Positions 1-64,000 of a DNA stretch of 64,000 nt are shown piece after piece (positions within the stretch are counted from its first letter, which is position 1; the number at the start of each line of letters is the position of its first letter). The position numbers and the translations under genes are program-made. Under the pieces are notes generated by a model. The model saw nothing but the letters and a program-made list of their open reading frames with translations, made no database searches and had not been told where the DNA came from. This DNA comes from the human T2T-CHM13v2.0 reference genome, Homo sapiens. The stretch lies in NCBI RefSeq assembly GCF_009914755.1, contig NC_060928.1; one strand, written 5' to 3'.

Positions 1-230
1 CTCACTGCAACCTCTGCCTCCCGGGTTCAAGTGATTCTCTTGCCTCAGCCTCCCGAGTAGCTGGGATTACAGGCATGTGCCACCATGCCTGGCTAATTTT
101 TTGTATTTTTAGTAGAGATGGGGTTTCTCCATGTTTTTCAGGCTGGTCTCGAACTCCCGACCTCAGGTGATCCACCTGCCTCGGCCTTCCAAAATGCTGA
201 GATTACAGGCGTGAGCCACTGCACCTGGCC
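1..230 (-). mobile_element. Alu (AluS-type), 3' part cut off by window edge
   Basis: Reverse-complement Alu: ...gcctcagcctcccgagtagctgggattacaggc...cctcaggtgatccacctgcctcggcc...gtgagccactgcacctggcc. Confidence 0.95.
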
Positions 231-1813
231 TGCAGTTCTACTATTAACATTAAGTAAAATATCAGACATAGAGAAGTTGGTTTATAGGACTTTATTCTAG
301 GTTCCTTTGTTTATTACAATTATTTGCACTTTAAATTCCTATATATAATTTCACAAAAATCTCTATTTAATTTTTAAATTTAATTATGAGTACAAAATAG
401 TTGTATATACTTATTGGGGATATGCATGATGCTGGCATACATTGTGTAATGATCAAATCAGGGTAACTGGAGTATCCATCACCTCCAGCTTTTATCATTT
501 CTTTGTTTTAGGACTATTCCAATTCTACTCTTTTAGTTATTTTAAAATATACAATAAATTATTGTTAATTACAGTTACCCTATTGTGCTACTGAATACTT
601 GATATTCATTCTATCTAACTCTATTTTGCACCCATTAGTACAAGAGTACCCATTGTACTCCTTATCCCTCACCCTTCCCTATTACACTTCCCAGACTCTG
701 GTAACCATCATTCTACTCTCTGTCTCCAAGAACTCATTTTTTTTTATATAACTCCCACATATAAGGGAGAATACAAAATATTTGTCTTTCTGTCTCTGGG
801 TTATTTTACTTAAAATAATATCCTTCAGTTTCATCCATGGTGTTGCAAAAGACAAGGTTTCATTTTTTATGGCTGAATAATATTCCATTGTATGTATGTA
901 CCACATTTTCTTTATCTATTGATGAACACTTAGGTTGCTTTCATATCTTGGCTATTGTGAATAGTGCTGCAATAAACATAAGAGTGCAGATATCTCTTTG
1001 ACATTCTGTTTCCTTTCTTTTGGATATATACCCAGTGATGGGATTAATGGATAATATGTTAGTTCTATTTTAAGTTTTTTGGGGAATATCTATACTGTTC
1101 TCCATGGTGGTTGTACTAATTTACATTTCTACCAACAATGTAGGAGTCTGTCTCCATATCCTTGCTAGCATTCATTATTATCTTTTTGACAAAAGCCATT
1201 TTAGTTGGAATGAGATATCTCTTTGTCGTTTTGATTTGTTCCTATGATGATTAGTGATGTTGAGAATTTTTTTAAATACCTGTTGGCTATTTGTATATCT
1301 TCTTTTGATAAATGTCTATTTAGATCTTTTATTCGTTTTTAAATTGAATTATTTGGTTTTTTTCCTATTTAGTTGTTTGTGTGCTTTATATATTCTAGTT
1401 ATTAATCCCTTGTCAGATAAGTAATTTGCAAATATTTTCTCCCATTCTGGAGGTTGTCGCCTCACTTTATTAATTGCTTCCTTTGCTGTACAGAAGCATT
1501 TCCACATAATGTGATCCCATTTGTCCATTTTTGCTTTGGCTGCTTGTGCTTTTGGGGTCTTACTCAGGAAATATTTGCCCAGATCAAAGTCCTGGATTGT
1601 TTCCCCAAAATTTTCTACTGGTAATTTTATAGTTTCCAGTCTTAAATTTTTAATCAATTTTGATTTGATTTTCATACACAGGGAGAGATAGGAATCTAGT
1701 TTCATTCTTCTGCATATGGGTATCCAGTTTTCCCAGCATCATTTACTGAAGACATTGTTCTTTTCCCAGTGTATGTTCTTGGCAGCTTTGTTGAAAATGA
1801 GCTGATTATAAAT

Positions 1814-2034
1814 CAATCTTGTCCAACCTGTGGCCTGAGAGCTACATGTGGCCCAGGACAGCTTTGAATGCAGCCCAACACAAATTCATAAACTTTCTTA
1901 AAACATTATGAGATTTTTTTTTTTTTTTTAGCTAATCAGCTATCATTAATGTTAGTGTATTTTATGTGTGCAGCCCAAGGCAATTCTTCTTCTTCCAATG
2001 TGGCCTGGGGAAGCTGAAAGATTAGACACCTCTG
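1814..2034 (-). mobile_element. MER30 (hAT-Charlie MITE) inserted in L1MA ORF2
   Basis: caatcttgtccaacctgtggcc...gctttgaatgcagcccaacacaaattcataaactttcttaaaacattatgag...tcttccaatgtggcctggggaagctgaaagattagacacctctg matches the MER30 consensus (rc). Confidence 0.9.
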
Positions 2035-3920
2035 CAATGCATGAATTTATTTCTGGGTTCTCTATTCTGTTCCATTGGCCTATGTGTCTGTGTTTAGGCC
2101 AGGAGCATACTGTTTTGGTTACTATAGCTTTTGTACTATAATTTATAATAAGGTTATGTCATGCTTCCAGTTTTGTTCCTTTTGCACAGTATGTCTTTGG
2201 CTACTCTTGGTCTTTGTAGTTCCATATAAATTTTAGGATTGTTTTTTATATTTCTATGAAGAATGTCACCAGTATTTTGACAGGGATTGAAATCAATGTG
2301 TAGATTGCATTGGGTAATATTGACATCTTAACAATGTTGATTCTCCCAACCCAGAATATGGAATACCTGGAATTCCAATGGAATACCTTTCCATTTTTTT
2401 GTGTGCCCTCTTCAATTTTTTTCATCACTGTTTTATAGTTTTTATGGTAGAGATCTTTCAGATTCACTTTGGTTAAATTTACTCTTAGGTATTAATTTTA
2501 TTTGTAGCCATTGTAAATGAGATTACTTTCTTGGTTCCCTTTTTAGATTGTTTGCTATTGGCATATAAAAATGCTACTGATTTTTGTATGTTGATTTTGT
2601 AACCTGAAATCCTACTGAATTCACTTATCAGTTCTAATGGTTTTTTTGTGGAATCTTAAGGTTTTTATAAATATGAGAACATATTGCCTGCAAACAAGGA
2701 TAATTTGATTTCTTCCCTTCCAACCTGGATGCCCTTTATTCTACTCTCTTGTCAAATTGCTCTGGCTAGGACTTCCAGCACTAAGTTGAATAAAAGCAGT
2801 GAAAGTGGGCTTCTTTGTCTTGTTCCAGATCTTAGAGGAAATGTTTTCCTATTTTTCCCATTCAGCTGTGGGTTGGTCATATTTGGCTTTTATTGTGTTG
2901 AGGTATGTTTCTTCTACACTCAGTCCTTTGAGAATTTTTGTCATGAAGAGATACTGAATTCTATCAAATACTTTTTGGCACCAATTGAAATGATCATACA
3001 GTTTTTGTCTTTCATTTTGTTGATATGATGTATCCCATTTATTGATGGGTGTGTGTTGAACCATCCTTGTGTTCCTGAAATGAATCCCACTTGATCACAA
3101 ATGATCTTTTTAGTGTTGTTAAATTTGGTTTGCTAGTATTTTGTTGAGGATTTTTGCATCTGTTTTCATCAGAGATACTGTCCTGTATTTTTCTTTTAAG
3201 CTGTGTCTTCTACTGGTTTTGGTATCAAGGTAATACTGACCTCAGAATTAGTTTGGATATATTCTCTCCTGTATTTTTGGAATAGTTTGAGTAAGATTAG
3301 TATTAGTTCTTTCTTAAATGTTTCATCAAATTCAGCAGTAAAGTAATCAGTTCCTGGGTGTTTCTTTGATGGGAGGCATTTAATTACTGCTTCTATCTCA
3401 TTACAATCTTGGTAGGTTGTATGTGTCGAGTTTTTCTATTTCTTCTAAGTTTTCCAACTTATTTGCAAAATGTTGATTATAATAGTCTCTAATAATCTTT
3501 TGAATTTCTGAGGTGTTAATTATAATGGCTTTTTTTCATCTCGGATTTTATTGATCTGAGTGGCCTATCTATTTTGATCTGGCTAAAGCTTTGTTCATTT
3601 TGTTTATTTTTTTCAAAAACTCAACATTTTATTTCATTTACATTTTGAGTTTTTAAGCCTCATTCACAATTACTTCTGCTCTGATCTTTATTATTACTTT
3701 TTATTCTCTATTTTTGGTTGGTTTGCTTTTCTAGTTCATTGAGATATATTATTAGGTTGTTTATTTGAACTTTTTCAACTTTATTGATATAGGCAGTTAG
3801 TGCTATAAAATTCCCTCTTAACAGTGCTTTTGCTGTATCCCATAGGTTTGACATGTTGTGTTTACATTTTCACTCCTTTCAGGAAGTCTTTAGTTTTCTT
3901 CCTCTTCTTCTGTCTCTCTC

Positions 3921-4080
<160 letters not shown>

Positions 4081-4859
4081 TAATTTCCATGTGTTTGTAT
4101 AATTTCCAAAGCTTTTCTTGTTATTGATTTTTAGTTTTGCTCCATTGTGGTTAGAAAAGATACTCAGTATAATTTTAATTATCTGAATTATTTAAGACAC
4201 ATTTTTGGACCTAACATGGTCTATAATTAAGAATATTCCATGTGCTGAGAAGAAGAATGTGTATTCTGCAGCCATTGGATAAAATGCTCTGTAAATATTT
4301 ATGAGGTTCATTTCGTCCATACTGCAGATAGAGTCAGATTTTTTGTTGATTTTCTGTCTGGATGATCTGCCCAATGCTGAAAGTGAGGTGTTGAAGTTCC
4401 TAGCCATGATTATATTGGGGTCTATTTCTCTCTTTAGGTGTAATAATATTTCCTTTATATATTTGAGTGCTAACGTGTTGAGTGCATATATATTTACAAT
4501 TATTATACCCTCTCACTGAATTGATTGCTTTATCATTCCATAATGACCCTGTCTCTTTTTACAATTTTTATCTTGGAATCTATTTTATTTGATATAAGTA
4601 TAGCTATGCCTGCTCTTTTTTGGTTTCTATTTTCACAAAACATCTTTTTCCATCCTTCTACTTTTAGTCTTCTTTTGTTTTAACCTATAAAGATGAAATA
4701 AATTTCTTGTAAACAGCATATAGGCAAGTCTTGTTTTTTTATTCATTTGGCCACTTTACATCTTCTGGTTTGAGAATTTAGTCCATTTACATTCAATGCC
4801 ATTATTGATAGATAAAATTTATTACTGTCATTTTATTTGTTTTCTGGTTGTTTCATTGT

Positions 4860-4952
4860 TTCTCGTTGTCTTCCGTCCTTTTTCTTGCTTCCTTTATTTC
4901 TTCTTTCCTTCCTTCTTGCCTCCTTTCTTTCCTTCCTTCCTGTCTTCCTTTT
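4860..4952. repeat. Degenerate (TTCC/TTCT)n low-complexity tract
   Basis: tttcttgcttcctttatttcttctttccttccttcttgcctcctttctttccttccttcc. Confidence 0.7.
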
Positions 4953-6253
4953 TATAGAAGTGATTTTCTGTGAGAGTATGTTTTAATTTCTTCCTTTCTG
5001 TGTATTGTGTATCTGTTACAGGTTTTTGTTTTGTGGTTGCCATGAGGCTTGCAAAAAATATATTATAACAAATTACTTCAAACAGATGATAACTTAACTC
5101 TGATTATAAAGAAAGGAAAACAAGCAAAGAAGCAAAGAGAACACTAAAAAAAGTCTACTCTTTAATTCCATTCACCCTTCTTTTTGACGTTTGATCGTTT
5201 CTATATGTATCTTTTCATACTCTCTATATCTTAAAAAGTTGTAATTATTATTTTTGATAGGTTTGCCTTTTATTTATTTACTTTTTTTACTAAAGATATA
5301 AGTGGTTTGTTTACACACCACAATTACAGTGTTAGGATAGTCTGTCTTTTTTGTATACTTACTACTACCAGGGAGATTTCTATATTCAGATGATTTCTTT
5401 TTGTTAATTAGCATCATTTTCTTTCTGATTGAAGAACTCCCTTTAGCATTTCTTATAAGACAGGTCTGGTGTTGAAATCCCTCAGCTTTTATTTGTCTGG
5501 GAAAGCCTATTTCTCCTTCATGTTTTAAGGATCATTTTGCTGGACATAATGTTCTAGGTTGGATTTTATTTCCCCTGCACTCTTAATATGTCATCCCACT
5601 CTCTCTTCACCTGTAAAGTTTCCACTGATAAGACTACTACCAGACATATGGGAGCTCTTCTATATGGCATTTCCTTATTTTCTTTTAAAGCTTTTAGTGT
5701 CCATTCTTTATCCTTGACCTTTGACGGTTTTATTATTTTATGGCTTGAGGTGGTTTTATCTCGGTTGAACCTGCTTGATGTTCTATAAACTTACAGGACA
5801 CAAATATTCATCTCTCTCTCTAGGCTTGGAAAGTTCTCTGTTATTATTTCTTTGAATAAATTTTCTACTTTGATCTCTCTCTCACTCTCTCCAATTTCTA
5901 TAAAGCCAATCACTCTTAGATTTTCCCCTTTGAGGCTTTTTTTCTAGATCTTGTAGTTGTGTGTCTTTATTTTTTTTTCTTTTCTGTCTGTGTATTTTCA
6001 TATAGCCTGTCTTCAAGTTTGCTATTTCTTTATGCTTAGTCAATTCTGCTTTTAGGAGACTGATGTATTTTTCAGTTTGTCAATTGAATTTTTAGTTCCA
6101 GAATTTCTGCTTGATTTTTAAAAATTATTATTCCAGTCTTTTTGTTGTGTTTCTCTGATAGAATTCTAAATTCTCTGTGTTATTTTCAAGTTCACTGACC
6201 TTCCTATAGACAGCTATTTTGAATTCTCTGTCTGAAAGGTCACATATCTCTAA

Positions 6254-6613
<360 letters not shown>

Positions 6614-6877
6614 TCCTTTCATATTCTTAATGCTTGTGGACATTTGTCAAGGTCTAGGCATTGAAGAGATAGGTATTTATTTTGATCTTGAGAGTCTGGG
6701 CTTGTTTGTACTGGTCCTTGAAAAGGCTTTCCATGTGTTTAGAAGGGGTTGAGTGCTGTGATCTAAGCCCGTGGTCATTGCATCCATATCAGCACTAGGG
6801 GGCTCCCTAAGCTCAGGAATGCTGCACCCTTAAGGGACTCCTAGAGGGAGCGGCAGGCTTGAGTAAGATAAGAAAGA

Positions 6878-6904
6878 AAATTCGTGAAGCCTTCCGTATT
6901 TTTT
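6878..6904 (+). pseudogene. RNU6: 3'-terminal fragment of U6 snRNA (5' part of a U6/L1 chimeric retrocopy)
   Basis: aaattcgtgaagccttccgtatttttt vs U6 3' end AAATTCGTGAAGCGTTCCATATTTTT (2 mismatches), joined directly to L1 3' sequence. Confidence 0.8.
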
Positions 6905-7020
6905 GGAAACCATCATCCTCAGCAAACTAACACAGGAACAGAAAACCAAACATCGCATGTTCTCACTCATAAGTGGGAGTTGAACAATGAGAACACATGG
7001 ACACAGGGAGGTGAACATTA

Positions 7021-8441
7021 TGAGAGCTGCTGGCAGTCCTCACAGCCCTCGCTCGCTCTCGGCGCCTCCTCTGCCTGGGCTCCCACTTTGGCGGCACTTG
7101 AGGAGCCCTTCAGCCCGCCGATGCACAGTGGGAGCCCCTTTCTGGGCTGGCCAAGGCCGGAGCCCACTCCCTTAGCTTGCAGGAAGGTGTGAAGGGAGAG
7201 GCGCCAGCGGGAGCCAGGGCTGCGCGCGGCGCTTGCCGGCCAGCTGGAGTTCTGGGTGGGCGTGAGCTTGGCGGCCCCGCACTCGGAGCAGCTGGTCGGC
7301 CCTGCAGGCCCTGGGCAATAAGGGGCTTAGCATCCGGGCCAGCGGCTGCGGAGGGTGTACTGGGTCTCCCAGCAGTGCCAGCCCGCCGGCGCTGCGCTCG
7401 ATTTCTCACCGGGCCTTAGCTGCCTTCCCGTGGGGCAGGGCTCCAGACCTGCAGCCCGCCATGCCTAAGCCTCCCACCCCCTCCATGGGCTCCTATGCGG
7501 CGGGAGCCTCCCCAACCAGTGCCACCCCCTGCTCCACGGCACCGAGTCCCATTGACCACCCGAGGGCTGAGAAGTGCCGGTGCACGGCACAGGACTGGCA
7601 GGCAGCTCCACCTGCGGCCCCAGTGCGGGATCCACTGGGTGAAGCCAGCTGGGCTCCTGAGTCTGGTGGGGACGTGGAGAACCTTTATGTCTAGCTCAGG
7701 GATTGTAAATACACCAATCGGCACTCTATATCTAGCTCAAGGTTTGTAAACCCACCAATCAGCACCCTGTGTCTAGCTCAGGGTTTGTGAGTGCACCAAT
7801 CGACACTCTGTATCTAGCTACTCTGGTGGGGCCTTGGAGAACCTTTGTGTCCATACTCTGTATCTAACTAATCTGGTGGGGATGTGGAGAACCTTTGTGT
7901 CTAGCTCAGGGATTGTAAACGCACCAATCAGCGCCCTGTCAAAACAGACCACGCGGCTCTACCAATCAGCAGGACATGGGTGGGGCCAGATAAGAGAATA
8001 AAAGCAGGCTGCCGGAGCCAGCAGTGGCAACCCGCTTGGGTCCCCTTCCACCCTGTGGAAGCTTTGTTCTTTCGCTCTTTGCAATAAATCTTGCTACTGC
8101 TCACTCTTTGACTCCACACTGCTTTCATGAGCTGTAACACTCACTGCGAAGATCTGCAGCTTCACTCCTGAAGCCAGAGAGCCCACGAGCCCACCGGGAG
8201 GAATGAACAACTCCAGATGCACTACCTTAAGAGCTCTAACACTCACCGCCAAGGTCTGCAACTTCACTCCTGAGCCAACGAGACCACGAACCCACCAGAA
8301 GGAAGAAACTCCAAACACATCTGAACATCAGAAGGAACAAACTCCAGGTGCGTCACCTTAAGAGCTGTAACACTCACCACGAGGATCCACGGCTTCATTC
8401 TTGAAGTCGGTGAGACCAAGAACCCACCAATTCCAGACGTA
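7021..8441 (+). mobile_element. LTR12C (ERV9) solo LTR
   Basis: Starts tgagag..tgctggcagtcctcacagccctcgctcgctctcggcgcc; GC/CpG-rich U3; tandem ctagctcagggattgtaaa..ccaatc units; U5 repeats (gtaacactcacc); ends aacccaccaattccagacgta; 4-bp TSD atta at 7017-7020 and 8442-8445. Confidence 0.95.
7690..8090 (+). promoter_or_regulatory. LTR12C enhancer/promoter module: five CCAAT boxes, GATA, TATA-like AATAAAA, downstream polyA signal
   Basis: CCAAT at 7714, 7755, 7796, 7924, 7962; GATA 7989-7992; AATAAAA 7997-8003; AATAAA 8083-8088. Activity is not shown by sequence alone. Confidence 0.7.
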
Positions 8442-10132
8442 ATTACACAGCGGGGCCTGTCGGGGAGTCGGGGAAAAGGGAAGGGAGAGCATTATAACAA
8501 AAACCTAACACATGCCGGGTTTAAAACCTAGATGACGGGTGGATAGGTGTAGCAAACCACCACCGCACATGTATACCTATGTAACAAACTTGCACGTTCA
8601 GCACATATATCCCAGAACTTAAAGTAATTTTTTTTAAAAGAAAGAATTCCCTGGGTTACTAAGGGAATTACTAAGCAAAGGCTCTCACTCCCTTCCCTCT
8701 CTTCCCGCTAATCAGAAGGAATTTCCCTTCCTGTTAGGCTGCCTGGAGTTGGGGGAGGGCAATTCTGTGGCCACCACAGCTGGGAGTGTGCTGGGTAATC
8801 GAGGGCAGCACAGTACTGGGTCTTGTCCAAGGCCCATGATGACTACTACCTGGCTACTGCCGATGTTTATTCCACGACCAGGGGCTCTTTTGTCAGTAGA
8901 TGGTGAATCCAGCCAGAAATGGATCCTTCCCTTCAGGATAGCAGATTCCCTTCTGTCCCAGTGTGGGTCTAAAAATGTCATTCAGGAGCTCAGACCTGGA
9001 ATTAGGGCCTTCAGAAATCTGCCTAGTGCTTTATTTTACTGTAGCTGAGCTGGAAACCAAGTTGCACGACAATGTTTTTGTACTCTTCCCTGTCCATTCT
9101 CCAAGTGAAGAGTCTCCTCCTGAGCTGTACTGGATGGAGTAGGGGGAGGGATGAGATAGGCACTCCTTGGTTGCCACGGCTGGTGTTACAATGGGTCATG
9201 CACAACCCAAGTCCATTGCCCCTGAGACCAGTGCAGCTGGGACCAGGGCTTGCCCAATAACTGTAATCCTATGGCCTGACTGCCTCTCAGATTTATTCTG
9301 GGCCCCAGGCCACTTTAGTCAGTCAGTGATGAAACTGGCAGGGACTTGGTTTTCTCCCACTGGGGCAGGGCATTCCCCTCTAGCCCAGGGCTGGTCTACA
9401 TGCTCCCTCTGTGGCACCAGCAGAATTCTGCCGTGTTGTGCTTCACTGTGACACAGAAGTACCGAGTTCCAATGCAAAATTCCTCACTCATGTGGCTCTC
9501 TCCCCCAAGCACACAGATTGTCTCTCTTCAGGACACTGCCAGGGTAGATGGGAGAGGACTGGTGTAGGCAATGCAAGACTTGTCTTTCCTACCCTTTTCA
9601 ATGCCTTTTTCCTTGGTATTATGTTAAATCAAGATTATGTGATCACTCACCTGATTTTTGCTTCTTATGAAAGTGCTTTTTTGTGTGGATAGGTATTTAA
9701 TTTGGTGTTCCCACAGGGAGATACTTGCAGGAGTATTTAGCCATCTTTCTATACATTTCTCTCTCTTACAATAATATTTGAACCTTGGAAAACATGTTTC
9801 ACTCATTGCTTATCTTTTGAACAAATATATAAGATATTTATTTTCATTTTTTTCTTTCAAATATAATTAGCATTACACAAATTCCCATTGTGGACTTGTT
9901 CAGAAGTACATTGAATATATTTATTTATTTGGGTAAATTGGCATCTTTAGAATTTTTGGTCTTTTTATCCAGGGTTTTGACATGTCTCTGTCTCTTAGAT
10001 CTTTTAGTGACTTCGATAAAGTGGTACTATTTTTATCTTCTAGATTTTTACATAATCGTGCTAGTTTTATTCTTAAGTATTTTATATATTTTTGTTGCCC
10101 GAGTTAGATATATTTTATAATTGTTTACATAT

Positions 10133-10228
10133 TACAATTATTTCACAGTAACATATAGAAATGTTATTGTATTTTATAATTTCTGTATATAGTACAATTA
10201 TTTCACAGTAACATACAGAAATGCTATT
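10133..10228. repeat. Direct repeat of a 36-bp unit, period 60
   Basis: tacaattatttcacagtaacata(t/c)agaaatg(t/c)tatt at 10133-10168 and 10193-10228. Confidence 0.85.
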
Positions 10229-13200
10229 TGTCTTTAGTGTTTTTTTTCCAAATACCTTAGTCAAACATGTTTTAAAATAGCTAACCAAGAGTGTCAGCAC
10301 CACTGAAAAACATAATTTTTCATTTTCCAATTAATTTTGATGCCTACTTAATCATAGGTATTAATAGTATTAATCCTGCATCATAAATTATTTATTTCTT
10401 ATTGTATCTTTACAATGTACTATGGGATTATGGCTCCTTCATTTTATTTTTACGTATTTAATTTCTTTTAGAGAAATAATAAATCACTTTTCCAAATTCG
10501 TAAAATAAAATAAAAAATTATATTTCAGATTGGAATTACATTATTTTTTAAGGACTTACATGGCAAATGTTCAAACTTTCTGTTCTATAATATGCTAAAC
10601 ATTTAATTTCTTTCTTTTTATTATATTTAATATTTGATAGTTTTTTCTTCCTATACAACCCATACTTTTCTGTTTGTGTTTATTCTAATTATTTTATGGC
10701 TATATTTGCTACTGTTAATGAGGGGTTTACCATTATATATTTTGAACTAATCTTTACAGTGAATAAAATTATTAATTTTCATGTTCATTATTTTTCTTAT
10801 ACTCACCTATTACACTAAGCTTTCTTTGCAAATCTAACCATTTTACATTTAAATGCCATGTGTAATTATATATATAATAATAGTTTCTCTATTATTTGAT
10901 TGTTTTTTTTCCAGTTTTTTGCTTTCATACAATAGCTGTATTTTTTAGAACAACATAGATAATAGAGGTAATGTTGGGCATCATCTATTTTTTCATAAAT
11001 TAGTCTGAAAAGTCTCCAATGTGGTGATTATTAATGTGCTAGGGTTACAAAATTCTTTAAAAACTTTACAAGACCTAGGATCCCTATTATTTATTATGAC
11101 ATTAAAAAAACTTGACTGTATTCAGAAAATTCAAATGTGTGTTGAAAACTTTCAAAGAGCATTTACCCTAATTTAGTAGACATAGTCTTTTTTCGTATCT
11201 GAGATTTATGTAATACTATTTTTATTTGAACTTAGAAATATGTAATATAATGAAGCAGATTCATTGTATTATTATCAGAATATACACATATTCTGTATAG
11301 ACATTCTAGAAGAAATAACATTGATGATATTAAAATCTAATGAAAAATGTACTATGGGAATTCTTGAATTAGAAAGTGCATATGCATCTGTTAATATAGC
11401 TTTTAAGTCACTGCTTCATTTGCCAATATTAATATAGGATTCAAGTTTGATCAAATAACTTTGAAGTAACACTATTCAAAATGAATGAAAATAATTAGAA
11501 TATTCCTTATTAGAATATTAATAATATATAAAAATCTCTATTACCTCTATTGGTGCTAATTTAGTATGTAAATAAGCATAATTATATTGACAGTTCTAAC
11601 AAGGGAAAAGTCCATTCAATAGGCACCTTTATGCAGAAATGCATTATAGAGGTCCTATACTAAGGGAAGATACAACATAGAGATTTTTTTAATGGGAAAT
11701 TTTCTGTTGAACTTCCTGAATTCTGCTGTGGATATGATATTGCATACAGTCCTGAAGCTCTGCCATGATTTATCTACACGCACAGTCTGTAGTCTTTTTG
11801 AAGTTATCATCCCAGTTTTCTTTTCAGATATTAAGCATATATTATATTGGTACCAGCATCTTGAGAAGAAATACCTATGTCTTTTGGGTACTTATAATCT
11901 GGCGCAAATACAGCTGTGAAAGCAGAATACATAACAATTAACCGATGCTGTGTTTTCATATTTATATGATTGATCCCTGACTTGGGAGCATGTTTATTAT
12001 GCCTGTCTGAGAAATGCACTTCATTTCTGTCATCTCTCCTGTCTAGCTGTGCTTTCTATCTCCAAATCAATAAACCTTAAAAGTGTGTTGTAATAGTTAC
12101 AGTATGTTTCTCCAGGGAGAAATTGTTGTGTTAGGGTTTTGCCGTTTTTTGACACTATACCAATTTCATTTGACAATGAATTGAAAGTTGAACAGTGCAT
12201 TGAGCCATGCTAGTAATTTAATACTATCCTTGAAATATCATCTTTCAACCTTGACCAGGAAGCCGTTATTTGTGAAAGCTGGCCTATGTTCCTTCTCATG
12301 TCATCAGCTTGGTTTCTTCATAAGAGTGAGGTTAAGAATGCATAGTTTACTATGAACATATTAGGGTCTTGCTATTGTTACTGTCTATAAGGTTTTCAAC
12401 ACTGAATATCTAAGACACCAGAGTGGACAATAATTCTTCATTAATAGTATTAACCATACTTCCACCTCTCCCACAACTGCTTCAATTATCTGGCTAAAAA
12501 CAGAAGACATTTTCTCAAATCTGGGCTCTTCACTATCATCTCTAGGGAACGTCAATAAACTAAGATGCATGTTCTTCAAAGGTGATTAAAAATACTGGCA
12601 AAACTACAGTTAATGCCAAATTTAAATTGTTATACAAATTTCATTGCCTTAATTTTATTGCCCCAAACAGGATTTTTTACTACAGCATCTCACAAGGGAA
12701 ATTTGATGGAATCCGTTCTCATCTTTCAAGATTATATTTCTAAAGACTTCATCTCTGTATCAGAAATTTCAATAAAGAAAGCCTATAACATGAGAAATTT
12801 GATGTAAATATAGTGCATGACTGAAATGATCTAATTGGAGGAACTGATAAACAATTTCTTAATTCTAAAATGAAAATTTCATAATAATTATGAAAATGAG
12901 AACAATTATTATGAAAACTCAAAAATGCCAGGGACCCATCCAAAATCAAGTAATGCCCTTGGAACTATGAAAATGTCAACTGATGGATGTAGAATGAGAA
13001 ATCTGTAACTATTTCTTTCTCAAGAGCTTTCCTTTAGGCCTTAGAGCTCTGCTGAAAGAGGCAAGAATGCAGGAAACACATTGTGAACTGTGAGGAATGT
13101 TTACAATGCAGAATGCTTTTCATGGCCAAATAATTGATGAGAATTTATCTGTCTGATAAAAAATATAAGGTGGAAATTCAAAGTTTTTATAGTGGTATTC

Positions 13201-14385
13201 ACTAAGCGCTATAGGTGATTTGAGGAAGTAATAATTTGGATTTAACTCCTACTAATTTTATATATGTTGGGAATTTATCAGAAAATAAGCTAAGTGAAGT
13301 CCAGATTTGGTGCCTGTCTGATACATTTATATCTGCTTCAATTTACTAGTATAAGAATAATATGGTTTAAAATACAAATCAAACAGCAAACAAACATACA
13401 AACAAGTGCCACTCTTCGTATGCTTGGTAGTTTGTTGTCCTCACTTTTAACTATGTTTTGCTTAACAAAGTGAAAAATTAAATAGTTTGAATGTCTTTTT
13501 TACTGTTTGGAGTAAATTTTTAGAAATTTAGAATCCAAAATACAGGACTTGAAATAACTATTCCAGCAGGTTAAACTCTGATAGGAGAAAGAAAAGATCA
13601 AGGGACTGTTCTTACTTATTTCAAAAGATAAGAATATATAAACATTTCCATTCTTGAACTTATCGGGAGAAATATTGGGTGCATGAATAGTTGCTAGTGT
13701 GCAAAAATTGTGTGTTTCTCTATAAACATTAAGAAGAATGAAGTATGACAGGAAAATACTTGAGCAAGAAGGGTACTTCATGAACTACTTTAAGATTAGA
13801 GGAATCATTCAGAAAATTGTGAATGCCTAAATATAGTCATGCAGAAAAATGTTACTCTTTTGAAAGAAGTGGTTAAGTCTAGCTCTGTCATTATGATGAA
13901 ACCAATGAGACTGAAAAGCAGACAACCTAAATATCTTACAAGGAAAATCTTAGGCAAAAAGGGAACACACATATACATACATTTCTAAGTATTCAGAGAG
14001 TTCAAAGTATCTGTTATTTTTATTGTGCTAAGGAAATAAGAGGTAACCAGGGGAAAAAATGGTAAAAACATTCAGATCTAGAGAGACACAGACTTTTCTA
14101 AATATCCAGATCTTTCATTTCTCAATGTACTTGAGGACTCTGTTGGCTTGTATAATGTGCAATGCAGAATAGGTACATATCCACCAAAAAATTCTGTATA
14201 AATATACAATCAATTTACAACAGGATCACCATAATAAATGGAATTTCATGATGATGATGTTTAAAGGTTCCATGTGTAGTACCAAAGAATAAATGAGTTT
14301 TTAACATTTGGAGAAGACAAGATGTTGTTTTGAGAAATTCCCTGTGTGATTCTGGTATGTATATTGATTGATGGGTATTCACATC

Positions 14386-14775
14386 TTTTATGGGTTTAAT
14401 TGTATATGCCCTAAAAGTTCACATACTAAAGTATTAACTCTCAATGCCTCAGAATATGACTGTATTTGGATATAGGGTCTCTAAAGAGGCAAAAGTTAAA
14501 ATGAAATCATGAGGGTAGGCCCTAATCCAATATGACTGGTGTCCTTATAAGAAAAAATTTGGACAGAGATATGCACAAAGATAAGTTTATGTGAAGACAC
14601 AGGAAGAAGGTGGAATTCTACAAGCCAAAAAAAAAACATGTTTCAGAAGAAACCAACCCTTCCAACACCTTGATAAAGGATTCTAGTTTCCATACTTGTG
14701 AAAGAAATTAATTTATGTTGCTTAAGCCACCCAGTCTGTGGTACTTTGTTACGGCCAACTTAGCAAACTAATAGA
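14386..14775 (+). mobile_element. MLT1A/MLT1B-type MaLR solo LTR
   Basis: ctcagaatatgactgtatttgga...gtaggccctaatccaatatgactggtgtccttataag...aagccacccagtctgtggtactttgttacgg..tagcaaactaata. Confidence 0.9.
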
Positions 14776-15179
14776 GCCTCCTCAAAGAAGAAAAGATATG
14801 CTCTTTGGAAATTTTAGTTGTCTTCTATATTTTATCAGAGACTGAAATAAGTGTAATAAGTTGGACAAGGGATATTTTTCCAAAATATGAAATAATTTTC
14901 CACACTAAAGCAGTAGGCCATAAGGAAGGAAAATTATCCTGTGCTGAAATTTTGTATTTAGTGAAGAGGACAAAGCTTTCAATAAAGATCATAGCAACCA
15001 TGAGGATTCTAAATAGCAATGTTTGCATGAACTTTTGATAGTCCTTTCGGTTCACTGAAGAAAACAATGTTTGGCATAAACTGTTTCATAAACTTCTAAA
15101 GAGCACTGGCTTTTCTTTGGAAGTCACCAACACAAATACTGATTCATTATTGCCTATAGCTTTACTTATTCAAGCAGTT

Positions 15180-15250
15180 GCTTAGTAGAGCACTGAGGGC
15201 CTAAGCAAGGACTGTCATATGGAAGGCACTCAATACATGTTGGTGGAATA
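15180..15250 (+). mobile_element. L2 3'-end fragment
   Basis: gcctaagcaaggactgtcatatggaaggcactcaatacatgttggtggaat resembles the L2 terminus. Confidence 0.45.
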
Positions 15251-16009
15251 CATGTGCACAATGAACAATGCTAACTTTTCCACACACATTTTACTACTTA
15301 GATTTTATTGAAAATATTATGTTCTGTGGAAAAGATGACCAAGAGAATTTGTTTGCAAATTGGCTACAATTGTTCTCTTTTGAGTGTTCACCAAAATAAT
15401 TATATGCTCCTGGTATTAGCTCTATAATTCTAGGCATCCTATTAAATGATACATTTAGAAATTTGTGGCTTTATATTTATTTAAAGGAAACTATATTTAT
15501 TTGGACGACAAGTTTGTTCAAATAGACTATTATAGCAATTATATAAATTATAGCATCATAAATGTAGAAGTAAAAATGTATGAGCAATTACATTCTTTGA
15601 CAGCTGATATGAGTTATTATAAATACTATTATGTTTTCATTTCTTTATAGCCTATGTTCTGAAAAGTCTCAAAGAAGCATAAAAGATCAGCACTTACTAG
15701 ACTGGGAACTCATGCCTAGAATTGCATTTTGTAATTTTTATTATAAATTGAAGTACCTAGGTTTATTTACTAAAAATCAAAGATATTAGGCAAGTATCTA
15801 GAAAATAGAATTTTGGTGTCTTAGAGGAGAGGGGTAAGAGATCTTAAGAATCTATTTGAATTGTGATTATTCCAGGATAATTCTGCTTACATTTATAAAA
15901 GTATATTGCACTATTTTAAATAATTATTCTTCACTGTTATTTAAGATTTCTTATTAAAACACTGAAGAGTTATGCATGATTTTGTGATGATAATTAATAG
16001 AAAGAGTAC

Positions 16010-16190
16010 TATGACCTTTCAGCTGCTCTTTTAACTTCTCTCAGTCTCAGTCCTGATCTATGAAATGGGAATAACTGTAACTGACATGCTTTGCTCACAA
16101 GATTTTGTAAAGGTAAAATAAAACGATGTATGTATAAGGTGTTTACATAACAACACCATAATGGTACAGGTAAAATTATTGTTAATTCAG
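16010..16190 (+). mobile_element. MIR
   Basis: MIR core: tgaccttt...ttaacttctctcagtctcagtcctgatctatgaaatgggaataa...gattttgtaaagg. Confidence 0.65.
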
Positions 16191-17324
16191 CTGTCATAAT
16201 TATTTGTAAATTTCTCAGTAGAATCAAGATTTTCCTGGACAAAATCTAACATGAAATCCCTTCAGTTCCATCTCATCATTTACCCAAACAGGGAATATTA
16301 ATATACCATATGCTAGGGAGCTTAAATAATTTCTTTATAACATCATAGTAGGTAGCTCAGTAGTGAAAATTAACAGGAAAAAAATGGATGAAAATCAAAA
16401 GAAAAGCCTGGCAGCAATGGGAGAGTGAATGATACAGAGGTGAAACCAGAAGCAAGCACTTCAAATGAAAATGTGTCTTTTGCCAGAATTGTTCCCCATG
16501 TAAGTTTATAATAACCCTGGAAATGACTGAATTGTGTGAACCAAACTAGATAATTGGAGCAGGTGTCTGGCATTAGAAGAGATGAAAATGGTTTTCTCTT
16601 CTCTCCTATAAAGATGAAGAAGACATAATAGGAATACATATCGATTCCAAGGAGAGCACCATGCCAACTCTATTGCAGATGGAATTGTGTGAGGCATCCC
16701 AATGATTAAGAATGAAAAATAGTCAAAACTAGGATGCATGATTTACCAAAAAAAAACATAACTCTTAGTTTTCTTCTTGAATGTCCATTCTGTTTCACAG
16801 ATGTTGAAACCAGAAAGTGGCTATGTTTCCAATGCTAACAAAAATATGTGATAAATTGAAGGTTAGTATGAATATTTTTCAGTAGGCAGTATATAAAATG
16901 CATGGTGCTAATCAGAAGGATAGCTTTTGACATGCTGTTTCTTCCATCAAATTATGGGTGTGAGAATCTGGAGACATTGCCCGATGTAATAAAAAACAAG
17001 AGTCAATTTATGGTCAGGTCTAAAAATTCATTATTTTAAAATCTTCTGAAGTTTTTACAGTTTGCTGGTAATTAAACACATCAAGGCACTATGTATGTAT
17101 CTCCTAATAGATTTGTAATAAAAGGCATTGCAATAACTATTCAAATTCATCATCGATGTTAGAATAGCCAAAGCCAAACTTTACTATTAAGCATAAGACA
17201 CAAGAAATAATGTTGCATATTATTCCCAGGATATTAATTTATTTCTATTTAACAAAATAAAATATGTAGCTATATTTATCAAGTATTCTGTAAGGTACTG
17301 ATATATTGTTTGTGTTTTTAAAAT

Positions 17325-17705
17325 ACTGTCTTTCCCCAGTTTTAGCGCCTTTGCTAGAAGTCCACCAGCTTCATTTTGAGCAGCTGATCAAGTCCACACA
17401 CCAACTTTATCAAACTCATTCTCAGAGCTGCCATGCATCTGCTCTAATCACCCCAGGCCATGTACCAGAAAATTAAAGATAACTCATATTTCCAAGAGAC
17501 TATAAAATTATTCAAATTAGTTTATCTCCAGGGAGCATTTAAAACCCAGCTAACCCCATCCCACTTGCTGCACATAAGCTGCTCCCTACAGCTCCAGTTT
17601 GTTGTTACCCAGCCCCCAGGTGCAAGCCCCTACATGGCTATGCATGGCTGCGTTCTCTTGTTTGAAGCTGTAACGAGAGCTCTGTCTTTTTGTTGGGCCC
17701 ACTAT
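17325..17705 (+). mobile_element. ERVL solo LTR, MER73/MER74-like
   Basis: cagcttcattttgagcagctgatcaagtccacac...gctctaatcaccccaggccatgtaccaga...aaattattcaaattag. Confidence 0.55.
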
Positions 17706-18229
17706 CAAAAGAATCTTTAAATCTTATAAAATGGGCATTGTTGATAGAAAGATGAAGAAAAATGCATGTTATCTTTAAGCATTTCTTGGTCCAAACTTGG
17801 TAATCCAATGTAGGAAGATAATGATAATGACAATAATGAATACCACTCATTAAACATTATTATAGGCCAGGAATACTACATAGATCATCTTTATTCTTTA
17901 AAATTAACTTGGAATTTTGACACTATGATGATTCCATTTTATAGATCAATTATAAGTCCTTTGAAATTTTTCAGGAAAGAGAGAGAGATGGGGAGGCGAG
18001 AGAAAGAGAGACACAAACATAGATAAAAACATGATAAAGGCATTTGGAAATGGGCTGGGGAGATTTTGAAGCAGAATCTATGCTAATGAAGTACATACTT
18101 TTATGTATTAATCAAAACACATTTCTTTTTCCTTCTGGACAAACAGCCTAAAGTTTTCAACTGCCATGCAGTTATGTATAGCCATACATAGAGATCTGGT
18201 CAATAAGATTGTGGCAAAAAAGATAAAAG

Positions 18230-18510
18230 GCCTTGTACTTGCTGCATAAAAGCCTCCGACAGGCTTTATTCGTCTTGCCTCTTTTGACTACTAGATGGAG
18301 ATGAACTTCGCAGTGACTTTGAGAGCCAAATGTTAAAGTAGGAGATGAGATGGAAGGAATCTGCATTCCTGAGTCGATTCTTGCAGGAGAGCTATCCACC
18401 AGAAATACCTATTTTTGACTGCGGTAGGAGTGAGACATAAATTGTATTGAATTAAGCCATTAAGACTGAGGGTTTTACTAGTTATGGCAACTAATTTATG
18501 AGCTGACATC
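18230..18510 (+). mobile_element. MLT1J-like MaLR LTR, 3' part
   Basis: agatggaaggaatctgcattcctgagtc...ggagagcta...gtgagacataaattgtattgaattaagccattaagactgaggg...gttatggcaacta. Confidence 0.65.
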
Positions 18511-18559
18511 CTTACTAAGTTAATGATTTTCAATAGTTTGACTTTTTGATCAAAGATTG

Positions 18560-18870
18560 TGATGGAGTTGCAAATCAAAATGAGAAATGTTGGAAAAAAA
18601 AACAGAGGTTTAGTAATGGGTAGAATAATGGGTTTACTTTGGCAGAGATGGAAATTAAAAAGTATTTGAGATATCTAAGTAAAGGTCTTATAAGGCAATT
18701 GAATGTATGCCAATGAAGAAAAATTAAGACACATCTGCAAAGGACATGTAGATTTAGTGTCAATAACACAGTCCACAGCTCAGCAAAAGACAAGTAGAAT
18801 ACAAGATTACCTAAAGAGGAAAATGTGAAATAAAGGCCAACAAAAAGATCTGAGGTAACACCAAGAGGAA
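18560..18870 (-). mobile_element. L2 body fragment
   Basis: ttgagatatctaagtaaaggtc..aggcaattgaatgta...gattacctaaagaggaaaatgtg resembles reverse-strand L2. Confidence 0.45.
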
Positions 18871-19399
18871 TGGTAGTAAACTATTAACTTAACTTACTCT
18901 AAAAATAATCTCTACCTTGATTATATTTAAACAACAAAATAAACAAAAAAGCAGTGCAACCTCAAAGCTTCAGAGAATGAAATTGAATGGAGAATAGAAA
19001 TAAAGCATTGGTATTTCCATTATAACAAAATAATTCATTCCATTACATAACAGCCAACCATGTTGGGAGGAATAGTAACAATGAATATTGTGCACGTTAG
19101 AATTTTAAACATCTATGACAGGAGACTGTATTCTGGTCAGAGACAAGTAATACATTTAAAACTCTTTTTTTTTCTGGTGCCGACTTCTGGTAACTGGTTC
19201 ATGTACTATTAAAAAAAGCTGGATGGTACAATGCCATTCTGTTCATATAGTCACTCATGTAACCCAGGTGGAAACTGTTCTTTTATATATATTATCCTCG
19301 GTTGATTCTCTGAGCAAATATGATTTTAATTGTATAAAAAGTAGATTTTTTTAAAGTCATCCTGATAAGAATTTCATGGCAAATTTATCACAGGGTCTT

Positions 19400-21150
<1,751 letters not shown>

Positions 21151-24100
21151 ATTATTATTTTGTAAAAGTAGTAGTATGCCAGTAATGATTGGTAGACATT
21201 ACATGATAATACTCAAAATGGAATATGATTTCAGGAAAATAATAAACATGTTATTCTTTTTTCCCCTTTTTTATGCTCAATGGAAAGAAAATGTTATTCT
21301 TAATTCCTAAGAAATCAAGCAGTAAACTTACAATGAAAACAATTCAATTATTTAACATATATAGAAAAAATTATTTTAATGCTACAATCAAAAAATAAAT
21401 TTTCATGATTTATAACACATGTATTATATCAATCATCTATACACTTACCAATTAAGATACATTCTTATTCTCTTAGTTTCATTACTAGAGAAAATATGTG
21501 CTTACACAGTGTCTGAAACCTAGTGAGAGTTCACCAGATGTCTGTTAAATAAATTAACATACGACAAAGTATAAAAGAAGTATTGTGCCTTTCTACCCCA
21601 AAATAGAATTCTTATTTTCCTTAACCTTCATCTTATTGACCCCCAGAGTTCTCTGTAATCTTTAGCAAAGCTTACCACTTCCATAGGTTCTAAAGCAGAA
21701 CATATCTGAGGAATACCCTTTAGCTTACTTGATTTCAATATGTGTGTTATTAGCCAATGACAATTCAACCCAGAGCACCTCTTCAACTAGGAATTAAAAA
21801 ACGATGATAGGATGCTATACAGTTTTCAAATAAAATTAGCAACATGAATGTTGATGCTTTTTTTCAAAAAGAAAGAGCAGAGCTCTTTAAGACAAATATT
21901 ATTTTTCTTTTTCAAGTGTTGCACTTTAAAAAGGCGAATCAGAAGTTTTATTCATAAAATTCATGGGTTTTTTGTATTACTTTTTCATTTGTAAAAATAT
22001 GCCTCAAAATATAATTAATAAATGCTAAAAATGGTGAGTCAGAAAAATTGGGGACGTTTTATTTTAAAATACTTGGAAAACACATGGGGTTTGGCAAGCA
22101 ATAGCTAATTCTTTACAGTTTTCATTTTGGTAGCCAAGCATGGCATAGCAAAGACTAAAAAAAGACAAAAAAAGAGGCTGACAAGGATACATGTCCCTTG
22201 ACAATAACACACATCCCTATTTCAAGTACTGCATTGTCAAAATATGAAGCGGCAGAAAATGCACATCTGAGCCTCAGTATTAGGCATTTTTCCAGGCAGA
22301 GCATTTTTTTCCTAATGTTTGATTCATTTACAAGATTTAGGAATAAATGTCTGCTCACAGTAGAATTTCAATAACGTGTTACTTTATATCTTCAATGTAG
22401 GGCAAATAATAAAACTATATTCCTCAAAACCAAAGCACTTTTATCCCCTCGTCCTATTCAATGTCTTGTCTCTGTGCATGTTCTGCTAGGGCAGTGCCAG
22501 TACTTATTAAGGTTCCCAATAGCTGAAACTTATATGCAACTTAACTTGATTTTCTAAAACTTATTTTAATAAGGTTTATGATTTAAAATATATTTGCATG
22601 ATATACAAATCTGAACAATTGCAAAATTTCATTTTTTAGACTATTTCAGACTATATTCTGATCAGAAAATTTTCGCTTTTTTTCATGGCTATCACCACCT
22701 TTCATACAAATTAACCTCGGTCAAGGTAAAAGCCTTATTTTTCAGAGAAACATCTTTAAAAAAAAGTTTAGAAAATGAATCATTATGAATTAAACTTTGT
22801 TTTCCTGATCTTCAAACAAAAATTGATTCAAAACATCACAGACATTGACAGCAAGAAGTCATACAACTTGAGATGTATAAAAGACCCCAGTAAAGGGAAA
22901 CACGTGAGTGAAAATATTTCTTGTTCAAAAAATATCATTCCCTAGACATAAAAGGCCCTCAAATTTCTCCAAATGAATGCCAGTTCTAGTGCAGTTTATG
23001 AATACCTTCATTGCTATTACAATCTGAAATATAATAAAATAACATGTTTTAAGTGGTATCTTTCAAAACATTTACTGGACTCTCCAGGAAGCTGTATCAG
23101 CCCAAAATTGGAAGCACTCCAAGAATGTTGTTTAGTAACTCCTTGGGAAGATTTATTTAAACAAATTTCATCTGAATAATGAAATTCACCTTATTTTTAA
23201 TGATGATTTGAAATAGCATTCCTTCATGTCAGTTTTTTCCTCCATTGAACCTATATTAGTCATCCTCTGAAGATGGATTGGGTTCTAGCAACTTCTCTGA
23301 ACACCTGGGAGGAGTAAGCCTTGGCTCTTTGCCACTATTACAGACACAGTTCTCTTCTGTCCACCTAATTAATGAGTTATTATCCAGAAATCCCAATGCG
23401 ATATAAGGTGTTAAATAACTGTGGACCACCCCGTGTGAAATAATGTCTACAATAATTACCATGGGGGGGCAGTATGCAAGTAAAACAGAAGAAAAAATTT
23501 GTCTCATTGAAGAAGCTGTCATCTTAAATTAATATAATGTAAAATGGCAGAGCACAGATGTTTTGGTGTCTTTTAAAATAATTAAACTTGTGAACATAAC
23601 TCTGGGTCCTGGTGTTCATGTTGTGGCAATGACTTCCACTCAACAGGAAAAGAGTGCTTGGTTAGCATGCTAAGAATAAAAAGAACCTATCTCTTTTTAT
23701 TACTATGAAGAATCATCCAAGATTTGACTGTAGCTCCATTTTACTACCACTTACACCTAGAACTGAGGTTGGGCCGCTGCTTCCCTCTTCTGCTCTACTG
23801 CCACTCCCATCACTTTTGACTACTCCAAAATCACAGCCAAATAAATGAGAAAAGAACTCGATTTCACTAAATGGCAAAATAAAAATATTTAGATAGGATC
23901 ATTCTTCATTAGGTTAGTTCGGTCTGGATTGCATTTAGAATGGAATCATTAAAAGTATCCCAATAGTGACAATACTCATTTATTCTATCTATTGAATTCC
24001 ACCTTCTGAAAGCAAAGCAAGTTCACCCATATAAACTTTAATTGAGACGATTGTAAATGTCTCCTTTACTCTTACCTCCAGAGTGGTAACCACCTGCTAC

Positions 24101-24265
24101 CCCATATAAACCGTTGTATGTCCAATCCTGGAGTTCCTAATTTCTCTTTCTTTATTATTGGATTATTTCATGTAACTCCAATTTTCCAACTAGGCTTTGA
24201 CTTTAGCCACTGTGTCTTTGACTTGTTGGATTGATACTTTTCCAAGATAGAATAAAAATGAGAGG

Positions 24266-24755
24266 TACCTTCCAGCAGCCATGAAGATGCACCACCACTC
24301 AGATCTTCTGTTGAGGAGAGCGTAATTGACACAGGACCCCAGATGCTGTGCTTTGAATCCACCACCAATTCACACAGAGGCCATGCTTCCCATAGGCTAA
24401 TCTTAGGCAAAGGGCTGGAAGTGGCAAGGATTCTAAGGCAGGTCCGTTTTTAGGAGTTCTAGAACACCTCTGATAAGCAACTTTGTCCCTAGAACTTGTC
24501 ATCAACTTGACCAAAACTGTTTAGAATTCTTCTTCAGTAAGAGAATCCACTTATCTAACTTTCCCTCCTTCATACTCTTCTTCACAACTGTTGGACCGTT
24601 ACCGCCATCTGATAGCTCTCACTGTCTCTTCCAGCTCCTCCTCTGGCTCTCTCCCATTTTTTTCTTCACGGGTGTTTTCTCCAATAAATCCTTTCTTTTA
24701 TTCAACCTCTAACCCCACCTTAGTGTCTGCTTCTTAAAGGACTTAAACTAACATG
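24266..24755 (+). mobile_element. LTR16-type (ERVL) solo LTR
   Basis: ccagcagccatgaagatgcaccaccactcagatc...ttctccaataaatc...gtgtctgcttcttaaaggacttaaactaaca. Confidence 0.75.
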
Positions 24756-24816
24756 TACCCCCATCATAGCCTTTCACCTTCCACTTGTTTACCAAACCTA
24801 CCCCAGCTACTCCGGC

Positions 24817-25296
24817 TGAAACTGGCCCAGTTGTCCTATTGACATTTATGGTTTCTTTTTAATAAGCATAGAAATTGACTGTCCCAGTCTTAAAACTTGA
24901 GAAAGTTACTTTTGTCTTGTCTGAGTTCTTTTCTCAGGAAACCAACCAACAGGCTTTCCAGATAGTATCTAGGAACTGAATTTACCAGATCACTGTGTCT
25001 AGACAATGAGACATTAGACCGAGCCCTCACCCTTCACGATTGCCTAACCGACCACCTGCTACACCCATCTTCTTTATCTCTCTCCAATTCCTGTCTTGCC
25101 ATACATTGCTACATTTCTTCCTTGCTATATAAACTCCTAATTTTAGTTGGCTGAAGAGATGGGTTTGAGACTGATCTCTCATCTCCTCATCTGCCCAACT
25201 AAAGCCTCTTCTCGGGCAACATTCATGGTGTCAGTTATTGGCTTTCTGGGTGGCGAGCAGCAGGACCTAGACTGAGCCCTTGGTGTTTTGGTAACA
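24817..25296 (+). mobile_element. ERV1 (MER4-group, LTR54-like) solo LTR
   Basis: TG..CA termini (tgaaactggcccag...ggtgttttggtaaca), TATA-like tatataaa at ~25126, 4-bp TSD cggc/tggc (CpG decay). Confidence 0.8.
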
Positions 25297-26834
25297 TGGC
25301 TTTCTTTGTTTCATCTGTGTAACAATGAAAGAGTTACACCAGGTGATTTTATTAGCCTATTTTCTCATCAGGAACAATACTCTACTTAGACACGGATAGT
25401 GTAGATTAAGTGGTAAGCTATTTTAGATTATCTTTTTGCCTTACAACTTTTAAAAATTAATGTTACCTGGATATTATTCATATATTGAAAAATTTTTTAA
25501 ACTTCTAAACATAATCTTATAGCAATAGCAGAAATATAAAAATTTCTGTATTTTCCCTCTCAAATTCTATTGTACAGACAAAAATATTCAAATTTCAAAA
25601 TTCCAGTGTGTATCCAATCTTCCACAGTTTCTTTTTTTTCAATCAATGTTATATTGTTAAAAGTTACTATAGAGAAGTTGTACAACTTTTCTGAATGTTT
25701 TGTGGCTTTAAGAAAGGGGAATATAGAGCACAATTAGACCTACTTGGGAGACCTTAGAAATGTTATAATTCACTTTCTATAGAAAAATAATGCAGTATAT
25801 GAAGATATACTTGGTTATAAGGGAATAAAATGTATATTAACTGGGGTTTTTTTGTTAATGAAAATATGAATTGCCTAAATTTTTGGATAGTATAATAGTC
25901 AGTGTGACTCGGTTGATAAAGATAAATAGGGAAGATAATCAACACGTCTGGAAGATTTAAAGATACTTCTTGGTAGAAACTTGAATGAGAGAACCATCAT
26001 AGACCTCAGCAGAAGGTAATCCTTAGAATGTGAGCTATTAGAATACAAAGGGCATTGGAGAAGTATAAATGGATAGTAGGGTAGTGAAGAATGTATTAAT
26101 ATATAGTTAGAGTTTTCCAAAGGGCCCAGCAATCTCATGATAAGGGGAAGGTTGGAGGACAAAAGAAGAGGCAGTGTGTGACACATACAGGAGAAAGCTG
26201 GAAAGCAGTAACATTTCAATGAAGGCAGAGGGCAGCCCCAGCATCTGCCCATTGCAAATGATCTCCACAGAACACCAATAGACGTTGAAAACTGTGCTTC
26301 TCTTCAGATTCTAGGATGCAATTCACAGAATTAAACAGTTACTTTTCTTTAATTAATTTGAAGATTCAATTCTTCAAGAGTGGCTTAGCTAGTTCCAGTG
26401 TAGAGTGCTTTGAATTTGTATATTTGGGACTCAATACCTTCCTAAGGAAAGACTTTATGCTCAATAAATGTTTGTTTGTTTTTTAACAAATGAATGCTAG
26501 TTGAACTAACTAATATCAATTTTTTATCCTCCATTTTCAGTAGTAAAGGAACAGCAGCACTATATATACCCAGTCAAATTTTATGTCGAAAATCAGGTAG
26601 TCAGGGTTTCATTTTTAAATAAATAGTTTAAAACAATTTTGAAAGGGTAAATTTAGATAACTCACAGAAAAATCATAATATTAAGTAAACACATAAAGAT
26701 CTCCAGCATTTATAATAATATGAGAAGTATACATAATTATATTTGAGATATTTATCATGTATCAGATTAGCAAAAGTGAAAAAGAATCCATCATACACAG
26801 TGATTGGAAGGACATGTAGAAGTCAGCCATATTA

Positions 26835-27258
<424 letters not shown>

Positions 27259-27542
27259 TGATTTGGCAGTATCAAAATTTGAAATAGGCTTTCCTTTAAA
27301 TATAGGGCAATTCTTACATAAAAATATACATGATTTAAATTGCCACTGATAGCAATTAAATTAAACATTTGTATTTTAGCCATAACATGGAATACAACAT
27401 ATCCTGTTAGAAAATCAGAAAGACAGCCAAGCATGATGTAGAAAACATCATATGTTGTGCATCAGTACACAGTATCTTTTTAATTTTACAGATGGTTATA
27501 TAAGTGTATGTGTAATAGTGTTTAGTTATGATTTTTCAAAAC

Positions 27543-27893
27543 CAGTATTTAGAGCATAATCTCATTTTGTTTTTACTCTGGTTTCCTCCCACATAACAAA
27601 GATGCCACCAGAGACTCACGACTGGGATAACTGGGTAAATAATTATCTTGTTTGTTTCTATTAACCTTTCTTAAGTGTATGTATAGCTCACATTTATTTC
27701 AGTGTTTAATATTAAAAGTGTTTTGGTCTTCATTTGAAAGTTTGATGATGTTTTTGTGACCGGATATATGCCATAGGAACTTAACTTTGTTTATATCAAT
27801 TAGCCTACAGTAAAATTGGTTTCATCACACATTGTTTCACTTCAGATTGCAGTACTTAAGAACCTATCAATGATGTTAAGTGAGAACTTACTG
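27543..27893 (+). mobile_element. MER6-family (Tigger-type) internally deleted DNA transposon
   Basis: tactctggtttcctcccacat..aaagatg...gtatagctcacatttatttcagtgtttaatatta...aagaacctatcaatgatgttaagtgagaacttactg|ta; left boundary approximate. Confidence 0.8.
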
Positions 27894-29871
27894 TACTTTT
27901 ATAGCTATAATGTAAATTTTATATACTTTTATAATGGTAGAATTATACTTTTTACCTCATACTTATATTTGGAGTTCTGGACCCATTCTGTGAGCTAATT
28001 CTCTTATTTTTATTTTAATAATTTTTGGCTCTGTCATTGAGCAGATAATGCAACTGAATTTTTAAAACATAAAAATACTGAATCACACAATCACCCTTGG
28101 CTACTATCATCTATATATTAATATAATGTGTGTGTGCATGTACACATGTATGTATAAATCAAATATTTTAACTATTTGGTTTTATAATAGACAGATGGTT
28201 TCCCTTGGACACAAAAATATTCTAAAATTTCTGCTGCATGCTTCAATGCTTTTTAAGTAATGCCTTGTCATGAGGAAATAAAAGTTTACTACCATTCTCT
28301 TTAGAGTTCAGCCAGCCAGCCTATGAGCACAGATTTATAGAGTCAAGAGATTTATTGAATTAGCCATTCCTAAGGGTCAATTTTCAACTTTGCTTCCCTT
28401 TTAATGATTAAGATGATTTCATTGCTACCTCAATGTTTCTCATTTACACAGGGGTACCTCAGAAAACCTCGAGGGTCCTGTTGACAATCACCCAATCTGA
28501 AGTCTGAGATAAATGATCCATTGTGTGTCATTGAAGACTTCTAATGAAGGAACTGACAGGCTGTAGGAATTACTGAGCTATTAGATCATCTCAGAGAAAG
28601 TGTGATACTCAATGTATGTCTCCTTTTTTCCTCTACAAAAGTGATGATTCATACATAATCAAAGAAATGCCATTTCAACAGTATGGCTGGAATTTTGAAA
28701 ATCTCTAGCAGCTTGTCTTTTTTTCAGTAGACTAATAAATTTTACCTTTTTTTTTCCTTCAGTGGGAGGAGTGAGTATTTTGACTGTTCCTTTGCTCAGC
28801 ATTCTTGAACAGAACACTCTCTACTTCCCATACCAGATGGAGGTGTGGCAGCATATTGAAGTCATTGGCAAAGAAGGAAGAGGAATATTGTAAATCATTC
28901 CAAAGTGGAGACACCTTGAGGGAATCCCTGGGGAATTAGCCAAGAATGTGTTGTAGAAGGAAAGGGAACCATAATATTTATCAGTTGTTCTTAGTCAGAA
29001 GATGAAAAGAAATGCAGATATATAAAGATGAAAAGAAATGTCGGAAAGCCTGATTTATATTATGAGCAAAACAAATGTCATTGTGTCTTTCTAATAATTA
29101 TGAACCCTAGACAAAAAGTGGATACGTTTTAAAATCCCCATGTTGAAACTGGAATTACTATTGCAATATACCTCAGTAATGCAAAGACTGATTTAATTTC
29201 TCTCACAAAAGATAAAACAATTTATCGATGGCATTGACCGGGGAAGTGGCTTGCTAGGTATACTGTGATGAAGAAAATATTCTTGCCTTATTTTATTTTT
29301 GAATTGATTTCTAATTTAAAGAATAGTATTTTTTTTATCATTTGCCAATAAGGCAGCCTTAAACTATTGTCTACATTGTATCATGAGAGATGATAATATA
29401 CACTGGGGTTCAGTATCAGTTAATGTGGCCATAAGTACCTTGAGAAAATAATTAACATTAAAGTAGGAGAAAAGAAACTGGTAAGGGTAATTGCCAAAAC
29501 CCTCATTAGCAAGAACACTAAATATTCAATAAAATGAAGGAATAATAAAGTAAAGATAACACCGTTTCTTATGGAATGTTATATATTTAATTCCAGGATG
29601 GGAGGACCATTTTGACTGGCAACATTACAAAATCCTGTTTCCCACTCTTTCCCTTAGCAACTGGGAATTTTCATCAAGTCCCCGCAGAAGATTGTGCTTC
29701 GGTTCAATTATGACATAGATCATTTGGAAGTGTAGCTTATTTTTAATTTTGATGATTTTACTTACTCAATAAGCACACTACATAAGAATAATCCTAATTA
29801 TTCTGTTTTTGAGGACACTATTTTCATTTATTAACCACCTATGCAATGAAGAATTGAAGATCTATCTATAC

Positions 29872-29983
29872 TAGGGTGACCAACTGTCCCAATTCACCTA
29901 GGACTGAGAGGGCTCCCACGACATGTGACTTTCAGTGCTAAAACTGGAAAAGACCTGGGAAAACTAACAAATTGTTCAGCCTA
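29872..29983 (+). mobile_element. MER81 (hAT-Blackjack MITE)
   Basis: tagggtgaccaactgtccc...gactttcagtgctaaaactgg...gttcagccta; 8-bp TSD atctatac/atctatag. Confidence 0.85.
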
Positions 29984-30444
29984 ATCTATAGCCATGGGTC
30001 AGAATAGCAAGGTAACAATTAGGATAAACAACTCTATAAGGTAAATGTAGCAGACAAATCAGCTACTTCAATGGGAAAAAAGTTTGATTTATGACCAAAT
30101 TGTCAAAGAAAGTCTGGTAAGAACTAAGGAACAATGGAAAATTAATCTCTTGTGCCTAGAGAATTGGGAACTTGGACTAAATGCTATTATTGGCAAGAGT
30201 TTTACTTCATTCTTCACAGTGTGATTCTCATCCAGCTCTTTCAAAAGGGTAACGATATTTAATACAATAACTGGAAGTAAAGTGGGTCATAATTATGATC
30301 ATAATGAGGATACATCTTCTAATGTTCCTCTTGAATGTGTTTAATACATCCATAAGTTATTTGAAAGAGAGATAAATTCTGTCCTCTACATCTCATGGTA
30401 CTCTGTGCAGTGTTGTGCAAACTCTTCATCAGTTAATCATCATT

Positions 30445-30880
30445 AAGTCCCCTTTTGTTGAAGACTTATTTTATGTCAGTCACTGTGCTAAGCACTTCAA
30501 CTGTATTACATCATTTAATTCTCATGACACTCTTTTGAGGGATGTGGTGTGCCCCGAAACCAGCTTGCCTCCACTTAAGAGAACTGATTGGATACGTCTC
30601 TTCCCATCTCCTTTTTCAGAGATTCCATGTTTTTAGCTTGAAATGGGTCATGGTCCAAGCAGTTACACTATAGAAATTGGAAAAATACTGAAAAATAGGG
30701 GACTGTTTGTTTGTTTTGATTAGCTGCATTATTAGCACTACTGGAGATACGTATCATTACCTCCATTTTCAGATGAGCTATATGAGTTCAAAAAAGCTAA
30801 GGAACGGCCCAAATGCACTCATCTAATAAATAATACAGCTGTCTGCATGATTCTAATGCATACATGTTTTATAACCAGGG
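30445..30880 (-). mobile_element. MIR split by MER63A
   Basis: cactgtgctaagcacttc..tcatttaattctcatgacac..tgagg [MER63] tatcattacctccattttcagatgag. Confidence 0.75.
30541..30744 (+). mobile_element. MER63A-like hAT MITE
   Basis: gtggtgtgcc...gagaactgattg..tctcttccca...tagcttgaaatgggtcatggt..ttacactatagaaattgg...agcactactg. Confidence 0.7.
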
Positions 30881-32189
30881 TACTTTGCCTTTCTCATGAA
30901 AGTACTAAAATTTATTTTTTTCTGCAATGTTGTAAAATTGCTGTCTGTACTATATGACAGAGAAATCACATCACCATTTATGTCCCTCTGTACTTTTGGA
31001 CAATTTTAAATTAGTTTCTCTGACTTCATCTGAAAATAATTACTATTGTATATTCTACTACTTTGTACCAAAATAAATTTAAGTTAGCTTAAAATGTTAA
31101 AAAAAAAAAGCAAAAAGTTAAAATGACAGGTTCTGAAGTATGTGAATTTTAATTTTATTTGTAAAGTTTCTCCTTAATAATAAAGAATTTAGAAGTGCAT
31201 TTATAGACTAATATTTTTATTATGCTGAATTCACTATGCATTAAGAATATAACAAATAGGAACTAATCTCCTGAATACACTGATCATAAGGAAATGTTGC
31301 CAGAAGAAGAGATGCTTCCTAGTCTATATAAAAGATACTTGGTTTTCTACCCAGTTTGCTTATATCCTTTTTCTGTAATGGAATCATACTCTTATTTCCT
31401 CATTACAATTTCTTTGGGCTCTTTTTTTAATTTATATTTCTCTGCTGAGCATTCTTATTCTTTCATTTATACAAGCATTTTTTTCAAATCACAAGATATT
31501 TTAAACTCTTTCTGTGCTAATTAAAAAGTGTTGTATGTTGACATTGATTACCACTAAATATCTTTTTTAAAGAATGAATCCTGTTTTTCTGCTTTTCAAA
31601 AATTTTTAAATAATTCTGTTTTGTCTTCTAGATATTGTGAATATTACTTTGTGAATATTATAGATTCTATTTCCCTGAACAGGATTGATTTTTGTTGTTT
31701 CAGTCATCAATTAACTAGGTTGGTATTAAATTACAAACTATCTTTTGATGGCAGTTCAAATCTCAGTTCAGTGCTTTATTCTTGGCTGGGATGTTTAAAG
31801 TTTTTCACACAAAATGCATGGTTTAGGAGCCCGCCAGGGATTTTGCATACTTTTTCCATAGAACTTAGGACTCCCTATGTGTAACTCCTATTTTTCTGGG
31901 AGTTTTCCCTTACTTTCCAGCAGTTATGGTTGTCCAAAATGAGAAAGATTGTAGGCTTTTATTAGAGATTTAGTCAGCACATATGGCAGAGTCTAAAAAC
32001 CCTCAAGCTAGCAACTGCAAAATTGAGCAATTGCCCCATGTCTTCCCTTTATCCAAAGGTTGACTTCTCTCCATAATTTTTCTCACCTTCCTGTGCCTTC
32101 AATAGTTTTTCTTTGTTTTACTTTGCTTTTTGGCTTATGTAGGGATACATTTCTATCATTTTAACCTTGTATTACTTGCATCAGTTCTA

Positions 32190-32690
32190 TGGCATATTAA
32201 CATTATTCTTGGGTTACAAGTAAATACAACTCAGCTTATCTTAAAACAGAGAAATGAATGGCTTACAATACTGAAATATTCCAAGAGTAACCTCAAGAGC
32301 AGCCGGATCATGGTGTTCAAAGAGTATCACCAGGAATTTGTCTTTCTTACATATATTATAACCTGGCTGTGATTCTTCATGGGCTTTGTTCTGAAGGACT
32401 CTCCTCTATGGTTCTCAAAGGTCCAGGCTTATGTGCTACCAGATTAAGTACATCAGCAGGAAGAGGCTTGCACCAGATGGTTCCAACAAAAGTTTAGAAC
32501 CAACTTTTATTTTTTGGCCGATGGATTGACCTATTCCTAAACTAATCCTTATGACTGTACTCAATCAAAGGTAGATCTGTTTGATCTCTGGAACTGAGTG
32601 GTGAGTTCAGCCCCATGTAAGCCACATAGACTGGGATTGTCCCTAAAGAAAAAAGAAGGTGGCCATACTAAATGGAAGAAAGGCTGGTAG
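32190..32690 (-). mobile_element. Old MLT1 (K/L-like) MaLR LTR
   Basis: ttcttgggttacaagtaaatacaactcagcttatcttaaaac...agccggatcatggtgttcaaa; diverged. Confidence 0.45.
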
Positions 32691-34144
32691 AGTCAAGTAG
32701 AATCTCTCTGATGACACAGACAAGGAGAGAAAAGCATGTCAGGTTGAAAGAGATAGAATGACCAATAACAGATGGTGACAAAAGTGAGCCCTTGTTCATT
32801 GTCAGCTTTCTCCTTAGTCCTCTTAAGAGCTGAGCCCAGGGCCTCCTCTTGAGTACATTTCCATTCTCTGACTCTTTTCATTAGTATTCTCATCTCTCTT
32901 CTCTTACCAACAGGGTCAGGGATTTAGTTCTGTTTCATTTTATCAGCATAATCAAACAATTTTCCTTATGCATGGGAAACAGCTAGGGACATATATCCAA
33001 CAAAAACTTCATCCCTTCCAAAAGATTCTGAAGATGTGCAACACTCTTGTCACCAACAATGAAAATATACCAAGAAAATAAAACAAAAGCAATAAAAGTA
33101 TACTCAGAACACAAAACAAAGTCTCCACGGAAAAAAAAAAGTCATAAATACAAACAGTTTGTAAACAAGAGCACATAATTTCCAAAAATAATTCTTTCAG
33201 TTTACAATATGATTTTTGTTCCTCATATAATTCATACAGATATGTAAAGAGAATGTATAATTTTACTAGCTTGTGGTAAGAATAAATTCACATTTATTTT
33301 CATGTGTGCATTATAATGGCTCTCGGGCCTCAACTCTAGTCACAAGGGAGTCCATTATTTCACTCAGGTTAAACTTGCCTTGATATTGTGCATTCAGAAA
33401 GCATCTGCAATATTTGTTTCCTTTAACATTCAGTGAGCTCAGTTCTAGTAATATTATTGATTCTTTTCTCTCTACTAATAATCTCTACATAGAGAAAGCC
33501 TTTAGTTGTTTTTACTAGTCTTTCAAAGTGTTGTTTTTCTTCTTTTATGTAGATAAAGCCACTTCACAGCTCCAGGTTGATGTCCAGTAGACTGTTCAGT
33601 CCCTCATTTTCTAATTTACCACTCATCTATATCATATACAAAGGCCTATTAAAAGAAGTAAAAATGCTGGCTTTGTTCTTCCTACTATAGGAAATGGTCT
33701 ATTAAACAGAAGATTCCCTTGAGATTTTACGCTAGAGAAAATAGGCATGTATTTTCTGCTTCTAGATGCCTCCTTTGTAAATAGAGGCAGAATTCCAAAG
33801 GAAGGATTGCGAATTACAATCTGTTGTCTCATCCATACATCTTCTGATAGATGTGGTTTCTGCTCCCCCCATAAACAAGACCATCACCCTATAAGAGTCA
33901 CTGGTGCCATACTTCACAGTGTCAACTGGCCTTTATTATTTTCACAAATCATTGAGAAAAAATAAAACAAAACCCCTAAGTTATGATTGGGGAAGATATA
34001 TTAAGCCAAAGTATAACCTCCCTTTCGAAAGATAGGCTACTTTAATAATTTAAATAAATAAAGCATAGAGAATTTTTTTTCTACTTGTCCATTTATCAGT
34101 ATATGAGAATTAGCAAAACTCTACCTAATGGCATATGTTGGGTT

Positions 34145-34163
34145 TGTGTGTGTGTGTGTGTGT
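34145..34163. repeat. (TG)n microsatellite
   Basis: tgtgtgtgtgtgtgtgtgt. Confidence 0.9.
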
Positions 34164-35004
34164 ACACTTATTCACATAATCATATAGATAGATTTATATA
34201 ATATGTATCATATTACTTTGTACTTAGTGACAGCATTTACAAAGTCTTGCATCAGCAATTTATTCATCTATCCTGGGAGTAGTGTTAATTGTGCTATTAT
34301 ACTAATGGTTTATGTATAACCCAGCCTTCAAACGGGCTTCATTTAAAATTGGCAGTGCTAACTTACACCTGCAAAAAGGTGAGTATTTTTCTCCTAACTT
34401 GGGAATATAGGAGGCTGTTTCTCATCACATAACATACGCCTAAGGAATAATATTTTTGCTTGCTGTGATTATTATGCAAAGCCATAAGGCACACTTCTGT
34501 ATTAGAAGAAACTTGCTGAAGAACTTTAGGAAAATTATGACTCTTACAAAGTAACCACATGCTGGACAGGATGTTTATTTAAAACATTTGTTTGAATACA
34601 TATGAGGCACAGTAAATAAGATTACAGAATGATCTTGCATTTAAATTAATCATTTCATTTTTTCATAGCATTCACCAATGTGAATATACAACATTTTTAT
34701 CTTTACTAAAGTATTTTATTAATGGAGACTATATGTTCTTACTTTGCAAAAAATGAATAGACCACATTATTTATGGTAATCGCATTCTCACATTTAGTTT
34801 GTTTAAATGGCATACATTAAGTAATTTAGATAATCTAATTCTAGCACACAAAGTGTAATGGCTAACTTATTAACTAGCATCAATCCCTACTGATCAAAGA
34901 TGAAGCAGTATTCAATCATTTGGTGGCTTTGAATCTATAGCATCACTTTCAGTGTGACAGCTTTCCTTCCTATCCCAACACCAAGGTCATGTTAAAGCTC
35001 CTCA

Positions 35005-35118
35005 CCAGAACATAAGTTCTGTGAGGGCAGGGGCCTGTCTCACCTGTTCATGTTTATATCCAGAATATGTTATGAATATTACCTGGTTTAATACATATCA
35101 ATTTAATAAATGAATGAG
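35005..35118 (+). mobile_element. L2 3' terminus
   Basis: taagttctgtgagggcaggggcctgtctcacctgttca...aataaatgaatga. Confidence 0.75.
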
Positions 35119-35534
35119 TTTAAAAAATTCATTTTTTCTTAGAAGTGCAAGTGTCCATATGTGTATGAATAAAAGAGAGGGAGATACTGAGTATAGATTG
35201 AGACTCCACTTCTTTTAACATTATAAGCCATTTTGACCTCACATGTTCTGAGAAATCTTGGTTTCTTATGATAATTTTTGATACATAAGCAGAATATGTA
35301 TGAGGAAAAAAAGAATTTTTGAGTTGATAATTTCAAATGATAAATTCTGATGCCTGTTCGTCGAACAGCTATGTCTTCCCAGAGTTCTCATCAACCGAGT
35401 GTTTACTGAACATCTGTTGTATGCCTGCAGGGATTCTGGGAGGAACTGTGAATGTAAGGGGGGAAAGCTTGCATGGTTATTTCATTTCTGTATAGTATGA
35501 TACATAAAGATTGTCTTAAACTTATGCTTCAGCA

Positions 35535-35650
35535 TGTGGAATATAATAAGGTTTCCCTTCAAATAATCTGATCAATCTTTCATTCTTTAATTCATAGTAT
35601 CCACCCCCCCGCATTTTTCTCCCTTTTTCTCCTTTTTTCCTTCTTGCCTA
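35535..35650 (+). mobile_element. Possible 5' fragment of an ERV1 LTR (LTR10-like)
   Basis: tgtggaatataataaggtttcccttcaaataatctgatcaatc resembles LTR10-type 5' ends; the rest of the LTR is absent. Confidence 0.35.
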
Positions 35651-36531
35651 AAAAAAGTTATAACAAGCAAGCAGTAACATTTAAAGTCATTTCCTAAGGA
35701 GTTAAAAAAAAGTTAGTGAGAGTTACCACCATTAGATTCAGTTTTCTCCACTCCATTAGTTAATTTTCTTTTTCAGGCCACTAAATGATTAACAGAATAA
35801 TAAGTGATATAGAAGAGATGTTGGCATCTTGATCTCATCTCCACCCTTTGTCTTATCAACGCTATCCTCTACTGTTTAGTATTACAGTGGAGGTAAACCT
35901 AGCTATAAAGTACTTCCTTTCTGTTCATAAAACTCAATCAATGCAATAAATAAAATGAATACTCTTGGGAAGAAACCAAGATATGCTTACTGCTTATTGT
36001 GATTATATCTTTAAGATATAGAAATTGCTAAAAAACCAACATAGATGTGTTGTCTAGATAAGAAAGTGTTCAAACTCAGTAGAGCTTCTGTCTACATTAG
36101 TCTGAATGGAGAAAATAGATGCACAAATCATAAATTAATGCCTGGAAACAGCCTGTGAACTTTTGCCAGCAACAGCTAATTTGCTACAATGGGGTTTCGG
36201 GAAAATGACAGTTTCAGTCGGTATGGGGAGGTGAGCAGAGCCATTTGAGAGGATGGAGAGGACGGTGCCTGCCAATAGATGTTGGCTGGGGATTGTCAAC
36301 CTGCTGAGTACCAGGACTCATCAGCATATTCAATGTTATGAGCACAGACATTCTCTTTAAAAACATAAGCCATGAGAGGGCAATGTGGCTGCAGACTGCA
36401 GAGAATGCAGGTGGATGACACATCTACTTAGAAAAGTTGTGGTAACTGGGAAATGGGAATATAAAGAAGCCAGATACAAAAGGAAAAAGGGAAAAGGTCA
36501 GAAGTAAATTTGCAAGAAATACGAGTATAAG

Positions 36532-37088
36532 ATTTTATTTTTTATTTTTTGGTTTTAAATTATGGGATACATGTGCAGCACATGCAGGTTTGTTACATAG
36601 GTAAATGTGTACCATGGTGGTTTGCTGCATCACTTAGGTATTAAGCCCCACATTCATTAGCTATTTATCCTGATGCTCTTTCTTCCTTCCCCCTCTGACA
36701 GGCCCCAGTGTGTGTTGTTCCCCTTCCTATGTCCATGTGTTCTCATTATTCAGCTCCCACTTATAAGTGAGGATATGTAGCACTTGGTTTTCTGTCCCTG
36801 TATTAGTTTGCTGAGGATAATGGCTTCCAGCTCCATCCCTGTCCCTGCAAAGGACATGACCTCATTCCTTTTTATGGCTGCATAGTATTCCATGGTATAT
36901 ATGTAGTATATTTTCTTTATCCAGTCTATAATTGATGGGCATTTGGGTTGATTCCATGTCTTTGCTATTATGAATAGTACTGCAATGAACACACATGTGC
37001 ATGTATTTTTATAATATAATGATATATTATATTATAAATGTCTATTCCTTTGGGCATATGCCTAGTAATGGGATTGCTGGGTCAAATG
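36532..37088 (-). mobile_element. 5'-truncated L1PA (PA10-13-like) 3' end
   Basis: gggatacatgtgcagcacatgcaggtttgttacataggtaaatg...ggtattaagcccca; ORF 36750-36992 TWNQPKCPS..YTMEYYAAIKRNE. Confidence 0.9.
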
Positions 37089-37161
37089 CTAAGCATTTTA
37101 AGTAATATTTTTTTAATTAGTAAAGTAATGTATTCAATGCAAAAAGAGAAAAAGACAAATA

Positions 37162-38005
37162 CAGTCACGCACTACCTAATAACATTTTGGTTAGCAATGA
37201 ACTCCATATACTATAGTGGTCCCATAAAATTATAATGGACCTAAAAAATTCCTACAGCCAAATGATGTAGTGCAATGCCTTATTCATGTGTTTGTGGTAA
37301 TGCTGGTAGAAACAAGTCTACTGAACTGCCAGTCACATAAAAAAATTAAAAATTTAAAGATAGAAAAGTGTTTATAGGAAAAGAATATAAAGAAAGAGAA
37401 TATTTTATGCTGCTCTAAAATGTGTTTCCATATAAAGCTAACAGTTATTACAAAATAGTCAAAAAGTTAAAAAAAACCTTTGAAAGTGTATAAAGTAAAA
37501 AGTTTCAGTAAGCTAAGGTTAATTTATTATTGAAGAAAGAAAAATGTTTTTTATAAATTTAGTGTAACCTAAGTGTACAACATTTATAAAGTCTACAGTG
37601 GTGTGCAGTAATGTCCTAGGCCTTCACATTCACTCATCACTCACTCAGTTAATCACACAGAGCATCTTCCAATGCCTGCTGCATTAATGGTAAACGCCTT
37701 ATATGGGAGTACCATGTTTAATCTTTTATATCCTATTTTTATGTACTTCTTCTACATTTAGATACCCAAGTACTTACGACTGTGTTATAGTTGCCTATCA
37801 TTTTACTGTAATTGCTTATAGTATAATTGCCTACCTGTGCAGGTTTGTGGCCAAGGAGCAATAGGCTATCCATGTAGCCTATGTGTATAGTAGTCCATAT
37901 CACCTAGTTTTGTGTAAGTACATGCTATGATGTCTGGCCAATGATGAAATAGCCTAAGGATGCATTACTCAAAACGTATTCCTGTCATTAACTGATATAT
38001 GACTG
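37162..38005 (+). mobile_element. Tigger3/Golem non-autonomous derivative
   Basis: ta|cagtcacgcactacctaataacattttgg..gtggtcccataaaattataatgg ... cgtattcctgtcattaactgatatatgactg|ta; TA target duplication. Confidence 0.9.
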
Positions 38006-39469
38006 TAATGTTAGAAAATAAAGAAAATCATGAATAGAATAAAAATAACTCTAATCACCCCAAGTAGTACTGTTAAAACTTCATTATGAATTTTTTCTGG
38101 AATTTTTAGCTAAAAAATATAAAATAATGTAAAAAAAGAGGTATCAAGATTTATGTTGGTCTAATCTATAGTAATGAAAATATTAATTTACTTATATTAA
38201 AAGCAGCTAATTTATAAATTAGACTAATTGCAGCAAACTACCAAAAATGTTATGAATACCTCCTATTAACCTACAGTTTTACCTATATAATAGCAAATAG
38301 ATTATTGAGAATAGTTACCAATGTGTATATATTGACAGAAAATAATGAGACTATAAACTATTTCTATACTAATTATATTACATTAAACTCCTCTGCTTCA
38401 AAATATAATACTTGTGAACAGGTGTGATATGTCACAAGAAAACTTTTAGTTGTTCATTAAATCGTCTGACTGAATCTTATGCTTGTCATACTTCTTGTTC
38501 AGTATTGGAATACAAGTAATAATACATAATCAGGTATAATGGAATAAAATGTTAATGCAGTAACTGATGAATTTTCCTACTTTGGGCTTTGTGGAATTTC
38601 TCCACCTGTGTCCATCTCATCTCTCAGCCTAGGCATTACAGTAATAATTTTCTCCAGAAAGTTTTACTTGTAGAGCCAATGACACCCACCTGCCCTCCAG
38701 TCCTTCCTTTCCCAAACCAAGAATAGTAATGATACTGTCTCTAAGCAGGGATGAAGAAAAGTTAGAGAAAAAGTAAGGGAAGTTAGACACTGGGGGGTTT
38801 GCAGAGATAGAATAAAGCTGTGCAGGGGTAACTGCATGGGATGCTGAAAGTGGATGGAAGTGGGAGGTGACCTCTCCACATCCTCTGGGGGTCAGAATGT
38901 TTTGGAGAAAACAAAACAAATTTTCCAGTTTTTCCAATAAAGTGTTAGACCTCAGTTGAGAAAAAGAACCAGTTAAGAAGGTCAAGGATACGATGAGAGT
39001 GAACTATAGAAACAGCAAGGATTTTGAAGCCTGGGAACCCCTATAGATACCAGATTGAAAACATGTCCTCTACATCTTCAGAGGAGCAGAATCTATGGAC
39101 TCTCATAAGAGAGGATGGTCTCATATCTACCCACCCTGCACCTCAACTTATTTCATAATGGTGCATAAACTCCTTTGAACTTATTCGAATTGACTTAGAG
39201 TAGGTTTTTCTGTAATGCAATAGAATATGGCTTAAGATCTTTTAAAAACCCGTTACAAAAAAGAAAACTTTGCTCTTTTAAGTATTCAAACTCAAAAAAT
39301 ATGTATAGTTTTTTCTAGTATATTTTAGTTTGCTACTTACATTTTCAATTAACCTCACAATATCTCCATATTTTAGTTATTATTGGCTTCCACTTTTCAT
39401 TCATTCACCATAAAAATGTGTTAGGTGATATTAGAAGCTCAAATCTGTACTAGTTTCTAGACACCCCCT

Positions 39470-39890
39470 GTTGTGACAAACACCTCTTGTGACTCACCTA
39501 ATATTTGCTGGACCCAAATTAACTTCACTCATATTTATGGCAACCATGCTCAAGATGGTGCAACCTGACAAACACTTAAACCTCATTGATTCCAGATACC
39601 TCTCATTTATGCATGTTCAACCTGAAAATGTGGGGAAGTCATCTTTATCCCATGAGGTGACTCTTGACCAAAGGGGCCTACAAGCTAATGAATAGACGTT
39701 CCACATTTTGCTGCCTTAAATAGACAATTCAGAAGTACATGGTTTGTGGTTTCTTAAAATCTCTTGGCATGACTGAGCCTCAATTATCCACAGCAGTTAC
39801 CAACTCAAGAAAGAACCTCAGCATGGGCTTTCCCATCTTCTCTGTGCCCCTTGTCATTATTTCCCAAACAAACTACCTGTGCACAAATAT
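39470..39890 (+). mobile_element. Old ERVL LTR (LTR40/LTR16E-like)
   Basis: gactgagcctcaattatccacagcagttacc...cccaaacaaactacctgtgcac. Confidence 0.5.
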
Positions 39891-39955
39891 GAGAATGTCT
39901 GTATGCTGGGTGTAGAGTACTATGGTACTAATTTAACAGAACAGGTAGAACTCAT

Positions 39956-40298
39956 TGTCTTAGTTCATGCAGGCTGCTATAATAAAATCCATAAACTGAG
40001 TGATTTATATACAACAGAAATTTATTTCTCATAGTTCTGAGAGTGGGAAAGTCTAAGATCAAGTTGCTGGCAGCGTCGGGATATGGTGAGGGCCAATCTT
40101 CCCACTGTAACTTCACATAGTAGAAAGGATGGGGGTCTCTTTTGGGCCTCTTTTATAAGGGCAGTAATCCAAATCATGAGGGCTTCATCCACATGCTATT
40201 ATGACCTCCCAAAGGTGCCACCTCCTAATGCCATCGTCTTGGGGATTAGAATTTCAACATATGAATTTTGAGAGAATATAAACATTCAGACCATAGCA
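39956..40298 (-). mobile_element. MLT1A-type MaLR solo LTR
   Basis: tgtcttagttcatgcaggctgctataataaaa...aacattcagaccatagca; perfect 5-bp TSD ctcat at 39951-39955 and 40299-40303. Confidence 0.92.
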
Positions 40299-41804
40299 CT
40301 CATGGAAACTAATGATTTGTGGTGGAAAAACACTTGATAGAGAAGACATTATATTGAAGTCGCTTTTTTTAAGAGTAGGTAACTAATGAGAAGTGCAGCT
40401 AGCATTGAAATCAGTACTTCACATTTTCGAAGTATGTTATTTCCACTGTAAAATGGAAACCAACAATTTATAGTATTATAGTTTATGTTGTAGTGCTAAG
40501 AACCATAGAGAGTATTTAAACTTATTTCCCTTATTAAATGCAGTATTAGTTTTTTTAATAGGCAATGATATGAAAAGAATGAGAGAAATGAGACATTATA
40601 TGAAATGATTTAGATTGAGATGTTTAGTAGCAGATTCAAAGAAAGGACATTCAAGCCAAGATCCACAAGAAGCAAGTGTGGGAAAGTAAAAACAAAAATA
40701 ATAAGTTTTGTTTGATAAGCAGAGAAGATGAAGTGAATGAGAAAGACACAAAATAATTCATGTAAACCACTTGGCTTCTCAAATACAAATAACATTTATT
40801 TCCATTCAAAAATTCAAAATGAAAACATCAGAAAAAAATGAAATTATAAAAATAACTTGTCTGAAGATCTCTGCTACAACCAGAATCACAGCTGTCTATT
40901 GTATTTTTTCTGTTACACAGTTGCAGACATTTTGTTAGAGTCCCTACAGAAAGAATATTTTTCAAAAATAATGCAGCTGGTCTTTAGTTATATGTGTTTG
41001 AATTACAACCTCATTAACATTGTACAGTGATATTCTTAAACGTGGGCTCTATTTATAATGCCCTTTTCTTCCAGTCAAGTGTTCATTTTAAGCAGCATTA
41101 TCATACTTGGAGAAAAATATTAAATTAGTTATTGCTATCTTGTTGCAGGAAATTTAAAATGTCTTACATGGAGTTTTAGAGTTTTCTTAAATGCCCTGAG
41201 GTCATAATGGAAAATCTAATGAATATTATCAGGCAGTAGCTGGATGGGTTCAAGTGTTCCTAACCAGTTTCAACCACAGGAGTCGTCTTGAGTATGTTGT
41301 CTTGGCTTCCTGGTAAGATATCATTCATAGATATGTATGTTATTAAAATATTAAGAAACAGAAAATTAAAGTGATAATACCAATGGAGAGAAATGTAGGC
41401 TATTTAAATTTAAAATAATTGACACAAAATTATAAACTTAAATGTGCTTGAAATTTTAAATCTTTAGCTTGAATTGAAAGTGACTAGACTTAAGGAGGCT
41501 GAATATAGGTTCAGTGCTGAAAGAATAAGCACAATCAAATAAGAAACATGATATTCTAGAAATATATGGTGGAACATTCTATCTAGAAGAGAAGTAGGCA
41601 GTAAGATGTTTCATTGTTTTAAGCACTGGGATTTTAGCAAATTTCTTTAACAATTATTTGTCAAGCTGCTGCTTTGTGCCAAGCACTTTCTGATAAATAG
41701 GACTATACAAGTGAACAAAATGCCCCTTGGAACATACATTTTAGTAAAGAATAGGAAACAACATTAAGAAACAAAATAAATAAGCCAATTATACATTAGG
41801 TTGA

Positions 41805-42248
41805 CTCATAGTTTCCTATGGCTGTTGTAACAATTTACCACAAATTTGGTGACTTAAAGGAATAAGGATTTCTTCTCTTATAGTTCAGAAGGCCAGACAT
41901 CAGACACAAGACTCTAGGGAACAATCTGCCTCCGTGTCTTTTCTAGTTTATAGAGGTCAGCTGCATTCCTTGACTGGTAACACCTTCCTCACATCATTCC
42001 AACCAGTTTCTTTCATCATCACATCTTCTCCTTTTCTTTACTAAAATATCTTTCTGTCTCCCTGTTATAAGTCCACATGTGATTACGTTTGGGGCCCTGC
42101 ACACATGGATAAACCAGTATAGTTTCCCCATCTCAAGACCCTTTATTTAATTACATCTGCAAATTACCTTTTGCCATATAAAGTAACACTCACAGATTTA
42201 AAGAAGTAGGGCCTGGATGTATTCAGAGGCCATTATTCAGTCTATTAT
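41805..42248 (-). mobile_element. MLT1C/D-type MaLR LTR
   Basis: tagtttcctatggctgttgtaacaatttaccacaaatttggtgacttaaa...taattacatctgcaaa..ttttgccatataaagtaacactcacag...ggccattattcagtcta. Confidence 0.85.
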
Positions 42249-42921
42249 TGAGTGATTAATGCAATAGAAAAAAAAAAGTCACATAGGATGAGAGGTTGAG
42301 AAAATCCTTGAGGTGCTACTTTTTAGTAGTCATCAGTGTAAACCCCATTGAGTATGTGATAGTCGTCAAAAGAATTCAAGCAGATAGGAAGCTGTGTGAA
42401 TATCCAAGCCAGAGCACTACAAGCAGAGGCAACAGCCATTTAGAAAAGATGTGTCAGTGTGGCTAAAGTTGAATCAGGGAATGGAAAAAAAGTGGAAGTT
42501 AAGTCAGAGAGTAACTGGAATAGTTAGTCATGTGAGACCTTGCAAGGAAGTAAGCTATTACACAAGTGAATGAGGGGCTATTTCAGGTTTTGGGGCAGAG
42601 AAATGACATGACATAACTTACAGCAGGATCACTCTGGCTGTTGTGTTGGGAGTAGCCTAAAAAGGGTAAGAGGGAGAAAAGGGAGACTGGTTAGATATTG
42701 CAGAAATCTGAGAAAGAAATTATAGCTGGAACCAGAGGGGTAGCAGTGAAGTGGGAGAAATATTCAAACTCCAGATTTGTTTTGAAGGTAGGGTCAACAT
42801 GATTTGTTGGCATATTTGCATGTAGTATAAGAGAGAAACTGAGGGGTAAATATGACTCCAGAATTTGAACTAAGCCTTAGAAGAAGACTATCGAAGGATA
42901 AACTTAAGAATAAGGTCAGGA

Positions 42922-43261
<340 letters not shown>

Positions 43262-43611
43262 TCACTTTTGAATGTTTTAGTTTGAAATTTCTAGTAGGCA
43301 ACCAAGTAGAAATGTAGTCACCACATGATCAGGCTGCAGTGAAAGCAATGTTCTCAGAGGAGAACCATGCTTTCAGGGGTTTCAGAGAAGCAGGGGAGTA
43401 TATAATAAGGAATTGGGGCAATAATGGTTCATACATTTCAGAGGACATAGTGGATGGGTTTCACAATTTAAGGGGTCGAAGAAGAGGAGAAAATTGAGAA
43501 TATGCTGATCCTTAGATGGCATGAAGTCCAGGAGGTTAGGTGTTACCTAGAAGTGACTTTTGAACACTCATGGGGAAGAAGCCGACTTAACGGATGCATT
43601 GATGAGGTTTA

Positions 43612-43728
43612 GGTAGGGTAATTGTTCTTAAATACTTTTAGGAGTAAAGAGGGCACTAGTCATAATTCCTGAGACAACAAGCTTAAATGGAGACTGTCGC
43701 AAGCAAGCTGAAACCCCTGTTCTTCCTA
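43612..43728 (+). mobile_element. MER94-like hAT-Blackjack MITE
   Basis: acttttaggagtaaagagggcactagtcataattcctgagacaacaagcttaaatggagactgtcgcaagcaagctg. Confidence 0.65.
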
Positions 43729-43851
43729 GGTTGAGGATATCTAGGAATGTCAGTTGTTATTATGAATGCATGTCTCCTTCTTGGACCCTGGTGATGGGGT
43801 AAATGGTCTTAGGAGGAGTGGTCATGGTCCCAGAATGCAAGATACACTCCT

Positions 43852-43901
43852 TAAAAGTATTTTTTACTTTTATTTATTATGGATTCATAATAGTTGTATA
43901 T
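43852..43901 (-). mobile_element. Ultra-short (50 bp) L1MA-type 3' terminus with 14-bp TSD
   Basis: TSD caaga(t/c)acactcct at 43838-43851 and 43902-43915; insert ttttacttttatttattatggattcataatagttgtatat resembles the L1MA end at 371-408. Confidence 0.75.
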
Positions 43902-46569
43902 CAAGACACACTCCTAATCTCTTAGAGGGTGGGGCAGATTTATTAGAAAGTTCCTGTCTGATCTGTGCCACCTAAATTGAGGAAGGCTGGGGAAGTCTGG
44001 TTTTAATCCCCAGTCGTGGTGATAGGTGTTGATCTCTGTCTAACAGGTTCTTGGAGAAAACATGACTCCCTCTTGAAAACGAGTGATGAAGCTGAGAACA
44101 TCTAGGGGATCAGATTATAGTCTGCTGAGCTTGAGTCCTTTCTGGATCCCTATAAATATAAGGTGGAAGGTCTGAGGGAAATATGGTCTTAGCTCTAGAG
44201 TGTAGTTTCATGAGGAATGAATTTTCTCTGGGAATATTTGTCTATCATTAGACTCTTGCATACTAGTACACGTTCTTTTATGATCTACTTTATCCTAATC
44301 TGTTATTCAAAGTATATACTAACTTCTTAATTTCAATGACTACATATCTTATTTCTAGACATTCCACTAGGTACTTTTCCAAATCTTTTTATTTTTTCAG
44401 AATGAGTTTTATTTTCATTATAGCTTATATTTCTTTTTCATATCTTTGGGATTTTTTAATTAGTTTTTGGGCACTGTCCAAAAACTAATTATTCTATTAT
44501 TTAAGTTGTTGGGGTGACTGAGTGCCAATTCTATCTGTTTTGTCTGCCACTGACTTTCTTGAGAGTATATCGATCCCATTTTTTTCTTAATTTTTAATTG
44601 TGGCTTATTAGCAGCTGTTTTTAGTGCAAACGTGTATTTGGGAGCTAGGGAAGCATATTGGACCTGAGAAAAATTAGTTGTTTCATGTCATTTTCCTGTG
44701 GGATTCACAGGTGACCTGACAGGCATTGTCCTTGAGCAGCATTTTACATTTTTTTCTACAGGGCATCTCAGAAGACCTTGGGCTTGGTCCTGTTTCCTTA
44801 ATGGTGCTACTTTTTAGGCTTAGGATTCCCCAAGATATTCTAAGTTCTGAATCCACCATACCTTGTAGTTCAGGCTTGTTTTCAGTGGCTTATGTCTTCA
44901 GCTTAGAATGGAGAAGATATACTTCCCCGGCACTGTCCTGAAGCTGTAAGAAGTGCTTCGGTAGTTCTTTATTCTGTAGTCCCTACATGGTATTACTTGC
45001 AATGTTCTGGATCAATATGAGGATTTCAATTCCACTGCTTACCCTTCCAGACCACAGACAAGCCTACAGTCCTTGTGTAGGCATCAAAGGTCTAAGCTGT
45101 ATAAACAAATGTCAACATCTGAGCCACCCTTCCTATGGGTTCCTGCACTGCCTTTTCTACCCACAGCTTCCCTCTTTATTTCAAGCAATTGGTGCTTCTT
45201 TTACTTTATAAATACAGCTACAAACTTACTGTTTTATATTTGTAGGTGTGCACAAACACACATATACACACACACACATTTTTTTTTTTCTTTTAACTGA
45301 GAAAGTGAAAAGTAGCTCAATTTGCCAACTTGGTGAAATTAGAATTTCTCCCCACTTCTTTGTTCATTTTTAATTGTTTTTCCCTTTTTGAATGTAGGTG
45401 GCAAAGAATGATTTGTTTAAACATATTAAACATAATGAAAGCCTGCCTTTTATTACTTAATGATTTTTTTACCTACTTTGTGTTTTTTTGATTTCATTAA
45501 TGTTGTTTCAATGATTTCTAACCCCTTAAAGAGTGTTCTTGTATGCAAGTGTTTTCAAGATAATATTTTTGAACAAAGTCAATATTTCCACTATGGGAAA
45601 TACCAACATAATGTCTCATTATTTGATAATTATATGAACACTCAATAAATCTCTACATGAAACATAATTAGAACACTTTTTTTTTACACATTCTCAGGAA
45701 ACATACTTTTTAAGCAATTAGATTTTATTAGATTTCTTAGGAAATGAACGATTATTTAAAACTAGTCAGAATATTTTTTTCAAAGAGTAAAATTAAGGAA
45801 ACTCTTATGGGGAAAATGATTGTATTATTAAGTATAATAACAAAATAGTCTCTGTTCCTTAATTATATCAATTCAATTTGCTAATGATATTAATATTATT
45901 AGCCTGTATCAGAATAGATATAATGCAAAACAATGTTAAATCTTATTGAAAGTAAATGGCAATGATACAAAGCCCTCCTTAAAAAGAGAATTATCTGTGT
46001 AATAGCCAGCATGAAAATGATATGCTTTGGGTATTTTTTTTAAATTCCCAATAATAATTGATTTGTTAAAGTTGCATTTGATTTTGAAAAGTAGGATATA
46101 TGTAAATTTTTAACTCACTAATTTGAGTGGATTATAAAAATATTTGACATAGATTTTTATATTTAGAGTCCTCTAACAAATTGTGCAAAACTAAACCAAT
46201 ATAAGCTTTAAAAAAATTATTTGACTACTAAGACCAGAGTCAGAAATCAATGTGATAACGTAGAATAGAATATTACAAATCAGAATATATGAGGGAAGTA
46301 GCATGGGGAGAGGAAAAATAGCACAGTACCTTAAAAACTTATTTGAATATGGCATATCATTTAAAAAGGACACTATAATTTAAAAAAAAAACCCACATGT
46401 GACAATGGAAATGTACAATCAATCAACAAGGAACTCCAATTTGGTAATACTGTGGTAAACGTATATCTCTTTATGAAGACTATGGAGATTATAAACTGTA
46501 ACCATCAACACCATCATTTTCTCACTATTGTATTCATTATCATTGTCATTAATGAAAGAGGAGGAATTT

Positions 46570-46785
46570 GGACTAGAAAGAGCACTGCACACACTCATCT
46601 CCCAAAATCCCACTTCAGGTTCTGGTTCTACTCACTTATTAACTATGTGATGTTGGATTAGGCCCATACAGCCTTAGCATTCTTTGCTTTCTAAAAATGA
46701 GTGATAATAATGCCTGTCTTGCTAAATTCACCATGTTATAAGAATTTTTTAAATGCATATTATTATAAAAATGTGCTTTGAAAAC
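46570..46785 (+). mobile_element. MIR (MIRb/c-like)
   Basis: tagaaagagcactgcac...cacttattaactatgtgatgttgg...ctaaaaatgagtgataataatgcctg..gtgctttgaaaac. Confidence 0.65.
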
Positions 46786-47366
46786 ATGATATGTTTTTAT
46801 TTAAAAAATAATAAAAAACAGTAGGAATAGAGTTTCCTTAGTATGCCTAAACTGATTTTTATGCTGGAACAACTGCAGAGGATAAAATTTCTTCATTTTA
46901 CAATGGATCTAAAATGTAACCCCACTTTTTACTAGTTTAAACACAATCTTGGTTCTTTTTGACTATAAATATAAAGCAGGCTCATTTGGCGTATGCATTA
47001 TTTCATCACTATATATAAAGGCATTCTTTGGACAAAGCTATATTATTCGCTTCATTTGTAGCAGCAAACTTTTTATAACTATGCATATTTGGCTTATTTG
47101 TCTCCCAGCTGGAGTATTCATTATGCACGTTTTTCAGAAAATGTTCATGAGTGGCATAATTTCTGTCTTTGCATATATAATAATCGAATGCTGGTGGTTT
47201 GTCTATGATGTGCAATATTTGTGTATATGTACTCATTGAATAAATAAATGCCTAATAATTATAAGAAATATAGAAGGGTTGTTTCTACTTACTTCCAGTC
47301 TTGGTTACTGTGGTTGGATTATCTTGCTTCCATACCTTTCTTCCATTAAAAAGAACTTTCCAGAGT

Positions 47367-47544
47367 TATGCTGTCCAATGTATGTGGCTATTAATTAGAT
47401 TTAGATAACACTAAACATTTAATTCTTCAATTACATTAGCTACATTTTAATTACTCAATAGCCACATGTAGTCATAGGCTACCATACTGGGCAGTGTAAA
47501 TATAGAATATTTGCAGTAATGGAAAGATCCATTGAACAGCGTTG
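47367..47544 (+). mobile_element. MER3 (hAT-Charlie)
   Basis: gctgtccaat..atgtggctatt...ctcaatagccacatgt..ggctaccatactgggcagtg..tatagaatattt..cattgaacagcgttg. Confidence 0.8.
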
Positions 47545-48719
47545 TTCTAAAGTGTCTGTCTTTGTCCAGATATCTTTTTTATAGGTATAAATTTTGAACT
47601 TGATCCAGCGGATTTTACTTTTACAAAGTTTAGACCCTTTAACTTATTCTAGGCATCCTTTTAAGCCTCTATAATTAAGTTAATATCTTTCTCTTAGTGA
47701 ATATTAGCTACCCAATAATTTTTTTATTCTTCAGTTGTTCTTCTGATCCATAATTCATTCATTCACCATTCCATTATTCACCAAACACTTATCTTTGGAT
47801 TCAGGGTACTGGGTAGAACAAAGTAAATTACTTGGGAATTTCAAGACAATGAAGATAGAAAAAGATACTACCTTAGACCAATCTAAAACTATATAAGATA
47901 AATTGTAAATTTGTAAGTTCTGGTCAGTCAAGTTTCAGATCCATTAAGATTATAAAGCTGCACTGCTTTGATTCACTATGGTCACATTTATGGTATCTAC
48001 ATCTTGTTTTTTTTCATAATAAAGTTTACATTAGTTTATTCTGGATTTTTTATAGTTTTCTTTGCTTGCAAAATATACTTTCAAGTGAGGGTCATTAAAT
48101 TTCAATTTACTGATATATATATAGGAATTACTGCCAAAATCAATGATATGTTTACCCCCTGGAAGAACCAGAGAGCACATATTGTGATGCTTTGAGTAAA
48201 GAATAATTTTCAGCACAATTTAAGAGGACTGAAATATAAAAGCAAATGTACTTTCAACCACAGATGTACACTAAAACTAAATTCCTGCAAAGCCATACAA
48301 ATAGAATACAAATAAAAGTTGTAGTCTAGCCAGTTATTTGGCACAATGAAATCAAAACAAAGATTTTTTAACTTGTGTTTTTTCTTTTCTTTATTTTCAT
48401 GAAGACAGCCTGTTCCATACTGAAATAAAATGAGAGTAATTAGAAAGCTACCACTTTACTAATTTCATATATTTACCATACAGAGAGGTTGTGGTTATCA
48501 ATTTAGTCAACAACAAATTTCAGTTGTAATGATTTTACCAAAAGAGAAAACCGGGCATGCTGATAGATTAACAACAAATATCAGTAAATTTGGACCAGAA
48601 AAAAAGAAGAGTTCAATCTTTGAATCAATCAGAATGAAGTTTCAAGTGATATTTAATGTTAGAACCGAGGTCCTGCTGTTTCAGAAAATAAATTGCAAAT
48701 TGTAATGAAAATAACTAAG

Positions 48720-48815
48720 TCTGTCTCTCTCTATCCCTCCCTCTCTCTCCCTCTCGCTCCCTTTCTCTCTCTCTCTCTGTCTCTCTCTCCCTGCCCATTC
48801 CCTGTTTCTCTCTTC
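48720..48815. repeat. CT-rich simple repeat
   Basis: ctgtctctctctatccctccctctctctccctctcgctccctttctctctctctctctgtctctctctcc. Confidence 0.85.
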
Positions 48816-49305
48816 CAAGTTACTTTCTCAGAATCACAGAGGAAGGCTTAGAATGGGTAAATTGCCCCAGAGCAATTTGAATACTCCCAAATGGCCATAA
48901 CTAGAGTTACCATTAAATCAAATAGAGTTGTGAGCACTAAGTGAAAATGCTATCCACAGAGGCCATAGGTTCCAAACAATAATGGGTTAGAACTAGTGTG
49001 TTATCTGAACACAAAGGTCAAGAATTTGGAAGTATGAGGAAATGCCTGTCAGTTTTATACATTTATTCTTGTCTTAATGTTTTTATTTCTTATTGTCTGA
49101 CAATTATACTTGGTTTTAACTGTATAAAATAATCATGGAATAAAGATGCAAGTTTACACACAGGGAAATATACTCTTGGGATTCAATGTAATCGAGATTT
49201 CTAGGGTTGTTTCTAAAAAGGGATATTTATGTGAATCATAATCTTGGATCTTTATGGCAGATCACATATCACTGAAGGATAAAAACTACATTAGAAAAAG
49301 TCACA

Positions 49306-49539
49306 CACTGTTTCTCAACAGACACACCATTGGCATTTAGGGCATAACAGTTCTTTATTTTGCGAGACTCTCAGATGCATTGCAGGATATTTGACATTCT
49401 TGCTACTAAATAGCAGCAGTGTTCCACAGTCATTCAACGACAAAAAAAAAAAAATGTCCCTCTCAACACATACACCATATTTCCATATGTTCCCTGGAGC
49501 AGGAAGGTGGGCTGGTTTCACCTCCACTAAAAACAACTA
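49306..49539 (+). mobile_element. MER117/MER20-like hAT MITE
   Basis: gtttctcaac..accattggcatttagggc..cagttcttt..gcattgcaggatatttgacat..ctaaat..cagtcatt. Confidence 0.65.
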
Positions 49540-49670
49540 GGAAAAATTATAGAAGGGGAGAAAGCCCTACCTACCTGAAGGTATTAAGAGAGGTGTGAGA
49601 GTGAAAATTCAAAGGTGTTGGTTTATAGGTAATAAATAAGAAGTAGATAACTATTTTACATCAGTATTCT

Positions 49671-50000
49671 GTTTTTTTTGTTGTTGTTGCTGTTGTTTTG
49701 TTTGTTTGTTTTGAAAAGGAGTCTCGCTTTGTCGCCTAGGCTGGAGTGCAGTGGCACGCTCTCTACTCATGGCAACCTCTGCCTCCTGGGTTCAAGCGAT
49801 TCTCGTGCCTCAGCATCCTCAGTGGCTGGGATTACAGGCACCCGCCACCATGTCCGGCTAATGTTTTGTATTTTTAGTAGAGACAGGGTTTGGTGAAACC
49901 CCATTAGTCAGGATGGTCTCGAACTCCTGATCTCAAGTGATCCACCCGCCTCAGCCTCCCAAAATGTTGGGATTACAGGCGTGAGCCCCGGCACCCAGCT
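49671..50000 (-). mobile_element. AluS, full length
   Basis: (TTG/TTTG) tail, gagtctcgctttgtcgcctaggctggag...gtgagccccggcacccagc; TSD ta(c/g)atcagtattct at 49657-49670 and 50001-50014. Confidence 0.95.
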
Positions 50001-52604
50001 TAGATCAGTATTCTTAAAGCCATTTTTCCTCTATGATTTCTTCACTCGCCTGATGTTCCAGCAATTGCTTCTTGGTATTATTTATTTATCTATTTAGTGG
50101 CTTGGTTAGATATTTAGTTACAAAAGCACACTTCTTGCAAGAAAAATAAAGAAGCCAAACACATAGAGGTTTATATGCAGTAAAAGTTGAAGTCCTCTCA
50201 CTTAACTACCTCTTTTTTTCTACCTTCAAGCAACATTTTCTTTACTTGATTTTAAATGACCTTAATAACAATTTATGGGTTTATATTTTAAGCTTCGGTT
50301 CTCTCTGCAAGGATAAATCTGTCTACATGGAAGTACAAAAGGTGTTACTGGTTCCATCATTAGATTAGATAGTACTGGGAAAAGTAACATTTCAAGGAGG
50401 TAATGATCTCATTTGTTACGACGCTTCCTTCTCCTCCTGAGGCCTTCTAACCTCAAACATGACCTCTCCAGTTTGGGAAAATTGTGTTGTGCAGACACAG
50501 TCCAAACCAACAAGCATTTTTAGTTCTCTAGATTTGTGGTAGGCATATGCAACGTGTAAGGTAGTGAGTGACAGCTCTCAAAATGCTCAGTTTCAGGTAA
50601 ATAGACCAACCTTAATAAAACATGACAACTGCTATACCTGTATGATTGCTGCTGCCACCCCCATTCCTAATCAAGTCTACTCTGGCCCAAGTGTCAACTT
50701 CTCAGTGCTCTATGGCTCAACAGGATAATCTGATTCAAATCACGAAAGCTCCAAGTGTATCATAGATCAAAAGTTCAATATCAGTTATTTCATTACCGAG
50801 GAAAACATGATCCAGAGTAATGGTGACATGCACATTCTGTCAGTAAGCTTATTCATGATTAATGTTTTTGAAAAAGGGTTAAACAGCATCCAGGCAACGT
50901 ACGTACATTTGGCAATGGCTTTCAGAATACTGTGTATTTGATTTCTGTGTGTGTGTTTGTATTTTTAATTGTTTACTCATTTATTTTCTATAAAGATGCT
51001 GGGTCTTGGTGAGATAAGGAGAAAATACAGTGCAGAATTACTGGGAGTGAAAGTGAAGTAAAACATGATCAGTCAAAGGTGAGAATTTGGACAGAGGTTT
51101 CTTTAATTATACTGCAAAAGCATTTCATCCTTGTATGGACCCAGCTCTGGCCTCAGTTTATCTAATTATTTTTTCCTCTCTAGCATCTTTAACTTAAAAT
51201 ATGATAATTTTCATGTAAATACATTTTATTATGCATTTTCTAAAACTCCATAAGTTTAGAGTGTATCGTACTGCTGTACATCTGATATCCTCACTTCATT
51301 ACAGATAATCTGTATAAGATAGTACACTATAGATCTATTAAAAAAAATTAAGTCATTTATACTATTATTAACTCACTAATGACATAAATGATTAAATCTT
51401 ATACAGATTAATGGACTCCTTTTTCTTCCAAACAGCAGCCTTCTCCTTAAAACACTGAGTAACATACTGTGCACAATAGTGTACTTTTCATTATGATAAA
51501 ATACTTCCTACTAAAAGGCCCTCTAGTAGAAAATCGGACAATATGACTTCTCTTGTTTCATCTTTATTTTTTCAAATGTCATCAGGAAAAATGGGTAAGT
51601 GAATATTTTCATTGAAACACATAACAATATTTAGCAAAATCTCAAAGCTGTATATGGTCTGGTGTTTTATATAACTTTGGCATCCTATTCAACTAAACCA
51701 CAAATGGGATATATGGAAGTTATTTCTTATATCCTTAAGCATTTATTTTCTTCTTGTTAATGGAATGTCTCATGTCAGAGGCTCTATAGGGAAAATGAAA
51801 CATTATTTTCAAATAGGATTAAACAATTATATAACTCATTGTTTTGGGGATATAGGAACAGAAGTCTCTCCTGATAGGACTTAGTGCTTATTAAATATAA
51901 GTTGATAATGATGATTAATATAGGCTGCAATGGGGACTAAGCTCTATCATTGCTACATTGTTCGCCTATGCACACTGTGGGAAAAGGTTATAACACTATG
52001 GATATGCCAGAAATGTGAGCAAATGTTGATTTACATGGCACACAAAAAGTAGGAAGATTTGAAAAATTCTACTAGTGATCATCACTCACTGTGGATATAC
52101 TGTCAGTATGCTAATATTTTGGCCCCAAGATGAAAACTTTACAGTTAAGTGAGTAGAGGCAATATATCAGAACCTATATGTGAGTGATAAGTTGCTAATG
52201 GTTAGTGATGCATATTTCAAGGATTATAAATCTATATTTTTTATTGCTGGCATATGCTAAAGTTGTATGGAGAAATGCATTATGATTCAGCTTAAAAAAA
52301 GACACATAATCCAAGTGTCAGTTTGGAGCTAGTAAGTCTAATATGCTCCTTGTCCCACTATTTGAGCAAATAACCTTGCTCTTATTTTAATGATGTTATT
52401 TGAATAATGAAACAGTAACTTTCTCACTTATTTCCATTAAATCTCCAGCTCATTTGCATTTATATACTCTGCCTCCTTCTAATTACAATTGCAGGACATC
52501 TTGTCATTCCTACAAGACGTTAGCCTTTCCTGCTCTGGATTCCATCCACTCCTGCTTCTAAAGGATTTTGCTCATTGATTAACGCCTACCTCCTTTTCTC
52601 AAGG

Positions 52605-54587
52605 TTTATTTAATTTATGTTTTAATATTTTCTTTATTTATTGGTAAATTTCAGTAGCTTTTGGGGCACAAGTGTTTTTTTTTTTTTTTGTCACATGGAT
52701 AAATTATATAGTGGTGAATTCTGAGATTTTAGTCCACCCATCACTTGAGTAGTGTACATTGTACCTAATGTGTAGATTTTTATCCCTGGCACCGGTCCCT
52801 GCCTCCCTCTTCTGAGTCTCTGAAGTCCATTATATCTATCTGTATGCTTTTGCATGCCCATAGCTTAGCTCCCACTTCCAAGTGAGAGCATATGATTTTT
52901 TCTTTTCCACTCCGGTTACTTTACTTAGAATAATGTCCTACAGCTCCATCTAAGTTTCTGCAAAAGACATTATGTCATTCCTTTTAATGGCTGAGTAGTA
53001 TTCCATGGTGTATATATACCACATTTTCTTTATCCAGTCATTAGTCCACGGACACTTACGTTGGTTCCACAGATTTGCAATTGTAAATTGTGTTGCTATA
53101 AAAATACGTGTGCAAGTGAGTGTCTTTTTCATATAATGACTTCTTTTCCTTTGGGTAGGTACCCAGTAGTGGGATTGCTGGATCCAATGGTAGATCTACT
53201 TTTAGCTCTTTAAGAAATCCCATACTGTTTTCTATAGAGGTTGCACTAATTTACATTCCCAGTAGCAGTATATAAGTGTTCCCTTTTCCTTACACCCACT
53301 CCAACATCCATTTTTTTTAACTTTTTACTAATAGCCATTCTTGCAGGAATAAGGTGGTATGTCATTGTGGTTTTAATTTGCATTTCTCTGATGATTAGTG
53401 ATGGTGAGCATTTTTTCATGTTTCTTGAACATTTGTGTATCTTCTACTCATGTCCATTCCCCACTTTTTAATGGGAATATTTTTTGTGTGTGTGGTAATT
53501 TGTTTGAGTTCCTTATAGATCTGGACACTAGTCCTTTGTCAGGTGTGTAGTTTGCAAATATTTTTTCCCATTCTGTGGGTTGCCTGTTTATTGTTTATTT
53601 ATTTTGCTATGCAGGAGCTTTTTAGTTTAATTTGGTCCCTATTATTTATTTTTATTTTTGTTGCATTTGCTTTTGGGGTCTTACTCATGAATTCTTTGCC
53701 TAGGCTGGCATCTGGAAAAGTTTTCCAACATTGTTTTCCAACACAGAAATTTTATGGTTTCAGGTTTTATATTTAAGTCTTTGATCCATCTTGAGTCAAT
53801 TTTTGTATATGGTGAGAAATAGGGATCCAGTTTTATTCTTCTACATGTGGCTTGCCAGTTTTCCCAGCATCATTTATTAAACAGGGTGTTTTGTACACTT
53901 TGTTGAATATCAGCTGGCTGTAAAGACTTAGCTTTATTTCTGGGTTCTCTACTCTGTTCCATTGGTCTATATGCCTAGTTTTATATCAGTACCACGCTGT
54001 TTTGAAAACTACAGCCTTGTAGTATAATTTAAAGTCTGGTAACGTGATGTCTCCAGATTTGTTTCTTTTGCTTATAATTTCTTTGGCTATTCAGGCTCTT
54101 TTCTAGTTCCTTATGAATTTTAGGATTTTTTTTCTAATTTTCTGAAAACTGGTGTTGGTATTTTATGGGAATTGCATTGAATCTGTAGATTGCTTTGGAC
54201 AGCATGGTCATTTTCACTATATTAGTTCTTCAAATCTGTGAGCATGGGATGTGTTTCCAATGGTTTGTGTCATCTATGATCTCATTCAGCAGTATTTTGT
54301 AGTTCTTCTTGTAGAGATCTTTCACTTCCTCGGTTAGGTATATTCCTAGGTTTTTTTGGTTTTGGTTTTGTAGCTGCTGTAAAAGGGATTGAGTTCTTGA
54401 TTTGATTCTCAGCTTGGTTGTTGTTGGTATATAGCAGTGCTATTGATTTGTGTACATTGATTTTGTAACCTAAGACTTTATTGAATTCATTTTTCAAATC
54501 TGAGTGTCTTTTGGAGGAGTCCTTAGGATTTTTAAGGAATACAATCGTATCATCTGCAAACAGCAATCGTTTGACTTCCTCTTTTCC
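52605..54587 (-). mobile_element. 5'-truncated L1PB (PB1-like)
   Basis: tagcttttggggcacaagtg..cacatggataaattatatagtggtgaattctgagattttagt; ORFs 52950-53132 and 54282-54566 (LFADD RT motif). Confidence 0.92.
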
Positions 54588-55122
54588 TACATGATTCTAC
54601 ATCTAATAGAATCATGTATTAAATATCCAATTAAAAAGTAAGTAAAACTCTAAATTCTCACTTTTTATTCCATCTATTGCTGAACTCCTCTGATCCCCTT
54701 CCCAGTTAAACCACTTGAAAGAATAATCTACAATCATATCTTCACTTTCTCATCACTTTCATTTTTTTCCTAAAATCTTTCCAAAATGACCCCACATTCC
54801 ACTCCTTGAGGAAGCTGCTACTATCACAAGAGATTTGCTAAATGTAATAATTAGCAAAACTTGTCTCTTTACTTTCTTGATCCTTCAACACCATTCAGTA
54901 CAGTTGACATGTGTGGAAACAGTATTTTTTCTTGACTTCGGTCCTACCATTTTCCTGTTTTGTTTTTCTTTTATCTCTTCCATTTTTGCTTTTCTCCCAT
55001 AAACTTTTTTGCTATTTTCTTCCATTTGACACGTAAGTGCCCTAAGGTGCAGTTCTAAGTTCCCGTCTCTTCAAGCAAATTTTTTTTTCTAAATAATTAA
55101 TTTCATCTAGAGCAACGGTTTT

Positions 55123-55429
55123 TTGTTTGTTTGTTTTTGTTTGTTTGTTTCAGATGGAGTCTCACTCTGTTTCCCAGGATGGAGTGCAGTGGCATGATCT
55201 CGGCTCACTGCAACCTCTGCCTTCTGGGTTCAAGCAATTCTCCTGCCTCAGTTCCTGAGTAGCTGGGATTACAGGCGCACACCACCAGGCCCAGCTAATT
55301 TTTGCATTTTTAGTAGAGACAAGGTTTTACCATGTTGGTCAGGCTAGTCTCCAACTCTTGACCTCGTGATCTGCCCACCTCAGCCTCCCAAAACGCTGGG
55401 ATTACAGGCGTGAGCCACTGTGCCCAGCC
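55123..55429 (-). mobile_element. AluS (Sg/Sc-like), full length
   Basis: gacctcgtgatctgccc (2-bp deletion typical of Sg/Sc/Y); TSD tagagcaa(c/t)ggtttt at 55108-55122 and 55430-55444. Confidence 0.95.
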
Positions 55430-58148
55430 TAGAGCAATGGTTTTAAATAATATCTATATATTCCCAAATCTATATCTCTATAGCTAAAGTCCACAGACTA
55501 ATAAACAGCTTCCGATATATCCTTTTCCTTGAGTGACAAATATCCATTATAGATTTAACAGGACCAAACAAAATACTTGATATTATTCTAAAACCTGTTC
55601 CTCATCCTGTCTTCTTTATCTTAGTAGATGCAAACATTACCTACCCAATTGTTCAAGCCAACACCAAAATGTCATTCTATATTCCCTTCTTTTCCTCACT
55701 GCGACATCCAGCCCACTATCAAATCCTGTGACATTCCTTCCAAAATGTATCCTGAAAATATAATTTCCCTTCACTCAATCTCTCCCCAGCAAATAGAGTG
55801 TTCTATTAAAAATGGAAACCATATCATATCTCCTTACTGCACTTTAGCTTAAATACTTCAGCAACTTCTAATCACGTACAATCTCTACATTATGCTTTAC
55901 ATCTTTGCATCTTACTTATAATAAACTTCTGATTCTGGTTTTAGAGTCTTCCTGATCTGGTACCTGTGTTTCACCTTGCACAATTTCTTTCTCTCTCTCC
56001 TTCACTCTCTGCTGTGAACACATTTATCCTCCTTCTGTTTCTTCTTCATATCTTAGCACATTGTAGAAGCATTCTCCTTTGCACAGAATGTTGTTCTCTC
56101 TTCCTGGAATATTCTTCCTCTTCAGCTTAAAATGTCTGCATTCTTGTCATTCAAGCCCAGAACTGCCTTGGTGGTTACACAGGCCATCCACAGTAATCAC
56201 ATTCAGTTCTTAGTTCAAATTTCATCCATGGAGACAAGCCTTCTAATCACTTAATTTAAAACAAAACCAAAACAACCATCAGCATAATCAGAGTAATTTA
56301 ATGACATTAGGGGAGGGAGAAAAAGTAGATGAATGTGTTCAACTTCTACCTGCTAATGTATGTTTTTAACAAACCCATTTATAAACTCATTTTAAAATTA
56401 CTGATATTTTTCCCACCAATCCCGGAGAATAACCTCTACAGGACCATGGAAGTTGACAATAGTGTGATCCACTCTATCATCACTCAATGCCAAACACATA
56501 AAGGCTTATTTGTTCAATAATAAAAAGTGAATGAATTAAGTTGAAAGAGTATGTAATTTGAAATAAAAGAATTAGAGTTCAAGTCCTAAGTCTTTTGGAT
56601 ACTATAATTTTAAGCAAATATTATTATTAGGTGAAACTTAATCTTATACATTAAACATGAGATCACTAACAAGTTTTGTGTTCCAAAAAAAAATTAAGAC
56701 TGAAACTGTTGCTATATAAATGAATTAGGGGGAAAATCAAATGGGAATCAGGATGCTTTTTAATTAAATAAAACTTTAATAACTAAACCTGACTCGTCTA
56801 CATATAACTCCTGAGTCCAGCATAGCCTGAGTTGAGAGAACAAAAATACAGCAACAGAAACCCCCATGGCATCCTGTTTGGATAACAGCAGCCATCTAAT
56901 ACACAAGTGTGACAAGAGACACTACATAGCTCCAGTTATTAGAACAAAAATACCAAGAAAGGTGGGTAAGAATTTTATGTAGAGGCAACTTGAGCACAGC
57001 CCACCAAAATGATAGCCAGTTTTGTTTTGTTGTGTTTTGTTTCACTTAGAAAACCACAGGGCACATAGAGCATGAAAGATGAGATGGGCCATAGAGGTTT
57101 TAAAAATGGAAAGCAAAGGATGCTTCCAAGATGGCTGAATAGGAACAGCTCCAGTCTGCAGCTCCCAGCGAGATCGACGCAGAAGACAGGTGATTTCTGC
57201 ATTTCCAACTGAGGTACCTGGTTCATCTCACTGGGACTCGTTGAACAGTGGGTGCAGCCCATGGAGGGTGAGCTGAATCAGGGCAGGGTGTCACCTCACC
57301 CGGGAAGCACAAGGGGTCAGGGGATTTCCCTTTCCTAGCCAAGGGAGCCTAGCCAGGGAGTGACTCTACCTGGAGGAGCAGTACACTTTTGCCCAAATAC
57401 TGTGCTTTTCCCATGGTCTTCACAACTGGCAGACCAGGAGATCCCCTCCCGTGCCTGGCTCAGCAGGTCCCACACCCACGGAGACTTGCTCACTGCTAGC
57501 ACAGCACTCTGAGCTCAATCTGGGACACAGGAGCTTGTTGGGGGGAGGGGCATCTGCCATTGCTGAGGCTTGAGTAGCTGGTTCTACGCTCACAGTGTAA
57601 ACAAAGTGGCAGGGAAGCTCGAACTGCAGCTCAGCAAGGCCTACTGCCTCTCTAGATTCCACCTGTGGGGGCAGGGCATATCTGAACAAAAGGCAGCAGA
57701 CAGCTTTTCCAGACTTAAACTTCCCTGCCTGACAGCTCTGAAGAGAGCAGTAGTTCTCCCAACACGGTGTTCGAGCTCCAATAATGGACAGACTGCCTCC
57801 TCAAGTGGGTCCCTTACCCTCGTGTAGCCTGACTGGGAGACATCTCCCAGTAGGGGCCGACAGACACCTCATAAAAGCAAGTGCCCCTCTGGGACGAAGC
57901 TTTCAGAGGAAGGATCAGGCCGTAATATTTGCTGTTCTGCAGCCTCTTCTGGTGATACCCAGGCAAACAGGATCTGGAGTGGGCCTCCAGCAAACTCCAA
58001 CAGACCTGCAGCTGAGAGGTCTGTCTGTTAGAAGGAAAACTAACAAACAGAAAGGAATAGCATCAACATCAACAAAAAGGACATCCACACCAAAACCCCA
58101 TACACAGGTCACCAACATCAAAGAACAAAGTTAGATAAAACCATAAAG

Positions 58149-59163
58149 ATGAGGAGAAACCACAGCAGAAATGCTGAAAATTCCAAAAACCAGATCACCT
58201 CTTCTCCTCCAAAGGAACAAAGCTCCTCACCAGCAAGGGAACAAAACTAGATGGAGAATGAGTTTGATGAGTTGACAGAAGTAGGCTTCAGAAGGTCGGT
58301 AATAACAAACTTCTCCAAGCTAAAGGAGCATGTTCTAACCGATCACAAGGAAGCTAAAAACCTTGAAAAAAGGTTAGACGAATGGTTAACTAGAATAAAC
58401 AGTGTAGAGAAGACCTTAAATGATCTGATGGAGCTGAAAACCACAGTACGAGAACTTCGTGAAGAATACACAAGCTTCAATAGCTGATTTGATCAAGCGG
58501 AAGAAAGGATATCAGTGATTGAAGATCAAACTAATGAAACGAAGTGAGACAACAAGATTAGAGAAAACAGTGAAAAATGAACAAAGCTTCCAAGAAATAC
58601 GGGACTATGTGAAAAGACCAATTCTAGGTTTGATTGGTGTACCTGAAAGTGATGGGGAGAATGGAACCAAGTTGGGAAACACTTTTCAGGATATTATCCA
58701 GGAGAACTTCCCCATCCTAGCAAGGCAGGCCAACATTCAAATTCAGGAAATACAGAGAAAACCACAAAGATACTCCTCGAAAAGAGCAACCCCAAGACAC
58801 ACAATTGTCAGATTCACCAAGGTTGAAATGAAGGAAAAAATGTTAAGGACAGCCAGAGAGAAAGGTCGGGTTACCCACAAAGGGAAACCCATCAGACTAA
58901 CAGTGGATCTCTTGGCAGAAACTCTACAAGCCAGAAGAGAGTGGGGGCAGTATTCAACATTCTTAAAGAAAAGAATTTTCAACCCAGAATTTCATATCCA
59001 GCCAAACTACATAAGTGATGAAGAAATAAAATACTTTACAGACAAGCAAATGCTGACAGATTTTGTCACCACTAGGCCTGCCTTACAGGAGCTCCTGAAG
59101 GAAGCACCAAACATGGAGAAGAACAACTCTTAACAGCCACTGCAAAAACATGCCAAATTCTAA
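58149..59163 (+). pseudogene. L1 ORF1p, disrupted by stops and frameshifts
   Basis: ATG at 58149; fragments 58251-58487 (MENEFDELTE..) and 58519-59133 (IGVPESDGENG..IIQENFP..TTRPALQELLKEA); taa at 59161-59163. Confidence 0.9.
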
Positions 59164-59226
59164 AGATCACTGATGGTTTGAAGAAACTACATCAATTAAT
59201 GGGTGAAATAACCAGCTAGCATCATA

Positions 59227-63049
<3,823 letters not shown>

Positions 63050-63278
63050 ACAATGAGAACACATGGACACCAGGAGGGGAACATCACACACCGGGGCCTG
63101 TGGGGGATGGGGGGCTAGGGGAGGGATAACATTAAGAGAAATACCTAATGTAGTTGATGATTTGATGGGTGCAACAAATCACCATGGCACATGTATATCT
63201 ATGTAACAGAACTGCAGGTTCTGCACATGTATCCCAGAACTTAAAGTATAATTAAAAAAAAAAAAAGAAAAAAAGAAA

Positions 63279-63436
63279 TGCTGACTTCAGAGAAACAGGC
63301 TTGGGGAAACAAAACAACACAAAACAAAACAAGCAAACCAGTTAGGATACTTTCTGCTATAAGAAACAGAAAACTCTACTTGAACTGAGTTAAATAAAAA
63401 AGGAAATTTCGCCCCCCCTCCCCCCCCAAAAAAAAA
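63279..63436 (+). other. Candidate L1 3'-transduced segment with second A-tail
   Basis: Lies between the L1 poly(A) and the displaced TSD copy at 63434-63449; AATAAA at 63393-63398. Confidence 0.7.
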
Positions 63437-63449
63437 CATGGAAAGCAAA

Positions 63450-64000
63450 TATAGTGAAGACCTTAAGGGACATGAAAAAATTAAATTATAAGCCAGCAGT
63501 GGGGAAAACCAAGCACTAATCAGGTTAACAATTCAGATTCCCCAAAAGTTGCAAACATTAATAGCACCAATACCTCAGAAAATGGTTACGGAGAGAAGAG
63601 GAAGATACAATGAAGGGGAAAAAGTTAGTGTAAGAATAAACTAGGTTGTTCCCAGATTCCATTCAAGTAGTACCTGCCCTACCATTCTACTATTCTAGAA
63701 GAAGACTGACCAGTTGTTAAAGGATTTCCGGACTTGAGGAAGTATTACACTACAAACAGGTGCATTTAGTGACTGTAAGCACAGTAATGCCTGAGACAAC
63801 AGCCCATGCCCAGGGCTCTTTCATATGTTTATCATATCTCTAGGGCTCATATCTCTAGACCTCCAGAGACCAGAACTTTACTCTCTGGGGAATCTGACCA
63901 GCCCAGGAAAAAAGATTTGAAGATTCAGGACAAATCCTATCTGAATTTCCCAGGCACATCACTCTGCAGTTAAGCTTGCAATTGATAAGATCTAGTGAGG
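63450..64000 (+). mobile_element. Old L1M/HAL1-like 5'-region relic; the host element continues upstream at ~56960-57117
   Basis: aagccagcagtggggaaaaccaag joins logically to aaaccacagggcacatagag...atggaaagca upstream of the L1PA. Confidence 0.4.

What the first reader, a model, noticed from the sequence alone, without database searches (positions are those of the whole stretch)
6870..8646. 5'-truncated U6 snRNA/LINE-1 chimeric retrocopy hidden inside an L1MA and split by LTR12C
Seen: 6878-6904 (aaattcgtgaagccttccgtatttttt) matches the last ~26 nt of U6 with 2 mismatches, and its T-tract abuts ~300 nt of an L1PA 3' end. The whole unit is bracketed by aagaaagaa (6870-6878, 8638-8646), and the host L1M 5' sequence reads continuously once the unit is removed. 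Established: U6/L1 chimeras form either by RtcB-mediated ligation of U6 3' ends to L1 RNA fragments or by template switching, and described cases usually carry full-length U6. Inference: here reverse transcription stopped ~26 nt into U6, possibly at AATTC microhomology with the target. Such short U6 stubs would be missed by standard chimera screens and may be an under-counted class.
Basis: partly seen in the sequence, partly recalled or inferred. Interest (0 to 1): 0.8.

Follow-up and report, generated by a model that had tools for sequence, protein, structure and literature searches.

The report
Truncated U6 tag on L1 retrocopy
A 26-base tail of the U6 spliceosomal RNA sits fused to the front of a 309-base LINE-1 tail inside an older LINE-1, a rare, shortened form of a well-known retrotransposition by-product and otherwise ordinary junk-DNA history.

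Summary
Window 6878-6903 equals U6 snRNA nt 82-107 (24 of 26) when aligned to real U6 genes from the same genome. Its T-tract runs directly into a 5'-truncated L1 3' end (6904-7020 plus 8446-8637). A solo ERV9-type LTR (7021-8441, ATTA duplication) split that L1 later.

The stub and L1 together are bracketed by AAGAAAGAA (6870-6878, 8638-8646). Paralogues of the host repeat carry this motif once and read straight through. The host is a minus-strand L1, with ORF1 at 5569-5943.

The 26-mer is neither L1 nor host sequence. Genome-wide, 205 places match it with up to 2 mismatches, against 0 for the reversed control. The U6/L1 junction itself is unique.

Best reading: one L1-mediated insertion of a U6-L1 chimeric template whose 5' end fell inside U6. 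The AATTC microhomology idea needs a 2-base indel and is not required.

Partial scans found only two further short U6-stub chimeras and two stub-poly(A) copies. The class is real but small.

This is a rare form of a known kind, and the interest is low.

The parts
6870..6878 (+). 5' copy of the target-site duplication AAGAAAGAA. The base at 6878 could equally be U6 A82.
   Evidence: The host paralogues carry this motif once.
6878..6903 (+). U6 snRNA nt 82-107, 24 of 26 identical, ending in the five T's of mature U6.
   Evidence: alignment to U6 genes. (205 matches against 0 control). (the only such stub in the genome at that stringency).
6904..7020 (+). L1 3'-end fragment, part A. The L1 is 5'-truncated at this point.
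   Evidence: Identity is 97-98% to the best genomic L1 copies.
7017..7020 (.). ATTA, left copy of the 4-bp duplication made by the LTR element.
   Evidence: L1 paralogues read ATCA here (8 of 9), so both copies share a derived T.
7021..8441 (+). Solo LTR of ERV9/LTR12 type, nested in the L1 fragment. The family name is recalled, not tested.
   Evidence: 39 other copies match at 87-92%; termini and 4-bp duplications in 4 of 5 other copies, with one imperfect.
8442..8445 (.). ATTA, right copy of the LTR duplication.
8446..8637 (+). L1 3'-end fragment, part B. It runs to the L1 terminus, including the subfamily's T-run and a 2-4-base A tail.
   Evidence: Identity to the best copies is 84-89%. The T-run before the A tail is seen in 4 of 9 aligned copies.
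8638..8646 (+). 3' copy of the target-site duplication AAGAAAGAA.
5569..5943 (-). Remnant of the host L1's ORF1. It shows that the host L1 lies on the minus strand and that the insertion sits on its 5'-UTR side.
   Evidence: Pfam Transposase_22, E 5.4e-06 (5794-5943) and 0.0047 (5569-5790, below the curated cut-off).
6615..6869 (-). Host repeat, left flank of the insertion.
   Evidence: at least 1080 candidates, 74-79% identity..
8647..9100 (-). Host repeat, right flank of the insertion.
   Evidence: It matches in 18 of 19 paralogues, in most of them next to the left flank.

Best explanation
This is one L1-mediated retrotransposition event (target-primed reverse transcription). It copied a template in which the intact 3' end of U6 snRNA was joined to the last ~309 nt of an old primate L1 RNA.

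Shown:
- U6 nt 82-107 lies in sense orientation and ends in its five T's.
- The stub abuts the first base of a 5'-truncated L1 that runs to its own 3' terminus.
- A 9-bp target-site duplication brackets both parts together.
- The target is T-rich and pyrimidine-rich on the bottom strand (TTCTTTCTT/AT), a loose L1 endonuclease site.
- The site lies in the 5'-UTR side of an older minus-strand L1.
- An ERV9-type LTR later integrated into the L1 part with a 4-bp duplication.

Inferred:
- The U6-L1 join was made either by RtcB ligation of U6 (2',3'-cyclic phosphate) to a 5'-OH L1 RNA fragment, or by template switching of the L1 reverse transcriptase.
- The copy ended about 25 nt into U6. Either cDNA synthesis or 5'-end joining stopped there, as in the ordinary 5' truncation of L1 insertions, or the U6 RNA was already cut.

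The sequence cannot separate these sub-routes. The element has no evident function.
For: - U6 identity: 24 of 26 against U6 genes of the same genome.
- Specificity of the 26-mer: 205 genomic matches with up to 2 mismatches, against 0 for the reversed control.
- Not L1: 11 of 11 L1 copies read differently upstream of the junction.
- Not host: 13 of 13 aligned host paralogues lack it and carry the duplicated motif once. Left and right flanks overlap by 16 bases in paralogue L037, as a duplication predicts.
- Junction form: it matches published genomic U6/L1 chimeras, which have U6 ending in 5-7 T, a 5'-truncated L1, a TSD of 6-19 bp and an EN-type site (PMC6789731, passages).
- L1 integrity: the L1 part is one element split by the LTR.
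- Independent examples of the same architecture:
  - L055: a 14-16-nt U6 stub, 1.34 kb of L1 and a 9-bp TSD.
  - L070: a 30-nt U6 stub, then a high-copy repeat starting at the first base after the T-tract, then poly(A) and an imperfect ~18-nt TSD.
Against: - No orthologous empty site could be examined, since no primate genomes are held. Single-event insertion therefore rests on paralogues and on the duplication.
- The poly(A) tail is only 2-4 A's and merges with the A-rich duplication.
- The duplication is low-complexity (A/G).
- The endonuclease site is only a loose match.
- The two L1 pieces differ in divergence from the same seven copies: 92-96% for part A against 85.5-88% for part B. This is unexplained.
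- Rfam's own U6 model does not report the stub.
Confidence: 0.88

Rival explanations
1. Same single event, but the truncation was at the RNA level. A pre-existing 3' fragment of U6, cut near nt 82, was joined to the L1 RNA, and the reverse transcriptase then copied this short template to its very end.
For: The 2025 preprint argues that tRNA halves and U3 fragments enter L1 chimeras as already-cut RNAs (passages). In the minimum-energy fold of U6, nt 82-84 are unpaired. That fold is weak evidence, because it is not the known U6 structure.
Against: Nothing in the DNA distinguishes this from ordinary 5' truncation. The other stubs I found start at different U6 positions: about 92-94, 78, 76 and 81. 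That argues against one preferred cleavage site.
Confidence: 0.2
2. The duplication is really 12 bp (AAGAAAGAATTC). In this reading the cDNA annealed to the target through AATTC. Only U6 nt 88-107 (20 nt) would then be unambiguously U6, and the two extra A's at 6877-6880 would be a later slippage.
For: Host paralogues read GAATTCCCTGG at the site. Some paralogue alignments of the left flank run on to 6883-6887. U6 has AAATTC at nt 82-87.
Against: This reading needs an ad hoc 2-base insertion. The 9-bp reading explains every base without an indel, with at most one A of overlap.
Confidence: 0.12
3. A daughter copy. An existing genomic full-length U6/L1 chimera was transcribed and retrotransposed again, this time 5'-truncated inside U6.
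For: Genomic U6/L1 chimeras are transcribed in human cells (PMC6789731, passages).
Against: No other locus in this genome has the same U6-L1 junction. A 33-base junction pattern with up to 3 mismatches gives 1 match, which is the window itself, and 0 in the control. In one search only the window matched query bases 1-44.
Confidence: 0.04
4. A full-length U6/L1 chimera later lost U6 nt 1-81 by deletion.
For: None specific.
Against: The stub abuts the intact 5' duplication copy. A deletion would have had to remove exactly the U6 head and nothing of the 9-bp repeat.
Confidence: 0.03
5. Chance resemblance, or the 26-mer belongs to the L1 or to the host repeat.
For: L1 upstream of the junction shares a 6-base word (TGAAGC) with U6. 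L1 also has an internal U6-like 16-mer elsewhere (L061; its L1 identity is by eye only).
Against: The reversed-pattern control gives 0 of 3.1 Gb, against 205 real matches. 11 of 11 L1 copies and 13 of 13 host paralogues lack the 26-mer.
Confidence: 0.01

Closest known systems
Human U6/L1 chimeric retropseudogenes (Doucet 2015 PMC4476161; Moldovan 2019 PMC6789731; Buzdin 2002/2003 seen only in a reference list)
   Same: U6 lies in sense orientation. Its intact 3' end and T-tract join directly to a 5'-truncated L1 that reaches its own 3' end. One target-site duplication surrounds both, at an L1 endonuclease-like site.
   Different: Only 26 of the 107 U6 bases are present. The described human cases are, in the passages I read, full-length or predominantly full-length U6.
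Platypus U6-L2 chimeras and opossum U6-RTE associations (Doucet 2015, passages)
   Same: A 5'-truncated U6 segment lies upstream of a short LINE 3' piece.
   Different: Those involve another LINE clade (L2, RTE) with TSDs of 1-9 bp or none. Here the partner is L1, with a 9-bp TSD.
Ordinary 5'-truncated L1 insertions and 5'-truncated U6-poly(A) retrocopies
   Same: The copy stops short of the template's 5' end. I found two U6 3' stubs of 30 and 24 nt followed by A-runs (L071, L072).
   Different: Here the truncation point falls within the first ~25 nt past a U6/L1 RNA junction. As a result, the insertion looks like a plain short L1 unless the 26 bases are recognised.
tRNA-half, U3 and 5S fragment/L1 chimeras (preprint 10.1101/2025.02.02.635956, passages)
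   Same: A fragment of a small RNA is fused to the L1 5' end within one TSD.
   Different: Those fragments have recurrent break points and are often antisense. The U6 stubs seen here start at scattered positions and are sense.

Membership tests
U6/L1 chimeric retropseudogene | U6 sequence lies directly 5' of an L1 sequence, in the same orientation. | tested here: met
   U6 82-107 is at 6878-6903 and the L1 starts at 6904, both on the + strand.
U6/L1 chimeric retropseudogene | The U6 3' end is intact, with a T-tract (5-7 T) at the junction. | tested here: met
   Six T's stand at 6899-6904. Five belong to U6 and the sixth is either U6 or the first L1 base.
U6/L1 chimeric retropseudogene | The L1 part is 5'-truncated and reaches the L1 3' terminus with an A tail. 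| tested here: met
   The A tail is only 2-4 bases.
U6/L1 chimeric retropseudogene | One target-site duplication brackets U6 and L1 together. | tested here: met
   The duplication is 9 bp and occurs once in 13 of 13 aligned host paralogues.
U6/L1 chimeric retropseudogene | Insertion is at an L1 endonuclease-type site (TTTT/A on the bottom strand). | tested here: inconclusive
   The bottom strand reads TTCTTTCTT/AT. It is pyrimidine-rich but not the consensus.
U6/L1 chimeric retropseudogene | Full-length U6. This is typical rather than strictly defining. | tested here: not met
   Only nt 82-107 are present. One search shows the bases upstream are not U6.
U6/L1 chimeric retropseudogene | Both parts are absent together at the orthologous empty site. 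| not testable with these tools
   No primate genomes are held. Paralogues of the host repeat served as a surrogate.
Solo LTR of ERV9 / LTR12 type | A high-copy element about 1.4 kb long, with a TG... start, an ...ACA end and a 4-bp duplication. | tested here: met
   39 other copies at 87-92%; it starts TGAGAG, ends GACGTA where other copies have GACACA, and is flanked by ATTA/ATTA. The subfamily name LTR12C was not tested.
Host: old L1 (L1M-type) 5' region | L1 ORF1 lies downstream on the same strand, and the sequence is a high-copy diverged repeat. | tested here: met
   Transposase_22 on the minus strand at 5569-5943; at least 1080 candidates at 74-79%. The subfamily (L1MA) was not tested.

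The most novel reading that the evidence does not exclude
Short U6 3' tags (about 14-30 nt) at the 5' ends of otherwise ordinary truncated L1 insertions may be the visible tip of a larger population. In this reading, many plain 5'-truncated L1s began as U6-ligated (RtcB) fragments of L1 RNA, and their cDNA simply stopped before reaching U6. The ratio of stub-bearing to full-length-U6 chimeras would then measure how often reverse transcription or 5' joining fails per base on such templates. The scattered stub starts could also mark pause sites on modified or structured U6.
Probability: 0.1. Interest if true: 0.45.

Novelty: new member of a known kind. Interest (0 to 1): 0.25.

Why it matters
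It matters little for biology at this locus. The element is a dead, nested retrocopy, and no function is suggested.

Its modest value is methodological. U6/L1 chimeras can be 5'-truncated to a tag too short for RepeatMasker-based or BLAST-based screens, so counts of chimeric events are lower bounds. Such tags could be recovered by aligning the bases just upstream of L1 5' truncation points, inside the TSD, to the U6 3' end.

My partial scans suggest the missing class is small: a handful of loci, not hundreds.

Tried and rejected
- Rfam scans of 6000-9500 and 6850-6935 at E<=10 gave no U6 hit. This says nothing either way for a 26-nt piece.
It was re-sent at 35 places.
I then sent 19 stop-free minus-strand ORFs of the 34 listed on that strand (63 on both strands). 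Two of the 19 matched L1 ORF1.
- The scan for stubs starting at nt 72-82 was barely above its control, 27 against 22. Loci could not be cut for all 27 hits. I examined only 3, picked by eye, so no frequency can be taken from it.
- An MFE fold of U6 does not reproduce the known U6 structure. I draw nothing firm from nt 82-84 being unpaired.
- I considered and rejected an independent earlier insertion of the 26-mer. It has no duplication or A tail of its own, and the 9-bp repeat lies outside it, not between it and the L1.
- Subfamily naming, dating against a consensus and orthologue comparison could not be done.
- The supplements of the three papers were not opened. They may list this locus or other truncated cases.
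Full report
**What is there**

To avoid relying on memory, I fetched real U6 genes from the window's own assembly with Rfam family RF00026. That search gave 48 matches over the cut-off, and ten loci were kept.

A local alignment places window 6878-6904 on U6 nt 82-107 plus one extra T, without gaps and with two mismatches: G95 to C and A99 to G. Rfam's own scan does not report U6 here even at E<=10, so a family search is blind to a stub this short.

**Is it more than chance?**

By my arithmetic, a match of at least 24 of 26 at a given site has probability about 7e-13. That is about 0.004 expected over both strands of 3.1 Gb.

Measured, the 26-mer with up to two mismatches occurs 205 times in the genome (98 forward, 107 reverse). 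The same pattern read backwards occurs 0 times.

I then added five 'not-U6' positions at nt 73, 75, 77, 79 and 81 to the pattern. With a total of two mismatches allowed, exactly one place in the genome matched, and it is this one. So among the genome's near-intact U6 3' ends, this is the only one that begins at about nt 82.

**The L1 part**

- Genome searches with 6860-7020 give L1-type high-copy matches that all begin at query base 42-47, mostly 45, which is window 6904.
- In 11 of 11 L1 copies inspected, the 50 bases upstream of that point are unrelated to the 26-mer. The stub is therefore not L1 sequence.
- The second piece (8442-8640) matches L1 3' ends at 84-89%.
- In the same paralogous copies the two pieces are contiguous. 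In L023, for example, they fall at 1798-1684 and 1685-1501.
- The T-run before the short A tail is seen in 4 of 9 aligned copies.
- In total the L1 contributes 117 + 192 = 309 bases and reaches its natural 3' end. Only 2-4 A's precede the downstream repeat.

**The LTR**

- A query spanning 6985-8485 matched 39 other genomic copies at 87-92%, mostly over query bases 37-1454.
- Comparing the ends with five other copies shows the usual TGAGAG start. The window's end reads GACGTA where the others read GACACA.
- Four of the five other copies have clean 4-bp duplications, and one is imperfect.
- Here the duplication is ATTA (7017-7020 and 8442-8445). L1 paralogues read ATCA at that spot in 8 of 9. 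Both copies therefore share a change that predates the LTR's arrival, which is good evidence for a true duplication.
- The name LTR12C is plausible from memory but was not tested.

**The host and the target site**

- The left flank (6615-6880) is a diverged high-copy repeat, with at least 1080 candidates at 74-79% identity.
- In 18 of the 19 paralogues kept, the right flank (8647 onward) also matches, in most of them next to the left flank. In L037 the two alignments overlap by 16 bases, as a duplicated target predicts.
- A multiple alignment of 13 paralogues reads straight from ...GGTAAGAT through one A/G-rich motif into TTCCCTGG.
- In the window, AAGAAAGAA stands on both sides of the unit, at 6870-6878 and 8638-8646.
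- Two minus-strand ORF fragments at 5794-5943 and 5569-5790 match the L1 ORF1 domain Transposase_22, with E 5.4e-06 and 0.0047. The second is below the curated cut-off.
- The host is therefore a minus-strand L1, and the insertion lies on its 5'-UTR side, antisense to it.

**Mechanism**

The architecture is that of published U6/L1 chimeras. Moldovan et al. describe 16 genomic cases with U6 ending in 5-7 T, a variably 5'-truncated L1, TSDs of 6-19 bp and an endonuclease-type site. They propose RtcB ligation of U6 (cyclic phosphate) to 5'-OH L1 RNA, without excluding template switching (PMC6789731, passages).

The only departure here is that the copy ends about 25 nt into U6. Because the 9-bp repeat lies outside the stub, the stub and the L1 arrived together, and the truncation happened at or before integration.

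No parent locus with the same junction exists in this genome. A 33-base junction pattern with up to three mismatches matches only itself.

The DNA cannot tell two pairs of alternatives apart:
- whether the join was made by ligation or by template switching;
- whether the shortening was incomplete copying or a pre-cut U6.

**The AATTC idea**

The target after the duplication reads TTCCC, and the 5' junction reads AAGAAAGAA-AATTCG, with four A's. Aligning U6's AATTC to the target's GAATTC would give a 12-bp duplication, but it needs two extra A's to be explained away. A 9-bp duplication with at most one A of overlap explains every base. I rate the microhomology version at about 0.12.

**Is there a hidden class?**

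Published screens would miss this locus:
- Doucet et al. set 97.5% identity, at least 26 nt and a TSD of at least 10 for human U6, and put 5'-truncated hits in a hand-curated bin (PMC4476161, Methods section).
- The 2025 preprint's census needs a RepeatMasker-annotated small RNA within 50 bp of the L1 (passages).
- In the passages I read, 5'-truncated U6 heads are reported only for platypus U6-L2 and opossum RTE.
- Human U6 heads are called 'predominantly' or 'often' full length.
- A full-text search for 'truncated U6' with 'retrotransposition' returned only these two PMC papers. I did not open any supplements.

My own scans were partial.

Scan of the last 16 U6 bases plus non-U6 positions upstream (17 hits against 4 in the control; all 17 examined):

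| Hits | Reading |
|---|---|
| 4 | Indel-bearing full-length pseudogenes |
| 1 | L055, a clean case (details below) |
| 1 | L061, which lies in what looks to me like L1 interior (untested) |
| 11 | Look random |

L055 has a 14-16-nt U6 stub, 1.34 kb of a young-looking L1, a (TAA)n tail and a 9-bp duplication GAAACTTAG with two bases of overlap. An L1 copy reads differently upstream of its junction.

Scan for longer stubs (27 hits against 22 in the control). I fetched only three hits, chosen by eye. All three are U6 3' stubs:
- L070: nt 78-107, followed from the first base by a repeat with at least 1646 candidates, then poly(A) and an imperfect ~18-nt duplication. The repeat's family was not named by any tool.
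- L071: 30 nt of U6 followed by an A-run.
- L072: 24 nt of U6 followed by an A-run.

The class exists but looks like a handful of loci.

**Verdict**

This is a rare, shortened member of a well-known kind of retrocopy, of the sort expected from the ordinary 5' truncation of L1-mediated insertions. It carries a small methodological lesson and no sign of function.

Noticed in passing
window 8378-8415 (minus strand): The first exon of the predicted lncRNA LOC105377444, taken from the hub's gene table, lies inside the 3' part of the plus-strand solo LTR. Its start therefore sits in the LTR and reads antisense to it.
   Followed up: no
window 6904-7020 versus 8442-8640: The two halves of the same L1 fragment differ in divergence from the same seven paralogous copies: 92-96% against 85.5-88%. 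This is unexplained. The 3' half may simply be a more variable region.
   Followed up: partly
window 8653-8675: The host repeat's right flank carries a ~12-base local duplication (GGGTTACTAAG / GGAATTACTAAG) that is absent from 13 of 13 paralogues.
   Followed up: no
window 6311-6612 (minus strand): A full Alu sits in the host L1 just left of the insertion. Rfam reports it as SRP-like and mir-1268 hits below the gathering scores.
   Followed up: no
L055 (G000:C2:68457735-68457769 and 1.4 kb downstream): A second short U6 tag: 14-16 nt of U6 fused to 1.34 kb of a young-looking L1, with a (TAA)n tail and the 9-bp duplication GAAACTTAG.
   Followed up: yes
L070/L073 (G000:C8:90940780-90941330); L071 (C6:32779436-32779720); L072 (C6:6368880-6369170): L070 is a 30-nt U6 stub fused to a high-copy repeat, with poly(A) and an imperfect ~18-nt duplication. 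L071 and L072 are 5'-truncated U6 stubs (30 and 24 nt) followed directly by A-runs.
   Followed up: partly
genome-wide list: The A99-to-G change seen in the window's stub (CCGTATTTTT) also occurs in at least 3 of the first 100 listed U6 3' ends. It could be a source-gene variant rather than decay.
   Followed up: no
L012, L013, L016, L018: Several of the best-scoring full-length U6 copies in the genome are followed right after the T-tract by sequence that looks like L1 to me. These would be ordinary full-length U6/L1 chimeras. I judged this by eye only.
   Followed up: no

What the first reader, a model, noticed from the sequence alone, without database searches (positions are those of the whole stretch)
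57102..63449. Full-length L1PA7 with displaced TSD: ~150-bp 3' transduction
Seen: the 5' flank tttt|aaaaatggaaagcaaa (57102-57117) is a canonical endonuclease site. Its copy is not found after the L1 poly(A) (63254-63278) but reappears as aaacatggaaagcaaa at 63434-63449 (15/16 match), after ~150 nt of non-L1 sequence with AATAAA (63393-63398) and a second A-run. Established: L1 read-through of its weak polyA signal mobilises downstream flank. Inference: 63279-63427 is a tag from the donor locus and could identify an old source element and sibling insertions.
Basis: partly seen in the sequence, partly recalled or inferred. Interest (0 to 1): 0.75.

Follow-up and report, generated by a model that had tools for sequence, protein, structure and literature searches.

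The report
Old L1 carrying a chr15 tag
A dead full-length L1 retrotransposon on chromosome 4 carries about 137 bases copied from chromosome 15 at its tail, an ordinary 3' transduction except that no L1 sits at the chromosome 15 donor site today.

Summary
A full-length, decayed L1PA-type element (57118-63253) with an internal A tract (63254-63278) is flanked by a 16-bp target-site duplication, 57102-57117 and 63434-63449 (15/16). The 3' copy lies about 155 bp beyond the A tract, and the target is a canonical TTTT/AAAA endonuclease site.

The sequence in between has exactly one other match in this genome: chr15:90,422,322-90,422,452, at 90% identity (E 1.5e-43). There it spans the end of one old repeat, about 115 unique bases and the first 5 bases of another old repeat. 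Chr15 is therefore the donor. Homology stops 17 bases after AATAAA, so the piece travelled as polyadenylated RNA.

No L1PA lies within 30 kb upstream of the donor, and the older repeat at the junction is intact. No sibling insertion carries the tag.

My best reading (about 0.7) is a classical 3' transduction from a progenitor L1 that was never fixed. The rivals are an ORF2p template jump or RNA fusion (about 0.15) and a second insertion into the tail (about 0.05).

Twelve C-rich bases (63416-63427) are not templated by the donor and remain unexplained. The L1PA7 label could not be tested. The finding is ordinary and of low interest.

The parts
57098..57101 (+). TTTT immediately 5' of the duplication. 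With the A5 that follows it gives a bottom-strand 5'-TTTTT/AAAA-3' L1 endonuclease nick site.
   Evidence: Read directly. The consensus TTTT/AA is established knowledge (recalled).
57102..57117 (+). 5' copy of the 16-bp target-site duplication, AAAAATGGAAAGCAAA.
   Evidence: family D3; 4 hits at up to 2 mismatches against 0.33 expected.
57118..63253 (+). Full-length L1PA-type body (6136 bp): 5' UTR, broken ORF1, broken ORF2 and 3' UTR.
   Evidence: The 5' end coincides with that of 11 aligned family members, and 33 of 39 best 5' matches start at query bases 1-7. Pfam Transposase_22 and Tnp_22_dsRBD match 58534-59133, and RVT_1 matches 60823-61203. The longest ATG ORF on the + strand is 199 aa. 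The 3' 800 bp differ by 7.6% (substitutions) from the 19 nearest copies.
63251..63256 (+). The L1's own 3' signal, present here as the variant ATTAAA and read through in the transduction model.
63254..63278 (+). Internal A tract (A13 G A7 G A3). This is the L1 tail, inherited from the progenitor's genomic tail under the transduction model.
   Evidence: The 39 best 3'-end relatives stop aligning at query 808-833, that is within or at most 4 bases beyond this tract.
63279..63415 (+). Tag copied from chr15:90,422,322-90,422,452 (+). Homology may begin at 63273 (AAGAAA...).
   Evidence: 90% identity, E 1.5e-43, the only non-self match.. (8 substitutions and 2 indels over 143 columns). No Rfam family at E up to 1.
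63393..63398 (+). AATAAA polyadenylation signal inside the tag, conserved in the chr15 donor.
   Evidence: Homology to the donor ends 17 bases downstream of it.
63416..63427 (+). CCCTCCCCCCCC, not templated by the donor. Origin unexplained.
   Evidence: The donor and three other copies of the repeat that begins there read ACCCCAATTAC.
63428..63433 (+). Terminal A6, the remnant of the poly(A) tail of the retrotransposed RNA.
63434..63449 (+). 3' copy of the target-site duplication, AAACATGGAAAGCAAA (15/16).

Best explanation
One target-primed reverse transcription event, roughly 20-30 million years ago, inserted a single RNA at a TTTT/AAAA site on chr4. That RNA consisted of a full-length L1, its A tract, and the next ~137 bases of chr15.

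The most likely origin of this RNA is a classical partnered 3' transduction:
1. A progenitor L1 sat on chr15 directly upstream of ...AAGAAATGCTG.
2. Pol II started at the L1 promoter and ran past the L1's own weak signal (ATTAAA in this copy).
3. The transcript was cleaved and polyadenylated about 17 bases after the next AATAAA.
4. ORF2p then copied this read-through RNA in cis into chr4, creating a 16-bp duplication.

The progenitor allele was never fixed, or was lost precisely, so only the empty chr15 site survives.

Shown: the duplication, the nick site, the full-length L1, the identity and direction of the donor, and the end of homology at a polyadenylation site. Inferred: that an L1 once stood at the chr15 site.
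For: - A single 15/16 duplication encloses L1, A tract and tag, at a canonical nick site. It abuts the family's true 5' end.
- The tag has one genomic homolog, on chr15, at E 1.5e-43.
- That homolog is a composite: the last ~11 bases of one interspersed repeat, ~115 unique bases, and the first 5 bases of another repeat. Both repeats continue outward on chr15 only. The copying therefore ran from chr15 to chr4.
- Homology ends 17 bases after a conserved AATAAA. On chr15 a GT-rich stretch (TCTGATGTGATTATT) follows, which fits a usable polyadenylation site.
- Tag-to-donor divergence is 8 substitutions in 137 aligned bases. One search computed an exact 95% CI of 2.7-11.7% on the 131-base alignment. 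This matches the L1's 7.6% mean distance to its 19 nearest relatives, so tag and L1 are of one age.
- The leftmost possible tag start on chr15 is CT|AAGA, two changes from the TT|AAAA endonuclease preference. This is weak support.
- Priors from papers (passages read): about 25% of L1 insertions carry a 3' transduction, and most transductions end 10-30 bp after a polyadenylation signal (PMC13009371). Non-reference progenitors are common even among present-day events (PMC9311842 Table 4).
Against: - No L1PA lies at or near the donor in this assembly. A blastn of the 6161-bp L1 against 40 kb of chr15 gave one hit, a 67% old L1 piece about 18 kb upstream.
- The older repeat at the putative insertion point is continuous apart from a 3-base indel. 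There is therefore no scar of an imprecise deletion.
- No sibling insertion carries the tag.
- The 12 C-rich bases between the tag and the tail are not predicted by the model.
- The progenitor is thus an unobserved entity.
Confidence: 0.7

Rival explanations
1. L1/cellular-RNA chimera. ORF2p began reverse transcription on a polyadenylated chr15 transcript. After ~137 bases it jumped to the poly(A) end of a full-length L1 RNA (or the two RNAs were joined beforehand) and copied the L1 to its 5' end. No L1 ever stood on chr15.
For: - It explains directly why the donor has no L1 and no scar.
- The switch point lies in an A-rich patch (AAGAAA). The T-rich cDNA end made there could pair with an L1 poly(A) tail.
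- For 5' chimeras, the absence of an L1 at the donor gene has been used to argue for recombination between two RNAs (bioRxiv 10.1101/2025.02.02.635956, passages).
Against: - The passages read describe chimeras in which the non-L1 RNA is the 5' partner and the L1 is the usually truncated 3' partner. Here the order is reversed and the L1 is full length.
- The tag is no known structured RNA.
- No other retrocopy of the chr15 transcript exists.
- By prior frequency such events are far rarer than transductions. This is recalled and not quantified here.
Confidence: 0.15
2. Two separate events. A plain L1 insertion came first. Later a heavily 5'-truncated retrocopy of a chr15 transcript inserted into its A tail.
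For: A tails are good endonuclease targets (established knowledge). The divergence data cannot exclude a somewhat later second event, because the confidence interval is wide.
Against: - The tag has no duplication of its own. The G-containing bases just 5' of the tag do not recur 3' of it. At most about 5 pure A could serve as a duplication.
- Only A6 is left to hold the retrocopy's tail, its duplication and the rest of the L1 tail.
- The tag and the L1 have the same apparent age.
Confidence: 0.05
3. The displaced duplication is a chance match and the ~150 bp is native chr4 sequence.
For: A 14-base copy of the core also occurs inside the L1 (59426-59439). Such A-rich words therefore do recur.
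Against: - There are 4 hits against 0.33 expected, and the single one-mismatch hit sits exactly where a duplication should.
- The tag is a copy of a chr15 composite of older repeats and ends at a polyadenylation site.
- No alternative duplication follows the A tract.
Confidence: 0.02

Closest known systems
Partnered L1 3' transduction (read-through of the L1 polyadenylation signal)
   Same: L1, internal A tract, unique downstream sequence, AATAAA and a second A tail all lie inside one target-site duplication at a TTTT/AA site. The tag maps to one other locus and ends 17 bases after the signal. Passages of PMC13009371 describe exactly this architecture.
   Different: The donor locus carries no L1 in T2T-CHM13, and no second offspring shares the tag. 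A 12-base C-rich insert precedes the terminal tail.
L1 chimeric retrocopies (U6/L1, Alu/L1, mRNA/L1) made by template switching or RNA ligation
   Same: Two RNAs from different loci lie in the same orientation inside one duplication. The donor of the non-L1 part lacks an L1 (bioRxiv 10.1101/2025.02.02.635956, passages).
   Different: In the chimeras described there, the foreign RNA lies 5' of a usually truncated L1. Here it lies 3' of a full-length L1 that keeps its own A tract.
Orphan 3' transduction
   Same: Both are unique sequences moved by L1 machinery, ending in a polyadenylation signal and an A tail.
   Different: Here the L1 is retained in full. The chr15 copy is not an orphan either, because it has no A tail and runs on into native sequence.
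L1PA7 subfamily
   Same: - Primate L1PA-type 5' end (GG..CTTCCAAGATGG) shared with its nearest relatives.
- Length 6.14 kb.
- Pairwise substitution distance of 6.6-8.3% to the nearest copies, which fits an age of about 20-30 Myr at the recalled clock of about 0.17% per Myr.
   Different: Diagnostic positions were not compared, because no Dfam or Repbase library is available. The divergence would suit L1PA5-L1PA7 equally well.

Membership tests
L1 3' transduction | The target-site duplication encloses L1 plus downstream non-L1 sequence, and not the L1 alone. | tested here: met
   a 15/16 duplication at 57102-57117 and 63434-63449, and none directly after the A tract.
L1 3' transduction | Endonuclease-type target (TTTT/AA on the nicked strand). 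| tested here: met
   TTTT|AAAAA at 57098-57106.
L1 3' transduction | The transduced piece ends 10-30 bases after a polyadenylation signal and is followed by a new A tail. | tested here: met
   AATAAA at 63393-63398, donor homology ends at 63415, and an A run starts at 63428. Caveat: 12 untemplated C-rich bases lie in between.
L1 3' transduction | The transduced piece is a copy of unique sequence from another locus. | tested here: met
   one other match, chr15:90,422,322-90,422,452, 90% identity, E 1.5e-43. Direction chr15 to chr4.
L1 3' transduction | At the donor locus the piece lies directly 3' of a source L1 in the same orientation. | tested here: inconclusive
   Not met in this assembly: one search found no L1PA within 30 kb upstream, and one search shows the junction repeat intact. 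The feature concerns the ancestral population, however. An unfixed progenitor would leave no trace, and other primate genomes are not available here.
L1 3' transduction | Sibling insertions share the tag (supportive, not required). | tested here: not met
   2 of 2 scored candidates are the window itself and chr15; 0 of 39 best L1 3'-end matches extend into the tag.
L1PA7 subfamily | Diagnostic substitutions relative to subfamily consensus sequences. | not testable with these tools
   No repeat library is held. The paper with the consensus set was not held. Only the divergence was measured.
Template-switch or ligation L1 chimera | Two unlinked RNAs fused in the same orientation within one duplication, with no L1 at the donor of the foreign part. 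| tested here: met
Template-switch or ligation L1 chimera | The foreign RNA is the 5' partner and the L1 is the (usually 5'-truncated) 3' partner. | tested here: not met
   the foreign piece lies 3' of a full-length L1. Family description from passages read.
Nested second retrocopy insertion | A duplication of its own flanks the inner insert. | tested here: not met
   the bases 5' of the tag (…GAAAAAAAGAAA) have no copy 3' of it. Only A6 precedes the L1's own duplication.

The most novel reading that the evidence does not exclude
The insertion is a reverse-order L1 chimera. ORF2p started on a polyadenylated chr15 transcript and, 137 bases in, jumped at an A-rich patch onto the poly(A) end of a full-length L1 RNA. 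'Transduction-like' tags can then arise without any L1 at the donor. The untemplated C-rich 12-mer might be a footprint of unusual 3'-end tailing or of a further tiny template.
Probability: 0.13. Interest if true: 0.45.

Novelty: new member of a known kind. Interest (0 to 1): 0.2.

Why it matters
The value is modest. It is one more old L1 3' transduction, a process that affects roughly a quarter of L1 insertions.

Three points add a little:
- The tag pins down a donor site on chr15 that is now empty. This is either the footprint of a 'ghost' progenitor L1 that was active about 20-30 Myr ago and never fixed, or, less likely, evidence that L1 can pick up a 3' partner RNA without read-through.
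- It shows that absence of an L1 at the donor cannot by itself separate these two readings.
- The insertion lies in a gene-poor stretch. The hub table lists only lncRNA models elsewhere in the window, and no functional consequence is indicated.

Tried and rejected
- Source L1 near the donor: blastn of the 6161-bp L1 against chr15:90,392,322-90,432,321 gave only one 67% old L1 piece.
- Sibling insertions: the tag search gave 2 of 2 scored candidates, itself and chr15. None of the 39 best 3'-end relatives continues into the tag.
- Paralogous empty site: the 5' flank (56700-57117) and the 3' flank (63434-63850) are each single-copy in the genome, so no in-genome empty site exists.
- Flanks as an old L1, which might have explained the internal 14-mer: no significant similarity to the L1.
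- Tag as a known structured RNA: 0 Rfam matches at E up to 1 in the window. In the donor there were two chance-level hits far below gathering scores, 18.2 against 88 bits and 14.3 against 100 bits.
- Naming the repeat upstream of the donor: 0 of 9 ORFs from L002 1-1160 matched Pfam at E up to 0.01. Its likeness to a hAT-Charlie terminus is recalled only.
- The inverted match 57019-57043 / 63306-63330 (25 nt, 92%) is low-complexity (GTTTT/AAAAC-like). The motif is native to the chr15 donor, so I treat the match as chance.
- The paper with L1PA ages and consensus sequences was not held. A word search and passages of PMC9252281 gave no ages, so the ages and the clock rate in this report are recalled.
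- Outgroup orthologs, repeat libraries and gene annotation for chr15 were not available.
Full report
**The observation**

The 5' flank ends ...GGTTTT|AAAAATGGAAAGCAAA (57102-57117). It is followed at once by GGATGCTTCCAAGATGGCTGAATAGGAACAGCTCC.

The L1 ends ...GTATAATT and is followed by an A tract, A13 G A7 G A3, at 63254-63278. After that come about 150 bases that are not L1, and then AAACATGGAAAGCAAA at 63434-63449.

In the whole window the 16-mer has 4 matches at up to 2 mismatches, against 0.33 expected. None of 100 shuffles reached 4. The only one-mismatch hit is the predicted 3' copy.

A third copy of the 14-base core lies inside the L1 (59426-59439). The flanks show no other similarity to the L1, so I take this as chance.

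**The L1**

- Its first base coincides with the first base of 11 aligned relatives, which begin GG..CTTCCAAGATGG.
- Of the 39 best non-self matches to its first 983 bases, 33 start within query bases 1-7. These 40 matches were scored out of 7052 candidates and are 86-88% identical.
- It is therefore full length: a 6136-bp body.
- It is dead. The longest ATG ORF on its strand is 199 aa.
- Two of the six ORFs tested carry L1 domains: Transposase_22 with Tnp_22_dsRBD, and RVT_1.
- Its last 800 bases differ from the 19 nearest copies by 6.6-8.3% in substitutions, mean 7.6%. Those copies differ from each other by 7.5%.
- With the recalled neutral rate of about 0.17% per Myr, this points to roughly 20-30 Myr. 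The figure is biased young because the best matches were selected.
- This suits L1PA5-L1PA7. The label L1PA7 could not be tested, because no repeat library is available and the reference paper was not held.

**The tag**

A search of the whole assembly with 63279-63427 gave two matches out of two candidates. One is the window itself. The other is chr15:90,422,322-90,422,452 (+) at 90% identity over query 1-137, E 1.5e-43.

The alignment runs from AAGAAATGCTG... to ...TTTC(G/A)CCCC. It has 143 columns, 129 matches, 8 substitutions and two indels covering 6 columns.

A reciprocal search with 581 bases of chr15 scored 40 of 326 candidates:
- The chr4 tag was the only hit that covers the central part.
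- Seven hits belong to a repeat that ends at the tag's first ~11 bases. A chr2 copy ends ...AAAAAGTTTGAGAACTGCTG.
- Thirty-one hits belong to another repeat that begins ACCCCAATTAC, at the tag's last 5 bases.
- The remaining hit is the query's own locus.

Both repeats continue outward on chr15 only. The chr15 arrangement is therefore ancestral, and chr4 received a copy.

Homology stops 17 bases after a conserved AATAAA. On chr15 a GT-rich stretch follows. This is what a cleaved and polyadenylated Pol II transcript would give. The tag matches no Rfam family.

**What the donor lacks**

A blastn of the whole L1 against chr15:90,392,322-90,432,321 gave a single hit. It is a 67%-identical old L1 fragment about 18 kb upstream.

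The repeat that abuts the tag start is continuous, apart from a 3-base indel relative to a chr2 copy. There is no scar of an imprecise deletion.

No other locus carries the tag. None of the 39 best matches to the L1 3' end extends into it. Their alignments end at query 808-833 of 851, whereas the A tract ends at 829.

**Mechanism**

Three points show one retrotransposition event from one RNA, or from one continuous cDNA:
- The single duplication at a canonical nick site.
- The same orientation of L1 and tag.
- The matching ages. Tag against donor shows 8 substitutions in 137 aligned bases. One search computed an exact 95% CI of 2.7-11.7% on the 131-base alignment. The L1 pairwise distance is 7.6%.

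*Reading 1, classical 3' transduction (about 0.7).* The progenitor L1 sat at chr15 and never fixed, or was lost precisely.
- Transductions accompany about 25% of L1 insertions and mostly end 10-30 bp after a polyadenylation signal (PMC13009371, passages).
- Even among present-day events, many sources are absent from the reference (PMC9311842, Table 4 and passages).
- The leftmost possible tag start on chr15, CT|AAGA, is an acceptable endonuclease site. This is weak evidence, because the A-rich junction allows several boundaries.

*Reading 2, template jump or RNA joining (about 0.15).* ORF2p started on a chr15 transcript and jumped to the poly(A) end of an L1 RNA.
- This needs no lost L1.
- Absence of an L1 at the donor has been used as an argument for RNA recombination in 5' chimeras (bioRxiv 10.1101/2025.02.02.635956, passages).
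- The partner order here is the reverse of the chimeras described there, and such events are much rarer.

*Reading 3, second independent insertion into the tail (about 0.05).* The tag has no duplication of its own. Only A6 remains to hold the retrocopy's tail, its duplication and the rest of the L1 tail.

**Unexplained**

Twelve bases, CCCTCCCCCCCC (63416-63427), lie between the end of donor homology and the terminal A6. The donor and three other copies of the repeat that starts there read ACCCCAATTAC. The C run was therefore not templated by chr15 as it stands. Possible origins are slippage growth, unusual 3'-end tailing, or a tiny extra template.

**What could not be done**

- No outgroup or other primate genomes were available, so the empty-site test and the test for an L1 at the chr15 ortholog remain open.
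- The flanks of the insertion are single-copy, so no paralogous empty site exists in this genome.
- No gene annotation was available for chr15, so I cannot say whether the AATAAA site is a regular transcript end.
- No supplements were consulted.

**Verdict**

The feature is a real but ordinary old L1 insertion with a 137-base chr15-derived 3' tag. Its one mild oddity is an L1-free donor. Interest is low.

Noticed in passing
window 63416-63427: A C-rich 12-mer (CCCTCCCCCCCC) lies between the donor-derived tag and the terminal A6. It is not present in the chr15 donor or in three other copies of the repeat that starts there.
   Followed up: partly
window 59426-59439: An exact 14-base copy of the target-site core (AAATGGAAAGCAAA) lies inside the L1 ORF2 region. 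There is no flanking homology, so it is taken as chance.
   Followed up: yes
window 57019-57043 and 63306-63330: A 25-nt inverted match (92%) joins a (GTTTT)-like run in the 5' flank and an (AAAAC)-like run in the tag. It is low-complexity, and the motif is native to the chr15 donor.
   Followed up: partly
window 752-4855, 36533-37091 and 52859-54589 (minus strand); also 6904-7018, 8442-8626 and 19884-20310: Older L1 fragments at 65-76% identity to this L1, plus one 115-bp piece at 89% (6904-7018). They are unrelated to the finding.
   Followed up: no
L002 1331-1511 and 1627-1727 (chr15 donor): The donor segment is bounded by two older interspersed repeats. Upstream is one whose other copies end ...GAGAACTGCTG; by recall it resembles a hAT-Charlie terminus, and no Pfam support was found. 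Downstream is a 5'-truncated repeat that, again by recall, resembles an old L1 3' end. Alu-like sequence lies at L002 about 1195-1315 and 2460-2760.
   Followed up: partly
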